Shown here: one piece after another, positions 1-52,958 of the stretch
Numbering within the stretch: the stretch's first letter is position 1
Layout of the letters: each line of letters opens with the position of its first letter
Virus record (IMG/VR): IMGVR_UViG_3300032241_000243
Span: 1-52,958 of that record
DNA length: 52,958 bases
Direction: 5' to 3' (one strand)
Source: a virus
Lineage: Duplodnaviria > Caudoviricetes
Position numbers and translations under genes: made by a program
The notes under the pieces: generated by a model
What the model saw: the letters and a program-made list of their open reading frames with translations, nothing else
Told to the model about the DNA's origin: nothing
Database searches by the model: none

Positions 1-168
1 AGAAGCATCAGAAGCATCATCAGAAGCATCTGCAGGAGCAGAAGCATCATCAGAAGCAACAGGTGCGTCTGTATCGGTGTTGTCGTCGCCTTCTAGATCA
101 GCAGCAAGTTCAGCAATATCTTCTGCAATTTCTTCTAGATCATTTTGGATATCGTCGAGGTTTGACAT
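1..168 (-). CDS. Acidic low-complexity protein, 5' part only (runs off the window edge)
   Basis: Read manually: ATG at 168 after AAAGGA; MSNLDDIQNDLEEIAEDIAELAADLEGDDNTDTDAPVASDDASAPADASDDASDAS..., open to base 1; not in ORF track. Confidence 0.75.
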   Translation of the reverse strand, partial: MSNLDDIQNDLEEIAEDIAELAADLEGDDNTDTDAPVASDDASAPADASDDASDAS

Positions 169-184
169 TGTATTTCCTTTCGTA

Positions 185-233
185 GTGCAAGTTACCTTGC
201 TAGAGTATTATCTCAAACAAAGTAACTTTGCAC
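185..233 (-). promoter_or_regulatory. Imperfect inverted repeat (hairpin) between nrdJ and the next gene, with a possible -10 element in the loop
   Basis: - strand GTGCAAAGTTACTTTG-N18-CAAGGTAACTTGCAC; loop contains ATAATACT. Confidence 0.45.
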
Positions 234-254
234 ACCTATCAACAAGGTTAACGT

Positions 255-2273
255 TTACTGATTATCTTTGATTAGTTTTACTTCACATGCGTCTGTGGTG
301 CAGTAACTTTCACCAATAGCATCAGCAGCCATGCCTGCATACACGCCCGCAAGATCAATAGGAAACAACTTCATTGTTCCTTCATCTTCGTATTGCTGTT
401 CTGTAATTTGTGTGTACGGCATCTGTGGGTAGACATCACTCATCATAGGCAAGAATGAAACAGTCTTTAGTTGTCCATCGTACATGTGAAGTGCAGTACC
501 GATTGCAGATGCTTCTGTCTCTGGGTCAAACGACACAGTGACAGACACAGAGTTGTCTGACCAGTAGCGTTGAGCAGTAGCAGCAAGAGCCATCTTCTCG
601 TAGATAGAGACATCCTTCTCAGAACGCTTTGCTTCGCTCTTGATTGGGAAGAAGACAACCGATGTACCCTTTGGATCCTCGTTTGCTGGCTCAATGCGGT
701 AGTTAGCCATCTGGAACAGAGTAAGCATTGGGTCGTTGTTACGGAAGCGGATAGCACGATTGAAGTACTTGCCACCTACAGTCCAGTGAACTCCTGGAGA
801 CTCACCAGCAAGGATAGAGACTGTTCCAGAAGGCTTAATGGTTGTGGTCTTAATAGACTCACGGATACCAAGCCACTCTGAGTAGGTCTTATCGTAGCCT
901 TGGATAACTTTGTAACCTTCATCCATCCAGTTACGAAGAACTGGAAGACCACGATTATCTGCAAAGTTTGCAACACCAGAGATAGATGTACCAATACGGC
1001 GGTTACGCTGCATGATGGCGTTTGTCTCTTCCCAGTGGGTAGGGATAAGAGTTACAGTCTTGGCATATAGGTAAGCGAACTTAAGAGTGCGCTTGAAATC
1101 TTCTAGGTCTGTATGGCGGTTGAGGTAAGTCTCTACCAAAGTACAGCACTCAAATGACTCAAGAGACTGCTCAGCGCAAGGGTTGTATCCAGCAATACGC
1201 CAGTCCTTGTTGTTCTCTGGGTCTGCTAGTCGTCCATACTTACGACTTACATCCATCCAGATAACTCCAGGCTCACCGTTTCTGGAGATACCCTCAATAA
1301 TGGGCGATAAATCTTGACCAACAGAAACTTCAACCGAGTTGTTACTCATCCAGCCGTAGGCGGCACGCTCTGGATAAAGGTTGTAGTTCTTAAGGTTGAG
1401 GAACTTCTCATCGTCAATGCGTCCCATCAACAACTCTGCTGAACGGCGAACGTTTCCAGAAACGACACAAACACCAATGCGGTTACCGATGTCAGCGATG
1501 TCAGTGCGAGTAAGTAACTCACCTGCACGTCCATCAAACATCCTTACTAGTTCTTGGTGGAACTCGATAAGTGAGTCGGGACCAGCAGCAGTGCCTCCGA
1601 AGGTCTTGATCGGTTCCCCTGCTGGACGGATTTGGCTGTAGTCAAAGACAGGGCGCTTCTGATCTGGCTTAAGGTAGGAATTGATGAGGGCTGCCGATGA
1701 CTCGACCCAACCTTCACGGGTATCTGGGATGACATAATCTTGTTCTCCTTGTGGTGCGTAGATGGTGAAGTCTTTATCTGCACCCTTATCATCAAATCCA
1801 ACTCCCACACCTAGCATGGATGCTTCCATGAGGAAGGCAAATGGTTTTGCTGGATCTGTTTTGGTCATAGACCCAGTGGAGACAAAGGCACAGTTCTGCA
1901 ACGCTGCAGAGTTACGTTGTTCATTAACAATCTTGGTACCCATGACCCATAAACCACGTCCTGGTGGTGTCCACTTCAACTCAAAGAGACGGTCAAAGGC
2001 TTCCTTGGCTGAGGCTGCTGCCTTGGCGTCTGACCATGGTAGGCGGTTCAACTTTGCGTGATCTTTTTGGAGCGAGTACATGCCGTTGATCACACGCTCG
2101 CATACGTCTACCCAAGTTTCCTTCGTACCATCTTCCTTCAGACGTGAATAGGTACGTAAAAAGGTAATCTCTCCAACCGAGTTTCCCGCAGCATCGCGGT
2201 AGCCAAAGGGCGGCTTCTTGGCGCGATACGGAGCAACAAACTCACTGGCTAACTGGAAAGAAAACATTGACAT
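255..2273 (-). CDS. nrdJ: Class II (adenosylcobalamin-dependent) ribonucleotide reductase, monomeric RTPR-like
   Basis: TFLRTYSR, WTPPGRGLW, LQNCAF, GNVRRSAE, NPCAEQ finger loop, TTIKPSGTVS, C-terminal CTTDAC redox pair. Confidence 0.95.
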   Translation of the reverse strand: MSMFSFQLASEFVAPYRAKKPPFGYRDAAGNSVGEITFLRTYSRLKEDGTKETWVDVCERVINGMYSLQKDHAKLNRLPWSDAKAAASAKEAFDRLFELKWTPPGRGLWVMGTKIVNEQRNSAALQNCAFVSTGSMTKTDPAKPFAFLMEASMLGVGVGFDDKGADKDFTIYAPQGEQDYVIPDTREGWVESSAALINSYLKPDQKRPVFDYSQIRPAGEPIKTFGGTAAGPDSLIEFHQELVRMFDGRAGELLTRTDIADIGNRIGVCVVSGNVRRSAELLMGRIDDEKFLNLKNYNLYPERAAYGWMSNNSVEVSVGQDLSPIIEGISRNGEPGVIWMDVSRKYGRLADPENNKDWRIAGYNPCAEQSLESFECCTLVETYLNRHTDLEDFKRTLKFAYLYAKTVTLIPTHWEETNAIMQRNRRIGTSISGVANFADNRGLPVLRNWMDEGYKVIQGYDKTYSEWLGIRESIKTTTIKPSGTVSILAGESPGVHWTVGGKYFNRAIRFRNNDPMLTLFQMANYRIEPANEDPKGTSVVFFPIKSEAKRSEKDVSIYEKMALAATAQRYWSDNSVSVTVSFDPETEASAIGTALHMYDGQLKTVSFLPMMSDVYPQMPYTQITEQQYEDEGTMKLFPIDLAGVYAGMAADAIGESYCTTDACEVKLIKDNQ

Positions 2274-2419
2274 GTTGGTACCCTATTTCTCTAATTGTGT
2301 AAATACCCCTACATGGGGAGTCCCCTATTGTGCTGCGGATTAACCTAGTGCATAGGTGGTAATAAGCAAAATCGTAAAATACCTACAGTGTTGCTAAACG
2401 CCAAAACTTGCTACCACCA

Positions 2420-2440
2420 TGGTTCATGTGCTATGAACCA
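2420..2440. terminator. Perfect 8-bp hairpin just downstream of the NTase/HAD/TGT-like operon
   Basis: TGGTTCAT-GTGCT-ATGAACCA, 16 nt past the stop at 2457; no clear U-tract, so terminator role is uncertain. Confidence 0.35.
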
Positions 2441-3113
2441 CTGTTATCAGATACAACTATTCTTCGATAGAAGACTGAATGATCTTAGTAACTTGGTCTT
2501 CCTTCAGTGGTTGCGGTAGGTCTTTGAGTGCCTGAGCACGGTCTCCAAAGATAGCAGACAGAACCCCACTTGAAGACTGACGGCTTGCGGTGATCTGAAT
2601 AAACTCTTTATTGGACTCCATGTCATTGACATTAGCCACCAACTTCATGAGTCGATCTACTTCTTGGCTAAGGTTAGGGTCTGCATAGCCACCGTTCATT
2701 TCTTCTGCAAAACGCATAAAAGCCACTCTTTGACCCTGCATTTCAATCATTGCAGTCAATAACGCCTTAAGTTGATCCTTGGTCTTTACCTCTACAGGAA
2801 GGTTAAAACTACACATGGTATCGGGCTTAAAGGCTGGGCAGTTCGCTGCTACGAAGCAGGTATTGCACTGGCGCAGTGAAGAACTTTGGTTCTGGATTAC
2901 TGGTACATCCTTCAAAACGTCTTTGCCATCGTCGTCAGTTTCAACGATCGTCTTCATCTTGTAACCAAAGACAGGTAGGTTTTGGATCTCAGAAGGGTCT
3001 CTTGGAACTACTTTTGTAGCCTCGTTTTTCCGCATAGGAGCGTCACTATTATCAGAAGCGCTGAGATCTAATCCCATTAAACCCGACATGAACTGATCGC
3101 TGTTATCAGATAC
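2439..3113. repeat. Three copies of C(A/G)CT(G/A)TTATCAGA(TAC) at 2439-2454, 3044-3056 and 3098-3113
   Basis: 14-bp exact match CTGTTATCAGATAC at 2441-2454 and 3100-3113; a third copy with one mismatch at 3044-3056. Confidence 0.7.
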
Positions 3114-3959
3114 TTCAGACTTTTTACCGCCCTCAATAATGTGAAGATCGGGAGTTTTCTTATCCATGGATGACTCCAATTGCTTGTAAGACCAAACTGC
3201 AACTTTGGTCGCTTCGAGGGTACTATCTGTAATGAACTCTGAATAGTCTAGTCCAGCCTGCTCCACAATACGCTTGTAACGTGGTCTGGCTTGATCCTTC
3301 ATCTTCTTCGGATAACGGACGATCTTACTGCCATCCCATACGATTGTCTCGCCACGTCGCATAGGTGACAGCCATGACAATGTGCTTGCTGTATCAAATG
3401 GTATCTGCCTCAGATTGTCAGGCTTGGCACATCCAAGGGCATGGAACGAGGTGCCGTACTGCCTCTCATACAGCCTTGTAAAACTTGCTAGGTTGGTTAC
3501 AGACTCGATCTCAGCGTTAGGGATAACGACATTGTCGTACTTCAATGCCATGGCTTTGAGGGCTGGCAGTCCGTAGGACTCATGCCAGATCACATGCAAC
3601 TTAGGGTCATTTTCAAAGAATGAACGCTGTGTCTCAATCCACTCTTGACCTAGAACTTGGGAATCAAACTCTTGAAATCCTGCTGCCCTGTCTGCGTTAT
3701 TGACTAGGAACTCTTGGTACTCTGCTGCGTACTCCAACAGTTCTGCCTTAGACAACCCAGCCTTGTCTGCTTGGGATGCACCCGACTCTATGTACACTGT
3801 AGTTTCTGGAAGGAAATGCTCAGATATTAGCCAAGTCTTGTGTTTTGGTAATCCGCGCTTTTTTAATCCCCAGAAGTTAAGTCCCATGTACTGGACGTTC
3901 TGACCCTCTAACAGTGTGCGGTTTGAGCCAACCTCTACCCCTGAAAAGATAATCTTAAT
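2457..3959 (-). CDS. Degenerate TGT/DpdA-like TIM-barrel protein fused to a C-terminal Cys-cluster/helical domain; probable ATT start at 3959 (first ATG is at 3887)
   Basis: VYIESGA resembles DSG; FHALG...LRQIPFDTASTLSW resembles HxLG...SxDSxxW; C-terminal CNTC-x5-C-x8-C; frame open to 3959 behind a GGAG. Confidence 0.5.
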   Translation of the reverse strand: MKIIFSGVEVGSNRTLLEGQNVQYMGLNFWGLKKRGLPKHKTWLISEHFLPETTVYIESGASQADKAGLSKAELLEYAAEYQEFLVNNADRAAGFQEFDSQVLGQEWIETQRSFFENDPKLHVIWHESYGLPALKAMALKYDNVVIPNAEIESVTNLASFTRLYERQYGTSFHALGCAKPDNLRQIPFDTASTLSWLSPMRRGETIVWDGSKIVRYPKKMKDQARPRYKRIVEQAGLDYSEFITDSTLEATKVAVWSYKQLESSMDKKTPDLHIIEGGKKSEVSDNSDQFMSGLMGLDLSASDNSDAPMRKNEATKVVPRDPSEIQNLPVFGYKMKTIVETDDDGKDVLKDVPVIQNQSSSLRQCNTCFVAANCPAFKPDTMCSFNLPVEVKTKDQLKALLTAMIEMQGQRVAFMRFAEEMNGGYADPNLSQEVDRLMKLVANVNDMESNKEFIQITASRQSSSGVLSAIFGDRAQALKDLPQPLKEDQVTKIIQSSIEE

Positions 3960-4446
3960 CTGAGTACTCCCCGATGTCGTTTGTTGGGGTCATGCGGTCT
4001 TTAGCACGGGCTACGTTCACTCGGTCTACAGCCTCTACGATTTGATCCCATGTACGGAACTTCTTAGGGGCGTTAGGGCGGTGCTCTACTTTCGCGTAAG
4101 ACGGATGATTTACTAGGACACTAGTTACGCGCTGCTCCTCGAATACCCACGCACACATGGCAGGATCAGAGTCAATGTACATCTCTACAGGGGCATGGCT
4201 ACGAGCGATCTTAAACTGACGTTGCTTTAGATCGTCACCTTCTAACCGAAGGGAGTTGTCAATCAAATCATCATAGTTAATGATTCCATGCGAGTGCAAC
4301 CAGTGAGTTGCATCGTCCTTGTCACGCGCAGTAAGCAGGGTGACTCGATGCCCTGCAGTTAGTGCGTAGTAAAGAGTGATCCCTGCTGGAATCGGTTCTC
4401 CTGTATCCGAACAAATTACTCCGTCTAAATTCACCAATGTATTCAC
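3955..4446 (-). CDS. HAD-superfamily protein, PNKP 3'-phosphatase-like, with the motif I Asp replaced by Asn
   Basis: LVNLDGVI (normally DxDG), LLTAR (motif II), WL..HGI..D.LI, K, MYIDSD (motif IV). Confidence 0.7.
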   Translation of the reverse strand: MNTLVNLDGVICSDTGEPIPAGITLYYALTAGHRVTLLTARDKDDATHWLHSHGIINYDDLIDNSLRLEGDDLKQRQFKIARSHAPVEMYIDSDPAMCAWVFEEQRVTSVLVNHPSYAKVEHRPNAPKKFRTWDQIVEAVDRVNVARAKDRMTPTNDIGEYSD

Positions 4447-4449
4447 GTT

Positions 4450-5388
4450 TTATCCTTTGTTTCTGTATGTCGCCGCTCTACGAATAAGTGTTGATGTATC
4501 TGGTAGTTCTACGCCATAGTTCTTTTCTGCAGTACCTTCGTTGTATGCTTTGAGGTAGTCATGAAGGCTGCGTAGTGCAGGTACCGTTCCGTACTTTTTA
4601 CCAGCCTGCCAACGATAGTTGTAGAAGTCTGCATAACCCATACCGCTTTTACTGAATGCATACTTGCGACCAGTATGGATACTGTCGTACAGTGCAGAGG
4701 CTTGTTCTAGTGCTAACTGCAAACGGCTCTCTGCGTTACGACGTGAGGCATCATTCTGAGCACCTTGAAAGTCTGCTAGTGCCTTTGAGTAGCGAGAAAC
4801 AATGTCTTGAGCAACCTTTGCATCACGCTCTGCGTTGGTGTCCCACACTTTATTTTGAGGTGCACCCTCATGCGAAGGAACCACTGTCCACTCATTATGA
4901 GTAAGATCGTAAGCAGCGTAAGGGTTGATACTACGAATGTCTGTAGCCCCTGGGTTTACATAGAATGTAACTTCGTACCCATTCCAGTCTGCAGTCTCTG
5001 GGTAAAGATGTTCGCGAAACTCTTCGTTCAACATCTGGCTGATTTCAGCATCACCAAGACCTGAGTATTCTGGGTTAGATCTACGAAACTTTATGTAGTC
5101 AATACCGATCAAAACATCTAGATCTCCAGGCTGACGTGCTGCAGACCACTGGTAAGAAACTCCAGAACCTGCAATCCACACATGTGTCCAAGTATCTGCG
5201 TGTCGGTAGACCTCATGTAAGAAGTCAAACAATAACTGCAAAAGACCATTACGTACCCATCCCTTGAGTTGGGTACCAGAAAATAACTTAGGGTCAAGAT
5301 CCGCTTCAGGCGCAGAAAAGTACGAGGTAGCACCTTGCTCCAGATTGACTGGCTGAAGGTACTTGTCTAGACCATCTGGGCGATTCAT
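4450..5388 (-). CDS. Pol-beta superfamily nucleotidyltransferase
   Basis: WIAGSGVSYQW...GDLDVLI (GS + DxD), YEVTFYV (third carboxylate), AAYDL..NEW. Confidence 0.8.
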   Translation of the reverse strand: MNRPDGLDKYLQPVNLEQGATSYFSAPEADLDPKLFSGTQLKGWVRNGLLQLLFDFLHEVYRHADTWTHVWIAGSGVSYQWSAARQPGDLDVLIGIDYIKFRRSNPEYSGLGDAEISQMLNEEFREHLYPETADWNGYEVTFYVNPGATDIRSINPYAAYDLTHNEWTVVPSHEGAPQNKVWDTNAERDAKVAQDIVSRYSKALADFQGAQNDASRRNAESRLQLALEQASALYDSIHTGRKYAFSKSGMGYADFYNYRWQAGKKYGTVPALRSLHDYLKAYNEGTAEKNYGVELPDTSTLIRRAATYRNKG

Positions 5389-5394
5389 ACCCTA

Positions 5395-5400
5395 AGTCTA
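5395..5400 (-). promoter_or_regulatory. Putative -10 (TAGACT) of a leaderless transcript
   Basis: TANNNT 6 nt before the ATG at 5388. Confidence 0.55.
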
Positions 5401-5679
5401 TTAGTTTTTGTCGGGTTCTATGCCTCTATCGCGTAACGCATCAGCAAGTTTTGCCTTAATTTCAGCATTAGGATCTGCAGGAGTAAGGCGCTCTACAACC
5501 ATCTGAGCGACCATATCAGCCATCATTTTGTGATCAATGTTAGAGAACAACTCTTTGCTGGTTGTGTAGATGTCGTATGCAGTAGGTTTACGAGAAATAA
5601 CGCCCTCTTGGGCTTCCATACCTTGGGTGTTGATGGTTCCATCGTCATTGACAGTTACAACATACTGAAATGTAATCAT
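5401..5679 (-). CDS. Hypothetical protein
   Basis: 92-aa ORF; GGAGG RBS; ATGA overlap with the upstream gene. Confidence 0.7.
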   Translation of the reverse strand: MITFQYVVTVNDDGTINTQGMEAQEGVISRKPTAYDIYTTSKELFSNIDHKMMADMVAQMVVERLTPADPNAEIKAKLADALRDRGIEPDKN

Positions 5680-6230
5680 GCTAGGCCTCCTAGTAGTTTT
5701 TGCTTACGGGTGTTTACTGCAACTGCCACTGGGCAGAAATCGCATAGGTAGGTCTTTGGACCCGCTTCGTCTTGATAACGAGCCATGCCTTCTGCTTTGC
5801 GTTCTTTTGCGGTTTTAGGTACGAGCATCTTGTGCTTTGAGTGCCAGTCATCGCAGCCTTCTTTTGGCTTATTGTGCTGGCGATAGCATGCCATAGCGTC
5901 GTCCATAAATGTTGAACGTGAGTCATAGTAGGTCTCATCAAGTTCTGCAAGACCCTTAGAACCACCGCCTTTAATCTGGCGAATGATCTCTCTTTTAGAC
6001 TCTGTCTTTGCCCAATACTTTAATGGCAGTACATACAACTTGCCTTTGTGTGGCTCACCAGATGGGAAGATGTGAACTTCACAAGCAATTTCAAGTAGAG
6101 TGTCTTGATCAGACGGCCCCTCGTAAGGAGGCAACTCTTCGAGAGTATCGCAAACCAAGCAGTGAAGTAAACGAAAGACTGGGTCAGTAGGTTGCTGTTG
6201 ACGCTGACCCAAAATAGGCACGTTTGCCAT
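5676..6230 (-). CDS. Hypothetical Cys/His-rich (probable Zn-binding) protein
   Basis: HCLVCD...H...H and CYRQH...C...CDFC; AAGGAG RBS. Confidence 0.7.
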   Translation of the reverse strand: MANVPILGQRQQQPTDPVFRLLHCLVCDTLEELPPYEGPSDQDTLLEIACEVHIFPSGEPHKGKLYVLPLKYWAKTESKREIIRQIKGGGSKGLAELDETYYDSRSTFMDDAMACYRQHNKPKEGCDDWHSKHKMLVPKTAKERKAEGMARYQDEAGPKTYLCDFCPVAVAVNTRKQKLLGGLA

Positions 6231-6280
6231 GTAAATGCTCCTTGTAGTAGTCCAGGTACCCTATCATACCCTGCAAAAAG

Positions 6281-6643
6281 TTAGTCAGGGTTTCTTGGAG
6301 TCCAAGTAACGTCGTGTACTGAAGAGTCAGGCATAAATCCAGCCAATCCACCTTTGTCCTGAGAATAGAGGTGAATACCAGACTCTCCTGCTTCATTTTT
6401 TCCAGGAACTGCTCGTGCAAAAGTTCCTACATGTAACTCAGAACTGTCTGCTACACCTTCAGGGTGTTGCTTCCAAACATTGATGTTGTAGTTAGAAGGG
6501 TTCTGACCCATGTGAGTGTCATTATGAAAGTAGTTCATCTTTGCACTGGCAGAAGAGAACATCTTGTCTGAAAAGCCTTGACCGTAAAGTTTAGTCCCTA
6601 CAGCACGCTCTGGTCCACCACGATTAGGTACTGGATTAATCAT
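6281..6643 (-). CDS. Hypothetical protein with an N-terminal VPNRGGPER motif
   Basis: 120-aa ORF in a tightly packed cluster. Confidence 0.65.
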   Translation of the reverse strand: MINPVPNRGGPERAVGTKLYGQGFSDKMFSSASAKMNYFHNDTHMGQNPSNYNINVWKQHPEGVADSSELHVGTFARAVPGKNEAGESGIHLYSQDKGGLAGFMPDSSVHDVTWTPRNPD

Positions 6644-6645
6644 AG

Positions 6646-6876
6646 TTATTTACCTTCTTCTTTAGGTGCCTTTGGGTTGTTGTCATACTCAGGCATTGCC
6701 CATCCACCCATATTTGGCATGTGTTTTTTTAGGTCAGAACCATGAGGTTGACCTGAACGATACCCTTTAGGGCTTAACCAACGAACATCAGCAGTATGGC
6801 TGTAGTCACCATTTGCGTGATAAAAGTTAATTTTACGCTTTGGATTATCCCCACGATCAGGAACGATTGTTGGCAT
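6646..6876 (-). CDS. Hypothetical protein with an N-terminal VPDRGDNPKR motif
   Basis: 76-aa ORF, 2-nt spacing to both neighbours. Confidence 0.65.
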   Translation of the reverse strand: MPTIVPDRGDNPKRKINFYHANGDYSHTADVRWLSPKGYRSGQPHGSDLKKHMPNMGGWAMPEYDNNPKAPKEEGK

Positions 6877-6878
6877 GA

Positions 6879-7085
6879 TTACTTACCTGGGTTTACCTTG
6901 TTTGGGTACTCAGATGTAATGAAGTCATAACCCCAGAATGGATTAAGGGTTTGGCGATCAGCCAGTGTCTGCTCATTCCCTGCACCTGGGATTACCTCAG
7001 TGTCTGGGCGAGCCTTGCGATATTTACCATCAGTTGCGCCAGCATCGAGTGACTGGTTCATTGATCGTGATGAGTTAACTGCCAT
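6879..7085 (-). CDS. Hypothetical protein
   Basis: 68-aa ORF with a TAATG overlap. Confidence 0.65.
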   Translation of the reverse strand: MAVNSSRSMNQSLDAGATDGKYRKARPDTEVIPGAGNEQTLADRQTLNPFWGYDFITSEYPNKVNPGK

Positions 7086-7312
7086 TATGCCATCTTACCT
7101 TTCACTCGTGCCACTTTACTCTGGTTAAGGCAATCAAAGCAGTGACCTTTATTAGTCATAAATTCTACTGGATTCATAATTACTCCGCAGGTTGGACATG
7201 GAGCAGATCCATTGTATCGAATGGCGTTTTGCATGATCTGCTTTGCTTGCAGATCCATGGTCAAATTGCCGCTATCGTCACCTGTTCCTGGCATTTTTCT
7301 CTCTTTCTCCAT
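7085..7312 (-). CDS. Small Zn-ribbon protein
   Basis: CPTC...CFDC. Confidence 0.65.
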   Translation of the reverse strand: MEKERKMPGTGDDSGNLTMDLQAKQIMQNAIRYNGSAPCPTCGVIMNPVEFMTNKGHCFDCLNQSKVARVKGKMA

Positions 7313-7859
7313 GCTCTCTAGCCTGAGTCATACCTGTGTCGTAGTCAGGTACTTCAGGAGTGCTTCCTGGTCGGTAAGACTTTCCTGAGTTCATCTCTCG
7401 TGCAACTGAACGATCTGCACCAAGAAATGCCACATCTGGTCGTCCTTGACGGCTGACCTTCCAACGAGGTGGCTTGTACTCTTCGTTCCACTGTACATGA
7501 GATAGTGCTCTAAATCCGCCTTTGCCGTACATCTCTGGCAACTTAGGGTCAAATGCTGAGGCGTGGGTTGCTCCACCGAGTAATGCAGCGTGCTCTGCTG
7601 CATGGCGGGCTACATCTCTGTATGGAGAATCAGGGTGCTTGAACACCGAGGTAAGTTCTCCAGAAGGGTGGACTGCGTAACCAGCCAAACCATCGTTAGT
7701 CATAAACATACGCGCTTTTTTGTAGTCTGCTACCTTGTGTACGTCTACAGCCGCGCCATTAGGGTTTGCGTTTCGTGCGCGTTGTAGGTGCGCTTTGAAC
7801 ATACCTGCATCTTCAGGTTGTAGTTCATTAAAGTGTGGGAAACCATCTTCTCGTGACAT
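7278..7859 (-). CDS. GNAT-fold acetyltransferase-like protein of the kind found in phage polyvalent proteins
   Basis: DGLAGYAVHPSGELTSVF...AFDPKLPEMYGKGGF...WNEEYKP.RW...RPDVAF; the Y..GF pattern is typical of GNAT. Confidence 0.55.
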   Translation of the reverse strand: MSREDGFPHFNELQPEDAGMFKAHLQRARNANPNGAAVDVHKVADYKKARMFMTNDGLAGYAVHPSGELTSVFKHPDSPYRDVARHAAEHAALLGGATHASAFDPKLPEMYGKGGFRALSHVQWNEEYKPPRWKVSRQGRPDVAFLGADRSVAREMNSGKSYRPGSTPEVPDYDTGMTQAREHGEREKNARNR

Positions 7860-8221
7860 TAGTTATTTCCTAAGTCGTTACGGCTGCTGCCACTATAACC
7901 AGCAGGGGATCCTGAATACCAAGAAATGCGAGGCTCTTGGTAGTTTCTGTCAATACTGACAATGTCTTCAATTCCAGGTTGAACGCGAGGGCCATAACCA
8001 TAACGATCTGGAAACAAACGGATCTGTGGAAGAGGTGGTCGAACCATTGCCTGAATATCTGCTGCAGGGATAGTTGCTACCATCAATGCTTGAGAAGTTA
8101 GGCGCTCCATGTTGCTCGACCAAGGACCGTTGTAAGACCACTTCTTTGCTACTTGATCAGGCTGTACAGGTGCACGCCATGGCTTGGTGTAATCGTAATT
8201 GCCATCAAATGTCTGTGTCAC
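7859..8221 (-). CDS. Hypothetical protein, Pro/Tyr-rich, possibly virion-associated
   Basis: 120-aa ORF overlapping its neighbours' stop and start codons. Confidence 0.65.
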   Translation of the reverse strand: MTQTFDGNYDYTKPWRAPVQPDQVAKKWSYNGPWSSNMERLTSQALMVATIPAADIQAMVRPPLPQIRLFPDRYGYGPRVQPGIEDIVSIDRNYQEPRISWYSGSPAGYSGSSRNDLGNN

Positions 8222-8871
8222 TATCGGCCCTCTCTATGCGCTACCCATGTCATGGCCTGTAGTTGATTAGGGATCTTTATTCCACTTTGTTCAGAGGCTG
8301 TTAAATAAGCATTTTTAAAGTGTTCGTATCTTCCCTGTGCACTAAGACCCAAATTTGGTTTTGTATCGAATTTTTGACCAAAAGGTTTTGCAATCGCAAT
8401 ATCATGAGCATGACGATCAATTGTTACTTCATGTGGTGCATCTGGGTTTAAAATATTATGGTAAAAACTTGTAACCTTATGACCACCAAGAACGTCTAAT
8501 GGGTGTTCTCCACTTAAAATTCGTAAGGCTTTTGTGTTGTTATCTGCGGTTTGCAAATGAAATGGACTACCAGTTTTTGCAATGTGATAACCACCTTGAA
8601 CGTTTGAATCCCAATCCATTGCAGGAGATAATGCAGCAAGTATTCCTGCACCCTTTTCTACATTACCGCTACCAATTCTTACTGCATGATCATGAGCCTT
8701 TGGGTACCAGTTTCTACCTGCGACAATGTCTTCTTTAGACGCATTTGCTAATTTTGCACGAATGTTCATCACGTGAGTAGGTAATACTTTTGCTGCTCTT
8801 TCAGGATCCCAATTACCTGTTAAAGGATCGGTACCAAGAGCATCAAAATTTGGGTATTCAGATTTAGCCAT
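8221..8871 (-). CDS. DUF7178-like protein with a putative HhH DNA-glycosylase-like fold
   Basis: G..WY..AH, AALSP...W..N, KV.SFY.NI, VTIDRHA, QLQAMTWV; visibly AT-richer than its flanks. Confidence 0.6.
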   Translation of the reverse strand: MAKSEYPNFDALGTDPLTGNWDPERAAKVLPTHVMNIRAKLANASKEDIVAGRNWYPKAHDHAVRIGSGNVEKGAGILAALSPAMDWDSNVQGGYHIAKTGSPFHLQTADNNTKALRILSGEHPLDVLGGHKVTSFYHNILNPDAPHEVTIDRHAHDIAIAKPFGQKFDTKPNLGLSAQGRYEHFKNAYLTASEQSGIKIPNQLQAMTWVAHREGR

Positions 8872-8872
8872 G

Positions 8873-9406
8873 TTATGCCCACGCAGGTCTCAAGTAAGCA
8901 AGCATCGCTTGACGGCGTGCATTGATCTGTACAGGTTCATTAGCCATAGTGTTGGCTTTGCCATCGTTAACAAGGTGAGGAGCGGGAGCCAAACGAGCAT
9001 CTGGTGCAAATCGTTCTGTTTTATAAATCATTACGCCTTGATCATTAACAAGAGCAGCCTTCATTTGGCGTTGAATACCAGCCTGGTTGTTAACTGCATC
9101 TGGCCAAAAATACATTGACGGCTCAATACGCTCGCCTTTGTGTACACCACGTTGATACGATTTTTGATTAACTCTGTTTTTAATTGAGTCAAGGAGTCGA
9201 TCATCACGGCGTGAACGAATCGTTCCTAGGTAGCCGTCAGGATATTCTGCTGATGGAACACGGCCAACACCCATACGGCTTGTATCTAGCGCATCACGCG
9301 CTACTGGGATACCTTGACCACCTTGGTTGTTGTATCCATACATGCCTCCGCCACCCAGAGACTGCCAGTTCTGGGAAGGAGAATAGTTATTAACTCCACC
9401 AGCCAT
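8873..9406 (-). CDS. Hypothetical protein
   Basis: 177-aa ORF; AGGAG RBS; EYPDGYLG...YQRGVHKGERI. Confidence 0.7.
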   Translation of the reverse strand: MAGGVNNYSPSQNWQSLGGGGMYGYNNQGGQGIPVARDALDTSRMGVGRVPSAEYPDGYLGTIRSRRDDRLLDSIKNRVNQKSYQRGVHKGERIEPSMYFWPDAVNNQAGIQRQMKAALVNDQGVMIYKTERFAPDARLAPAPHLVNDGKANTMANEPVQINARRQAMLAYLRPAWA

Positions 9407-9409
9407 TAG

Positions 9410-9643
9410 TTACTCCTGTACGGAACGTTTAGACGATTGATCGTCTTCAAATTTGTAAACACTACCTTCTGTACGTGATGACAAAGGTAGTGGGCTTCCA
9501 GAGTCTGATAATCCGCGTGTGCGCCAAGCAGTTGCTTGTGCAGCACTTCCCGATGTACTAGAACTTAGCGACAGAGGAGCAGCAACCTGGGGATGTTGTT
9601 GAAACATGTCCCCAGTGCTACCGAATTGCTCAGATGAAATCAT
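9410..9643 (-). CDS. Hypothetical Ser-rich protein
   Basis: 77-aa ORF in the operon. Confidence 0.6.
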   Translation of the reverse strand: MISSEQFGSTGDMFQQHPQVAAPLSLSSSTSGSAAQATAWRTRGLSDSGSPLPLSSRTEGSVYKFEDDQSSKRSVQE

Positions 9644-9644
9644 C

Positions 9645-10103
9645 TTAGTAGGCGTCTGCCTCGCCGCTTTGGAAGTTAGGTGTTTGGCGGCCCATTACTG
9701 AAGGCACTGTGCGAGCGTTTGCCATTGTTGCGGCTGCTGCTGGCTCAGAACCTGCAGGAAATGAGTGTCCTACTGAATACTTTGCACCCATGCGCTCTGA
9801 CTGTGCTGCAGAACCTGCAAGTACATTACTGCGGTTAGCCTTGTCAGAGATTGTTGGGTCTCCCGCCTGTGTGTTCTTGCGTGGAGCAGAGATTGTGTTA
9901 CCTGGTTCTGCAGAAACATTTGTAAAATGTTCAGCATCTTGTCCCATGTAACGACGTGGTGACTTTGCGTGCGCTGCTGAAGCGATGATCTCTTCTGGTG
10001 TTGGTACGTTGCGTGCCATTGAGGTTCCTGCCGATTCTAGGTGAGATGAAGGTGCACCCATGCGACGGCGCATAGCATGCCCTAGTGATGTCCATTTAGC
10101 CAT
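9645..10103 (-). CDS. Hypothetical low-complexity protein
   Basis: 152 aa; AAGGAG RBS; putative -10 TATCCT at 10132-10127. Confidence 0.7.
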   Translation of the reverse strand: MAKWTSLGHAMRRRMGAPSSHLESAGTSMARNVPTPEEIIASAAHAKSPRRYMGQDAEHFTNVSAEPGNTISAPRKNTQAGDPTISDKANRSNVLAGSAAQSERMGAKYSVGHSFPAGSEPAAAATMANARTVPSVMGRQTPNFQSGEADAY

Positions 10104-10140
10104 GAGTGACTCCTTACGTTAATACAAGGATACGGCGTTT

Positions 10141-10431
10141 TTATGATGCTGTAATGTGAAAAACGATTGCAGAAATGTCACCATCACGCGATTGGATGGT
10201 AGTAAATCCTGGTTTATCTGTGAGATCCATGCCACGAGGGGCAACGTATCCACGTGCGATCGCAATGGCTTTTACAGCCTGGTTTACTGCTCCAGCACCT
10301 ACTGCACGGAGTTTAACCTCGCGCTTGTCGTAGATTGCATGGGCGATGGCAGAGGCCACTGACTGTGGGTTAGATCCTGCACTTACTCGAAGGAATTGCT
10401 CTTCTGCAGGAAGTTCTGGTGTAGTGCTCAA
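10141..10431 (-). CDS. spoVS: SpoVS-family (Alba-like fold) protein
   Basis: LRVSAGSNPQSVASAIA...RAVGAGAVNQAVKAIAIARGYVAP.G.DL...PGF is the SpoVS signature. Confidence 0.9.
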   Translation of the reverse strand: MSTTPELPAEEQFLRVSAGSNPQSVASAIAHAIYDKREVKLRAVGAGAVNQAVKAIAIARGYVAPRGMDLTDKPGFTTIQSRDGDISAIVFHITAS

Positions 10432-10439
10432 GTTGTAGT

Positions 10440-10482
10440 CCTTTAGTTCGGGTTTATGCGCCTCTCCCCGACTGAAAGGGTA
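10440..10482 (-). promoter_or_regulatory. Hairpin sequestering the spoVS RBS, with a -10 (TACCCT) overlapping its 5' arm
   Basis: CCTTTCAGTCGGG-N14-CCCGAACTAAAGG; the 3' arm carries the AAAGGA RBS; TACCCT at 10482-10477. Confidence 0.55.
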
Positions 10483-10487
10483 CCTAC

Positions 10488-11075
10488 TTATAGTCTAGGT
10501 TGATCCCTAAACTTAGAATCTTCCATTTGCTTGGCTACTGCCTTCTCGACTTCGTCTTGAGTAGTTTTTGAAACAAGGCGTGCCAAAGCGTAAGAGTCAG
10601 CAGCATTATCGTCCGAGAATTCGATGCCCCAACGCTTGTAGATCTGCATAAGCATCTCTTGCTTCTTGGCGTTACCTTTGCCTGCTGCATACTTTTTAAG
10701 AGTCATTGGTGGGACCTTCAAGGGATATCTACGGGGATCTCCCTCTTCAAAGTGATCGTATATTGCCATGCGAACTACCGCCGACAACTCTCCGAGTACA
10801 AGGGCAGCATGGCTTGCAAGAACAGTTCCTTCTAATCCCAGGTCATCTATGACCCAGTACTTTTCGCAGTAGTTCAACGTGTCCGTTAGCCATTGACGGA
10901 TATCAGCGAGTCTCTCGATACCAAAATAAGGAGACTTGTACACCCACGTAATGAACTCTGAAGGGTCGTCTGTTGCTAAAACAGTGAGGGCAAACCCTGT
11001 AAGAGATTGATCAATACCAATAGATACTAGTGAGTCCCCAGGTATTGCCTTACCTTCAATTAACTTTGTTGGCAT
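10488..11075 (-). CDS. ruvC: RuvC-like Holliday junction resolvase
   Basis: IGIDQSLTG, LE, LKKYAAGKGNAKK, DDNAADS. Confidence 0.85.
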   Translation of the reverse strand: MPTKLIEGKAIPGDSLVSIGIDQSLTGFALTVLATDDPSEFITWVYKSPYFGIERLADIRQWLTDTLNYCEKYWVIDDLGLEGTVLASHAALVLGELSAVVRMAIYDHFEEGDPRRYPLKVPPMTLKKYAAGKGNAKKQEMLMQIYKRWGIEFSDDNAADSYALARLVSKTTQDEVEKAVAKQMEDSKFRDQPRL

Positions 11076-11607
11076 CTAACAGGGGTTCCGTTCTTACTTG
11101 GACTAGTAGTTCTAGATCCTTAAGTGTTCCCCCGTTATGCAATACCTTATCCCACTTGTATCCGTCTAGTGCGGTTTCTGAGATATGTCGATTAACAGCC
11201 TCAACTCCTGGGCGCTGAATTCTCCACAACTCTCCACCCAGTTGTTTGATCATCCCTGATTCGTTTTCAAATCGAACGTCTGTAATTACGTAGTTGGTGT
11301 TGATGTCAGACATCTGGTGCATAGCAGCAATCACCCAAACGTCTTCTCCAAGACGCTTACGTGCACCTACTCCAAGTTCTTGAAGTAGACGTCTTACTTC
11401 TGGAAACTGTGTTTTAGCAACATCCCAACCGTAAGCACCAACAATACCTTGCAGTGTGTAGTCTGTTTTTAAAACAGGGTTTAAATCCCATAACAAATTG
11501 CGAATAGGATCAGCAAATGCCACACGTGTAAAGTTGTACTTTTCTACAAGTACTTTTGCAACTTCATCTTTTCCGCTTCTGGCATACCCGCTTAGGCCGA
11601 TGATCAT
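11056..11607 (-). CDS. Deoxynucleoside monophosphate kinase
   Basis: IGLSGYARSGKD P-loop, FADPIR, RRLLQELG, VITDVRFENE, HISE. Confidence 0.9.
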   Translation of the reverse strand: MIIGLSGYARSGKDEVAKVLVEKYNFTRVAFADPIRNLLWDLNPVLKTDYTLQGIVGAYGWDVAKTQFPEVRRLLQELGVGARKRLGEDVWVIAAMHQMSDINTNYVITDVRFENESGMIKQLGGELWRIQRPGVEAVNRHISETALDGYKWDKVLHNGGTLKDLELLVQVRTEPLLDANKVN

Positions 11608-13271
11608 TTATTACGTCCTTTGACTAGTGCGTTTAACTCTGGTAAATAAAGGTAATCAATATCAGACTCACGCAAAGTTTGTAAAGCGTCAGTAAGAGTT
11701 TCAACTATGGCATTTCCTGCCAAATTGAAGGAAGTATTAAAAACAATTGGAACACCAGTTATGTCATCAAAACTTTTTATAAGATCGTAGTAGAACGGGT
11801 TCTGCTCTCTGGATAGGGTCTGTACTCTACAAGTCCCATCAACGTGTGTTATTGCAGGTATTTTGGTTTTCTTTTCCTCAATAACGTCTACAGCGTACAT
11901 CATGTAAGGTGATTCATCCAAAGACAACATGTTAAACCAGTCTTTAGCCTTTTCTTTTAAAACTGTACCAGCAAAGGGTCGGTACCATTCTCTTTTTTTG
12001 ACTGCGTTTACGTGATCTTTTCCATTAGGGTCTCTAGGATCGTACAAGATACTTCGATTACCTAATGCTCTGGGACCTGCTTCTGATCGTCCTTGATATA
12101 AGGCAACAATTTTTTTATCTGCAAGTAATTTAGCAACGTCTTCTGCGGTCACGTTTATTTCATAGTCGGTACCACGTATATCTTCAAGAGTGTAGTTATA
12201 GGTTAATCCATAGTAAATACTATTTTGAGTAACAATGTTTTTACTTTTAGTCTCTAAATAGTAAGCGGTCTTTGCTGATCCAAGAGCATTTCCGTCATCA
12301 GTTGACATTGGTTCTACGTAAATAGACACACCTTTTGGTAACTTTTTTAATAAATGGTAGTTTGAAACACAGTTTAAAAAAAACCCACCAGATAAACAAA
12401 GGTTTTTTTGTCCAGTTTTTTCTAGCATGTTTAGTATGTAGTTGGAAACATGTTCTTGAGTGTCTTGTTGCACTCTGTATGCAAGGTTTGCTCGTGTTTG
12501 AAAATCATCAGGTAGATAACCCTCAAAAATGGGTGACCTGTTGCATATTTTAGTCATCCATAAAGTGTTATTTAGTTCACCGTTAGCGTATAACGAAGGA
12601 AAACGAGTGTCATCTACTCCATAAGAAGACATTCCCATCACTTTTCCCGCACCGTGATGTCCTAGACCATAGTGCAAAGAAAGATCCTCAAAAATAGCGG
12701 CTTCTGAGAATACGTTTGTTGTGTAAACAGTTTCGTTTAAGTTGTAAGAGGTTGTTGGGGAGTGAAAAGCGCCGCCCTCATCAAAGCAACGACTTTGTTG
12801 AATAGTCACAACATTGTGGGGGTAACTCATGTAAAAACTAGTAGTTCTTTCAAAGTGAGTTATCCCGTCTATAATTGTACCTGATCCCTTACCGTCTATA
12901 ACGATACACAGTGCTTCTTTAAATCCAGAGTTATAAAAAGCAGTTGATGCGTGCATTTCATGATGATTTTCGGAAAAGTCATAGGTTTTAAAAGAACTAT
13001 CAAAAAAAGTTAACCCCAATGATCGTACAGCGTCTTGTATCACCATCTCATCCGAATATGTTCGCTCTTTCCATGCACGAGACCTTGCAGAAACAGCCAA
13101 GATGTCAATGTGGTCTACATAGTCTTTTACTTTTTGTAAAGAAGTAAATATTGAAGCATCATGTTTTATGTTGTTTAATCGTTCTTCTTGAACATGAAAA
13201 AGAACTTCAGTATCCCTGAGCAAAGCAACTGAACCATCATGGTTAGATTTATTTACACCCAAGATGATCAT
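11604..13271 (-). CDS. O-carbamoyltransferase (NodU/CmcH/TobZ family)
   Basis: HDGS, HHEMHA..AFY.SGF, IDGKG, GKVMG.SSYG, SGG..LNC, GPRALGNRSIL, KKRE.YRPFA, HVDGTCRVQT, NTSFNLAG. Confidence 0.93.
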   Translation of the reverse strand: MIILGVNKSNHDGSVALLRDTEVLFHVQEERLNNIKHDASIFTSLQKVKDYVDHIDILAVSARSRAWKERTYSDEMVIQDAVRSLGLTFFDSSFKTYDFSENHHEMHASTAFYNSGFKEALCIVIDGKGSGTIIDGITHFERTTSFYMSYPHNVVTIQQSRCFDEGGAFHSPTTSYNLNETVYTTNVFSEAAIFEDLSLHYGLGHHGAGKVMGMSSYGVDDTRFPSLYANGELNNTLWMTKICNRSPIFEGYLPDDFQTRANLAYRVQQDTQEHVSNYILNMLEKTGQKNLCLSGGFFLNCVSNYHLLKKLPKGVSIYVEPMSTDDGNALGSAKTAYYLETKSKNIVTQNSIYYGLTYNYTLEDIRGTDYEINVTAEDVAKLLADKKIVALYQGRSEAGPRALGNRSILYDPRDPNGKDHVNAVKKREWYRPFAGTVLKEKAKDWFNMLSLDESPYMMYAVDVIEEKKTKIPAITHVDGTCRVQTLSREQNPFYYDLIKSFDDITGVPIVFNTSFNLAGNAIVETLTDALQTLRESDIDYLYLPELNALVKGRNK

Positions 13272-13717
13272 TACATGCTCCTCTGACGTTGTTCTGATGC
13301 TCTGCGTGTAATCTCTCTGGACACCAAAGTAAGATCACGTTCGTGATTGTTAAGGATCATCTCATAAGTTTTGCGAAACGCGTAAGCGCTTTCCACACGA
13401 TCTTCTAACTTGATAATCTTAGGATCAATAGATATCTCTGCTTTGATCAGAGTGACTTTGTCGCCCTTAGTTGCTGAACCCATACGAGCAACCAACATAC
13501 GAGCGTTCTCACGGTCTAGTATTAGTTGGCACTCACGCTCTTCTAACTGTGCTTCCACTAATTTAGAAGCAAAGAAATCTGCCCATCCAGTTAACTTCGT
13601 AAACAACTCTGCTAGTTCATCTCCACCAAAAGTGGTGATGTCTTCTGGTATGTCCATGCGCTCATATCGTGGTTGTAATGGGCTTGCCACTGTTTGTACT
13701 ACTGGATCAAGTTGCAT
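13271..13717 (-). CDS. Helical protein, possibly a UvsY-like recombination mediator
   Basis: Coiled-coil character; sits in the recombination module; UvsY resemblance is tentative. Confidence 0.4.
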   Translation of the reverse strand: MQLDPVVQTVASPLQPRYERMDIPEDITTFGGDELAELFTKLTGWADFFASKLVEAQLEERECQLILDRENARMLVARMGSATKGDKVTLIKAEISIDPKIIKLEDRVESAYAFRKTYEMILNNHERDLTLVSREITRRASEQRQRSM

Positions 13718-14535
13718 TCTTTACACCCATTCTCTGGATCGATGTTGCACTCAGGCATCTTACCAGCCTCTACAGCATCGACGATCTTCTCAGCAATCCA
13801 GAAGATTCGTTCTACCATTTCAAAGTCAGCCTTTACGCTGAACTCTTTATATGATTGATCTGCTTTTAGTTCGTAGATGAAGACGATTTCTTTAGGAGCC
13901 TCGTCCCCATACATACGCTTCGCAAGTTCCAAGTACATCTGACCTTGAAGAAGGTGAGATCTAAATGGGCGCCTAATGTTTTTAAACGCTTTAGACACAT
14001 CGTTGTCAGCATCAGCCAGTAGGTCGGGAGCGTCAAACCGCATAGTTCCAGTTCCGATGGACTTGATCTCAATGAGGCAATCGTCACCGATACCCTTGAT
14101 CCAACCATCAGTATGACCTGCAATACGCAACTTTTTATCTAGCATTTTTACTTCGTTGTACTTCAACGCACCACCACAGGACAAGCAACTTTCTGGAGAG
14201 ATACCTGTGGTTATCTCTTTGCAATACACGCACTTAAAATCTCCGTAGAGATTACCCATTTCATAGAAATAGGTTTGCCACTTATCGTGGATGTAATGCC
14301 CCTCGTCAAAGATAGATTGCAACTTTAACGAAGGTTTACTTCCAAGTTTTACTCCACCACTCATAAGGTAGTAGGAATACCTATGGCAAAAATCAGGTTT
14401 AATAATTTCAGATGGATGCAATACCAAAGTAGAACGATCACCCTGTGGGCGTCGCATCATATAACGTTCAACATCACCTAGAAGACGTGTTGGTTTCTTC
14501 TTAGCGTCTAAAAACTTCTGTAAATCGCTGACCAT
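13699..14535 (-). CDS. Cas4-like PD-(D/E)XK exonuclease
   Basis: HPSE...C, GH.IH, GHTDG, IEIKS, Q..MY, C-terminal C-x7-CxxC (Fe-S staple), internal CxxC..CxxC. Confidence 0.85.
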   Translation of the reverse strand: MVSDLQKFLDAKKKPTRLLGDVERYMMRRPQGDRSTLVLHPSEIIKPDFCHRYSYYLMSGGVKLGSKPSLKLQSIFDEGHYIHDKWQTYFYEMGNLYGDFKCVYCKEITTGISPESCLSCGGALKYNEVKMLDKKLRIAGHTDGWIKGIGDDCLIEIKSIGTGTMRFDAPDLLADADNDVSKAFKNIRRPFRSHLLQGQMYLELAKRMYGDEAPKEIVFIYELKADQSYKEFSVKADFEMVERIFWIAEKIVDAVEAGKMPECNIDPENGCKECNLIQ

Positions 14536-14542
14536 GTCGCCC

Positions 14543-14884
14543 CTATTGTTGGTAGATATATTCTTCTAGACTAAGCGTAGTACGTTTTAGTCTAAACTCT
14601 TTTTGCCACTTACGCTTTAAGGCGTTTCGCTCTCTATGGCTAAGCCCACCCCAGATTCCATGAGGTTCATCTCTAGAAACGGCATCCCATAAACAGTCGG
14701 AGCGTACTGGGCAGGGGTTCTTACCTGTCTCACCAAGACAGTAGACCTTCGCTTTATCTGCAATGATCTTGTACTTTGCCTTATCACGAGGAGGATAGAA
14801 GATGTCTTCTTCATCACGGGATTTAGGAGCAGCGCCAAAACAGCGTGCGTCGTAACGCCATGAGTACTCTGGCTCGTCATTCAT
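14543..14884 (-). CDS. whiB: WhiB-family Fe-S transcription regulator
   Basis: W...ARC, IFYP, AK.YC...CPVRSDC, GIWGGLS..ER. Confidence 0.92.
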   Translation of the reverse strand: MNDEPEYSWRYDARCFGAAPKSRDEEDIFYPPRDKAKYKIIADKAKVYCLGETGKNPCPVRSDCLWDAVSRDEPHGIWGGLSHRERNALKRKWQKEFRLKRTTLSLEEYIYQQ

Positions 14885-15197
14885 CTTCTAGAAGACTCTC
14901 TCTCATCTCTAGGTAGTCGTCTTCAGTAAGAATAACATAGTTCTTATTGTTGAGACTAATGCCGAAAATCGGTGTACGACTTTCCAAAATTGCATGTGTT
15001 ACATTCTTTTCTAAGTCGACGGCTTTAAGGGTGTAAGTCTTATTGCCTGTGTACTTGTGCTCGATAAGCAAGCCGTCAGCCCGCACATCGCCTTTTCTAG
15101 ACCAAAAAGAACCAGACCCTGCGTTTACAGTTCCGCCTAGTCTTTTAGCCAACCGCTTTTCATGCTTTTGGGATTGCTTTTGACCTTCAGTCTTCAA
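14877..15197 (-). CDS. Small PD-(D/E)XK nuclease (Hjc-like resolvase)
   Basis: HEKRLAK, GSGS...KGDV...LIEHK. Confidence 0.7.
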   Translation of the reverse strand: MKTEGQKQSQKHEKRLAKRLGGTVNAGSGSFWSRKGDVRADGLLIEHKYTGNKTYTLKAVDLEKNVTHAILESRTPIFGISLNNKNYVILTEDDYLEMRESLLEDE

Positions 15198-15432
15198 GTT
15201 CGATCTTACCTTCTTCGTACCCTTTAATCAATTTAGGGGTGATGTAGGTAAGGGCTTCACGCCATAAGCAAGTTCCACAGCCACAGAACAATTCACCTGA
15301 CAGTGTTTCCGAGATACCTTCCTCAGAGGTCTCCCACATTGCTTCAAACAACATGTCGGTGTATTCCTCTACTCCGCGCTGGAGTTCGTCAGCCCAGTCA
15401 GGGTCGTTGATTACAAATCCTGATTTATTCAC
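15187..15432 (-). CDS. Hypothetical protein with CGCGTC; start moved to GTG 15432
   Basis: GTG overlaps the end of recA and follows GGAGG; FCGCGTC. Confidence 0.65.
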   Translation of the reverse strand: MNKSGFVINDPDWADELQRGVEEYTDMLFEAMWETSEEGISETLSGELFCGCGTCLWREALTYITPKLIKGYEEGKIELED

Positions 15433-16477
15433 TGTCTTCCTCCGCTGCTGATGGGAACTCATTGTCTTCAAAAACTTTAACTCGTACCTCTTCTTTAAGG
15501 TCGATCTCTTCACGGATGCTTTGAATGACAGGTTCTACTCCCTGCCACTTACGCTCTCCGTAGTAATACCAACCACCTTTGCGTGTGATAATCTCTTTAA
15601 CAAGTGCCAAAGATACAATCTCTTTAGCAAAGTCGAACTCTCCTGGAGCACACTCTCCGCCTTCAGCAAAGTAAAAGTCAAAGTACGCTACCCGTTGTGG
15701 TGGGGCAGACTTATTCTTCAAAGTGCGCACCTTAATGCGTTGGCCTACGCGTACTTTTTTGTCACCAGTGCCCACTTCAATCCACTCATCACGCTTGACT
15801 TCCGAACGAGTAAAGAAAGCATAGTTCTTGCCTTCTCCTCCAGGAGTGGTACGTGGGTCTCCGTGCATGACGCCGATCTTCATACGATACTGGTTAATGA
15901 TCAACCCTAGTACTGGACGCTCATCTTCTACAAGAGAACGCTTCATGGCGGTTCCTACTACACGGAAGAACTTGTTTGTAAGTAAGGCTCCACGACCTAC
16001 CGTAGCCTCTGACATGTCTTTTTCCATTTCAGGGGCAGGAGAAAGGGCAGGTAGTGAGTCGATGACAATGGCGTCTACAGCCTTTGATTCAGCGAACTGA
16101 ATGACTGCTTGATACGCCTCTTCCATGATAGAAGTTTCGATAACAATCACACGCTCAGTATCTACGCCGCACATAGCAGCGTACTCAGGTACCCACTGCT
16201 CTGCGGCTACCCAAACAGTTAGGTATTCAGGATTTACTGCTTGGTTTGCTGCGATTGTTTTAAGAGCGAGTGCTGTTTTACCATGAGACGGTTCGCCAAT
16301 GAGTTCATTCCATTGATTGCCAGGGAACCCACCACCGAGAACATAGTCCAAGGTAGTAGAGCCACTAGTAATACGAGGGATAAGATCACTTCGAATGTCC
16401 GAAGCAAGAACAACAACGTTATCCCCAAACTTTTTGTTAAGTAAAGCCATAACTTTTTTCGCTTCATCATTCATCAC
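15425..16477 (-). CDS. recA: RecA recombinase
   Basis: LDYVLGGGFP, GEPSHGKT, IVIDSL, INQYRMKIGVMHGDPRTTPGG, KNK.APP, KGGWYYY. Confidence 0.95.
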   Translation of the reverse strand: MMNDEAKKVMALLNKKFGDNVVVLASDIRSDLIPRITSGSTTLDYVLGGGFPGNQWNELIGEPSHGKTALALKTIAANQAVNPEYLTVWVAAEQWVPEYAAMCGVDTERVIVIETSIMEEAYQAVIQFAESKAVDAIVIDSLPALSPAPEMEKDMSEATVGRGALLTNKFFRVVGTAMKRSLVEDERPVLGLIINQYRMKIGVMHGDPRTTPGGEGKNYAFFTRSEVKRDEWIEVGTGDKKVRVGQRIKVRTLKNKSAPPQRVAYFDFYFAEGGECAPGEFDFAKEIVSLALVKEIITRKGGWYYYGERKWQGVEPVIQSIREEIDLKEEVRVKVFEDNEFPSAAEEDSE

Positions 16478-16848
16478 TGCACTCTTCCGATAATGTTCTG
16501 TGGGTTGTAGTTGTTTGTTGTGTCATTGCCTAGTGCTGCTTTAGCACTACCCTGTACTTGAGCGCCGTTCAATACACCGAAGCGACCACCTGATTGTTCT
16601 ACTGGGTAACCACACTCCATACAACGTGGTTTTGCTCCTTGAACAGACATGTAGTTGGTTGAGTGACAGTCTGGGCACATCGCTGTCTGAGTTGCACTGG
16701 TTAAACCTTTAGGTGTTTGAGGTGCCTGCGGTGGGTATGCAGGTGTCATAGGTTGTTGAGAAGGTGGCATCGGCATAGCCATTGGGCGTGGTTGCGGTGC
16801 TTGTGGTTGTGTGCCTAACTGTTTGGCCCACCAGTCTGAATTACTCAT
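16474..16848 (-). CDS. Pro/Gln-rich Zn-ribbon protein
   Basis: CPDC...CMECGY; likely start at MSNSDWW (16848). Confidence 0.7.
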   Translation of the reverse strand: MSNSDWWAKQLGTQPQAPQPRPMAMPMPPSQQPMTPAYPPQAPQTPKGLTSATQTAMCPDCHSTNYMSVQGAKPRCMECGYPVEQSGGRFGVLNGAQVQGSAKAALGNDTTNNYNPQNIIGRVQ

Positions 16849-17185
16849 CTTTTTCCTCATTTTTTAGAGATTCGTTTTTCATTTCATTGCCTACCTGTAT
16901 AAACCACGCAGCCATCTTTTGTCTAGCAGCATAGTGCCCACGTTCGTAGGCTTCTTCCGCATCTTGCTTATACTCTGGAGTGTGGACACTAAGTTCAAAC
17001 TTCTTACGCCATTCTTCAGACTCTGCAATCTTTGTAGCGTTTCGCTGATGCCACTCTTCTAACTCATAGTTGCGAGACTGTAACTTTTGGTTCTCACGAG
17101 AAAGTGCTTTAAAGGCCTCTTCGTTGCGCTCTATATCCCATTTAAGTTCTGCGATTTGATCTTCTAAGGATAGATCGTCATCCAT
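16841..17185 (-). CDS. Hypothetical coiled-coil protein
   Basis: ATG at 17185 overlaps the polymerase TGA. Confidence 0.65.
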   Translation of the reverse strand: MDDDLSLEDQIAELKWDIERNEEAFKALSRENQKLQSRNYELEEWHQRNATKIAESEEWRKKFELSVHTPEYKQDAEEAYERGHYAARQKMAAWFIQVGNEMKNESLKNEEKDE

Positions 17186-19188
17186 CACTTTGCCTCTCCC
17201 CACTTATCTACAATCTTTACATCTGCTATAAGAGGAACTGTAATCTGTGGGAAGGAGATACCCTCCATAGACACGCGGATGGCTTCCGCTGCTTCCTCTG
17301 CTAGGTGCTCAGGGGTAACAGTAACGATTTCATCGTGGATAGTCAACAGGACGTTCACCTCTGGCTCTTCTACAAAACAGGAGTGGGCACGTACCAGTGC
17401 TAGTTTCATAATGTCTGCTGCTGATCCCTGGATAACAGTGTTGAAAGCCTGTCGTTCGCCCCTAGACTTTAAGCCTTGTTCCTTGCTCATCAGTTCTGGA
17501 AGATAACGGCGTCGTCCCATAAGGGTTTCAACATAAGGCATTGGCCTCTTTTGTTCTGCCATACGGATTACTTTTGCCTTGTATTTGGCAATGTTTGAGA
17601 ACTTATCTGAGAAGTTATTGAGGAGGTCTTTAGCCTCTTTAATAGAGCAACCGATCTGGGAAGCGATCTTGTCAGGTCCGACTCCGTATGCAATAGAGAG
17701 AACCAACACCTTACCAGCCTTACGATTCACGCCCATTGTGTCACCGATAGTGGTGTAGATGTCACCGCCAGTTAGGTAGTTGTCCACCATAATCGGGTCA
17801 TTAGATAGGGCAGCAATGATGCGTGGCTCAATTTGAGAGTAGTCGGCTACTACTAACTTGTACCCTTCAGGAGCAATAAACAAGTTACGGATCAACTTGC
17901 CGTAATCACCACCACTTGGGATGTTCTGAAGATTTGGTTCTGAAGATGAGAATCGACCAGTCTCTGCACCATGAGCCTTAAAGTTGGTGTGTACCTTTCC
18001 ATCAATAAGAAGGCTCTTCTTATCTACAATCTTGGATTTACCAGAAGTTGTTCGAGTCACTTCTCCACCCAGATAAGGCATCACATAGGTAGTCATTAAC
18101 TTATTAAGGTCTTGGTACTCCAAGATAGCGTCTACCAGATCGTCTTTACCACGATAGAACTCAAGTGCGTCTGAAGAGACGGAGTAATGCTCAATACTGA
18201 TCTTAGAAGGATCGTTGTAAAGTAACTCTTGGCCTTTAGGTGTAAGCGCAATCTTGAGTTTAATGTTTGGTTTTATACCTCTGCCACCTTCTTCTTTAGG
18301 ACCAAACAACCACTTCTGCTTTTCTGCGATGGAGTTAAGAGAGAAAGCCTCCCCTGTAATCTTCCATGCTTTAGCCTTGGCTACCTCTAAGTCCTTGTCA
18401 ATGCGAACTTTGAGTTGTGTAAGTTCCTCAACATCCAGCGTCGCTCCAGACAACTCCATGTCACACAGCGCTGCTACTACACCCATCTCTAACTGCCATA
18501 CAGCCTTAAGGTTTCCCTCTAACTGTGGGGCTAACTTCTTGTACAACTGCCATGTAACATCAGCGTCAATGCCAGAGTACTTAGCCACGTCCTCAAAGGA
18601 GTGAACCTCTACTTGAGCACCCACACCTTTTTCAACAACGATACCAAGTTCACGCTTGGAACAGTCAGCAAGACCAAGTCCTAGTCGGTTGCGGTTATCA
18701 ATGATGAAAGATGCCATCAAAGTATCAAAGAAAGGTTTGTTAGGAACAACGCCTCTGTAGTACTTAGCAATTGACTTTAAATCAAACTTAACGTTGTGAC
18801 CAATCTTTAACTTATCACTAAAGAACAACGGCTTAAGAGCCTTGAACACTTCCCCTGGAAGAAGTTGCTTAGGTGCTGGACCAAACACTGGTCTCCAGTT
18901 TGCTTTGTTTTTTGAGTAATCTGCATCAGTTAAAGGCTTGCCTTTTTCTAACTTAGCAAGTCCACTTTTAAGAATGTCTTTGTCCCAGTGTAGGAACTCC
19001 CCGTTTGGGTGTCCCATAGGGATGACGTCTACGCGTCCTTCAGTTGCTAACGAGATCCAAAGTACATCGTTAACTACTGGTTGTATTCGGTTTTCACCGA
19101 CTGTCTCTACGTCAAAGGCAAACGCTTCGACCTTTAAATAATACTTAACTAGATCTTCTAGTTGCTCTTGCGTTGTGATGATGTTCAT
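17185..19188 (-). CDS. polA: Family A DNA polymerase (3'-5' exonuclease + polymerase, no 5'-3' exonuclease)
   Basis: AFDVET, GHNVKFD, YSGIDA, TGRFSSSEPNLQNIP, ADYSQIEPR (motif A), RKAGKVLVLSIAYG (motif B), NTVIQGSAAD, IHDE (motif C). Confidence 0.96.
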   Translation of the reverse strand: MNIITTQEQLEDLVKYYLKVEAFAFDVETVGENRIQPVVNDVLWISLATEGRVDVIPMGHPNGEFLHWDKDILKSGLAKLEKGKPLTDADYSKNKANWRPVFGPAPKQLLPGEVFKALKPLFFSDKLKIGHNVKFDLKSIAKYYRGVVPNKPFFDTLMASFIIDNRNRLGLGLADCSKRELGIVVEKGVGAQVEVHSFEDVAKYSGIDADVTWQLYKKLAPQLEGNLKAVWQLEMGVVAALCDMELSGATLDVEELTQLKVRIDKDLEVAKAKAWKITGEAFSLNSIAEKQKWLFGPKEEGGRGIKPNIKLKIALTPKGQELLYNDPSKISIEHYSVSSDALEFYRGKDDLVDAILEYQDLNKLMTTYVMPYLGGEVTRTTSGKSKIVDKKSLLIDGKVHTNFKAHGAETGRFSSSEPNLQNIPSGGDYGKLIRNLFIAPEGYKLVVADYSQIEPRIIAALSNDPIMVDNYLTGGDIYTTIGDTMGVNRKAGKVLVLSIAYGVGPDKIASQIGCSIKEAKDLLNNFSDKFSNIAKYKAKVIRMAEQKRPMPYVETLMGRRRYLPELMSKEQGLKSRGERQAFNTVIQGSAADIMKLALVRAHSCFVEEPEVNVLLTIHDEIVTVTPEHLAEEAAEAIRVSMEGISFPQITVPLIADVKIVDKWGEAK

Positions 19189-19208
19189 TTACTACCCCCG
19201 TTGTTGTG

Positions 19209-19259
19209 TGTAGTAGGACTGTGGAGTCTGGAGGATGTCATTACCACAGTCCCACTACA
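19209..19259 (-). promoter_or_regulatory. 16-bp stem-loop between the SSB and polymerase genes
   Basis: - strand TGTAGTGGGACTGTGG-N19-CCACAGTCCTACTACA, with one G-U pair. Confidence 0.7.
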
Positions 19260-19271
19260 AGTTGTTGGAAC

Positions 19272-19928
19272 TTATCCTGCTGCGCGAGCGATGCCAATTA
19301 GTTCAGAGCGGGGGGTCTCACGAACTACTTGTTCTGCTGTGTAAGGAACTGCAGATGCTACAAGCGCATTGACAGTGTCGAGATCCAACTTCCATTCCTC
19401 AGCAAGGTCGCGACCACGCACGTACGTTAGGTTGTACTGTGTTGTTGGTCCCATACCTGTGCGGGAAATTTCCCAGAACTCTCGTACGAGAGGTCCTTTG
19501 CGCTCATCCTTGTTCGCTGCTGCGATCTGACGAGCGAAGACTGGCGGTACAGTAAGAACTTGTACGGTCTGCTCTGCGCCACTAAGGACGAGAATGTTCC
19601 ATGAGAACTTACCGCGTGGCTTATCTCCCAAGATGTTACAAAGTGGGCACTCGTCTCCGATGCAAACAAAAGACTTGCGTCCTTGACGCTCGATCCAGTG
19701 TTGCTCGTAAACTGCGAATGGTCCATCTTCGAGGAACTTAATGAGAACAGGTTCTTCACTGAACTTGAAGTCTGTTGGATAAGCAGTTGTTTCAGGCTTA
19801 ATGAGATCGTCTAATGCGTCCCATCCACCCTTAACAGTTGATGATGATTGAGGTGCAGAGACCTCTTCGGTTGCTTCAATGTCAGCAGAATATTCTGCTG
19901 CTTGAAACTTAGGTTGTGTAATTGGCAT
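19272..19928 (-). CDS. Single-stranded DNA-binding protein, gp32-like; start moved to MPITQP
   Basis: IKFLED.PF..Y.QHW...SFVC..D.CPLC, ISRTG.G..TQY; adjacent to the polymerase. Confidence 0.7.
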   Translation of the reverse strand: MPITQPKFQAAEYSADIEATEEVSAPQSSSTVKGGWDALDDLIKPETTAYPTDFKFSEEPVLIKFLEDGPFAVYEQHWIERQGRKSFVCIGDECPLCNILGDKPRGKFSWNILVLSGAEQTVQVLTVPPVFARQIAAANKDERKGPLVREFWEISRTGMGPTTQYNLTYVRGRDLAEEWKLDLDTVNALVASAVPYTAEQVVRETPRSELIGIARAAG

Positions 19929-19988
19929 GATTGTCTTTTCTGTAGTTTGGCAATGAGTACTGCATAGACTGTTGTGCAAAGACCTTGT

Positions 19989-20471
19989 CTATGTCGGACT
20001 CTCGGTTGTTGTGATGCTCTTCCATCGGCGGATTAGCGCTTCTGTTAGATCATCGTGGATGCTCCACTCTACACGAGCAGAGCCTAGAAGTCCACGCACT
20101 GAGAACTCCTCAATGGCAGATTCTATAAGCGCTCTGGTATACACCCGATTTCCCCCAGTCTTAGACCCATTAAGAGTCTTTGACCGAAGTCTATACGGGG
20201 CACGTGGGATGTACCCTTTGCGCTCCCATAGGCGAATAGTGACAATTGTCTTTTCTAAAGCGTGCGCTAACGCACCTATAGTAAAAACTTCTGTTTCTAC
20301 TCCACCTAATGACTTAATGATTGGGTTTTCATCCCAACCATTGCTCTCACCTTTTTTACGGCGAGAAACCTTTGGATCTGGTTCCCTACGCTTTTTCTTC
20401 TTAGAACCTGGAAGGTATTCCAAGTCAGAGAATGAAGCAAGGATCTCATCGTCCCCACGTAAACCTGGCAT
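19989..20471 (-). CDS. MerR-like HTH DNA-binding protein
   Basis: FTIGALAHALEKTIVTIRLWERKGYIP...NRVYT. Confidence 0.8.
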   Translation of the reverse strand: MPGLRGDDEILASFSDLEYLPGSKKKKRREPDPKVSRRKKGESNGWDENPIIKSLGGVETEVFTIGALAHALEKTIVTIRLWERKGYIPRAPYRLRSKTLNGSKTGGNRVYTRALIESAIEEFSVRGLLGSARVEWSIHDDLTEALIRRWKSITTTESPT

Positions 20472-20474
20472 CAG

Positions 20475-20915
20475 TTACTTCTTATTAAGAACTATAGCCC
20501 AAGTAACAACTTGTGGATAAATACTATCAACTTCTTCTTCACTAAGTTCTGCGCTGTACATGGCAGCCATGAGTGCGTCTTCATCTACAACTCGAATGGT
20601 CTTATACAACTTATCTTCTAAACCTTTTTCAGCAATCAGTTGCTCTGCAAGTGTTTCATCGATCTTGCGCTTTACTCTGCGTTGCTTTTTAAAAGATCTA
20701 ACACCATCAATAGGCTCTTTAAGTTCAAGGATGATGTGACCTTCGCTGTCTACTTCACCTTCAACATCAATCTTACTAAAGATTTTTTCTTTAAGGTCTT
20801 TGTGCTTATCTTCAAAGTAGTCTAGTTGCTTCTTAACAAAAACAAACTCTTTGGCTTGTGCAATAAACTCGTCTTCAGTTACATTTCTTGGTTCACTAGG
20901 TTGTACTCGCGCCAT
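20475..20915 (-). CDS. Hypothetical protein with an N-terminal coiled coil
   Basis: 146 aa; AAGGAGG RBS. Confidence 0.7.
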   Translation of the reverse strand: MARVQPSEPRNVTEDEFIAQAKEFVFVKKQLDYFEDKHKDLKEKIFSKIDVEGEVDSEGHIILELKEPIDGVRSFKKQRRVKRKIDETLAEQLIAEKGLEDKLYKTIRVVDEDALMAAMYSAELSEEEVDSIYPQVVTWAIVLNKK

Positions 20916-20924
20916 GGTTCCTCC

Positions 20925-22466
20925 TTATGGCCTATTATTTGTAAGGAATCCTATAAGAGATCCCACTGTCAAGTCAACTCCACCTTTGGCATTGATTCCC
21001 TCTCCATCTAGTACAGCATCTGCTACCGCGTTCTTTTGAGCCAACAGGTCGTACTGCCGTTCTTCGATAGAGTTTTGTACCAAGATGTCTTGGATAATCA
21101 CTGTAGGCCAACGACTAGACGCACGTTTAATGCGCCCGTTTCGCTGGACTGACAGCCCCGCACTCCAAGGTAAGTCATAGTTTACTAATAGGTTTGCGTT
21201 TGGCAAATCTACACCATAACCCCCTGCATCAGAGGAAATGAAGACACGACACTCTGGGTCATTAAGAAACTTTTCTTTGCTGGACTCTTTTTGCTTTGCG
21301 TCCATTTGTCCTGTGTAAACAGTTCCGCCAACCGTCTCTTGGATCAGACGAACCATACCTACCCATGAGGTAAACACAACTACCTTGGCGTCTGGGTCAG
21401 TCTCTAAATGGTCCTGGACATACTGCTTAAGAGTGTCTAACTTATGGGATTTAGTCGAAGTAAAAAAGTCTCGGTCTTTTAAACTGTAACAATAACTACT
21501 GCCTTCTCCAAGTTCCTCTTCAAATTTTTTTGCAGAATCAAGTAGCAATGACGGATGATCACACAGCATTCTGAGGGCAGTGATCTTAGACATTATAGAC
21601 CCACGTAACGCATCTGCTGGTCCACCATGTTGGTTTTCTTGCCCGTAGTGTGCCATCAAAGAAAAACTAGCACCAAGAAGTTGTTGTGCTTCGTACAGTT
21701 CCTGCTGTAACTCTTCAGCAATATAGTTGTACAAATTTTTATTATCTTTATCAAACTTAACGTAAACAGGTTCACGGTGTATGGTGTCAGGTAAGTAAGG
21801 TGCAACATCTGGATCACTTTGAGTTTTTCTTACAGAGGCTGTTTTAACTCTTTCATGAAATAACGGTAGGTTCCTGTAGCGTTGTACACCACCAAAATGA
21901 TTTCGCACGATAAACGTCTGATCAAATAAATCAAATCTTCCAAGCAATGACGGATCTACAAACTGAAAAATAGAGTACAGTTCTTCAGGGCGACCGTTCT
22001 CAATAGGTGTACCAGTCAGCGCAAACCTAACTTCTACATTCTTAGATAACTGTTTGACCTTCTTGGACCGTTGGGAACGGAAGCCCTTTATCGCTGTTGC
22101 TTCATCGCAAACGATTGCGTCCCACTCAATTTTACTTACTGTATCCCAGTCATTAACAACAGCCTCATAGTTACATATAATGTATTTAGTGTCTGATAGC
22201 CACTGCTTCTCACGTGCGGTTTTAGAACCATCAACTACTGTCGAAGTTGAGTCAGAGAACTTTGTTATCTCTTTTTGCCATTGATACTTGAGGCTTGACA
22301 GCGCAATGACAAGAACCTTACCTTCAAGTTGTAAGTTCTCTAAAGCAGCGATGGTCATGACAGTCTTGCCAGTACCCATCTCAAAGGCTACAAGCATCTG
22401 CTTACGTTCTACCATTTTGTCAACTGACTCGACTTGGTAGGGCTTCAGTGTTCCTTTAAACGTCAT
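20925..22466 (-). CDS. SNF2-family (SF2) helicase
   Basis: LKPYQ, EMGTGKT, VCDEAT, LTGTPIEN, SSDAGGYGVDL, YDLPW, QRNGRIKR. Confidence 0.93.
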   Translation of the reverse strand: MTFKGTLKPYQVESVDKMVERKQMLVAFEMGTGKTVMTIAALENLQLEGKVLVIALSSLKYQWQKEITKFSDSTSTVVDGSKTAREKQWLSDTKYIICNYEAVVNDWDTVSKIEWDAIVCDEATAIKGFRSQRSKKVKQLSKNVEVRFALTGTPIENGRPEELYSIFQFVDPSLLGRFDLFDQTFIVRNHFGGVQRYRNLPLFHERVKTASVRKTQSDPDVAPYLPDTIHREPVYVKFDKDNKNLYNYIAEELQQELYEAQQLLGASFSLMAHYGQENQHGGPADALRGSIMSKITALRMLCDHPSLLLDSAKKFEEELGEGSSYCYSLKDRDFFTSTKSHKLDTLKQYVQDHLETDPDAKVVVFTSWVGMVRLIQETVGGTVYTGQMDAKQKESSKEKFLNDPECRVFISSDAGGYGVDLPNANLLVNYDLPWSAGLSVQRNGRIKRASSRWPTVIIQDILVQNSIEERQYDLLAQKNAVADAVLDGEGINAKGGVDLTVGSLIGFLTNNRP

Positions 22467-22966
22467 TGGTTTAAGTAAGTAATCATTTTGTTAAGTAACT
22501 CCGTATCATCTTTTAGTTCTCCCAATATTAAATTGCATCTAGTGCACAGTAATCCCCTGAAACATTTACCACAATGTTTAACAGTACCTGGACAGCAGGT
22601 ATGGTCATGATCTACAGCAAAGTTTTTACGTTGATGTCCTGGAGTTTTTGTTCCACAGATCTTACATCCTCCGCCTTGCTCTTTAAGAATGCGTTCATAG
22701 TCATCAATTGTTAACCCTTTGTATTTAAGTGATCGTTTTCTACTGCGATCAGGGCTATTTACCGAATGCCAGTGTCTACGGCAGGCTCCTGTCGGACCTG
22801 CTTTTGTTGAACAGTTTTCTACTAAACATGTTCCCCAAGAATCAGGTAACTTTTGAGCAGGACCTAGTTCACCTTTTGTTCTTAAACGAGTGTAATGCAT
22901 TAGGCAATAACTTTTTACAATACGTTTAGAGTTACCTGTACAACCTTCTATTGAGCATTTATTCAT
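22463..22966 (-). CDS. Endonuclease VII-family nuclease, probably a free-standing homing endonuclease
   Basis: CKICG...AVDHDH.CC....CGKC.RGLLC.RCN; two N-terminal C...GC/NC...C..H repeats; leaderless ATG at 22966. Confidence 0.85.
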   Translation of the reverse strand: MNKCSIEGCTGNSKRIVKSYCLMHYTRLRTKGELGPAQKLPDSWGTCLVENCSTKAGPTGACRRHWHSVNSPDRSRKRSLKYKGLTIDDYERILKEQGGGCKICGTKTPGHQRKNFAVDHDHTCCPGTVKHCGKCFRGLLCTRCNLILGELKDDTELLNKMITYLNQ

Positions 22967-22972
22967 AACTGT

Positions 22973-22978
22973 AGGGTA
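22973..22978 (-). promoter_or_regulatory. Putative -10 (TACCCT) of a leaderless transcript
   Basis: 6 nt before the ATG at 22966; no SD. Confidence 0.55.
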
Positions 22979-22999
22979 GCACATTAAACGCCACAGTTG

Positions 23000-23182
23000 T
23001 TAACTATACCAACGGTCTTCGGGAAGCGGGGTAGGGGCGGTGGCTAAACTGCCACATAGCGCACACTCCATATCCAACATGTACAAAGAGATCTCTCCGT
23101 CTTCAAACATGGCTTTAACATTCCACAGTGTGGAACCACAGATGCACACCTCTAATGGGCGGTCTTTATCTCTTAAGTCCAT
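23000..23182 (-). CDS. Small Zn-ribbon protein
   Basis: CICGS...ECALCGS..TAPTP. Confidence 0.7.
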   Translation of the reverse strand: MDLRDKDRPLEVCICGSTLWNVKAMFEDGEISLYMLDMECALCGSLATAPTPLPEDRWYS

Positions 23183-24111
23183 GTGTATGCAGCCTTACCT
23201 TCCACCATGTGACGAGCGTGCTTGATGCCCCAGTGTATCTGCTCTTCGGTCATATCGCCAATGTCCTTGACATCTATGCCGTTGTAGTTAAAGAACATGA
23301 GATTAAGTCCATAGGTATGAGCAAACTTTACAATCTCCTCAGAGGCTTTACGCCCTGCCTCGTCCTTGTCGTATGCCGCCATCACTGTCTTAGCGTTACG
23401 AAGGATCTTTGCCTGCGTATCGCTGAGTGCTGCTCCATAAGGGGATACCGCTCCTGTGTACCCTACGGTTTCTAGACGAACAACATCAAGGGGCGATTCA
23501 ACAACAATGACCGTATCAGTGCTCATGTTCTGTACATTGAACAGGGTCTTAGACTTCTTTACCCCTCCTGGCTGGTTCTTGAAGAACCTTCCTTGGGCGC
23601 CCTTCTCCTGCCATCCCCAGAGGTTGTAGTTCTCAGGACTACGGATAGGGAGAATCCATGCAGATGTCTTGGGATCCCAAAGAACACCGCAGGCACGAGC
23701 CGACTCAAGGGTAATAAAACGCTTCCTCAGATCCATTTCAGGAGGGTCAGTAAAGACCGCTAAACGTGCTTCTGACATCTCCAGAGGCTCTTCTGGTACT
23801 TGGTACACGGGAAGATCTCTAAGACGGGCTAGAAGGTAATCAGCCGTCGATTCCTTCTGCTCGTTGACGAACTCTTGAGCATCAAAGTAATCCATGCCTT
23901 TGAGGTCTCTAACAAGAGTAAAGATGTTTCCCTTGTAACCGCACGAGAAGCAAAGGTGCATGCCGTTAGTTGTGTTGAACCACCATGAGGGGTGGTTGTC
24001 GTCTTTACCTGTGCGAGCCTTATGCATAGGGCATAGGCCTTCAAGTTCTACCCCACGCTGAGAAGTGAACTTGAGGTCTAGACCTACAATAACCTTCTCG
24101 TAATCAATCAT
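23173..24111 (-). CDS. dnaG: DNA primase (CHC2 Zn finger + TOPRIM)
   Basis: LCPMH...D..PS...CFSCG.KGN; VVESPLD; AYDKDEAG; KDIGDM; ATG at 24111 overlaps the helicase stop. Confidence 0.9.
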   Translation of the reverse strand: MIDYEKVIVGLDLKFTSQRGVELEGLCPMHKARTGKDDNHPSWWFNTTNGMHLCFSCGYKGNIFTLVRDLKGMDYFDAQEFVNEQKESTADYLLARLRDLPVYQVPEEPLEMSEARLAVFTDPPEMDLRKRFITLESARACGVLWDPKTSAWILPIRSPENYNLWGWQEKGAQGRFFKNQPGGVKKSKTLFNVQNMSTDTVIVVESPLDVVRLETVGYTGAVSPYGAALSDTQAKILRNAKTVMAAYDKDEAGRKASEEIVKFAHTYGLNLMFFNYNGIDVKDIGDMTEEQIHWGIKHARHMVEGKAAYTWT

Positions 24112-25367
24112 GGTCGGTTTAACATCCAAGAAGCACAGTAAGTACATTTAGTTGTCTCAGACTCATCGTGAAAGCAACCTGTTTCCCACAACCATGTAAT
24201 AGAAGTCTCTGTAGGTGGGCAGTTACGGCTTGCTACTACGCGCAACTTACGCACCTCTTCATCTTCTTCTACTGGTTCTAAGCCTAGGATTACGTCTGAG
24301 TCTTGGAAGAAAGATGATGAGTAACCGATAGAGTCTGCAGTCACTTTGCCACCACGCATCTTCCATAGGAGAGTCTGTGTGGTGATGATTATAGGCTTGT
24401 CAATACGCTGCGCTAAACGCTTGAGTGCGCGGGTGATGTTTGTAATTGCTTGGGGAGTGTTCATCTCTCCAGAAACCTCATCCAACATCAAATACACACC
24501 ATCTACAAAAACTACATCAGGATTAGTCTGCTGGATCTTTGCCGATAGAGCAGAGACAGTAAGACCGTTCACAGCATCTACTAGATGAAAAGACTGCATT
24601 TGTTCCATGCGGTCTAGCATGTCTGTAAAGCGTTTGTCCTCTGCTGAAGTCAACTTACCTCGACGCAAACGAGTGTGTGAGATATTTGACCTAATAGAAT
24701 CATGGCGTTGTTGCTGTTCCTTGTTGTTCATCTCAAAAGATTGAAACATGGGAACTTTACCTTGCTCGTGAACATTGATAGCCATCTTCAATGCAATCTG
24801 AGATTTACCTGTTTTTGGTGGAGCAATGATAGTGATCAATTGACCACCTTGTAATCCAGCAGTTGCTTCATCGATCTTTTCAAATCCAGTTGGAACACCT
24901 AGGAACTCTTCGTTCTGTAACTTCAAGTATTCTTTGTAACGTTCTTCGGTGTCTTTACTTAGGTCTAACTCATGTGTACCTAATACACCTTGATCGTTTA
25001 CAAGGGTGATGGTCTTTTCCATCTGGATGAGGGCGCCATCGTATTCACCGATGCGAATCTGCTCTACAGACGCTTCCAAGCCATTACGAGTGATCATCTC
25101 CTTACGGAGTGCGACCATCTTGTCGAGGATGTACTCGACGTTATCAGCAATCTTGTCTTCTTCTAAGACTACATAGTTTGGGTAATTATCAGCGATAACA
25201 ACCTCTGAAGGTATCTCGTTGTAATCAGCGTAATGCTGTACAACTAGTTCCCATACCTTTCGGTTATCGGGATCTAAGAACCACGCTGCGTTTACTTTGC
25301 GCTGTAGTGCTGGAACGATGTTACGTTCGCGAATGATCTTACTTATTAAGCGTTGTTCGTTGTCCAC
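24108..25367 (-). CDS. dnaB: DnaB-like replicative helicase
   Basis: GVPTGFEKID..T.GLQ.GQL, APPKTGKS, SFEM, VFVDGVYLM, LKRLA, QDSDVIL; GTG start at 25367. Confidence 0.92.
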   Translation of the reverse strand: MDNEQRLISKIIRERNIVPALQRKVNAAWFLDPDNRKVWELVVQHYADYNEIPSEVVIADNYPNYVVLEEDKIADNVEYILDKMVALRKEMITRNGLEASVEQIRIGEYDGALIQMEKTITLVNDQGVLGTHELDLSKDTEERYKEYLKLQNEEFLGVPTGFEKIDEATAGLQGGQLITIIAPPKTGKSQIALKMAINVHEQGKVPMFQSFEMNNKEQQQRHDSIRSNISHTRLRRGKLTSAEDKRFTDMLDRMEQMQSFHLVDAVNGLTVSALSAKIQQTNPDVVFVDGVYLMLDEVSGEMNTPQAITNITRALKRLAQRIDKPIIITTQTLLWKMRGGKVTADSIGYSSSFFQDSDVILGLEPVEEDEEVRKLRVVASRNCPPTETSITWLWETGCFHDESETTKCTYCASWMLNRP

Positions 25368-25378
25368 GTCTGCCCCTC

Positions 25379-25795
25379 TTACAAATTGTTTAGTTCTACG
25401 CCCCACGATCCATATCGAGCCACTCTACCAGGAATGTCTATGACGCCCTTAAAGTTTGCCCTGTATGGTAAATCATCTATGAAGTTCTCTATATCTGGAT
25501 AGAGTTCTGCATAGTTAAACGGATTAGCACCTCTGCGGTCTAGCCTCTCCATAAAATTATCTAAGTGTTCTTGTGTCCAAAGACCGTCTGCATACGCAGC
25601 AAGTTCAATCGACAACCCAAACTTATTACCCAAGTTCCACAAGTGACTCAAGGCCGCTGGGTTTAACTTTGTTATCTTTTTCTCTTCAGTTGTCCTGAGT
25701 AGTTTTTTCGACTCCACCATTTCGCTACTAGCCACAACGTCAATATGGACAATAATACGAGGAGGCGTTTCGTTCGAGATGTCACCATTTTTCAT
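25379..25795 (-). CDS. Hypothetical protein, possibly a degenerate HAD-like fold
   Basis: RIIVHIDVV...; 138 aa. Confidence 0.6.
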   Translation of the reverse strand: MKNGDISNETPPRIIVHIDVVASSEMVESKKLLRTTEEKKITKLNPAALSHLWNLGNKFGLSIELAAYADGLWTQEHLDNFMERLDRRGANPFNYAELYPDIENFIDDLPYRANFKGVIDIPGRVARYGSWGVELNNL

Positions 25796-26091
25796 AGTAC
25801 CTCTATGGTGTTGTACTTGATGATGAGATCTCTAAACTTCTTTGGATCTTCAAATGCTTCTTCAAGTTCTTCTTCGGGAACTTCTGTGGGGATACTAATA
25901 AAGTAACTACCCTTGTTGTTCTTACCTTTTTGGTTAATAAAACGAACATGCTTGCATGATCCGTCCTTAGCCCACACAGGACAGTTACAACGCAAGTCTT
26001 TGGTGTCGGTATCTACTTCAACTTCAAAGACACCAGCGCCACCAGCAGAGATGAACACTTGAATAGTGCGCCATGTAGTCACTGCGTTCAT
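25792..26091 (-). CDS. SWIM-type Zn-finger protein
   Basis: LRCNCP......CKHV. Confidence 0.8.
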   Translation of the reverse strand: MNAVTTWRTIQVFISAGGAGVFEVEVDTDTKDLRCNCPVWAKDGSCKHVRFINQKGKNNKGSYFISIPTEVPEEELEEAFEDPKKFRDLIIKYNTIEVL

Positions 26092-26810
26092 CCTTTCTCC
26101 CTTAAGTCTGACCCAAATATAGGTACACGGATAAACGCTTCGTTGGCAAAACTTGCCATCGCCTCAGAGTAACGTGTCTCCCAGTCCTCAAGTTTAACAT
26201 TTGTTGTAACGATTGTTGGCAAAGCACGATCGTATCTAATACGCAAGATTTCATCAAACGAAGCATCGTCGTACTTGGAACCGTACTCTTTGCCGAGGTC
26301 GTCGATGATAAGGATGCGAACGTTTAGCCAGTCAAACTCTGATCGACCATGTAAGCCATCCAACTTGTCGTTGAGCGACTGCTTCTCTGAGCCTGATGCG
26401 TCGAACGAAGACTTCTTATAAGAAAGAAACTCTGGATAAGTTAAATAGTGTATTGGTCGGCAAGACATGCTGATGTCACTCTGCTTTAACTTTAAGAGAT
26501 TTGCTATACCCGCATCGTCATCTGGCATACGACGAAGGATCTCCATTGCAGCGACTACTGCGTGTGTGGTCTTGCCCAAACCTGGACCGCCATCAAACAG
26601 CATGCCAACACCTGTAGTACCCAGACCACCGATGCTTTTAATAACGTCTCCCTCAAGGACTGTGTCTACCCAGACAGAAATTGGGCGTGGGAAATCCCCT
26701 GTGTGAGCGACTATATCTGAAGGTTCTAGTCCCAGAAACCGTCGAGGGATATTAGACGTACGAAGCAACCAGTTGCGCTTCATCGGTGACAAACTGTTCA
26801 AGTCGTACAC
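26088..26810 (-). CDS. dnaC: DnaC/IstB-like AAA+ ATPase (helicase loader)
   Basis: IPRRF, GGPGLGKT, LIIDDLGKE, R.RYD..LPTIVTTN. Confidence 0.88.
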   Translation of the reverse strand: MYDLNSLSPMKRNWLLRTSNIPRRFLGLEPSDIVAHTGDFPRPISVWVDTVLEGDVIKSIGGLGTTGVGMLFDGGPGLGKTTHAVVAAMEILRRMPDDDAGIANLLKLKQSDISMSCRPIHYLTYPEFLSYKKSSFDASGSEKQSLNDKLDGLHGRSEFDWLNVRILIIDDLGKEYGSKYDDASFDEILRIRYDRALPTIVTTNVKLEDWETRYSEAMASFANEAFIRVPIFGSDLREKG

Positions 26811-27196
26811 TACCTCTTGCCTCCCAAGTAATCTGCGATGTATGACAACTGCGTAGCGATCTCTAGCATAGCGGCTGCTTGTTGAGCCATAGCGTCTGCC
26901 TGCATTAATTCCGCTACTGCTTTTACGGCCTCAGATCCCAAACTACGAGCCATGTGTAGTGACTCATCGATAACTTTCTTTTGACGAGTTGACCACGGAA
27001 TCTCTCGGTTAGGGGAAGGTTGTAATCCTTGAACCCCCACAGGAGCAGTCAGACCATTCATTGGGTTTCGGTTTATACCCTGCGTACTGCCCTGCACACC
27101 TTGAAGGGATCCTGTGGTTGGAAATGGCGCCCTGTGATTAGCCAAAGCCTGCTCAATCGTAGGGCTTAATAGATCGGGTTTTCTTTTTAGTCTCAC
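26810..27196 (-). CDS. Hypothetical protein
   Basis: 128 aa; G-rich RBS; GTG start. Confidence 0.65.
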   Translation of the reverse strand: MRLKRKPDLLSPTIEQALANHRAPFPTTGSLQGVQGSTQGINRNPMNGLTAPVGVQGLQPSPNREIPWSTRQKKVIDESLHMARSLGSEAVKAVAELMQADAMAQQAAAMLEIATQLSYIADYLGGKR

Positions 27197-27219
27197 GCTG
27201 TACCCCCCCTCAGAGATAG

Positions 27220-27543
27220 TTACTTGTTTAGGTATCCTTCACGGATTGCTTCTAAAGCATCTACATCCTGCTTGTACTTAAGTTCACCTGTAAAAGATAC
27301 AACCTTAGCAACGCCATCAACGTTACCTTCAAGTGGTACCCACTTAATTGACTTACGGGGTGTGTAGTCATTGACGATCACTTTGGCACGACGCTTTGCT
27401 GCTGATGCGTTCTTGTACGCTTCGAATGCTCCAAAGTTCAAACCATCAGCGCCACCAATTGACCAGTGAAGCAACCATGCTCCACCGCTTGCGCTGTTTA
27501 GGACAATACTCATGTTGCATGTTACGTCTGTCTTCTTAGCCAT
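27220..27543 (-). CDS. Hypothetical protein
   Basis: 107 aa; AAGGAGG RBS; AYKNASAAKR. Confidence 0.7.
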   Translation of the reverse strand: MAKKTDVTCNMSIVLNSASGGAWLLHWSIGGADGLNFGAFEAYKNASAAKRRAKVIVNDYTPRKSIKWVPLEGNVDGVAKVVSFTGELKYKQDVDALEAIREGYLNK

Positions 27544-28531
27544 CTTTGTTTGCCTCCTTTAGGCGGTCTTCGTAGCGCTTATACGCGGCACGTCCTGCAA
27601 TCGTTCTATCAAACTCTGTGCCATCACTGGCTACTAACTTAGTGGGCTGGACTGTAGCACCTACTGGTTGGGTTTCGTCAAACTTTTTGCTGGTAACTGA
27701 TGAAAGCCCAAGATTCTGTCGAGCCTTGTTCATGTTGCGGTTGAAGGATGCAAGGTACTTCTTGTAGAGGAAACCTCCGTCGTCGCCTACTCCGCGGAAG
27801 TTATCAGGGTCTGCCATGAACAACCGCATCAACTCTAACTCAATGACGGCGGTTGTGTGGAAGTCTCTGCGGTACTTGCTCAGTGCTCCTGCGAGATCTC
27901 TGACCTTAACGGTTCCTGGGAGAAGTGGGTACTTACGCCCGATGAGGAATGAGAACTCAGATGCAACATCCATGGGAGTCCATTCGTGCTCTGGTCGCTT
28001 GCCCCGAGTCTTAGGGTCGTTCTTCGAGAACTTCTGCGCTGGGGACGCTTTTGGTTCGACAAGTCCAAAACCTGCCAAATCGTCTCCATCATCTTCATAT
28101 TTTCTCACAAGTACGAGGGGTCCTTCCTCGGAAACCTTTGGGTTTCCAATATCTTTTATTTGATTATATGTTTTGTTATTAGGTACTAATGACATATCTA
28201 CAGTATTACTACGTGTACTAATAGTCACCTTATCATGTGAGGTGCGGTCACCAGTGACAGGGTGTCTGTCACCCATGACAGGCAGGTATTCATTCACGCC
28301 TAGGTATCCGTTAGCCCGCTTGGTACGGCGAACCACAAGGTAGCCAGAAGTCTCCAATGACTTTATAGCCCTTCTAACGGTGCTGTCGCTGGCTTTTGGT
28401 AGCAAACCCTGTATTTCGGCTACAGAAGCCTTGTAGACCCCTTCAGAGCCTGATTTAAGGCATATAAGACCAAGAAGCCTGACGGCAAAATCGCTGAGAT
28501 CGGATGTGAACGCGCCCTCTGGAATGATCAT
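27536..28531 (-). CDS. Replication initiator with an N-terminal winged HTH
   Basis: DLSDFAVRL...SVAEI...SDSTVRRAIKSLETSGYL..RR...N.Y; lies upstream of the DnaC-like gene; start at MIIPEG (ATGA overlap). Confidence 0.7.
   Translation of the reverse strand: MIIPEGAFTSDLSDFAVRLLGLICLKSGSEGVYKASVAEIQGLLPKASDSTVRRAIKSLETSGYLVVRRTKRANGYLGVNEYLPVMGDRHPVTGDRTSHDKVTISTRSNTVDMSLVPNNKTYNQIKDIGNPKVSEEGPLVLVRKYEDDGDDLAGFGLVEPKASPAQKFSKNDPKTRGKRPEHEWTPMDVASEFSFLIGRKYPLLPGTVKVRDLAGALSKYRRDFHTTAVIELELMRLFMADPDNFRGVGDDGGFLYKKYLASFNRNMNKARQNLGLSSVTSKKFDETQPVGATVQPTKLVASDGTEFDRTIAGRAAYKRYEDRLKEANKDG
28149..28282. repeat. Putative replication origin: iteron-like repeats next to an AT-rich tract inside the initiator gene
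   Basis: GTCACCnnTGACAGG twice at a 21-bp period (28247, 28268), a third GTCACC at 28224, AT-rich tract at about 28149-28195. Confidence 0.6.
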
Positions 28532-29133
28532 TCGTCGAAGTCCTCGTCGTCCTCGCCGTCCTCGTCTAGGATGTGATTGATCCAAGCCTCTTCTTCCATG
28601 CTCTCAGCAGTCTCACGGAGAACCCTCATGACCTTGGCGGCTACATACGACCCCATCAGTTCGACAATGTCGCCCATGGCATCTTGGATAACCTCCAACA
28701 ATGCCTCTTCAGGATCTTCGTCCCCGTCATCCACAATGATGAGTTCAAGTTCTCCCATAATGTTCCAAGCGTCTACCCCATAGTCCTCTACAGAGTGCAA
28801 GGCTTCGTGGCATTCCAGAGAATCATCCCATGCGATCGCAAAGATGTCGTGTGCCTCAACTTGCTTGATGACTTCCTTAGTTGGATCTACTGCGCTAGTA
28901 AATGTCCCTAACTCATTTGTCACTTCTGGAAGTTCAAGAGCCGAAGAATAGTAAGCGTGGTACTTAACCTTGTGCTCATTGATGACCTTCATGACGCTGT
29001 CATAAAACGTCAAGTTGTCGTTCATTGCAAAGACAATCAGTGGCTCTGGAAACATGGTTACCAGATCTGCAACTGCAGCAGAAACATCTACGTCTTTAAA
29101 TGAAACTATGTTTATACGTGTCATGTCACTCAT
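28528..29133 (-). CDS. Hypothetical acidic protein
   Basis: 201 aa; IAWDDS..CH...EDYG. Confidence 0.7.
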   Translation of the reverse strand: MSDMTRINIVSFKDVDVSAAVADLVTMFPEPLIVFAMNDNLTFYDSVMKVINEHKVKYHAYYSSALELPEVTNELGTFTSAVDPTKEVIKQVEAHDIFAIAWDDSLECHEALHSVEDYGVDAWNIMGELELIIVDDGDEDPEEALLEVIQDAMGDIVELMGSYVAAKVMRVLRETAESMEEEAWINHILDEDGEDDEDFDE

Positions 29134-29423
29134 GGCAACGTCGGCATCTGCGGTAGACGGCGGCGAGGTGCTTGAGGGACTGTTGTAGGTTTATTAAGCC
29201 ACTTGATAATGACTACTGAGACAAATGTAGATGCTGGAACAGCAACGATAAGTTGTTTATCCCAATACCCAAGTGAGTAGAGGCCACCAAAACTTAACGG
29301 TAGAGTCAAATACTTTTGACCAAAGTTAGTTCCAAAGTAATCAAAAGATAGAAGACCTAGGAACTCAACAACGTAAGGTACTGCTATGCCTGTGACGGCT
29401 ATTGATATGAGTAGGTTAACCAT
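29130..29423 (-). CDS. Small membrane protein with 2-3 TM segments, holin-like
   Basis: Hydrophobic segments plus a basic C-terminal tail; follows the tail module; leaderless start (TAGTAT-N7-ATG). Confidence 0.55.
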   Translation of the reverse strand: MVNLLISIAVTGIAVPYVVEFLGLLSFDYFGTNFGQKYLTLPLSFGGLYSLGYWDKQLIVAVPASTFVSVVIIKWLNKPTTVPQAPRRRLPQMPTLP

Positions 29424-29433
29424 GGCCCGCATA

Positions 29434-31617
29434 CTACACGGTCAGGCTGGTGTACCCCACTCCTTCATAGGATCGAATTCGCCAAAACGAGTTCATAGGA
29501 ACCCAGTTATTGAGCGTGTTGGCTAGGCGTGTCATCTTAAGAGCCTTGCTGTAATAGACGTAAGACGGGGAGTTGTTCACCGTTCCTCCCCAAACAGCGC
29601 CAAAAGACTCTGGAAGAGATCCGTCAAAGTAGTCAGTAGGAGAGTAGGTCTGCTCCAACTGTACTCCGTCAATGTAGAACGTTCCCGTAGAGCCACTGAT
29701 CTTCATCTGGAGTGTGGTTCCTGTGGAGTTTGGTGGTACAAGTAAATAAACATTAGAGCGCTCAAAAGAACTTGAGATTGGAATTGTAACGCTGTTGGTA
29801 TCGACCACTGTGCTTCCATTAAGCGTTTCAAGAGTAAGTGTTACAGGCGCTGTGTTCTCAAGATAAAGAGAAGCGTTGAAGTATTGGCCGTATTGTCCAG
29901 AAGTCAAAGTTACAGAGTTGGGCTTGTATGTCCATGACCCTGTGCCAATGATTTTTGCACTGTGAGTTCCTGCAAGGATTGTGTCAGGAACAGACGTTGC
30001 TTGAGATGCGGTCGCAGACCCATTAAGTGTCCAAGAGTCTGTAACGTTTACTTCAAAAGAAGGGTTGTGTATGTAGTTAGTTTTATTTGGGTATAGAAAC
30101 ACCTCTGTAGTAACCGCATCATCGTATGTGATTGAATCACCTTGTTCTAAGCAAACCATGTCTACGTAGTAGGTACCAGCAGCAGACCATGCAAGAGTGA
30201 TACCTACGTAGTCGGCATCATCAGAGTTGTTTGTTACATATCCAGGTGTACTAGTTGTTCCTGTTGTTGAGTTAGCAATAACAAAGGTTGTAGGTGTAGG
30301 TACCGAAGTAACAGTAAGGTCAGTTCCATTAAAGGCTGTGATATCTAAACCTGTAATAGTCACGGTATTACCTGCAAAGATTCCGTGAGCAGAAGGTGTT
30401 GTGTATGTAACGTAACCACCCGCACCAGTTGCAGATAAGACTGCAGAGGTAGCATAACTTGATGGGGTGGCAGTAAGGCTTACATTGGACCAAGTACTTG
30501 TAGCATTGTGTGCTGTACCTGTTGTTGTTCCGATAAGGTTTCCATAACCATCATAAGTAGTGATAGAGGGAGTTATAGTTCCAGCGCTACTGGCTGAGTA
30601 AATTTGAACACTCATGGTGACATCAGGAGAGCCCACGTAATTGTCGATTGAGATACCGCGAGTAATAGGGAAGTCATTTCCAAGACTCATGTGTCCAGCA
30701 CCTGATGCTACGATCTTGCAAGTGTAAGTTGTGTCAACAGCATTTGATACAACTGGAGGAGTAATATCGGTTGAAGACGTAATGGTCCCACCAGTTGCTA
30801 CCCAGTTACCAGTTCCTTTATAAAACGTGTTGTCTTGAACTGACAGCATGGCATTTAAAGAAGGAGTGATAGTTGCTGGATATCCAGTAAGATCCTGAAC
30901 GTATGTTTGAAGACCATTGCTGGTCCCTTTAACTGTATACGTGTAGATTGCATCTCTAACAAGTTTCTTTTGGTTTTTATAGGGCAAACTTACTTCAGGT
31001 GTTTGTCCGTAGTTACTGCTTTCAATAGGTAACAAAGATACAGGTGTGTTAGTTAGAGTCGCATTTGGTTGAAGAAGATCGACAGATGTAAGTAATTCAT
31101 CAATAATAAAACCTGCAGAACTTAAGAACTGGTATAGGTCTGAAGTTTTATCGACCTCAGCAAGAGGACTTTGCTCTGCACTAGTAAAAACTCTAGGTAA
31201 ATAATTTATGATGGCATCTTGCATACCGTGGTCTGAAGGAATGATGTCTTGAACGCTTCCAGCGTTTACCCACTCGTTATCTGAGTCAAGCAAGAACATG
31301 GTGTAATAAATAGGCTTACCAGGAACGATTGCTACACCAGAGGTATCCTCGATACCCCCTCCGTCATTGAAGGCTGTCTTAGTAACACTAGAGGTTACCT
31401 GAGACCAAACTGTGACGCCGTCCTCCTGGTTTTCTGAAAAAGCGTTTTGGTTACGAACAAGGCGTGCTTGAGAGTATTCTCCCCCTGGTACATTCCAGTA
31501 AACGTAACACTGAGTGTAATTTACGACAAGGGTAGTCATCGGAGAAACTGACAGCGTTGAGGCTGGAGTTGATCCGTAAGTACTTAGACCATATATGGCA
31601 TTGCCGTATTGAGCCAT
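29434..31617 (-). CDS. Baseplate wedge / tail protein (P2 gpI-like core) with galactose-binding-like (CBM-like) domains
   Basis: YLPRVF...DLYQFL...Y..KGT..GL; N.SFE...W and YIDGVQLE...YFDG modules. Confidence 0.7.
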   Translation of the reverse strand: MAQYGNAIYGLSTYGSTPASTLSVSPMTTLVVNYTQCYVYWNVPGGEYSQARLVRNQNAFSENQEDGVTVWSQVTSSVTKTAFNDGGGIEDTSGVAIVPGKPIYYTMFLLDSDNEWVNAGSVQDIIPSDHGMQDAIINYLPRVFTSAEQSPLAEVDKTSDLYQFLSSAGFIIDELLTSVDLLQPNATLTNTPVSLLPIESSNYGQTPEVSLPYKNQKKLVRDAIYTYTVKGTSNGLQTYVQDLTGYPATITPSLNAMLSVQDNTFYKGTGNWVATGGTITSSTDITPPVVSNAVDTTYTCKIVASGAGHMSLGNDFPITRGISIDNYVGSPDVTMSVQIYSASSAGTITPSITTYDGYGNLIGTTTGTAHNATSTWSNVSLTATPSSYATSAVLSATGAGGYVTYTTPSAHGIFAGNTVTITGLDITAFNGTDLTVTSVPTPTTFVIANSTTGTTSTPGYVTNNSDDADYVGITLAWSAAGTYYVDMVCLEQGDSITYDDAVTTEVFLYPNKTNYIHNPSFEVNVTDSWTLNGSATASQATSVPDTILAGTHSAKIIGTGSWTYKPNSVTLTSGQYGQYFNASLYLENTAPVTLTLETLNGSTVVDTNSVTIPISSSFERSNVYLLVPPNSTGTTLQMKISGSTGTFYIDGVQLEQTYSPTDYFDGSLPESFGAVWGGTVNNSPSYVYYSKALKMTRLANTLNNWVPMNSFWRIRSYEGVGYTSLTV

Positions 31618-31623
31618 TTAGAT

Positions 31624-32055
31624 TTACAACGCCCCCATCAAGTTCAAGACTCCAAGTGAAGACCTTTCTAAATTAGTAATTCCAGAGCCTTCTCCTGTGA
31701 TAGAGCCAGAAACAGTTAGGCTGGTTAAGGTACCAACACTGGTAAGGCTAGAAGTAACAACTGTGGAACTCAGGGTAGTGCCTGTAAGACCAGAAGCGGC
31801 TACCGTTCCAGTAAGGGCGTTGTTTAGGCCGTACTCAATGTTTTGGACACGGGCAGCAAGACTTGCCCAGGTGGTGGTGCTGGTCGTAAAAGAGCCAGAC
31901 CAACCTGCACTGATGTGCGGGTTAGCACCTAGGTAAGTTTCTACCGCAGTAATCTCGTCTTGAAGATCATTGACGTCTATGTTTTCTACAGTGTTAATGA
32001 AGTTCTGTTTGACGCTGAAGTTATTGCGTATGTTCGATGGGTAGTACGCTGTCAC
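31624..32055 (-). CDS. Short tail-fibre-like structural protein
   Basis: YPS...VNDLQDEI.AVE..LG, VTSSLTSVGTLTSLTV repeat, C-terminal LMGAL. Confidence 0.55.
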   Translation of the reverse strand: MTAYYPSNIRNNFSVKQNFINTVENIDVNDLQDEITAVETYLGANPHISAGWSGSFTTSTTTWASLAARVQNIEYGLNNALTGTVAASGLTGTTLSSTVVTSSLTSVGTLTSLTVSGSITGEGSGITNLERSSLGVLNLMGAL

Positions 32056-32120
32056 GAAACGTCCTTTCTATCTTAAGTCCCTATTTTCGGGGTTTTGCCT
32101 CTCAATTACTGGCTGAACTA

Positions 32121-32672
32121 CTACCAACTACTGCTGTCTGTTCCGATGCGAACCCATGAGTTAGTCGCGATACAGAAATAAACATAGGTTGTACCAGAAA
32201 CCGTGCCTACAGCAAAGTCTCCTTTAGTACCTGTAGAAGTCTTGTGTGCAGGTGGTGACGCTACAAACCTCAGTGCACCTTTTGCTATACCGATCAAACT
32301 GCTTGTTAAATCAAGTTCTTGTGTTCCGTCTGCTTTTGACGTAACTGTGATTACGTCGGTGTATCCAGATAATGAAACAGAGTTACTTAGTGGTTGTAAG
32401 TAAACGGCCTTATTGTTTCCTTGGTTTTTTCCAAAAGACCCGTGCCAAATAGGGTGCTCGGGGTCTCCTCCAATGTAGGAGACCCAAACTCCCTGACCTA
32501 CCACTGGAACTGCGGTGTGCACGCCTGCTGGATCTACAGGCCATACCCAGTCAGTAGTTTCCGACCCCGTTACTTGGGGTACGGATACTTGAAGCCTTCT
32601 TTGGCTCTCTGGATCAACGTTGTTTTTGACAACGCCACGGTACATACCATGAAATCTTTTTATATCATTCAT
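32121..32672 (-). CDS. Baseplate spike OB-fold protein (gp5/VgrG/gpV N-terminal-like)
   Basis: G.YRGVV.NN.DP....RLQV.VP...WV.P...P.VG..VWV.Y.GGDP..PIW.G. Confidence 0.88.
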   Translation of the reverse strand: MNDIKRFHGMYRGVVKNNVDPESQRRLQVSVPQVTGSETTDWVWPVDPAGVHTAVPVVGQGVWVSYIGGDPEHPIWHGSFGKNQGNNKAVYLQPLSNSVSLSGYTDVITVTSKADGTQELDLTSSLIGIAKGALRFVASPPAHKTSTGTKGDFAVGTVSGTTYVYFCIATNSWVRIGTDSSSW

Positions 32673-32674
32673 CT

Positions 32675-34432
32675 TTAAAGTGTGATGTTAGATTGTTGTA
32701 GTCTAAAAATTTCGTATGGGGCACCCTGTTGCGTTCCGTACCCTGTAACAGTTCCTGTTCCAGTAGTTGCCGAAGTGGTAGTTCCAGCAACAGTGAAGGA
32801 ATTCAAACCACCTACCGCAGTAACTGTGGCGTTAGTGACGTTGTACCCAGAGGTTGAGAAACCAGTAATTGTTACCACGCTACCAACCGAAAGTCCGTGG
32901 TTAGTAGACGTTGTATAAGTCATTGCTGTTCCAGAGCCTGTAACTCTAGTTGCGCTGATGTTTGCACGGTAGAACGTGGTTACTGTTGCCGTTCTAACTT
33001 CTGGAACGTTGTTCACGATGAGTTGAGAAACATCTGAAGGATAGATGGTGTCCCCAAAGTTCATACCAACGTAGTTAAAAGCAGACAACAAAGTGTTGAG
33101 AATGTTGGTTTGTGCTGTAGCATCGACAGCAGAAGGATACAAGACGTAACTTATACCTAACACAAGGTCTACATAAACTGGTGGTTGAATTGTTAGGTTA
33201 GTTCCTATTAAAGTTTTGTCTGCTAAAAATGTAGTGATATTAGATTGAAGCGTTGTAAACTCAGTTGTTTCAGAGCCGTTGTTATCTAGACCTGGTTGTA
33301 TATCAATAGTCCCAGGTTGACGAACAGGTGCTACGTACAAGGTTACAGAGGTCCATGCTTCAGCAACTGCGTTTGCTTTTCCACAGTTTGTAACTGTTAA
33401 AGCAAGGTCACTAAAATCACTAGTAGTAATGGCACGGTTTCCAGCCCGTAAAGTTGCAGGGGCACCTTGACGAATTGAATCGTTTGTCTCTGGGTCGTCT
33501 CCTCCAAAAGCGTTACTGTTATTAGTAACAGTTACACTGGATTGAAGAGCAGTTGTTTGAGAATCAGACAATCCAGGTACGTATGTAATAGTAGTCAATA
33601 CTCCAGGATTAACGTTGGTTATTGATCCACCACCTACGCTGTACATCGCTCGTACTTCTGAGTAAGTTACAGGGATAGATCCTGCAACTCCATCTCCAAA
33701 GTTAACTGAGACTAAGTTGTTCTCATCGGTAGACAGCGTGTAGACAAGATCGTTTGGACCGTAGTCAGTTAAGTGTGTTACTTGAGTCCATTGAGAGTAA
33801 ACATCTCCGTCTTGAATGTATATGGTAGTCGATCCATCTACTACAGGTGACTGTAAGAAAGCAAAGGACTGATTAGGAGTACCATCAGATGTACCAACTA
33901 ACTCTCCGTAATTAGCGATAGCATAACTTGATACTAGGTCTACGGTTTGGCCTGAAGAGACAGCAGAATCTGCGCTGGAACCAGCGGGAACGGTGACATC
34001 AGCAATCGTAGAAAAGTAAACAGTCTCTACACTTCCACTTACTGACACCTGTCCAGAAACAACGGTTCCGCCAGGAATAGTAATGTCTGATCCAGACGAG
34101 TTAGTAAACGTAACGTCTGTGTAGGCTGGTCTGTAGCCAGAGGTTTGATACCCGTAAATTTGAGAGATGTTCAGGATGCTCTGTCGTTGGGTGGCTGTAA
34201 GGATAGATGACTCATTAGCACTTCGGTCAATGTAGTAAGAGATAACGTCTCCTACATAAGCAAATGCTTCTACTAAAGCCAACCCAAAATCAGAAGGATC
34301 AGTTGCAGCCCAGTTAGGTAGGCGGTTCTGAATGACAGAGATCAGGTCGCTTCTAATAGAGGTAAAATCACGCGACAAGTAATCGATAGAAGTAGGGATA
34401 CTTGATACTGGGACGTTTTGTTGTGTTGTCAT
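32675..34432 (-). CDS. Baseplate J / gp6-like wedge protein
   Basis: IDY.SRDF, W...DPSDFG.ALVE.FAY, V.FGDGV.G.IP, GG.DPE, RAIT..DF. Confidence 0.92.
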   Translation of the reverse strand: MTTQQNVPVSSIPTSIDYLSRDFTSIRSDLISVIQNRLPNWAATDPSDFGLALVEAFAYVGDVISYYIDRSANESSILTATQRQSILNISQIYGYQTSGYRPAYTDVTFTNSSGSDITIPGGTVVSGQVSVSGSVETVYFSTIADVTVPAGSSADSAVSSGQTVDLVSSYAIANYGELVGTSDGTPNQSFAFLQSPVVDGSTTIYIQDGDVYSQWTQVTHLTDYGPNDLVYTLSTDENNLVSVNFGDGVAGSIPVTYSEVRAMYSVGGGSITNVNPGVLTTITYVPGLSDSQTTALQSSVTVTNNSNAFGGDDPETNDSIRQGAPATLRAGNRAITTSDFSDLALTVTNCGKANAVAEAWTSVTLYVAPVRQPGTIDIQPGLDNNGSETTEFTTLQSNITTFLADKTLIGTNLTIQPPVYVDLVLGISYVLYPSAVDATAQTNILNTLLSAFNYVGMNFGDTIYPSDVSQLIVNNVPEVRTATVTTFYRANISATRVTGSGTAMTYTTSTNHGLSVGSVVTITGFSTSGYNVTNATVTAVGGLNSFTVAGTTTSATTGTGTVTGYGTQQGAPYEIFRLQQSNITL

Positions 34433-34842
34433 AGTGTTACCTCATAACTTGGATTAGAACCTGATAGTGCAATAATTCCTAGGGTTGTAGTTGTTGAAGT
34501 GCTGTTTGGCAGAGTGTAAACAACCGATATGTTTATTGATCCAGAGGTGTAATCAAAAGCCACATCAATGCTTTGTACTGTTAGTGCGCTTAAAAATAAA
34601 GCAAATGCCTTAGTCACTTCTGCTTTTACCTCTGCCTCAGCACTGTCAGAGTTCTCAAAAAGTGCGTAAGGAATCAAGGTACCAAAATTAGGTAGAAGAA
34701 GCCTTTCTCTAACAGTAGTTCCCAGGACAGATAGAACTCTGTCTTCCCAAATCTTTGTCTGAGTGTTTGCTACAGCCACTTTTCCAGAAACATCAATAGA
34801 AAACGGAAGAGCAATTGCTGACTCTGAAAGCATAATAGCCAT
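34429..34842 (-). CDS. gp25/gpW-like baseplate wedge protein
   Basis: LPFS, VLGT..RER...PNFG.LI..LFE. Confidence 0.85.
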   Translation of the reverse strand: MAIMLSESAIALPFSIDVSGKVAVANTQTKIWEDRVLSVLGTTVRERLLLPNFGTLIPYALFENSDSAEAEVKAEVTKAFALFLSALTVQSIDVAFDYTSGSINISVVYTLPNSTSTTTTLGIIALSGSNPSYEVTL

Positions 34843-36098
34843 TAGTTACTTACCCACCTTCTAGGAAGAATTTTGAAACCTGTGTTTGATTGGCTTAGCA
34901 TTGCTGCTGTAGAACTAAGTTTAGTAGGTTTAGGCTTGACATTTGAGGCTGTACTAATAGAACTTGCTACATTTATCGCAGACGTGATGCCTGCATTAAC
35001 TGGTCGAGTTACAGATGGTTGGTTTGAGTTTATGCCGTCTGTTGCGCAGGTAAAACTTACTTGGTATTTACCATTGAGGTCTATGGAATGCTCTGCACTT
35101 TTAACAATCCAGTATCCATCCGAAGAAGAGCCTGTCCCTCTAATTTCAACAGTGCCCCAAGGAGATATGCGAGGATCGCCTTGACCTTCTCCCATTCCTG
35201 GGATAGCAAGTCTGGATAACTGGGCTTTAGCATCTGATAAAGACTTAGCCATAGCAGAACTGTTTGCAACAGTCCCCGCTTCTATCTGAGAGAACAACGG
35301 GTCTTTTGTAGTTTGCCTTAAGGACTGCCCTACCTTGTTGGGGGAAGAGGTAGCCGTGTAGGGTGTAGAGGTTATAGGGTCAACACCTGCAACTACTTTT
35401 GTAGATCTGTTGTTTTTGTCAGACTCAACATAGTCTCCAAGTTTTGAAGTAAATGAGTTAAGGGTCTGAACGTAAGTATGCGCGTTGTTATTAGTAAATG
35501 GGTCTTTAAAAGACATTACAGGAATAGACGTCATGAACTGATCAATCATTTTGTCAATAGGATGAAAGTGAAGATCAGTGTTTAGTACCTGAAAAGCGTA
35601 GCCAATACGGTCGGCTAACTCATTTAACTTTTCAAAATAAGAGTGTCCTGCTAAAGACTGTTGACCGTATCGTATATTGCTTGGAGTTACTATCGGGTTA
35701 AGATTAAACTTTTTTGCAATATCAATAGCAATCTCATCTGCCGTGCTGTTGGTCCAAATCTTAGACTCTTTATCCTTTAGAGGGTATGATGCACCTGTGC
35801 ACTCGATAGTTACTGTTCTATTTAAAATTTGTGAGACTGGGTATGTAACATGAGATACATATCCGTAAAAGGTTTTGCTTACCTTGTCATTGCTCCAGGT
35901 AAACTGGACAGGGGTACCCGTAGTCAATGTTTTAATTAAAAATGCACTTGAGTATTGGAACGTCATTCTTAAGATATCATGACTACCCATCTCTTGGTAC
36001 AAAACTGCAGACCTAGGCTTCGTAGTAAAGTTAGGGTAATCAGGAAAACTGCAGGTAAAAGAGTTACCGTACTTTAACTGGCGTTCTGGATCAAGCAT
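34842..36098 (-). CDS. Baseplate hub protein (gp27/gpD-like)
   Basis: F.GYV, I.C.G, IA..F.L, Q.....S.FE.L..LA.RIGY, GDPRI.P...V...G...DGYW.V..A.H. Confidence 0.8.
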   Translation of the reverse strand: MLDPERQLKYGNSFTCSFPDYPNFTTKPRSAVLYQEMGSHDILRMTFQYSSAFLIKTLTTGTPVQFTWSNDKVSKTFYGYVSHVTYPVSQILNRTVTIECTGASYPLKDKESKIWTNSTADEIAIDIAKKFNLNPIVTPSNIRYGQQSLAGHSYFEKLNELADRIGYAFQVLNTDLHFHPIDKMIDQFMTSIPVMSFKDPFTNNNAHTYVQTLNSFTSKLGDYVESDKNNRSTKVVAGVDPITSTPYTATSSPNKVGQSLRQTTKDPLFSQIEAGTVANSSAMAKSLSDAKAQLSRLAIPGMGEGQGDPRISPWGTVEIRGTGSSSDGYWIVKSAEHSIDLNGKYQVSFTCATDGINSNQPSVTRPVNAGITSAINVASSISTASNVKPKPTKLSSTAAMLSQSNTGFKILPRRWVSN

Positions 36099-36378
36099 TT
36101 GGGATCCTCAAAAGTGTTCCAGGTTGGATATTAATGGGGTTAACAATCTCTGGGTTAATGTCTAAAATCTGCCACCAAAGGGTAGGGTCACCTAAAAACT
36201 TTAATGAGATGTTGTCTAAACGATCATCTTCTACCCATTGGTAGATGCTAAAGTTTTCTGAGTAGGTAGGCCAGTTTCTAAAAACGGTAGCGTCGTATTG
36301 TTGCTTGTTAGCATTCCAGGCTTTAAAAACCAACGTACTGCCTGCACTAGGGGCATAACGGCTATCTGAGAATATCAT
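36091..36378 (-). CDS. LysM / tail X-like baseplate protein
   Basis: DRLDNIS.KFLGDP.LWWQI.D.NP....P..IQPGT.LRIP. Confidence 0.85.
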   Translation of the reverse strand: MIFSDSRYAPSAGSTLVFKAWNANKQQYDATVFRNWPTYSENFSIYQWVEDDRLDNISLKFLGDPTLWWQILDINPEIVNPINIQPGTLLRIPNA

Positions 36379-36389
36379 TTATATCTCCT

Positions 36390-37814
36390 TTAACTTCCGT
36401 TTGTAAAGGCTGCGTTGTCGATGTATCTGGTGCAAGAAATATCAACTTGGGTAAGGATAGGCACCATTCGTTCATTAAACATAATGTGTTGAACATCAAG
36501 GCTATTGATACGAACCAAGTAACGCATGCCATCTCCAAGATGGAGTTCTACTGGAATTGGCTGTAGCCAACCGTAGTCAGCAGTAGGTCCATTAAGGGTA
36601 GACATGTAAGTTGCGTCGTATCCACCTGTAGCCTTAAAAAAGTATTCAAGGTCGTACATGGTTCCTTTTTTATAAATCAACTGTCGGTCTTCAAGGGATA
36701 CTGGAAATGGATATATGTCCGTATGGTTTGGACCATCAAAAACCAACGATGGAACACCATTTACATTTCTTTCTTTTAAGTTCACTTCTACTTCAGACTG
36801 AGAAACGGGCTGTACAACGTACTGCCCACTAGGAGCAAGCACACTCATGTCACCGATACGGTTCAACATGAGAGAAAAACTAACTGTACTTGCCATCAAA
36901 CCTGAACCAACAGCAGAGGCAGGGTCTTGACCAGTTGCTTCGTATGGTGGTGAGAAAGAGTCTACAAGTCCCCAGGACATAGATATAGATGTTGGGTTGT
37001 ATAAAAACTTAAACCCATAAGCATTTTTATCTGCTTTAAATACATTCTTAGCATTTGAAGCGGTAGTTGCTTGAGTAGTTGGGTTTGATGTTGCCAAACT
37101 TTGAAGAGTTGTTTGGCTCATTTGAATGGCACCTTTTCCAGTCCATTGAAAAGACCCAACATCTTTTGGAGGTGTGGTTACAAGTATGCTGTTTCCTGCA
37201 GAAGCAATCTGGGGTCCAAGAGGACCAAAATAAGCAGTCTTAACCATAGGAGCGTTGTACACGTAAGGTTGTGCTGGAGGTGCTTTCTTGGTTTTGTTAA
37301 GACCTGAACCACCTGCGTTAGATCCACCAGTGCTAGTTGTAGGAGGAGGTGTACCTCCTGCAGCAAGTATCTTGTCTTTAGCGATTTGTGCTTCAATACT
37401 ATTGTAATTAGCCTGTTGCTTTGTTAATAGAGCAGAAACATCCTTAGCGCTTGTTTCAAGATTCGTCTTTCCTTGATCGATATTAGTCCATGTTGCAAGT
37501 GCCTTGTTATAAGTGTTAGATGCAGCAAGAAGTTGATCAGAGGTGTAATGAGATGGATTTTGTTGGTATGGTTTATAGGCATTTTGCGCAGTAATCCATG
37601 TTTTTTGAGCAGGACTCCATTGAGTTTTTACATAGTTTTTTAATTCTGTTTGAATAGACGTTAGGTTAGTTTGAAGTTGAGCAATAGGTTGTTGTGCCAA
37701 CGCTGCTTGTTTTTGCAGTTTTCCACTCTTAAGTTCGTTTGCTGATTTAACAACTGACGCCGCAAACTGCGCTTGACTTTGACTTGTTCTTTTACCAGAC
37801 GATGGAGTAGCCAT
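36390..37814 (-). CDS. Tail tube initiator / baseplate protein with an N-terminal coiled coil
   Basis: GFKFLYNP.SIS..W, GT.YDLE, P.ELHLG, V.H.MF..RMVP; directly after the tape measure gene. Confidence 0.65.
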   Translation of the reverse strand: MATPSSGKRTSQSQAQFAASVVKSANELKSGKLQKQAALAQQPIAQLQTNLTSIQTELKNYVKTQWSPAQKTWITAQNAYKPYQQNPSHYTSDQLLAASNTYNKALATWTNIDQGKTNLETSAKDVSALLTKQQANYNSIEAQIAKDKILAAGGTPPPTTSTGGSNAGGSGLNKTKKAPPAQPYVYNAPMVKTAYFGPLGPQIASAGNSILVTTPPKDVGSFQWTGKGAIQMSQTTLQSLATSNPTTQATTASNAKNVFKADKNAYGFKFLYNPTSISMSWGLVDSFSPPYEATGQDPASAVGSGLMASTVSFSLMLNRIGDMSVLAPSGQYVVQPVSQSEVEVNLKERNVNGVPSLVFDGPNHTDIYPFPVSLEDRQLIYKKGTMYDLEYFFKATGGYDATYMSTLNGPTADYGWLQPIPVELHLGDGMRYLVRINSLDVQHIMFNERMVPILTQVDISCTRYIDNAAFTNGS

Positions 37815-40228
37815 TATGACCTTCCTGCAATAGATAACGAGTTGTTATCTGCGAGTAATGTTTTAACTCTCTTAGCAAGGTTAACCGCTTCTGCTTCTGA
37901 GGCTTGAGCAACACTTACGTTGATTGTAATGTTGTTGGTACTACCAGCCGAGTTACTTGCAGTGCCTACAGCACTTCCGCTCATAGTGGACGTGGTAGTT
38001 GCAGGCATCGAAGCACCGTAACCAGAGTTACCGCCACCTGCACTTGATGGAATGTGAGTTCCCCACGCAGATCCGTTAATTGCACTTAGTACTGCTGCAG
38101 TACTGTTACCCTTTTTGAGGGCTTCACGGATAGCAGAGTATCCTCGTTGGTTCTCATTAAGAGTGCTGATAGTGGCATTTAATCCTTGAGAATAAGAGAC
38201 GTAGGATTTAACACCAGCAGAGTTAATGTTGGTAGCCCCAGTTTCATCAAGAGTGGTGTTTATTGGGTTATAGTGAGCAGAGTTATTCCACTGGCCACCT
38301 TCATACGCCATCCACGTTGTTACAGCCTTCATGTTTGAAGATGTAACAGGATCACCCATTTTGGTCAAGAAGTCTTTAGCCCAAGCCTGTTGGCTACCTG
38401 TTCCAAGGATAGTTCCGTAGGTAAGTTCTTGTGTTCCAGAAACCATACCCACGCTCATGAAGTTACTACCAAGAAGGACAGATGGGTCTACAGGGTTGTT
38501 TTTACCTTTACGAACCTCGAAGTGCAAGTGGGGACCCGTAACGTTTCCTGACTCACCTGATTTAGCAATGATTTGCTTGGCACTGACGTTGTCACCGATT
38601 TTAACGCTCTTGCTGCTTAGGTGACCATACAAAGTTGTGTACCCGTTACGATGGTCAATTTGAACTGTAGTTCCGTATTCAAAACCAGGATTATCATCGA
38701 ACACAACTCCAGGAGCAACGGCTTGAACAGGTGTTCCAATCGGAACAGCGTAGTCTTGACCTTTGTGGTTGTTACCTGAAGGTGTGTTCCACAAATCAGA
38801 ACCTGTGGCTCCGTAAGCAACTGTTGGTGACATTCCTTTAATAGGTGAAACAGCATTATTAGCAACGGCATTTTGTGCTACTACTTCTCCGCCAACTGCT
38901 GCACCAAAGCCAGAGTTACCACCACCTATACCATGTTCTAATCCTGATAATACTAAAGCCCCCGCACCTTCAAGGATAGATCCAACACCGTGGACTATTC
39001 CACCAATAACAGAAGTTGCAGCCTTACCGACGTTAGACGTACCCATTCCTTGAGTAAATCCTTTTACTTTAGAAACAGCGTCAAGAACACTTCCAAATTG
39101 AATTAACTTTTTGTTTACTGCGGTGATTACATTTGCGGCATCTTGATACCCTTGAATCATCGCTTTTTGACCAGCCTGCTCTACTGCAGTTTGAGAAGAT
39201 GTAATTTGCTGAGTTGCTTTTGTTGGGTTTCCTACACCAGATGCTGAGGCAAGGTCTGGATTTTGACCACTAGCAATTTGCAAGAATTGCTTTCTAAATA
39301 GGTCTTGTTGATCAGAACTAAAACCCATTGCGTTTAGATCGGCGCCTGCAAGTCCATACTGAAGAGACATCTGTACTTGACTAGCAGTAGCGCCGTGTTG
39401 AAAGATGCGTTTGTAAAGTTGGGTGGCAATGCTTGTTTCAGAGGCAGGTTGACCATTTGGACCAAATTGATTAATACCATACTGGTACAGGTTGGCTCCC
39501 ATAGCACCTGTTTGTAAACCGCCAATGGCTTGAGCGGCGGTAGCGTTGTTCATGTTAAGAAGTCGAGATGCTCCGCCAATTTCTCCCATGGCTGCAAGGT
39601 AAGCGGCACTTCCTGGAGCATACCCATATCCCTGAACGAGTTGTGCAGCCGCTGCCGCATCGTCCCCCATACCAGATATTCCGTAACCAAACTTTCCGTT
39701 GATTGCAGAAAGGCTAGACTGCTGTAATTGTGTGTAGCCAAGTCCAGTTGGAGAATACTGAGAACTGGTGTAATAACTACCAGCACGAGATACGGTGGAA
39801 CCCAGGTCAGGTGCAAGGGCAGCAACTCCTCCTACAATTCCACCAACAATTTGCCCCGCTCCAGAAACGATCTGGCCAATCCCCATAGATGATTGGCTAG
39901 GCATAGAAGTGTTACTAGCAACTGCTTGTTGAAAGGCGGAGGCTGGAGCACCCGCATCGATGATGCTAGGGACGTGTGTTCCACCGTTACTTACCCCAGT
40001 TCCAGCAGTGGAGAAACTAGCAGTGTCTGTACCAAGAGTTTGTCGGTTAGTCTTACCGTTGCCCTTTTGACCACCTTTGCTGATGGCACCCTTCATCGTG
40101 GATGTAGCGTCGTTTGCTTGGGCAGTGATGTCCTTGATGGATTGGTTGATGGAGTTAAGGGTCGTCAAAGTATCCTTCAACGCATCGTTGAGGGATTTAA
40201 CGCTTGTAACAGGGTTAACTGACGCCAC
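37814..40228 (-). CDS. Tape measure protein with an M23 peptidase and a lysozyme-like domain
   Basis: A/G/Q/S-rich helical N-terminal half; HKGQDY...YGHL...TGPHLHFEV (M23); W...EGG...NP.NTT...GVKSY. Confidence 0.8.
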   Translation of the reverse strand: MASVNPVTSVKSLNDALKDTLTTLNSINQSIKDITAQANDATSTMKGAISKGGQKGNGKTNRQTLGTDTASFSTAGTGVSNGGTHVPSIIDAGAPASAFQQAVASNTSMPSQSSMGIGQIVSGAGQIVGGIVGGVAALAPDLGSTVSRAGSYYTSSQYSPTGLGYTQLQQSSLSAINGKFGYGISGMGDDAAAAAQLVQGYGYAPGSAAYLAAMGEIGGASRLLNMNNATAAQAIGGLQTGAMGANLYQYGINQFGPNGQPASETSIATQLYKRIFQHGATASQVQMSLQYGLAGADLNAMGFSSDQQDLFRKQFLQIASGQNPDLASASGVGNPTKATQQITSSQTAVEQAGQKAMIQGYQDAANVITAVNKKLIQFGSVLDAVSKVKGFTQGMGTSNVGKAATSVIGGIVHGVGSILEGAGALVLSGLEHGIGGGNSGFGAAVGGEVVAQNAVANNAVSPIKGMSPTVAYGATGSDLWNTPSGNNHKGQDYAVPIGTPVQAVAPGVVFDDNPGFEYGTTVQIDHRNGYTTLYGHLSSKSVKIGDNVSAKQIIAKSGESGNVTGPHLHFEVRKGKNNPVDPSVLLGSNFMSVGMVSGTQELTYGTILGTGSQQAWAKDFLTKMGDPVTSSNMKAVTTWMAYEGGQWNNSAHYNPINTTLDETGATNINSAGVKSYVSYSQGLNATISTLNENQRGYSAIREALKKGNSTAAVLSAINGSAWGTHIPSSAGGGNSGYGASMPATTTSTMSGSAVGTASNSAGSTNNITINVSVAQASEAEAVNLAKRVKTLLADNNSLSIAGRS

Positions 40229-40230
40229 TG

Positions 40231-40389
40231 TTAACTCCTTCCGTATCGAGCCTTAATAAGTTCTAACCAGTTCTTACGTTCTCTAGGAGACATCTCTTTA
40301 ATCTCCGTAAGGTTCCAGTTGGGGTATAACTCAGAGATCGCAGCCCATTCTGCAAAGATCTCTATGTAAGCCTTTAAACTAGAATTGAA
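40231..40389 (-). CDS. gp51-like tail-chaperone extension, probably reached by a +1 frameshift
   Basis: Frame with no start codon at its 5' end: (F)NSSLKAYIEIFAEWAAISELYPNWNLTEIKEMSPRERKNWLELIKARYGRS*; fills the gap before the tape measure gene. Confidence 0.7.
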   Translation of the reverse strand, partial: FNSSLKAYIEIFAEWAAISELYPNWNLTEIKEMSPRERKNWLELIKARYGRS

Positions 40390-41191
40390 ACAAGGTGCCC
40401 AAATTAATGGATACCGTTACCTCACCTTCACAGTCAGGGCAAGGCAATTGAATATCGTTAAACTGTGGACCAGGAGATCGTAGTGAGATCTCTTCAAGGA
40501 TCTTTTTACGATCAACAACTCCCAAGTTTTGAACTTGGATCTTGTTGTAGACAGGCGCTCCGTTAATCTCAAGGACTGTCTTTTCTAGAAGAATAGTGTT
40601 TAACTCTGCTGCTGTTTTATCAGCATTGTTAATAAGTTCTTTTTGAGCAAGACCTGTAGGTAGTTGTACTTTAATAGGTCCTTTTTTACCTTCAACCATA
40701 AACACGCGATCTTCAATTGGGTTTGCCAACATCTTGATTTTGATGTCTTCGTCTAGGTCTACAGAAACTGTTTTAAAGTCATTGCAACCAGAACAGTAAG
40801 TTGGGATATCTGCAGTTTTTCCAAAAGTTACCTTTAAGATACCGAGAAGAATGGTCTCTCGGTCTGCGGCCAACATAAAGTTAAGCGCAGATTCTGAAGC
40901 CTTGGCATCTCCCACAGAAACAAGCCCACGGTCTAAAATGGTTAGAAGAGCCTTACCAACGCTTGATGCTTTGGAGATCGCCTCTTCATCTTTACCCGTC
41001 AGTTCACGAACCTCTGCTGTGCGGAGCAACTCCCCAGAGGCTGTTATGTAGCCTCCAGGAAGTTGGACCGTAGTATCCGAAGGTGGAACAATGGTGGCCT
41101 CAACTGGTTCCGTAGGACCCTCATTGAATGCCTCATTAAGCAGGTTGTTTGCCAATGCGGGATTAGCCGCTGCCGAAATTGTGTTAGTCAT
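40379..41191 (-). CDS. Tail assembly chaperone (T4 gp26-like)
   Basis: LPGG, VRELTG.DEE, DR..ILL.I...TFG, two CxxC; lies between tube and tape measure. Confidence 0.75.
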   Translation of the reverse strand: MTNTISAAANPALANNLLNEAFNEGPTEPVEATIVPPSDTTVQLPGGYITASGELLRTAEVRELTGKDEEAISKASSVGKALLTILDRGLVSVGDAKASESALNFMLAADRETILLGILKVTFGKTADIPTYCSGCNDFKTVSVDLDEDIKIKMLANPIEDRVFMVEGKKGPIKVQLPTGLAQKELINNADKTAAELNTILLEKTVLEINGAPVYNKIQVQNLGVVDRKKILEEISLRSPGPQFNDIQLPCPDCEGEVTVSINLGTLFQF

Positions 41192-41208
41192 TGTTATCCT
41201 TTAGTTGA

Positions 41209-41862
41209 TTATCCGTTGAATGTGTTTACGTTTACTGATGTTCCATAGGTTGTGCCCCATGCAATATCGATACCCTCATGAACAAGAGACATCTGCTCTA
41301 CAAGAAGAGCGTTGTCGCCAGCATTTAGGTCTGAGTATGAAATGGATGTAGGCCATGCATTATAGATATAAAAACTTTGAGCAATTACATCTTTTGAAGC
41401 AGCAGCAGCAGCACCCGCACCAGTTGATAGGCCAGAAGCATCACTTACTGTTTCAGCACTTGAAATAGGGTGTTGCAAAACATCGATGCGAAGATCGCAA
41501 CGAAAGTTAGCAGTTGCAGAAAGTGTGCTTCCACCACCTTGTACTGTTGCAAACAAGTTGCGCATCCAATCCCAGTTAACTGAAGTTCCAAGAATCACAC
41601 CACGTTGTAGGGTGATAGGTGAGAAAGTTGTTTGACCAGGAATTTGGTGAACGGTGGTGTTGTAGCCACCTTCACGGTAAGGAATAGAGTCTGTTGTTAC
41701 AGACATTCCTGATACCGATGTAAATCCGAATGAGATCGGAGGTGCGCCCACAGCAGTTACCGCTGCTGAAGCGTTTGCTTGTGGGATGAACGTAACTAGA
41801 TATCTAAAGTTACGTAATGGATCAGTCGCAAGACTTGATCGGTTATTTTGGATTGTTGCCAT
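41209..41862 (-). CDS. Tail tube protein (gp19-like)
   Basis: DPLRNFR, GF.SVSG, YREGG, PGQT..SPITL.RGV, YNAWP...SDLNA...VEQ..LVHEG. Confidence 0.93.
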   Translation of the reverse strand: MATIQNNRSSLATDPLRNFRYLVTFIPQANASAAVTAVGAPPISFGFTSVSGMSVTTDSIPYREGGYNTTVHQIPGQTTFSPITLQRGVILGTSVNWDWMRNLFATVQGGGSTLSATANFRCDLRIDVLQHPISSAETVSDASGLSTGAGAAAAASKDVIAQSFYIYNAWPTSISYSDLNAGDNALLVEQMSLVHEGIDIAWGTTYGTSVNVNTFNG

Positions 41863-41879
41863 TGTTTATCCCCTTCGGA

Positions 41880-43397
41880 TTAGGATGCGATCATCTGGTT
41901 GATGTTAATAACGACAAACTCAGCAGGATACTCAAGCGCTACACCAACTTGGATGTTGACAATACCGTTTTGAATTGATGCTGAGGTGTTGTTTGTTGCA
42001 TCGCAAAGAACGTAGTAAGAAGAGCCTGGAGTTGCTCCAGCCAATCCACCTTGGTTGCGATACCCATTTAAGAAGGTGCTAATTGCACCAGACAAACGCG
42101 CCCATAGTTTGTCGTCGTTGTTCTCAAACAGTGCGTTTTCAGCAATAGCATCGATGCTCTTTTCAATGTAGATAAGAGAACGACGCATGTTTACATAGCG
42201 GTTTGCTGTGCCATCTTGTTTAAGAGTACGAGCGCCCATTACAACTAGTCCAGCACCAGGTACCTGACGAATTGGGTTTACTGGAGCAACCGAGCCAGTT
42301 CCTCCTGAAGGAAGGCCTAGATTCAAGTTGTCAAGATCTGTTGATGAGAATGAACGCTCTACAGAGATAACACCTGAAAGAGATGCACTAAGTCCTGCTG
42401 GAGCCTTAAACACTCCCTTTGAAGCATCAGTTGCAAGATATAAACCAGCAACCGCTGCGGAAGGTCCTACTAAACGAAGAGCACTGTTACTGCGTCCTAC
42501 TGGGTCTGAAATGTAAATATTAGGATAGTAAACAGCAGTATTGCTTGAAGCCGTTAGTGACTGTGCGAACTCGATTACACCGTCTACAGTTAAACCAGAA
42601 GCAGTCTCTGACACATAAAACGCGTCGTTATTTGCCGACCATGAGATAGCATCAGTAATAACGTCTACTTCTCCTGAAGCCAAGGTTAAAAATAGGTTTG
42701 GTGTAAAGGTAACAAGAGCACGGTTCAATGAATCAAAAGCATGCCATACAGTACTTCCTGTTGAAGCGTATGAGGTGTAGTCTGTTGACACTACCGTGCT
42801 TCCATCTGATCCACTTGCTAGTGGGTAAGGTGCAGAGATAACAGGAGTACCAGAGGCTGTTGCGCTGATCGTAATATACGAAGAAACGTTGTTAATAACG
42901 GTCTCTGCGTAATCAGACTGAGTGGAATCAGCAAACTGAATATTCTGGTACTGCTCAAGAAGAACGTTTCCAGTAGACACTGTGTTATACAAAGCCAATG
43001 TGTAAGTTCCAGAAACTGTTCCAGCACTTAGATTTACATAGTAGTTGTTAGCAGCGGCTCCACGGCTTTTTGCTGTAATAGTAGCAACCGTTGCAGAAGC
43101 AGATGTAACAACGTTCACAGTCGCAGCAGCAGCGTCTGAGTGCATGATGCGCTTTACATAGAGTTCGCGACCACCGTTGTTGAAGAAGGTTGCGATAGCA
43201 AATGTTGCTGGATACGCAGCGTTGTATCCACCAAAGATGCTTGTGAATTGGTACCAAGAAGTGATATAAGTCACTGTTTCTGGACCTTGAGGTAGAGGTG
43301 CAACAACCGCACCTGCAGCGTTTGCTGAAGGGCCTTGTGGCAGTGGTGCAGGTAGGAGTGTCTCTGAAAGGTACACTCCAGGACGACCGTAAGTCAT
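41880..43397 (-). CDS. Contractile tail sheath protein
   Basis: PGVY..E, FF.NGG, YYP, GVFKAPAG, VMGARTL, RYVN.RR, LFE.ND, PAEFV.I. Confidence 0.95.
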   Translation of the reverse strand: MTYGRPGVYLSETLLPAPLPQGPSANAAGAVVAPLPQGPETVTYITSWYQFTSIFGGYNAAYPATFAIATFFNNGGRELYVKRIMHSDAAAATVNVVTSASATVATITAKSRGAAANNYYVNLSAGTVSGTYTLALYNTVSTGNVLLEQYQNIQFADSTQSDYAETVINNVSSYITISATASGTPVISAPYPLASGSDGSTVVSTDYTSYASTGSTVWHAFDSLNRALVTFTPNLFLTLASGEVDVITDAISWSANNDAFYVSETASGLTVDGVIEFAQSLTASSNTAVYYPNIYISDPVGRSNSALRLVGPSAAVAGLYLATDASKGVFKAPAGLSASLSGVISVERSFSSTDLDNLNLGLPSGGTGSVAPVNPIRQVPGAGLVVMGARTLKQDGTANRYVNMRRSLIYIEKSIDAIAENALFENNDDKLWARLSGAISTFLNGYRNQGGLAGATPGSSYYVLCDATNNTSASIQNGIVNIQVGVALEYPAEFVVININQMIAS

Positions 43398-43431
43398 TCT
43401 TTCTCCTAACTAGTTTTGGATAGGTTCCGAT

Positions 43432-44100
43432 TTAACCCGAAATAGTTTTACTGGTAATGGCTGTAAAGATTGGTTGTGTTCCTCCTTCAACCAGATCAGA
43501 ATAGCCAGTGAGTCCGACTTGTAGTGCCTTGTACAAGGCTGAGTATTCTGCAGGTGCGATCTCACTTGAGATACGCACTGTGAAAGCGTTTACGAATAAC
43601 CGCTTTCCTGCTTCTGAAATGTCTCTTTTAGAAACATCCAGAACGTCAAGACGACGTACCGTGTTGTCGTCAAGTTCTATTGCTCCCATACGAAGGGGCA
43701 AACGGTTGAACATCAACTCTGCTAACATCTCTCGATCATGGCGCGGTTGACGTGCATAGGTTGTAACTTGGTAGTCAATGTTTACTGGGATAGGCATATC
43801 TATTTCCCAGTTGTTAACATCTGGGTTATAAGCCGTGGTTCCGTCACCTGCAATGGCTGGGTCATCGTAATACGCAGGCTTTACTTTTCCACGCATAGAG
43901 CGCTCAAAGGCTTCAGCGATGTCCACCATGTCAATGGTTATGTATGGGTATTCTTGCTGTCTAATCTGTTCATCGGGTTGCCCAAACCACACGCCAACAT
44001 TGCGGGTCGCAGTTCCTCCTGCGTCTGATTTCTGGTCAGTTACAGTCATGCCTGTTAAAAGATTGCGAAGAGCAGCATCTTCAGATAGTAAAAATGTCAA
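43432..44100 (-). CDS. Tail terminator / neck protein
   Basis: WF..PD...YPYITID, P.P..IDYQV..Y.R..RH; immediately upstream of the sheath. Confidence 0.65.
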   Translation of the reverse strand: MTFLLSEDAALRNLLTGMTVTDQKSDAGGTATRNVGVWFGQPDEQIRQQEYPYITIDMVDIAEAFERSMRGKVKPAYYDDPAIAGDGTTAYNPDVNNWEIDMPIPVNIDYQVTTYARQPRHDREMLAELMFNRLPLRMGAIELDDNTVRRLDVLDVSKRDISEAGKRLFVNAFTVRISSEIAPAEYSALYKALQVGLTGYSDLVEGGTQPIFTAITSKTISG

Positions 44101-44426
44101 AAGAACTTACCCCCTAAGTGCTCAGAAAGTCGTCCTAAAAGAAAGGACTCTGCTTCAGCGCGGTCGCTGTCACGGTTAGCGAAGCGTCGAAGAGCGTAGG
44201 TGGGCTGTTGTCCTGGGGTGCCATACTCTAGGTCTAACGCTTGCGCGTGGTAGGAAGGGTGTACATGAGTAGTAAACCCTTTTTCAGGGTGGTATTTAAC
44301 ATGAAGTCCACTGACAATGTTGTCGGGCCAACCTGCAGCCCTTGCCTCAGAACGTAGTTGGGCAGACATGTAGCGTGTGGTCTCGTGTGCAGAAACGTGC
44401 ACGGCGCGTTGGGTCTTAGACTTCAC
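44097..44426 (-). CDS. Neck/tail completion protein (HK97 gp10-like, tentative)
   Basis: LR..A...GWP...LEYGT....P...LR. Confidence 0.5.
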   Translation of the reverse strand: MKSKTQRAVHVSAHETTRYMSAQLRSEARAAGWPDNIVSGLHVKYHPEKGFTTHVHPSYHAQALDLEYGTPGQQPTYALRRFANRDSDRAEAESFLLGRLSEHLGGKFF

Positions 44427-44599
44427 TTCCGCTTCATCGCTTTCGATGCTACTTTGCCAGCGACATACCCAGCGATAAGAGCAGCGAAAACAGGTTGTTT
44501 CTCTTTTGGACGGAAACCGAAGACACCGCGAATGAAGTTCTCGCGTTCATGCTGATTGTTAATCTCAGCAGCCTCTTCATACCAAGCACGATGTGCCAT
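44423..44599 (-). CDS. Small 58-aa protein with a hydrophobic C-terminal segment
   Basis: Read manually: MAHRAWYEEAAEINNQHERENFIRGVFGFRPKEKQPVFAALIAGYVAGKVASKAMKRK; AGGGG RBS; GTGA overlap with the next gene. Confidence 0.7.
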   Translation of the reverse strand: MAHRAWYEEAAEINNQHERENFIRGVFGFRPKEKQPVFAALIAGYVAGKVASKAMKRK

Positions 44600-44666
44600 A
44601 TCTAAACCCCTTTATCGCAACCAGTGGGAACTGTGGCGGACACCAGCGCGGTGTTCCGTTGGTATA

Positions 44667-44672
44667 AGGGTA
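44667..44672 (-). promoter_or_regulatory. Putative -10 (TACCCT) for the tail operon
   Basis: Same hexamer as at 10477, 22973 and 50327; directly after a terminator. Confidence 0.5.
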
Positions 44673-44699
44673 AAGAAAAAGCCCTGATTTCTCAGGGCT
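44672..44699 (-). terminator. Rho-independent terminator
   Basis: AGCCCTGA-GAAA-TCAGGGCT followed by TTTTCTTT, 5 nt after the last basic-protein gene. Confidence 0.85.
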
Positions 44700-44704
44700 A
44701 AGTC

Positions 44705-44827
44705 TTACTTCTTTTTGGATTTAATCTTTTTAGCCAAGGCTTTATCGTTCTTGGCATCTTCCTTTTCGAACTTCTTCTTCTGGGCTGGGGTCATGCCCTT
44801 TTCCCATTTAGAATCTTTATGAGCCAT
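44705..44827 (-). CDS. Tiny Lys-rich protein (40 aa)
   Basis: Read manually: MAHKDSKWEKGMTPAQKKKFEKEDAKNDKALAKKIKSKKK. Confidence 0.75.
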   Translation of the reverse strand: MAHKDSKWEKGMTPAQKKKFEKEDAKNDKALAKKIKSKKK

Positions 44828-44956
44828 TTACTTCTTCTTGCCCATTTTCTTCATTGAAGCCATTGGCTTAGCAGAGGCTTTCTTAGAACCAGCCTTTGGG
44901 CCTTTGCCGTATCCTGCTTCGCCCTTCTTCTTTCCACATCCACATGACATGCACAT
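44828..44956 (-). CDS. Tiny Lys-rich protein with N-terminal CxxCGC (42 aa)
   Basis: Read manually: MCMSCGCGKKKGEAGYGKGPKAGSKKASAKPMASMKKMGKKK. Confidence 0.75.
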   Translation of the reverse strand: MCMSCGCGKKKGEAGYGKGPKAGSKKASAKPMASMKKMGKKK

Positions 44957-44958
44957 AG

Positions 44959-45123
44959 TTATTTGCCTTTCGATTGTTTTGCTGCCCAAATATTATCGAC
45001 AGCGTTTGGGTAGGGGCGACCCGCCTTTTCAGCGCGAGCCTTAGCCGACGCCTTCTGTCCAGAAGACAGAGGAGTGGACTTCTTTCTTGGGTTCTTCTTC
45101 TCCCAGATTGGCTTACTTGCCAC
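44959..45123 (-). CDS. Tiny basic protein (54 aa)
   Basis: Read manually, GTG overlapping the upstream TAG: MASKPIWEKKNPRKKSTPLSSGQKASAKARAEKAGRPYPNAVDNIWAAKQSKGK. Confidence 0.75.
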   Translation of the reverse strand: MASKPIWEKKNPRKKSTPLSSGQKASAKARAEKAGRPYPNAVDNIWAAKQSKGK

Positions 45124-45392
45124 TAGCAGTCCCACTTACGTATGGACTTGTTAATACGACTGTTTGGATCTTTCGCCGTTTTGGAAGAGGTGTTCTTGTC
45201 TTTCATTCCTTCCATTCTGGCACAGAAAGACTTGCGTCGAGCCGCAGACTTTGGAGACTTCGCTGCTTGCTCTTTAGACACAGGAGCCTTAAGGTTATGA
45301 CCTTCTTTTTTAGCAGAAGCCCGCCCCTTAGCATTTAGGCCGCCCTCTGGGTCCTGTCCTTCTTTACGAGTCCATGCAGGTGATTTAGACAT
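45123..45392 (-). CDS. Small basic phage protein (DUF6321-like)
   Basis: AWTRKEG...GGLNAKGRAS...LK.P...ARRKSFCARM...DPNSR...RKW.C. Confidence 0.75.
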   Translation of the reverse strand: MSKSPAWTRKEGQDPEGGLNAKGRASAKKEGHNLKAPVSKEQAAKSPKSAARRKSFCARMEGMKDKNTSSKTAKDPNSRINKSIRKWDC

Positions 45393-45649
45393 TACATTCC
45401 CTTTTTCTTGTGATAAGTCTTAAAAGCAGTCACACCCTGCTTTACAGAGGTAATACCTTTTTTCTCTGTCAAGTTATGAGTAGCACTCGTACCTTTGCGA
45501 TGATGCGTATGGTCAATCATCACATTACCCATCTTGTCTTTATAGACCTTGTGGGTAGAGCGGGGCGCTTTGCCAGGAACACCGATGGTTAATGTTGCAG
45601 GTGGTTCTGGCTTTTCCTCTTTAGGTTTATTACTTTCCGTGTTTGCCAT
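45392..45649 (-). CDS. Small basic protein, paralogue of 45630-45851
   Basis: HKVYK...G.V.IDH...LT.K.G...VKQGV...K..H. Confidence 0.7.
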   Translation of the reverse strand: MANTESNKPKEEKPEPPATLTIGVPGKAPRSTHKVYKDKMGNVMIDHTHHRKGTSATHNLTEKKGITSVKQGVTAFKTYHKKKGM

Positions 45650-45851
45650 GGGACTTATGCCATTGCTTTACAGAGAGGACACCTTGCTTAACAGTCTTGA
45701 CTCCAGCCTTATCGGTTAGGTCAATCTTGTCCCATTTACCGTTGTTCTTACCTACATGGTCAACAATGACGTCCCCGTCTTTGCGCTTGTAGACACGGTG
45801 ACCTTTGCCGCCTGCTTCAACGAATGCTGGGTTTTCTTTCTTCTTGGCCAT
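45630..45851 (-). CDS. Small basic protein, paralogue of 45392-45649
   Basis: HRVYK...G.V.VDH...LT.K.G...VKQGV...K..H. Confidence 0.7.
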   Translation of the reverse strand: MAKKKENPAFVEAGGKGHRVYKRKDGDVIVDHVGKNNGKWDKIDLTDKAGVKTVKQGVLSVKQWHKSHGKHGK

Positions 45852-46019
45852 TTACTTTTTCTTTCCAGCCTGTGCCATCTTCTCCATCTTCTTAACGCCG
45901 TACTTCTTCATGCCAGCAGCCGCAGCAACTGCAGCAGGGTTCTTAGCGCCAGACTTCTTAGCCTCTTCTGCAACTTTTTTAAAACGAGATCCTGTACCTA
46001 GGTTTGCTTCTTTAGCCAT
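45852..46019 (-). CDS. Tiny Lys/Ala-rich protein (55 aa)
   Basis: Read manually: MAKEANLGTGSRFKKVAEEAKKSGAKNPAAVAAAAGMKKYGVKKMEKMAQAGKKK. Confidence 0.75.
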   Translation of the reverse strand: MAKEANLGTGSRFKKVAEEAKKSGAKNPAAVAAAAGMKKYGVKKMEKMAQAGKKK

Positions 46020-46020
46020 T

Positions 46021-46170
46021 TTACTTACCTGATTTCTTTCGTTGTTCGGATAGGGCGATTGCTACTGCTTGCTTCTTAGACTTAACGACTGGACCCTTTT
46101 TAGACCCTGAGTGTAACTTACCTTCGTTGTACTCTTTCATGACTTTTTTAATCTTGCCTGTATCAGTCAT
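46021..46170 (-). CDS. Tiny basic protein (DUF6496-like, 49 aa)
   Basis: Read manually: MTDTGKIKKVMKEYNEGKLHSGSKKGPVVKSKKQAVAIALSEQRKKSGK. Confidence 0.78.
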   Translation of the reverse strand: MTDTGKIKKVMKEYNEGKLHSGSKKGPVVKSKKQAVAIALSEQRKKSGK

Positions 46171-46294
46171 CTTCTTCATCAAAGTCATCCTCATCTGTTA
46201 GGTCGTCGTATAGGTCTTCAGAGATTAAACCTAAATCCAGAAGTTCTTCTAGGCTAGGCTCATCATCAAAGATATCATTCTCATCGTTTGCCAT
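46163..46294 (-). CDS. Tiny hyper-acidic protein (43 aa)
   Basis: Read manually: MANDENDIFDDEPSLEELLDLGLISEDLYDDLTDEDDFDEEDD; AAGGAG RBS. Confidence 0.7.
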   Translation of the reverse strand: MANDENDIFDDEPSLEELLDLGLISEDLYDDLTDEDDFDEEDD

Positions 46295-46303
46295 AGCGTC
46301 TCC

Positions 46304-46837
46304 TTAGTTGGCGTAGGCTTGAAATTGTGGGTAGTTAACCAACTCTTCAGAGTTAACTTGGTTGCAGTCAATCGACACAATCGCATAGCGGTTAGCGTAG
46401 AGGCCGCGAGGAGCAACTCGTGTAGGGCGGTAAACGTCGTTCTGGAAGATGATCATATCTTTGATATGGTCGGTTGGGTCAATAATCATGCTTGGGATTA
46501 AACGATTTAGGTCTGCTACAGCCACGGTTAGGCTCATGGTGTCAACTGTGTAAAAGCCTCGCTCATTAGGCTCATTGTCGCCGCGTTGTACTCTGGCAGC
46601 AATTACTGGGAGAATAATAGGGGAGTTCCAACGAAGACCCTGGTTTGTTGTTTGGTTAGACACATCATAAATCGGGTCTACCCAAGTGCTGGAGTTTTCA
46701 GCCAAAGCATTGGGATCCCAAACCCACCAGTCAACCTGGTTACCTACAGGGATGCGAAGATCATCTACTGTACCCTCGTCATTGGACATGGTCTCGTAGT
46801 CAATGGAAAATCGTCCCATACGTTGGTCTCCGCGCAT
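46304..46837 (-). CDS. Head-closure / neck-like structural protein
   Basis: DP.YD....G..W..P..LPV, RG.YT.D, D...F...VY; leaderless start (CATACT-N6-ATG). Confidence 0.55.
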   Translation of the reverse strand: MRGDQRMGRFSIDYETMSNDEGTVDDLRIPVGNQVDWWVWDPNALAENSSTWVDPIYDVSNQTTNQGLRWNSPIILPVIAARVQRGDNEPNERGFYTVDTMSLTVAVADLNRLIPSMIIDPTDHIKDMIIFQNDVYRPTRVAPRGLYANRYAIVSIDCNQVNSEELVNYPQFQAYAN

Positions 46838-46878
46838 GGATTAAGTATGAGGTATTCATTTTCTAAAAGTGGGTGAAA

Positions 46879-47385
46879 CTATGACCACCCTGCGGTCTGT
46901 GAAATAGCCTGCATGTCAGGTTCGGCGTTTAAACGTAGTTGTTTGTAGGTTCCTCGCTCAAACTCAAAGTCCTCAGTAGTTTGCATAAAGGGGCAAAAAG
47001 TCCGTCCCTGTACCATACAGGGTTCGTGCATGGGCAAATGATCAGATCTTATTTGAATACCCCGTATGCCCTTTACCGAAGTCCAACGAATACATTGTTC
47101 ATCGTCACTAAACTTTACGCCACAGTACCCGCATAACCCTTCTTCGTATACTTTTTTCTCTCGGTCTATAATTAGGCCAAGATTGCTTGGATTAGGATTA
47201 CTTAAAGATGACACATCTTTTCTACCAAATACAGGAACGGATTGCCAAGGTATAGGAAGTCTTTTATGTTTAAATGTAGTTTTGTTGTTTCCTCTACTTA
47301 GGAACTCTTCTGAAAGATCGTAGTAGGGTCTAGGAAGACCGATATGGGCGCTGGACTCGTCAGTCCACTCTTGACGTTTACTCAT
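46879..47385 (-). CDS. Hypothetical Zn-binding protein
   Basis: LPIPW, LCGYCG, PMHEPC......CPFM. Confidence 0.65.
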   Translation of the reverse strand: MSKRQEWTDESSAHIGLPRPYYDLSEEFLSRGNNKTTFKHKRLPIPWQSVPVFGRKDVSSLSNPNPSNLGLIIDREKKVYEEGLCGYCGVKFSDDEQCIRWTSVKGIRGIQIRSDHLPMHEPCMVQGRTFCPFMQTTEDFEFERGTYKQLRLNAEPDMQAISQTAGWS

Positions 47386-47401
47386 ACTTTAATAGTTCTT
47401 T

Positions 47402-48106
47402 TTAATCATATTGCTTTTTTTTCCAAAAGTTCTTCTTGTACCAAGAGTCTATTCCCGCTGCTAAGGAGGAGTTTAATGATGCTTCTTTTAACAAGTTAGG
47501 AGAGTATTTTCTTTTCCAGTTTTCTCTCTTAAATAGTAGGACTTGAGCAAAAGGAGTTCCAGCAGGAATTATTCCCTCAAAGTTTGAATCAAAATAAACG
47601 GGTAAATTTCCAGGGTGCATAACAAACTCTCCGTCTAAAACCCCGTTTAAAGTTACAAACGGTAAATCATAACGGTTTAAAGGGTGAACGATAGCCGCGC
47701 TATACCCTTTAGGGATTTTAAATCCTGTTTGTAATTTCCATGCAAACTGGGTTGGATAGCATCCTTTTGGAACAGGTATACTGATGTTGGCCATGGGAAT
47801 ACGTGCGTCCACGACCGTGACGTCTGAAGACGACCAACTTACAGACGGACCCTTTTCAGTTTGCTCTACTGCAATGTCTACTGGAGTTGACAGCATGTAC
47901 CCTGTAGTAAACGCATCTAAGAATGCTACACATGCTTTAACTCCCTTTTTGTGAGGAAGACGAACTAGTGGAACTCTAGTGTCAGTACTATGCATCGGAA
48001 GTTTTTTATACCATTCTGGTATAAATTGTTTTGAAGGAGATACCTTGGGGTACGCTTCAGATGTTACGTAGTGCTCAAAAACAGTTTTTGGTTTAAACCA
48101 CAGCAT
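47402..48106 (-). CDS. dUTPase-fold-like conserved phage protein (DUF6065-like), paralogue 2
   Basis: PEWYK, K.C..FLDA...GY, PKGYS, PF..L.G..D, FEG.IPAGTP..QV..FKRE.W, YK..FW.KK.Y. Confidence 0.6.
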   Translation of the reverse strand: MLWFKPKTVFEHYVTSEAYPKVSPSKQFIPEWYKKLPMHSTDTRVPLVRLPHKKGVKACVAFLDAFTTGYMLSTPVDIAVEQTEKGPSVSWSSSDVTVVDARIPMANISIPVPKGCYPTQFAWKLQTGFKIPKGYSAAIVHPLNRYDLPFVTLNGVLDGEFVMHPGNLPVYFDSNFEGIIPAGTPFAQVLLFKRENWKRKYSPNLLKEASLNSSLAAGIDSWYKKNFWKKKQYD

Positions 48107-48295
48107 TACTTATACTCCTTTTTAGACCAAAACAATCTTTTATACCTATCATAAAACTTCGTTTCTAGTAATCTTTCTGAAGTCTCTGCATTTTCTGTGG
48201 AAAAATCAATAGCGCTTTTCCAATTCTCTCTTTTAAAAGGTATAACTTGAACTAAAGGAGTTCCAGCAGGAATTATTCCCTCAAAGTTTGAATCA
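47550..48295. repeat. 42-bp perfect direct repeat at 47550-47591 and 48254-48295
   Basis: AAAGGAGTTCCAGCAGGAATTATTCCCTCAAAGTTTGAATCA identical in both paralogues. Confidence 0.9.
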
Positions 48296-48816
48296 TTTAA
48301 AACAAACGGAAAATTAATGCCAGCGTTGTACGTATCTGTATCAACTACTCCCTCAAGAACAGAGAAGTAGACATTTGAGTGGTGAACAGGGGGGATGAAC
48401 AGGCAAGAGTATCCTTTAGGAGTTTTAATGCCCCAAGGGTTTAACCATTTAGGGTAGTGGTTACCACCAGATGCAGGATGGTAAGGGGCCTGTGCTAGGT
48501 TGTGCTCTGGTATTTGACTGGACCTACTACTTAACGTGTATGTCTTCTTACCAAAGCCGTCGTTTGAAACCAACAAATCAACATAAGTAGGGATTATGTA
48601 GCCAGAACATAGTGCATCAAAAACTGGCATACACTTTTTTATAGTCTGGTTCCACTCTTTTGAGATGTGGTTATAGACCCTAGTGGTGCTACCCATATAC
48701 GAATCAGTTTTTTTGTACCAATCAGGAAGGCACGAAGATGCAGGCACAGGAGAGTATCTAGGATCAACGTTGTATATCGGTATAGGGGTAAATTTAATTT
48801 CTTTATTATTTAACAT
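48106..48816 (-). CDS. dUTPase-fold-like conserved phage protein (DUF6065-like), paralogue 1
   Basis: PDWYKK, TIKKCMPVFDA, KW.NPW.IKTPKGYSCLF, GVVDTD, INFPF, GTPLVQVIPFKRE. Confidence 0.6.
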   Translation of the reverse strand: MLNNKEIKFTPIPIYNVDPRYSPVPASSCLPDWYKKTDSYMGSTTRVYNHISKEWNQTIKKCMPVFDALCSGYIIPTYVDLLVSNDGFGKKTYTLSSRSSQIPEHNLAQAPYHPASGGNHYPKWLNPWGIKTPKGYSCLFIPPVHHSNVYFSVLEGVVDTDTYNAGINFPFVLNDSNFEGIIPAGTPLVQVIPFKRENWKSAIDFSTENAETSERLLETKFYDRYKRLFWSKKEYK

Positions 48817-48891
48817 TTGTACACCTTATAGTAGACAACTGCACTAGTCAATGCTTGCGCGTGACAGTGCTACAGATTTGAGAGGTAACTC

Positions 48892-49413
48892 TTACGCAGA
48901 AGGTGGGGTATCCGCAGGAGTTGCTGCAGACGCTACCTCTATTTCAATAGGTGCTGGAGGGGCAACTACTGTTGCTTGGAGTGCTTTTTGTCGTGTAGCA
49001 TCACTTTCTAAGACTTCAAGGGGAGTTGGTTGTAAAGAGGCTGAAGTTGTGACCTCAATATCCCCGAGTGTAGTAGTAGGAAGTGTGGCTCTAGTATCAG
49101 GGGAGTTAAACTTTGTGCCATCCCATGTCCAAAGAACTTTAACATCAGGATCTGTAATTATAGGATTAGTTCCTGCTTCAGAACTGAAGTAAGTTGTTTC
49201 AATTTTAATCACAGTGTTGTTGCTGTCTAAAATTGCATACCGAATCTCTGGAGCATCAGAGAATGTTCCATCACTATTTTGTATTTTATTTAGGTAAGGG
49301 GCTTCTTCTCCAGAAACTGTAACAATTGTTTCTGAGGTTTCGATCTCACCATCAGTTTGATGATGGGCAAAAACTACTCCGTCTTTTAAATGTACATAAT
49401 GATTATCTGGCAT
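48892..49413 (-). CDS. Tail-fibre-associated protein (assembly-like)
   Basis: YA.LD.NN.V...WTWDGTKF..P pattern; located in the fibre region. Confidence 0.5.
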   Translation of the reverse strand: MPDNHYVHLKDGVVFAHHQTDGEIETSETIVTVSGEEAPYLNKIQNSDGTFSDAPEIRYAILDSNNTVIKIETTYFSSEAGTNPIITDPDVKVLWTWDGTKFNSPDTRATLPTTTLGDIEVTTSASLQPTPLEVLESDATRQKALQATVVAPPAPIEIEVASAATPADTPPSA

Positions 49414-49424
49414 TGTATCTCCTA

Positions 49425-49985
49425 TTAGTAGTATTCAATAACTTGGTAATTACATGGACCTGTTACTGTAATAGTGGTTGAGTTAGTAAGAGTTGCACCA
49501 TACGAAGCAGAGTATAGCCCAGAGGTAGTTCCGCCAGTTAGAGAAGTTGCATTCAAGCCAACGTTCATTCCGTTAGTATTCATGGCGTTCATAAACTGGT
49601 TAACAGCAGCGTATGTAGCAGCCGCAACACCTGAGTAGCGGTTACTAGCGTAGAATGTATAGTTACCACTGGCGCTCATCCCTTGCTGACCGTATGATCC
49701 ATAACCAAAGTTTGCGTTACCTTGGTTGTAAAGCATGTAATTGTCGATGCTTCCGTATGCTGCAGAAAATGAGATTCCAGAAGTAGACCCGTTAGCAGCG
49801 TTAATGGACCCAGACGCAGCAACCGTTCCTGCAGAACCTGTAGATGTAGCATAGACAAATGTTTTAGCAGTGTTAACTGCCGTAATAGTAATCGTACCCG
49901 AAGATGAGGCTGTACCTGTTTGCAGTGATTTAACTTCAGAAGCAAGACCTCCACCGCCTGATGCGGGAAAACTAGCAACAGCCAT
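49425..49985 (-). CDS. Ser/Thr/Gly-rich tail fibre or adhesin-like protein
   Basis: VKSLQ.G...ITAVN..K...L.NSTTI......QVIEYY. Confidence 0.6.
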   Translation of the reverse strand: MAVASFPASGGGGLASEVKSLQTGTASSSGTITITAVNTAKTFVYATSTGSAGTVAASGSINAANGSTSGISFSAAYGSIDNYMLYNQGNANFGYGSYGQQGMSASGNYTFYASNRYSGVAAATYAAVNQFMNAMNTNGMNVGLNATSLTGGTTSGLYSASYGATLTNSTTITVTGPCNYQVIEYY

Positions 49986-49986
49986 G

Positions 49987-50295
49987 TTATACGATCTCCA
50001 CTCCGCTAATTAAAAAGTTGACAGAAGTTGCTGAGGCAGAACCCGTGATCGTTTGAGAGGCGTTAAGAACCTGTTTAAGATCAATGAAAGTAGAGGAGTT
50101 TGCTGGAATAGACACTCCTGAAAGAACTGCGATACCATTGAAGTTAAGGGTAAAGGTTTGTGCAGAGCCAGAGGTATTAGCAGCCACAACGTTGGTGACA
50201 ACTGCTACTGCGCCCGAAGATGACGGCGCCGTATAAAGAGTAGTGTTCGATGTGGCAGCAGCGGTATTCGCCATCTGCTTGGATGTTGTAGCCAT
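49987..50295 (-). CDS. Small beta-sandwich tail-fibre partner protein
   Basis: TTLYT.P....VVTN.V..N...DLKQVL....TI.G.AS...V.F.ISGVEI; TACCCT at 50332-50327. Confidence 0.65.
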   Translation of the reverse strand: MATTSKQMANTAAATSNTTLYTAPSSSGAVAVVTNVVAANTSGSAQTFTLNFNGIAVLSGVSIPANSSTFIDLKQVLNASQTITGSASATSVNFLISGVEIV

Positions 50296-50365
50296 TAATT
50301 ACTACCTTTCCTAAAGATATGTCTATAGGGTAGGCATTTAGTTATGACTTGTAAGCCTAAACTGG

Positions 50366-50371
50366 TAATGT
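50366..50371 (+). promoter_or_regulatory. Putative -10 (TAATGT) of a leaderless + strand transcript
   Basis: 7 nt before the ATG at 50379; no SD. Confidence 0.55.
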
Positions 50372-50378
50372 TCCGCCC

Positions 50379-51380
50379 ATGAATCTTGTACAAAGGGCGG
50401 TTTCTCAGGGCGGCAAGTTGGCCCCCATTGTCATTTCAGATGGTCTAACGGCTGGTACAGGGTTGATGAACCCCTCAGTCTTTGTGGACGACGACGGGGA
50501 TATCCTCGTTAACCTGCGCCATGTCAACTACACCCTGTTCCACTCAGAGAACAAGCAGAGGTACCCAAGCCCATGGGGTCCTCTTTCGTACCTTCATCCA
50601 GAGAAAGATCAGCATCTTCGCACAGAGAACTACTTGTGCCGTCTTAACTCCGACCTTGTGATGACCGACCACGCTCATGTAGATATGCTCGATCTACACG
50701 AACCCACCTGGGAATTTGTAGGGCTAGAAGACGCTCGCCTCATGCAGTGGAATGGTCAGTACTTCCTCGTGGGCGTTCGCAGAGACACGACAGATACTGG
50801 TGTCGGTCGCATGGAGTACACCTGGATTGATATCGATAAAGACAAGTGGATAGTCAAAGAGACCCACAGAGTGCGCATTCCTGCCCCAGCACCTGATATT
50901 TCATACTGTGAGAAGAACTGGTACCCGATCCTTGATCGCCCATATCACTTTGTTAAGTGGACATCTCCTACAGAGATTGTTGAGGCTGATCCCAATACAC
51001 CACTTTGCGAACAAGTTTCACTTACAGACGGGTTGTCTACACTTAAAGACCAACGTGGTGGTTCTCAGATCATTAACTGGGGCGATTACAAGATCTGTAT
51101 TACTCATGAGGTTGATCTGTTTAAAAACTACCTTAATCAAAAAGACGGCATCTATAAGCACCGCCTGATCGTATGGGACAAAGATATGAACATGATCGGC
51201 GTTTCTCCAGAAGCGTTCACTTTCTTAGATGGTCGCATTGAGTTCTGCGTAGGAGCGGCTCAGTACCAAGATGACTTGCTTATCTCATTTGGCTTTCAAG
51301 ATAATGCTGCGTTTGTTCTACGCACTCCAAAGGTAATGGTAGACGAGATGATTGAAGAGGCACTCAATGCGCACCGATAA
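50379..51380 (+). CDS. Five-bladed beta-propeller glycosidase/phosphorylase-like protein (GH130/GH43-like)
   Basis: NPSV, N.R.VNY, GLEDARL, EKNW.P, RGGS, HE...Y.HR, IEFC.G, SFG.QD. Confidence 0.75.
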   Translation: MNLVQRAVSQGGKLAPIVISDGLTAGTGLMNPSVFVDDDGDILVNLRHVNYTLFHSENKQRYPSPWGPLSYLHPEKDQHLRTENYLCRLNSDLVMTDHAHVDMLDLHEPTWEFVGLEDARLMQWNGQYFLVGVRRDTTDTGVGRMEYTWIDIDKDKWIVKETHRVRIPAPAPDISYCEKNWYPILDRPYHFVKWTSPTEIVEADPNTPLCEQVSLTDGLSTLKDQRGGSQIINWGDYKICITHEVDLFKNYLNQKDGIYKHRLIVWDKDMNMIGVSPEAFTFLDGRIEFCVGAAQYQDDLLISFGFQDNAAFVLRTPKVMVDEMIEEALNAHR

Positions 51381-51945
51381 GATTGAAGCACTGGTAGTAG
51401 AACTATCAAAAGATCCTTTTAATCCTCGACTTAATCTCAATGTAGCCAAGGAGTACGAGCGACTAAACCAGACAGCCTCTGCTGCTTCGTTTTACTTGCG
51501 GGCTGCTGAGTATGGTGAGGACGATAAAGAAGTTGTATACGCATCTTTGTTGAAGATCTCTCAATGTTTAGCAGATCAAACAGGTCGAGAACACACCGTC
51601 ATTAACTCACTTATGCAGGCACTTACTGTTTGCCCAAATCGACCAGAAGCATACTTCCTCATCTCACAACTCTATGAGCGCCAAGCAAAGTGGCAAGAGT
51701 GCTTTACCTTTGCAGAATTAGGACTGGCTACACCTGATCATGACCCACTCCCAGTAGACGTGGGCTATTACGATCGTTACTGCCTAGAGTTTGAGAAGGC
51801 TGTATCTGGTTGGTGGATTGGTCGTAGTGAAGAGAGCCGTCAACTCTTTCATGACATTCTAAAGATCAAAGGCGTCAAGAAAGAGTACAAGGACTCAATC
51901 AGAAGTAATCTTGCCGCTATTTGGAAAGAAGAACACGCGGGTTAA
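51367..51945 (+). CDS. TPR-repeat protein
   Basis: A..FY.RAAE, QAL...P.RPEAYF..S..YE, AVS.WW.G; start at MRTDK overlaps the upstream gene. Confidence 0.8.
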   Translation: MRTDKIEALVVELSKDPFNPRLNLNVAKEYERLNQTASAASFYLRAAEYGEDDKEVVYASLLKISQCLADQTGREHTVINSLMQALTVCPNRPEAYFLISQLYERQAKWQECFTFAELGLATPDHDPLPVDVGYYDRYCLEFEKAVSGWWIGRSEESRQLFHDILKIKGVKKEYKDSIRSNLAAIWKEEHAG

Positions 51946-52958
51946 TAAGCACCCATGATGTTCATGATCTGGTTGTCGTTTGACCAGCGAACACCGTTTG
52001 TTTGAGTTGAGTCTGAGACTAGCGACCAACCCTTTGTTCCTTGTGCCAAAGTTGCGTAAGATCCAGATGCAGTTCCTACAAGGATAGTTCCTTGTGCAGT
52101 AAACGCAGATGTCGGAACATAACCAGCAGGTAGTGGTCCCTGAATACCCTGAGTACCTTGCAAACCTTGTGTGCCTTGAATACCTTGTGTACCTGCACCT
52201 GTAGTTCCTTGGTTACCTTGAGTACCAAATGTTCCTTGTGTTCCGTTGAATCCCTGGGTACCTGTGGCACCTTGAGTACCGTTGGTTCCTTGGGCACCTG
52301 TATTACCAGTTGTTCCTTGGGTACCTTGAACAGTTCCACTTGTGATGAGTGTTGCAGAGAAGTTAGTTCCGCTACCAGAAGAGTTTCCTTGTTGCAAGGA
52401 CTGGCTAGTTACTGGTGACCAAACGCTGAAGTCAATATAGTCAGTAGAGCCATTAAGGTAAATGACTTTGCTGCCTGACATAAAGTACGGATTGTTTGCA
52501 TCAGGTGTGCGCTGCAAGATAACTTCTGTGTTACCGTTTTTACGAATCTGAGCATTTGTTTGGTTTGTGCTGCTGAGCGATGACAATAGCGTGTTGTAAC
52601 TTATGTAGTAGTAACCAGCAATCTTAGGATTGAACTGATGCGAAGTAGTGTTGAGCCAACCTTGTGGGTCAGCATCAACAACAAAGTTAACGACAGTATC
52701 TGTCGAAGCAACTGTTAAGTTTTGGTTAGCACTCAAAAGGCCGATAGTTGTGTAACTGGTAGCAGTGAGCATTCCGCCATTAAGGCCTTGGATACCCTGC
52801 AAGCCTTGAGTCCCTTGAATGCCTTGGGTGCCTTGTAGACCCTGCAGACCCTGTTGACCAGTGGTGCCTTGTGTTCCGTTAGTTCCTTGTGAACCAGTAA
52901 TTCCTTGGATACCCTGAGTTCCTTGGGCACCTGTAGTTCCTTGGGTACCATTGGTGCC
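51942..52958 (-). CDS. Collagen-like tail fibre with a C1q-like domain; 5' end is outside the window
   Basis: Uninterrupted G-X-Y (GTQ/GIQ/GLQ) frame to base 52958; F.P..AGYY.I...IRKNG...IYLNGSTDYI; C-terminal IMGAY. Confidence 0.85.
   Translation of the reverse strand, partial: GTNGTQGTTGAQGTQGIQGITGSQGTNGTQGTTGQQGLQGLQGTQGIQGTQGLQGIQGLNGGMLTATSYTTIGLLSANQNLTVASTDTVVNFVVDADPQGWLNTTSHQFNPKIAGYYYISYNTLLSSLSSTNQTNAQIRKNGNTEVILQRTPDANNPYFMSGSKVIYLNGSTDYIDFSVWSPVTSQSLQQGNSSGSGTNFSATLITSGTVQGTQGTTGNTGAQGTNGTQGATGTQGFNGTQGTFGTQGNQGTTGAGTQGIQGTQGLQGTQGIQGPLPAGYVPTSAFTAQGTILVGTASGSYATLAQGTKGWSLVSDSTQTNGVRWSNDNQIMNIMGAY

Follow-up and report, generated by a model that had tools for sequence, protein, structure and literature searches.

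TGT-fold proteins function in several described systems. The eukaryotic TGT pairs catalytic QTRT1 with QTRT2, a non-catalytic subunit that carries out no transglycosylase catalysis. In type IV CBASS, Cap10 (9NTN) is encoded beside a Pol-beta-fold nucleotidyltransferase, keeps its nucleophile (D248) and requires the QueC-like Cap9. Bacterial DpdA (S. Montevideo, 7UI4) has a DpdB partner and, like TGT, a CXCX2CX22H zinc site in the barrel, which pins insertion 8. The mutagenesis described in PMC10164549 found the nucleophile and the general-acid Asp to be essential in bacterial DpdA, and the D256A substitution ended exchange. Among phages, Iggy DpdA (Pseudomonas phage, DpdA1-type, 312 aa) is located in a FolE-QueD-QueC-QueE cluster. 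BCD7 gp021 (Bacillus phage, 757 aa), annotated as a queuine tRNA-ribosyltransferase, adjoins FolE, QueC, QueE and QueD. PMC10516641 describes DpdA as a proposed signature protein of 7-deazaguanine in viral DNA. Singleton DpdAs have also been described, and the account given of them in PMC6884629 leaves their function open.

We analyzed a window of 52,958 nucleotides, which makes up about 54% of one genome of a phage whose probable hosts are freshwater actinobacteria. Because of this coverage, absence of a gene from the window alone is no proof that the phage lacks it. Three ORFs lie on one strand (4450-5388, 312 aa; 3955-4446, 163 aa; 2457-3887, 476 aa if started at ATG), directly upstream of nrdJ (255-2273) as in the original prediction. 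The locus forms the core of a module conserved across a lineage of actinobacterial phages of ~95-115 kb, and this module is located at the end of a replication/recombination/nucleotide arm. The following features are discussed.

5676-6230, minus strand: Cys/His-rich protein of 184 aa (C24, C27, H53, C115, C126, C163, C166)
5389-5400, minus strand: candidate leaderless -10 element, TAGACT (5400-5395) and the 6 nt before the nucleotidyltransferase ATG
4450-5388, minus strand: Pol-beta-superfamily nucleotidyltransferase (NTase), 312 aa, with an apparently intact catalytic triad (AF2 pLDDT 90)
3955-4446, minus strand: small, tentatively HAD-like protein, 163 aa, with N6-L-D8-G9 in place of DxDG
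2457-3959, minus strand: DpdA-like gene, ~500 aa, phrog_887 (E 4.8e-56), start inferred from relatives
3156-3956, minus strand: (beta/alpha)8 barrel of the TGT/DpdA fold, residues 1-267 (AF2, VIA, hhalign)
3024-3155, minus strand: disordered linker of residues 268-311 (pLDDT <50), carrying the SDNS[D] peptide repeat twice
2460-3023, minus strand: C-terminal domain, residues 312-499, with a four-Cys motif and long helices (pLDDT ~80-90)
2441-2454, minus strand: copy of the TCTGATAACAG motif after the stop codon, with further copies at 3100-3113 and 3046-3056

The first ATG of the DpdA-like gene is at 3887. Its relatives are 500-502 aa long, begin with M[KRT]..IFSG and start about 25 codons further upstream, where the window has ATT (3959-3957). 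Judged from these relatives, this ATT is probably the true start instead of the ATG. Because the start lies upstream, the 476-aa ORF lacks strand beta-1, which bears G6 (invariant) and E8 (near-invariant). The ATT overlaps the stop codon of the HAD-like gene, and 3 nt separate the latter from the NTase gene, in agreement with the tight junctions claimed for this locus. The protein matches phrog_887 over profile positions 58-492 of 509. The same family is matched by Iggy DpdA (E 5e-86) and BCD7 gp021 (E 1.9e-151). Neither the DpdA-like protein nor Iggy DpdA has a Pfam match at E<=1, hence none to PF01702, and the former has no sequence-level match in the PDB. Its subfamily is large, with 816 representative clusters (50% identity) matching at E<=1e-3, nearly all of them extended by ~25 aa. 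Members are frequent in viromes from freshwater and soil, and are found as prophages in Streptomyces and relatives. Some bear N-terminal HNH fusions. Inteins are present in some, inserted in the GD|T motif and in the Cys motif.

The AF2 model of the barrel has pLDDT above 90 over residues 1-267. The five best VIA matches all belong to the TGT superfamily: ArcTGT (Z 17.5), bacterial DpdA (7ui4, Z 16.9, rmsd 3.5 over 256 residues), Cap10 (Z 16.1), bTGT (Z 16.1) and QTRT2 (Z 15.3). The next match, to generic TIM barrels, has a Z of 13.3. Foldseek also assigned the barrel to the TGT fold (E 6e-6). The original prediction had staked itself on this similarity, and its TIM-barrel/TGT assignment stands. 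With hhalign, the barrel matches Iggy DpdA (97.8% over 211 columns) and the barrel of BCD7 gp021 (99.9%, E 2.8e-33).

Key barrel residues are E8, E57-S58-G59, E96/D98, H172 and S191. The motifs I-E-S-G-A and F-D-T-A-S-T quoted earlier are both present. The Asp of the latter (D188) is not at the nucleophile position; it is S191 that aligns with the DpdA nucleophile, and in hhalign alignments the D-S-x-x-W Asp of both Iggy DpdA and BCD7 gp021 falls on this residue. The canonical nucleophile (DpdA D256, TGT D280) is not kept, and the protein is a degenerate TGT/DpdA relative as had been suggested. Among 205 members, the eight commonest residues at position 191 are Ser (84), Ala (47), Thr (21), Gly (18), Ile (9), Met (6), Val (6) and Tyr (4), which account for 195; this position is hardly ever Asp, which occurs in one of the patterns listed. 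Position 57 corresponds to the general acid/base (D95 or D102, DSG motif). The window has Glu there; the 205 members have Asp in 142, Glu in 21 and, in about 20%, a non-acidic residue (Tyr 22, His 7, Asn 4 and others). The base-recognition residues are kept, with the equivalents of D130 and H181 present as D98 (175/205) and H172 (157/205). S58 is found in 148 of 205. E8 is present in 178 of 191 non-gap members, and Asp or Glu at position 203 in 192 of 205.

Bacterial DpdA has equivalents of its D130 and H181 in the window protein, whereas its D95 is replaced by Glu and its D256 by Ser. Iggy DpdA shares the D/E-S-G, L/F-D and H-G pocket motifs, but its residue at the Ser191 position is Asp, and it lacks the C-terminal four-Cys domain. 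BCD7 gp021 shares the G-x-E of strand 1 and the G-E after strand 8, but retains the Asp nucleophile and contains a long insert between its two domains.

The window has no DpdB, and the CXCX2CX22H zinc site is not found in the barrel. A four-Cys motif is located in a separate domain instead. A CXCX2C motif was not found in Iggy DpdA either. The four-Cys motif of the window, C364-x2-C367-x5-C373-x8-C382, is encoded by codons 2867-2811. Its Cys residues show no variation across 67 sequences, and each is found in 200-201 of 205 members. In tblastn searches, the C-terminal domain matches the C-termini of BCD7 gp021 (E 2e-8) and a Bacteroides phage protein. The two further copies of TCTGATAACAG fall within the linker-coding region. 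The hairpin said to end the unit exists at 2420-2440, but its z-score against shuffles is -0.34, a terminator scan did not call it and it is not conserved in 13 relatives.

The DpdA-like gene has two constant partners. In an HMM survey of 80 distant loci, the HAD-like gene accompanies it in 78 and the 184-aa gene in 77. The latter was also found in 80 of 82 loci by tblastn, and is the most faithful upstream companion. Its Cys/His positions were derived from an alignment of 27 sequences, and family searches gave no match. In two loci (L157 and L159), no gap separates it from the HAD-like and DpdA-like genes, and stop and start codons overlap. At one locus whose flanks are complete (L141), the DpdA-like gene has neither partner. 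The 184-aa gene lies outside the originally predicted unit.

The HAD assignment of the 163-aa protein is tentative. The window copy matches phrog_415 and phrog_1238 weakly (E ~1e-4) and is the only one of 32 members with any PHROG match. None of the 32 matches Pfam, and hhalign against E. coli GmhB gave 0.15%. The substitution of NLDG for DxDG is confirmed. None of 32 aligned homologues has Asp at the first, nucleophile position, which supports the proposed loss of the nucleophile.

No gene for QueC, FolE, QueD or a radical-SAM protein is present in the window. This agrees with the earlier statement that queC/D/E and folE are missing from it, and now extends to complete relatives: QueC was found in 0 of 9, and FolE, QueD and radical SAM in 0 of 4 with direct terminal repeats, with positive controls in both cases. 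Unlike Iggy DpdA and BCD7 gp021, the window's relatives are not accompanied by these genes. Among five hosts carrying the DpdA-like family, none has tgt and two have full-length QueC. Because both the catalytic Asp and the deazaguanine synthesis genes are missing, the role of the protein probably differs from 7-deazaguanine insertion.

The explanation we tentatively prefer is that the DpdA-like protein diverged within the phage DpdA lineage and is no insertase, with altered DNA guanine chemistry and with the HAD-like and 184-aa proteins as partners. Its TGT-fold barrel and four-Cys C-terminal domain would place it in a divergent DNA guanine transglycosylase lineage. The pocket residues Asp/Glu57-Ser58, Asp98 and His172, which read the guanine or 7-deazaguanine base in DpdA/TGT, are kept. 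In place of the Asp on which the covalent sugar intermediate forms, the window has Ser191, and the family has Ser, Ala, Thr or Gly. We take the protein not to be a deazaguanine insertase. We infer that it is still an enzyme, which may flip a guanine-like base into the pocket, presumably from DNA. The altered chemistry could be excision by hydrolysis. It could also be exchange by way of another carboxylate, for instance the near-invariant Glu8 or Asp/Glu203, provided that it reaches C1'. BCD7 gp021, whose Asp nucleophile is retained, has Glu8 and Glu203 as well, so neither specifically compensates for the missing Asp. The partners of the enzyme may be the HAD-like protein, to which it is coupled in translation, and the Cys/His protein of 184 aa. 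The NTase, with its own conserved leaderless element, would be an optional extra, lost by some lineages or never acquired by them.

A binding-only role is somewhat unlikely. The pocket may have been kept only to bind, in DNA, a base like guanine or deazaguanine, or else a free ligand, and the protein, together with a dead HAD-like protein, may be a scaffold, protector or regulator comparable to QTRT2 in eukaryotic TGT. The nucleophile is lost family-wide, the HAD-like companion also lacks its would-be nucleophile, and QTRT2 is among the top fold matches. The ~20% of members without an acidic residue at the general-acid position fit a protein that only binds better than an enzyme. However, the carboxylates E8, E96, D98 and D/E203 are strongly conserved. 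The inteins are located in the most conserved motifs, a placement typical of enzyme active sites. In addition, no catalytic TGT that could be paired with it, as QTRT1 is with QTRT2, was found in the phage or the five hosts tested.

A bolder and distinctly unlikely form of enzyme would carry out an undescribed DNA guanine chemistry, in which the carboxylate has moved from strand 8 to strand 1 (Glu8), and guanine or a host-installed guanine modification is excised or exchanged. The metal-cluster domain and the two small partners would assist. The NTase, present in two thirds of lineages, would extend the chemistry, perhaps by adding nucleotides to its product or to one of the partners.

It is quite improbable that the protein is a canonical singleton DpdA, which would insert preQ0 made by the host, or a different 7-deazaguanine, into the DNA of the phage as an escape from restriction, the role proposed for phages with dpdA alone. 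The phrog_887 membership and the conserved base pocket are consistent with such a role, singleton DpdAs are on record with their function left open (PMC6884629), and an ArdA-like anti-restriction gene is located near the module in phage GiJojo. Against it, the protein lacks the Asp nucleophile whose substitution (D256A) abolished exchange in the bacterial DpdA of PMC10164549, and full-length QueC and TGT occur in only two and none of the five hosts, respectively.

The original prediction centered on the NTase, as an active enzyme with two pseudoenzyme partners, whose function would be the repair of tRNA ends, interference with nucleotide signals or NMPylation of proteins. A non-canonical base modification, also raised there, may apply, as may anti-defense. 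By sequence, the NTase is apparently catalytically intact. As stated earlier, its GS, DLD and E motifs are in place: G74-S75 and D89-L-D91 are invariant in 29 homologues (D89 and D91 being the two Asp), and E139 is near-invariant, in at least 90% of them. It has no Pfam match above threshold. PF01909 is found on 12% of members in the Atlas clusters neighboring it. Fold matches are weak, to minimal NTases/MNT (Z 5.9-6.3 over ~85-100 residues) and, by Foldseek, to CdnG, CdnC and CdnE (weak rows, E 0.04-0.1). The GS/DxD/E triad is shared with minimal Pol-beta NTases (MNT antitoxins, PF01909). Unlike these, the NTase has a 130-aa helical C-terminal domain and a conserved N-terminal S-G-Y-F-S..L-D-P segment, and no HEPN partner. 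The NTase near BCD7 gp021 is unrelated to it. Upstream, TA(G/A)ACT is conserved in 40 of 40 close relatives with a readable NTase start. The N6-ATG spacing, as extracted, is exact in 34 of these, and the pattern occurs once in the whole window. These observations support the leaderless -10 element proposed earlier, which a sigma-70 scan did not call.

The conserved catalytic residues and leaderless element favor a central role for the NTase, as does the precedent of Cap10-CdnD, in which a TGT-fold protein binds a nucleotidyltransferase. The three genes lie side by side in every informative close relative, and they also occur together in the five cultured BRock-like Streptomyces phages (BRock, GiJojo, LuckySocke, Alone3 and pSt2308). 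The expected co-occurrence holds to this extent, but falls to 50 of 80 distant loci. The NTase was found in 51 of these loci and is missing from 27, and also from five complete genomes that keep the other module genes (positive controls used in part). In several close relatives, insertions part it from the HAD-like gene. It is an accessory, and a system centered on it is not upheld. All of the phages with the module are related, and the conserved gene order may in part reflect common ancestry instead of functional coupling. The NTase also lacks, across the 29-sequence alignment, the glycine-rich N-terminus that is conjugated in type IV CBASS and present in the CD-NTase partner of Cap10. No QueC/Cap9-like gene was found in the window or nine complete relatives, the window has no counterpart of the D248 nucleophile, and the module has no PADLOC match. 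tRNA end repair finds no support: the HAD label is weak, and tgt is missing from the five hosts. Overall, we consider a unit built around the NTase to have a low probability. An anti-defense decoy or sponge, whose pocket would sequester deazaguanine-bearing immune components (the NDG-CD-NTase of type IV CBASS, or Qat or Dpd systems) or their base ligands, is very improbable: deazaguanine-based immunity exists, the fold is near Cap10, and the pocket is retained with the nucleophile lost, but this is a syntenic, intein-bearing core gene in a DNA-metabolism arm, unlike typical variable anti-defense genes.

If the Glu8 chemistry were true, these actinophages, whose hosts lack a queuosine pathway, would carry a new system of epigenetic or anti-restriction function. 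Cap10 shows that the TGT fold serves quite different uses, and the DpdA-like module could be another case. The cultured Streptomyces phages that carry it make it directly testable. The subfamily challenges the use of DpdA as a 7-deazaguanine signature: it is widespread, lacks the nucleophile and the pathway, and is carried in hosts without tgt. For such a large subfamily, the labels 'queuine tRNA-ribosyltransferase' and 'DpdA' would wrongly predict modified DNA.

The gene at 2457-3959 encodes a member of the DpdA lineage. It lies among the following genes of the window:

255-2273, nrdJ
2457-3959 (-), DpdA-like gene, about 500 residues; TGT/DpdA barrel, disordered linker and C-terminal domain with four Cys
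3955-4446 (-), HAD-like gene, 163 residues
4450-5388 (-), Pol-beta nucleotidyltransferase (NTase), 312 residues
5676-6230 (-), Cys/His-rich protein of 184 residues

Pfam, NCBIfam and PDB sequence searches gave no match for the DpdA-like protein, and searches of PDB chains with the three module proteins and the profiles A1 (of the DpdA-like protein) and A3 gave no meaningful match. The protein matches phrog_887 (E 4.8e-56), which is also matched by the experimentally studied DpdA of Pseudomonas phage Iggy (E 5e-86) and by gp021 of Bacillus phage BCD7 (E 1.9e-151). In hhalign comparisons, Iggy DpdA scored 97.8% and the gp021 barrel 99.9%, and no significant match linked A1 to one E. coli Tgt sequence (0.65%). 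An AF2 model was built from a 67-sequence alignment. Its mean pLDDT is 82, exceeding 90 over residues 1-267, and it consists of a barrel, a disordered linker (268-311) and the C-terminal domain. The five best structural matches all belong to the TGT superfamily: ArcTGT (Z 17.5), DpdA (16.9), Cap10 (16.1), bTGT (16.1) and QTRT2 (15.3). Generic TIM barrels begin at Z 13.3, and Foldseek agrees with the TGT-superfamily fold. The degenerate TGT-like barrel of the original prediction is therefore borne out, and its link to TGT is carried by the fold and by phage DpdA. For the C-terminal domain, the ESM Atlas search stayed at chance level (scores 0.78-0.79); a 'T5 terminase small subunit' cluster was among its results, none of which was used.

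In the published account (PMC10164549), DpdA and TGT share three invariant Asp residues, the general acid/base D95, the base-recognition residue D130 and the nucleophile D256. H181-G182 is also common to both, as is a CXCX2CX22H zinc site, and the D95A or D256A substitution leaves DpdA without guanine exchange. The subfamily has lost the Asp nucleophile. The Asp of the D-S-x-x-W motif in the comparators falls on S191 of the window protein in the alignments with both Iggy DpdA and BCD7 gp021. Among 205 members, the eight commonest residues at this position are Ser (84), Ala (47), Thr (21), Gly (18), Ile (9), Met (6), Val (6) and Tyr (4); Asp was seen in just one of the listed patterns. The base pocket is conserved: S58 is kept in 148 members, D98 in 175 and H172 in 157. 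Position 57 is Asp in 142, Tyr in 22 and Glu in 21, including the window protein. Two carboxylates are conserved specifically in this family, E8 (178 of 191 non-gap sequences) and D/E203 (192/205); W195 and the four Cys vary hardly at all. The C-x2-C-x5-C spacing in the C-terminal domain is presumably similar to the iron-sulfur loop found in certain DNA repair enzymes.

D188, the Asp of the DTAST motif, was rejected as the nucleophile: it precedes the strand 189-192, is acidic in only 82/205 members, and is not paired with the Asp of DpdA in either alignment. Its presence is weakly associated with that of the NTase (27/7 versus 24/22).

We tentatively favor a protein whose target is still a guanine-like base in DNA but whose chemistry is altered, with Glu8 perhaps replacing the lost Asp. 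The main weakness of this reading lies in the general-acid position, where about 20% of members have no carboxylate either. A pseudoenzyme that only binds its target ranks next and is the more doubtful of the two.

No deazaguanine pathway is present. The lack of such genes, reported earlier for the window, extends to its relatives: QueC, FolE, QueD (PTPS) and radical-SAM genes were all absent from four complete close relatives, and QueC was also absent from the Streptomyces phages BRock and GiJojo and from three further complete relatives, in searches that found their positive controls. Five actinobacterial genomes carrying the family all lack the TGT domain PF01702, and two of the five contain full-length QueC. 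BCD7 gp021 directly adjoins GTP cyclohydrolase, QueC, QueE and QueD. Its C-terminus matches the C-terminal domain of the window protein (tblastn). Since gp021 shares both domains and adjoins these genes, the two-domain architecture has a relative in a typical deazaguanine cluster. Hutinet et al. raised the possibility that singleton DpdAs have diverged in function (PMC6884629). A canonical singleton DpdA is an unlikely description of the window protein, ranking below both the altered-chemistry and the binding-only readings.

The original prediction described a unit of NTase, HAD-like and DpdA-like genes. The order NTase, HAD-like, DpdA-like, nrdJ is kept in the 80 close loci wherever the flank suffices. 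Truncation by the contig end accounts for every missing gene (the NTase in 10 loci, the HAD-like gene in 5 and nrdJ in 3), and several loci carry insertions between the NTase and HAD-like genes. A further 80 distant loci were scored with profile HMMs. All four genes, including that for the 184-residue protein, are found in 50, and 27 lack only the NTase. One lacks the 184-residue gene, its contig ending there, and two have the DpdA-like gene alone (L122, truncated; L141, with full flanks). Five complete genomes genuinely lack the NTase; a repeat search recovered it in positive controls. In L157 and L159, loci of the most distant clade, the 184-residue, HAD-like and DpdA-like genes follow one another directly, and their stop and start codons overlap. 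Because the NTase alone is missing in 27/80 loci and in the five complete genomes, and the other three are contiguous in L157 and L159, the constant set is the 184-residue, HAD-like and DpdA-like genes. The NTase is optional, and the 184-residue gene lay outside the predicted unit.

The 184-residue protein gave no family match; C24, H53, C115, C126, C163 and C166 are invariant, and C27 is near-invariant. The putative nucleophile position of the HAD-like protein is never Asp in 32 homologues, in keeping with the proposed degeneracy. The HAD label itself is weak, as judged from sequence: no member, the window copy included, matches Pfam, only the window copy matches PHROGs (two, E about 1e-4), and hhalign of the profile against E. 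coli GmhB gave 0.15%. A complex prediction for the DpdA-like and HAD-like proteins (score 0.00, mark 0.32) gave no verdict either way and was not used. In the NTase, GS and DxD are invariant and the Glu is near-invariant among homologues, so the motifs are intact as originally read. Its model is confident (pLDDT 90). Its fold matches are weak throughout: minimal NTases score Z about 6, and ANT, CCA-adding and CD-NTase enzymes come up at E 0.02-0.2. Pfam gave a sub-threshold match to DUF6932 only. The nucleotidyltransferase gp015 of BCD7 is unrelated to the NTase (hhalign with the NTase profile, 0.4%). Searches of NCBIfam and PADLOC yielded no match at all.

We consider the original NTase-centered model improbable and rank it below the altered-chemistry and binding-only readings. 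An anti-defense decoy ranks below these two as well and is the least probable explanation. A base-excision-repair-like trio of glycosylase, 3'-phosphatase and gap-filling NTase was rejected, as the HAD-like protein lacks the nucleophile and the NTase has no polymerase-like match.

BRock-like phages contain an extra gene of 276-388 residues between the HAD-like and DpdA-like genes, with no PHROG or Pfam match and found by tblastn in 15/82 loci:

L002, 4715-5881, extra gene (BRock gp37)
L001, 4936-5766, extra gene

The predicted ORFs, the 3-nt NTase/HAD-like junction and the quoted motifs are all present, and one start needs correction. Homologues of the 2457 ORF are 500-502 residues long and open with M-[KRT]-..-I-F-S-G about 25 residues ahead of the window's ATG; residues 1-3 of the query align to residues 25-30 in nearly all of the 150 representative matches listed. 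The ATG-started ORF leaves out strand beta-1, which carries G6 (invariant) and E8 (near-invariant). At the relatives' start the window has ATT (3959-3957), overlapping the HAD-like TAA stop. Because the homologues start earlier and the ORF would otherwise lack strand beta-1, the true start is probably this ATT or arises by coupled re-initiation. An overlap of the ATGA or TAATG kind is found at this junction in most relatives, and two further loci have the ATT form. At 3953-3959 (-), a single base change turns the ATGA-type overlap into ATTAA, keeping the HAD-like stop and removing the canonical start.

The promoter element before the NTase, TAGACT-N6-ATG, is supported by conservation. TA(G/A)ACT precedes the gene in 40/40 close relatives with a readable start, 34 with the exact spacing as extracted, and the TA(G/A)ACT-N6-ATG pattern occurs once in the window. 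The hairpin at 2420-2440, proposed to end the unit, was rejected as a terminator: its z is -0.34 relative to shuffles, the terminator scan did not call it, and relatives do not conserve it. In the spacer that separates nrdJ from the DpdA-like gene (2274-2456, -), blocks conserved in 13 relatives, GTTAACA..GATAGGTT-like and AGGGGTATTT, are probably nrdJ's own promoter or regulatory region; Rfam gave no match anywhere in the window, this spacer included. The motif TCTGATAACAG has three copies in the window, all at the DpdA-like gene (2441-2454, 3046-3056 and 3100-3113, -). Two lie 57 nt apart in the linker-coding region and encode SDNS peptides; the third directly follows the stop codon. The arrangement recurs in the relatives' loci L007 and L040 and partly in L077. 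A post-stop block, ATCTGATAA, is invariant in 13/13 relatives.

The window, estimated as 54% complete (IMG/VR record, 52,958 b), has sheath and baseplate genes for a contractile tail. Its replication/recombination arm is long, lies on the minus strand and includes an initiator, DnaC-like loader, DnaB, primase, endonuclease VII, helicase, DNA polymerase, RecA, Cas4-like exonuclease, carbamoyltransferase, dNMP kinase and RuvC. The module is at the far end of this arm, immediately before nrdJ. The carbamoyltransferase (NodU/CmcH-type, 11604-13271, -) overlaps the start of the dNMP kinase (11056-11607, -), a pairing that may point to a hypermodification step on nucleotides or DNA. Upstream of the module, a DUF7178 protein (8221-8871, -; E 4.5e-44) is encoded within a series of small uncharacterized genes.

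Close relatives share 72-79% identity in the DpdA-like protein; they are uncultured phages, 95-98 kb in size, that carry direct terminal repeats. Farther relatives are the Streptomyces phages BRock, GiJojo, LuckySocke, Alone3 and pSt2308 (112-116 kb) and many IMG/VR contigs of 100-116 kb. A soil branch of the family is present in 19 genome contigs (L168-L186), 18 of them from Actinomycetota; these chromosomes and large contigs belong to Streptomyces, Nonomuraea, Kitasatospora, Saccharothrix, Terracoccus, Herbidospora and Actinomadura. Several of the loci are inside Mb-size contigs and are therefore prophages. The location in chromosomes or large contigs implies integrated relatives or prophages of about 100 kb. 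A 115-kb contig that was binned as Saccharibacteria probably represents a phage. One close NTase relative carries an Actinobacteria MAG label. Because of the Streptomyces phages, the 18/19 contigs and this label, the host is most likely an actinobacterium. Two ORFs 3' of the DpdA-like gene in L157 (4469-5758), recognized by eye as HD-domain-like and WhiB-like, are consistent with such a host.

Genes of the subfamily are annotated as 'queuine tRNA-ribosyltransferase' or 'dpdA-like', and a literature search turned up no paper devoted to it. The main texts of PMC6884629 and PMC10516641 mention neither BRock nor BCD7; their supplementary tables may classify either. Four features appear to be new: the nucleophile loss across the whole family, partners that stay constant, the lack of any source of deazaguanine, and a C-terminal domain common to the subfamily and BCD7. 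Four long representatives (814-865 residues) contain intein-like insertions at three different conserved sites, recognized by eye in the alignment: inside the G-D-T motif, between D and T (P0205), inside the C-x2-C motif (P0226 and P0228) and after the fourth Cys (P0151). Two others (P0126 and P0130, 583-622 residues) have N-terminal HNH-type extensions, also recognized by eye. These insertions and extensions are signs of the importance of the DpdA-like protein and of a DNA context.
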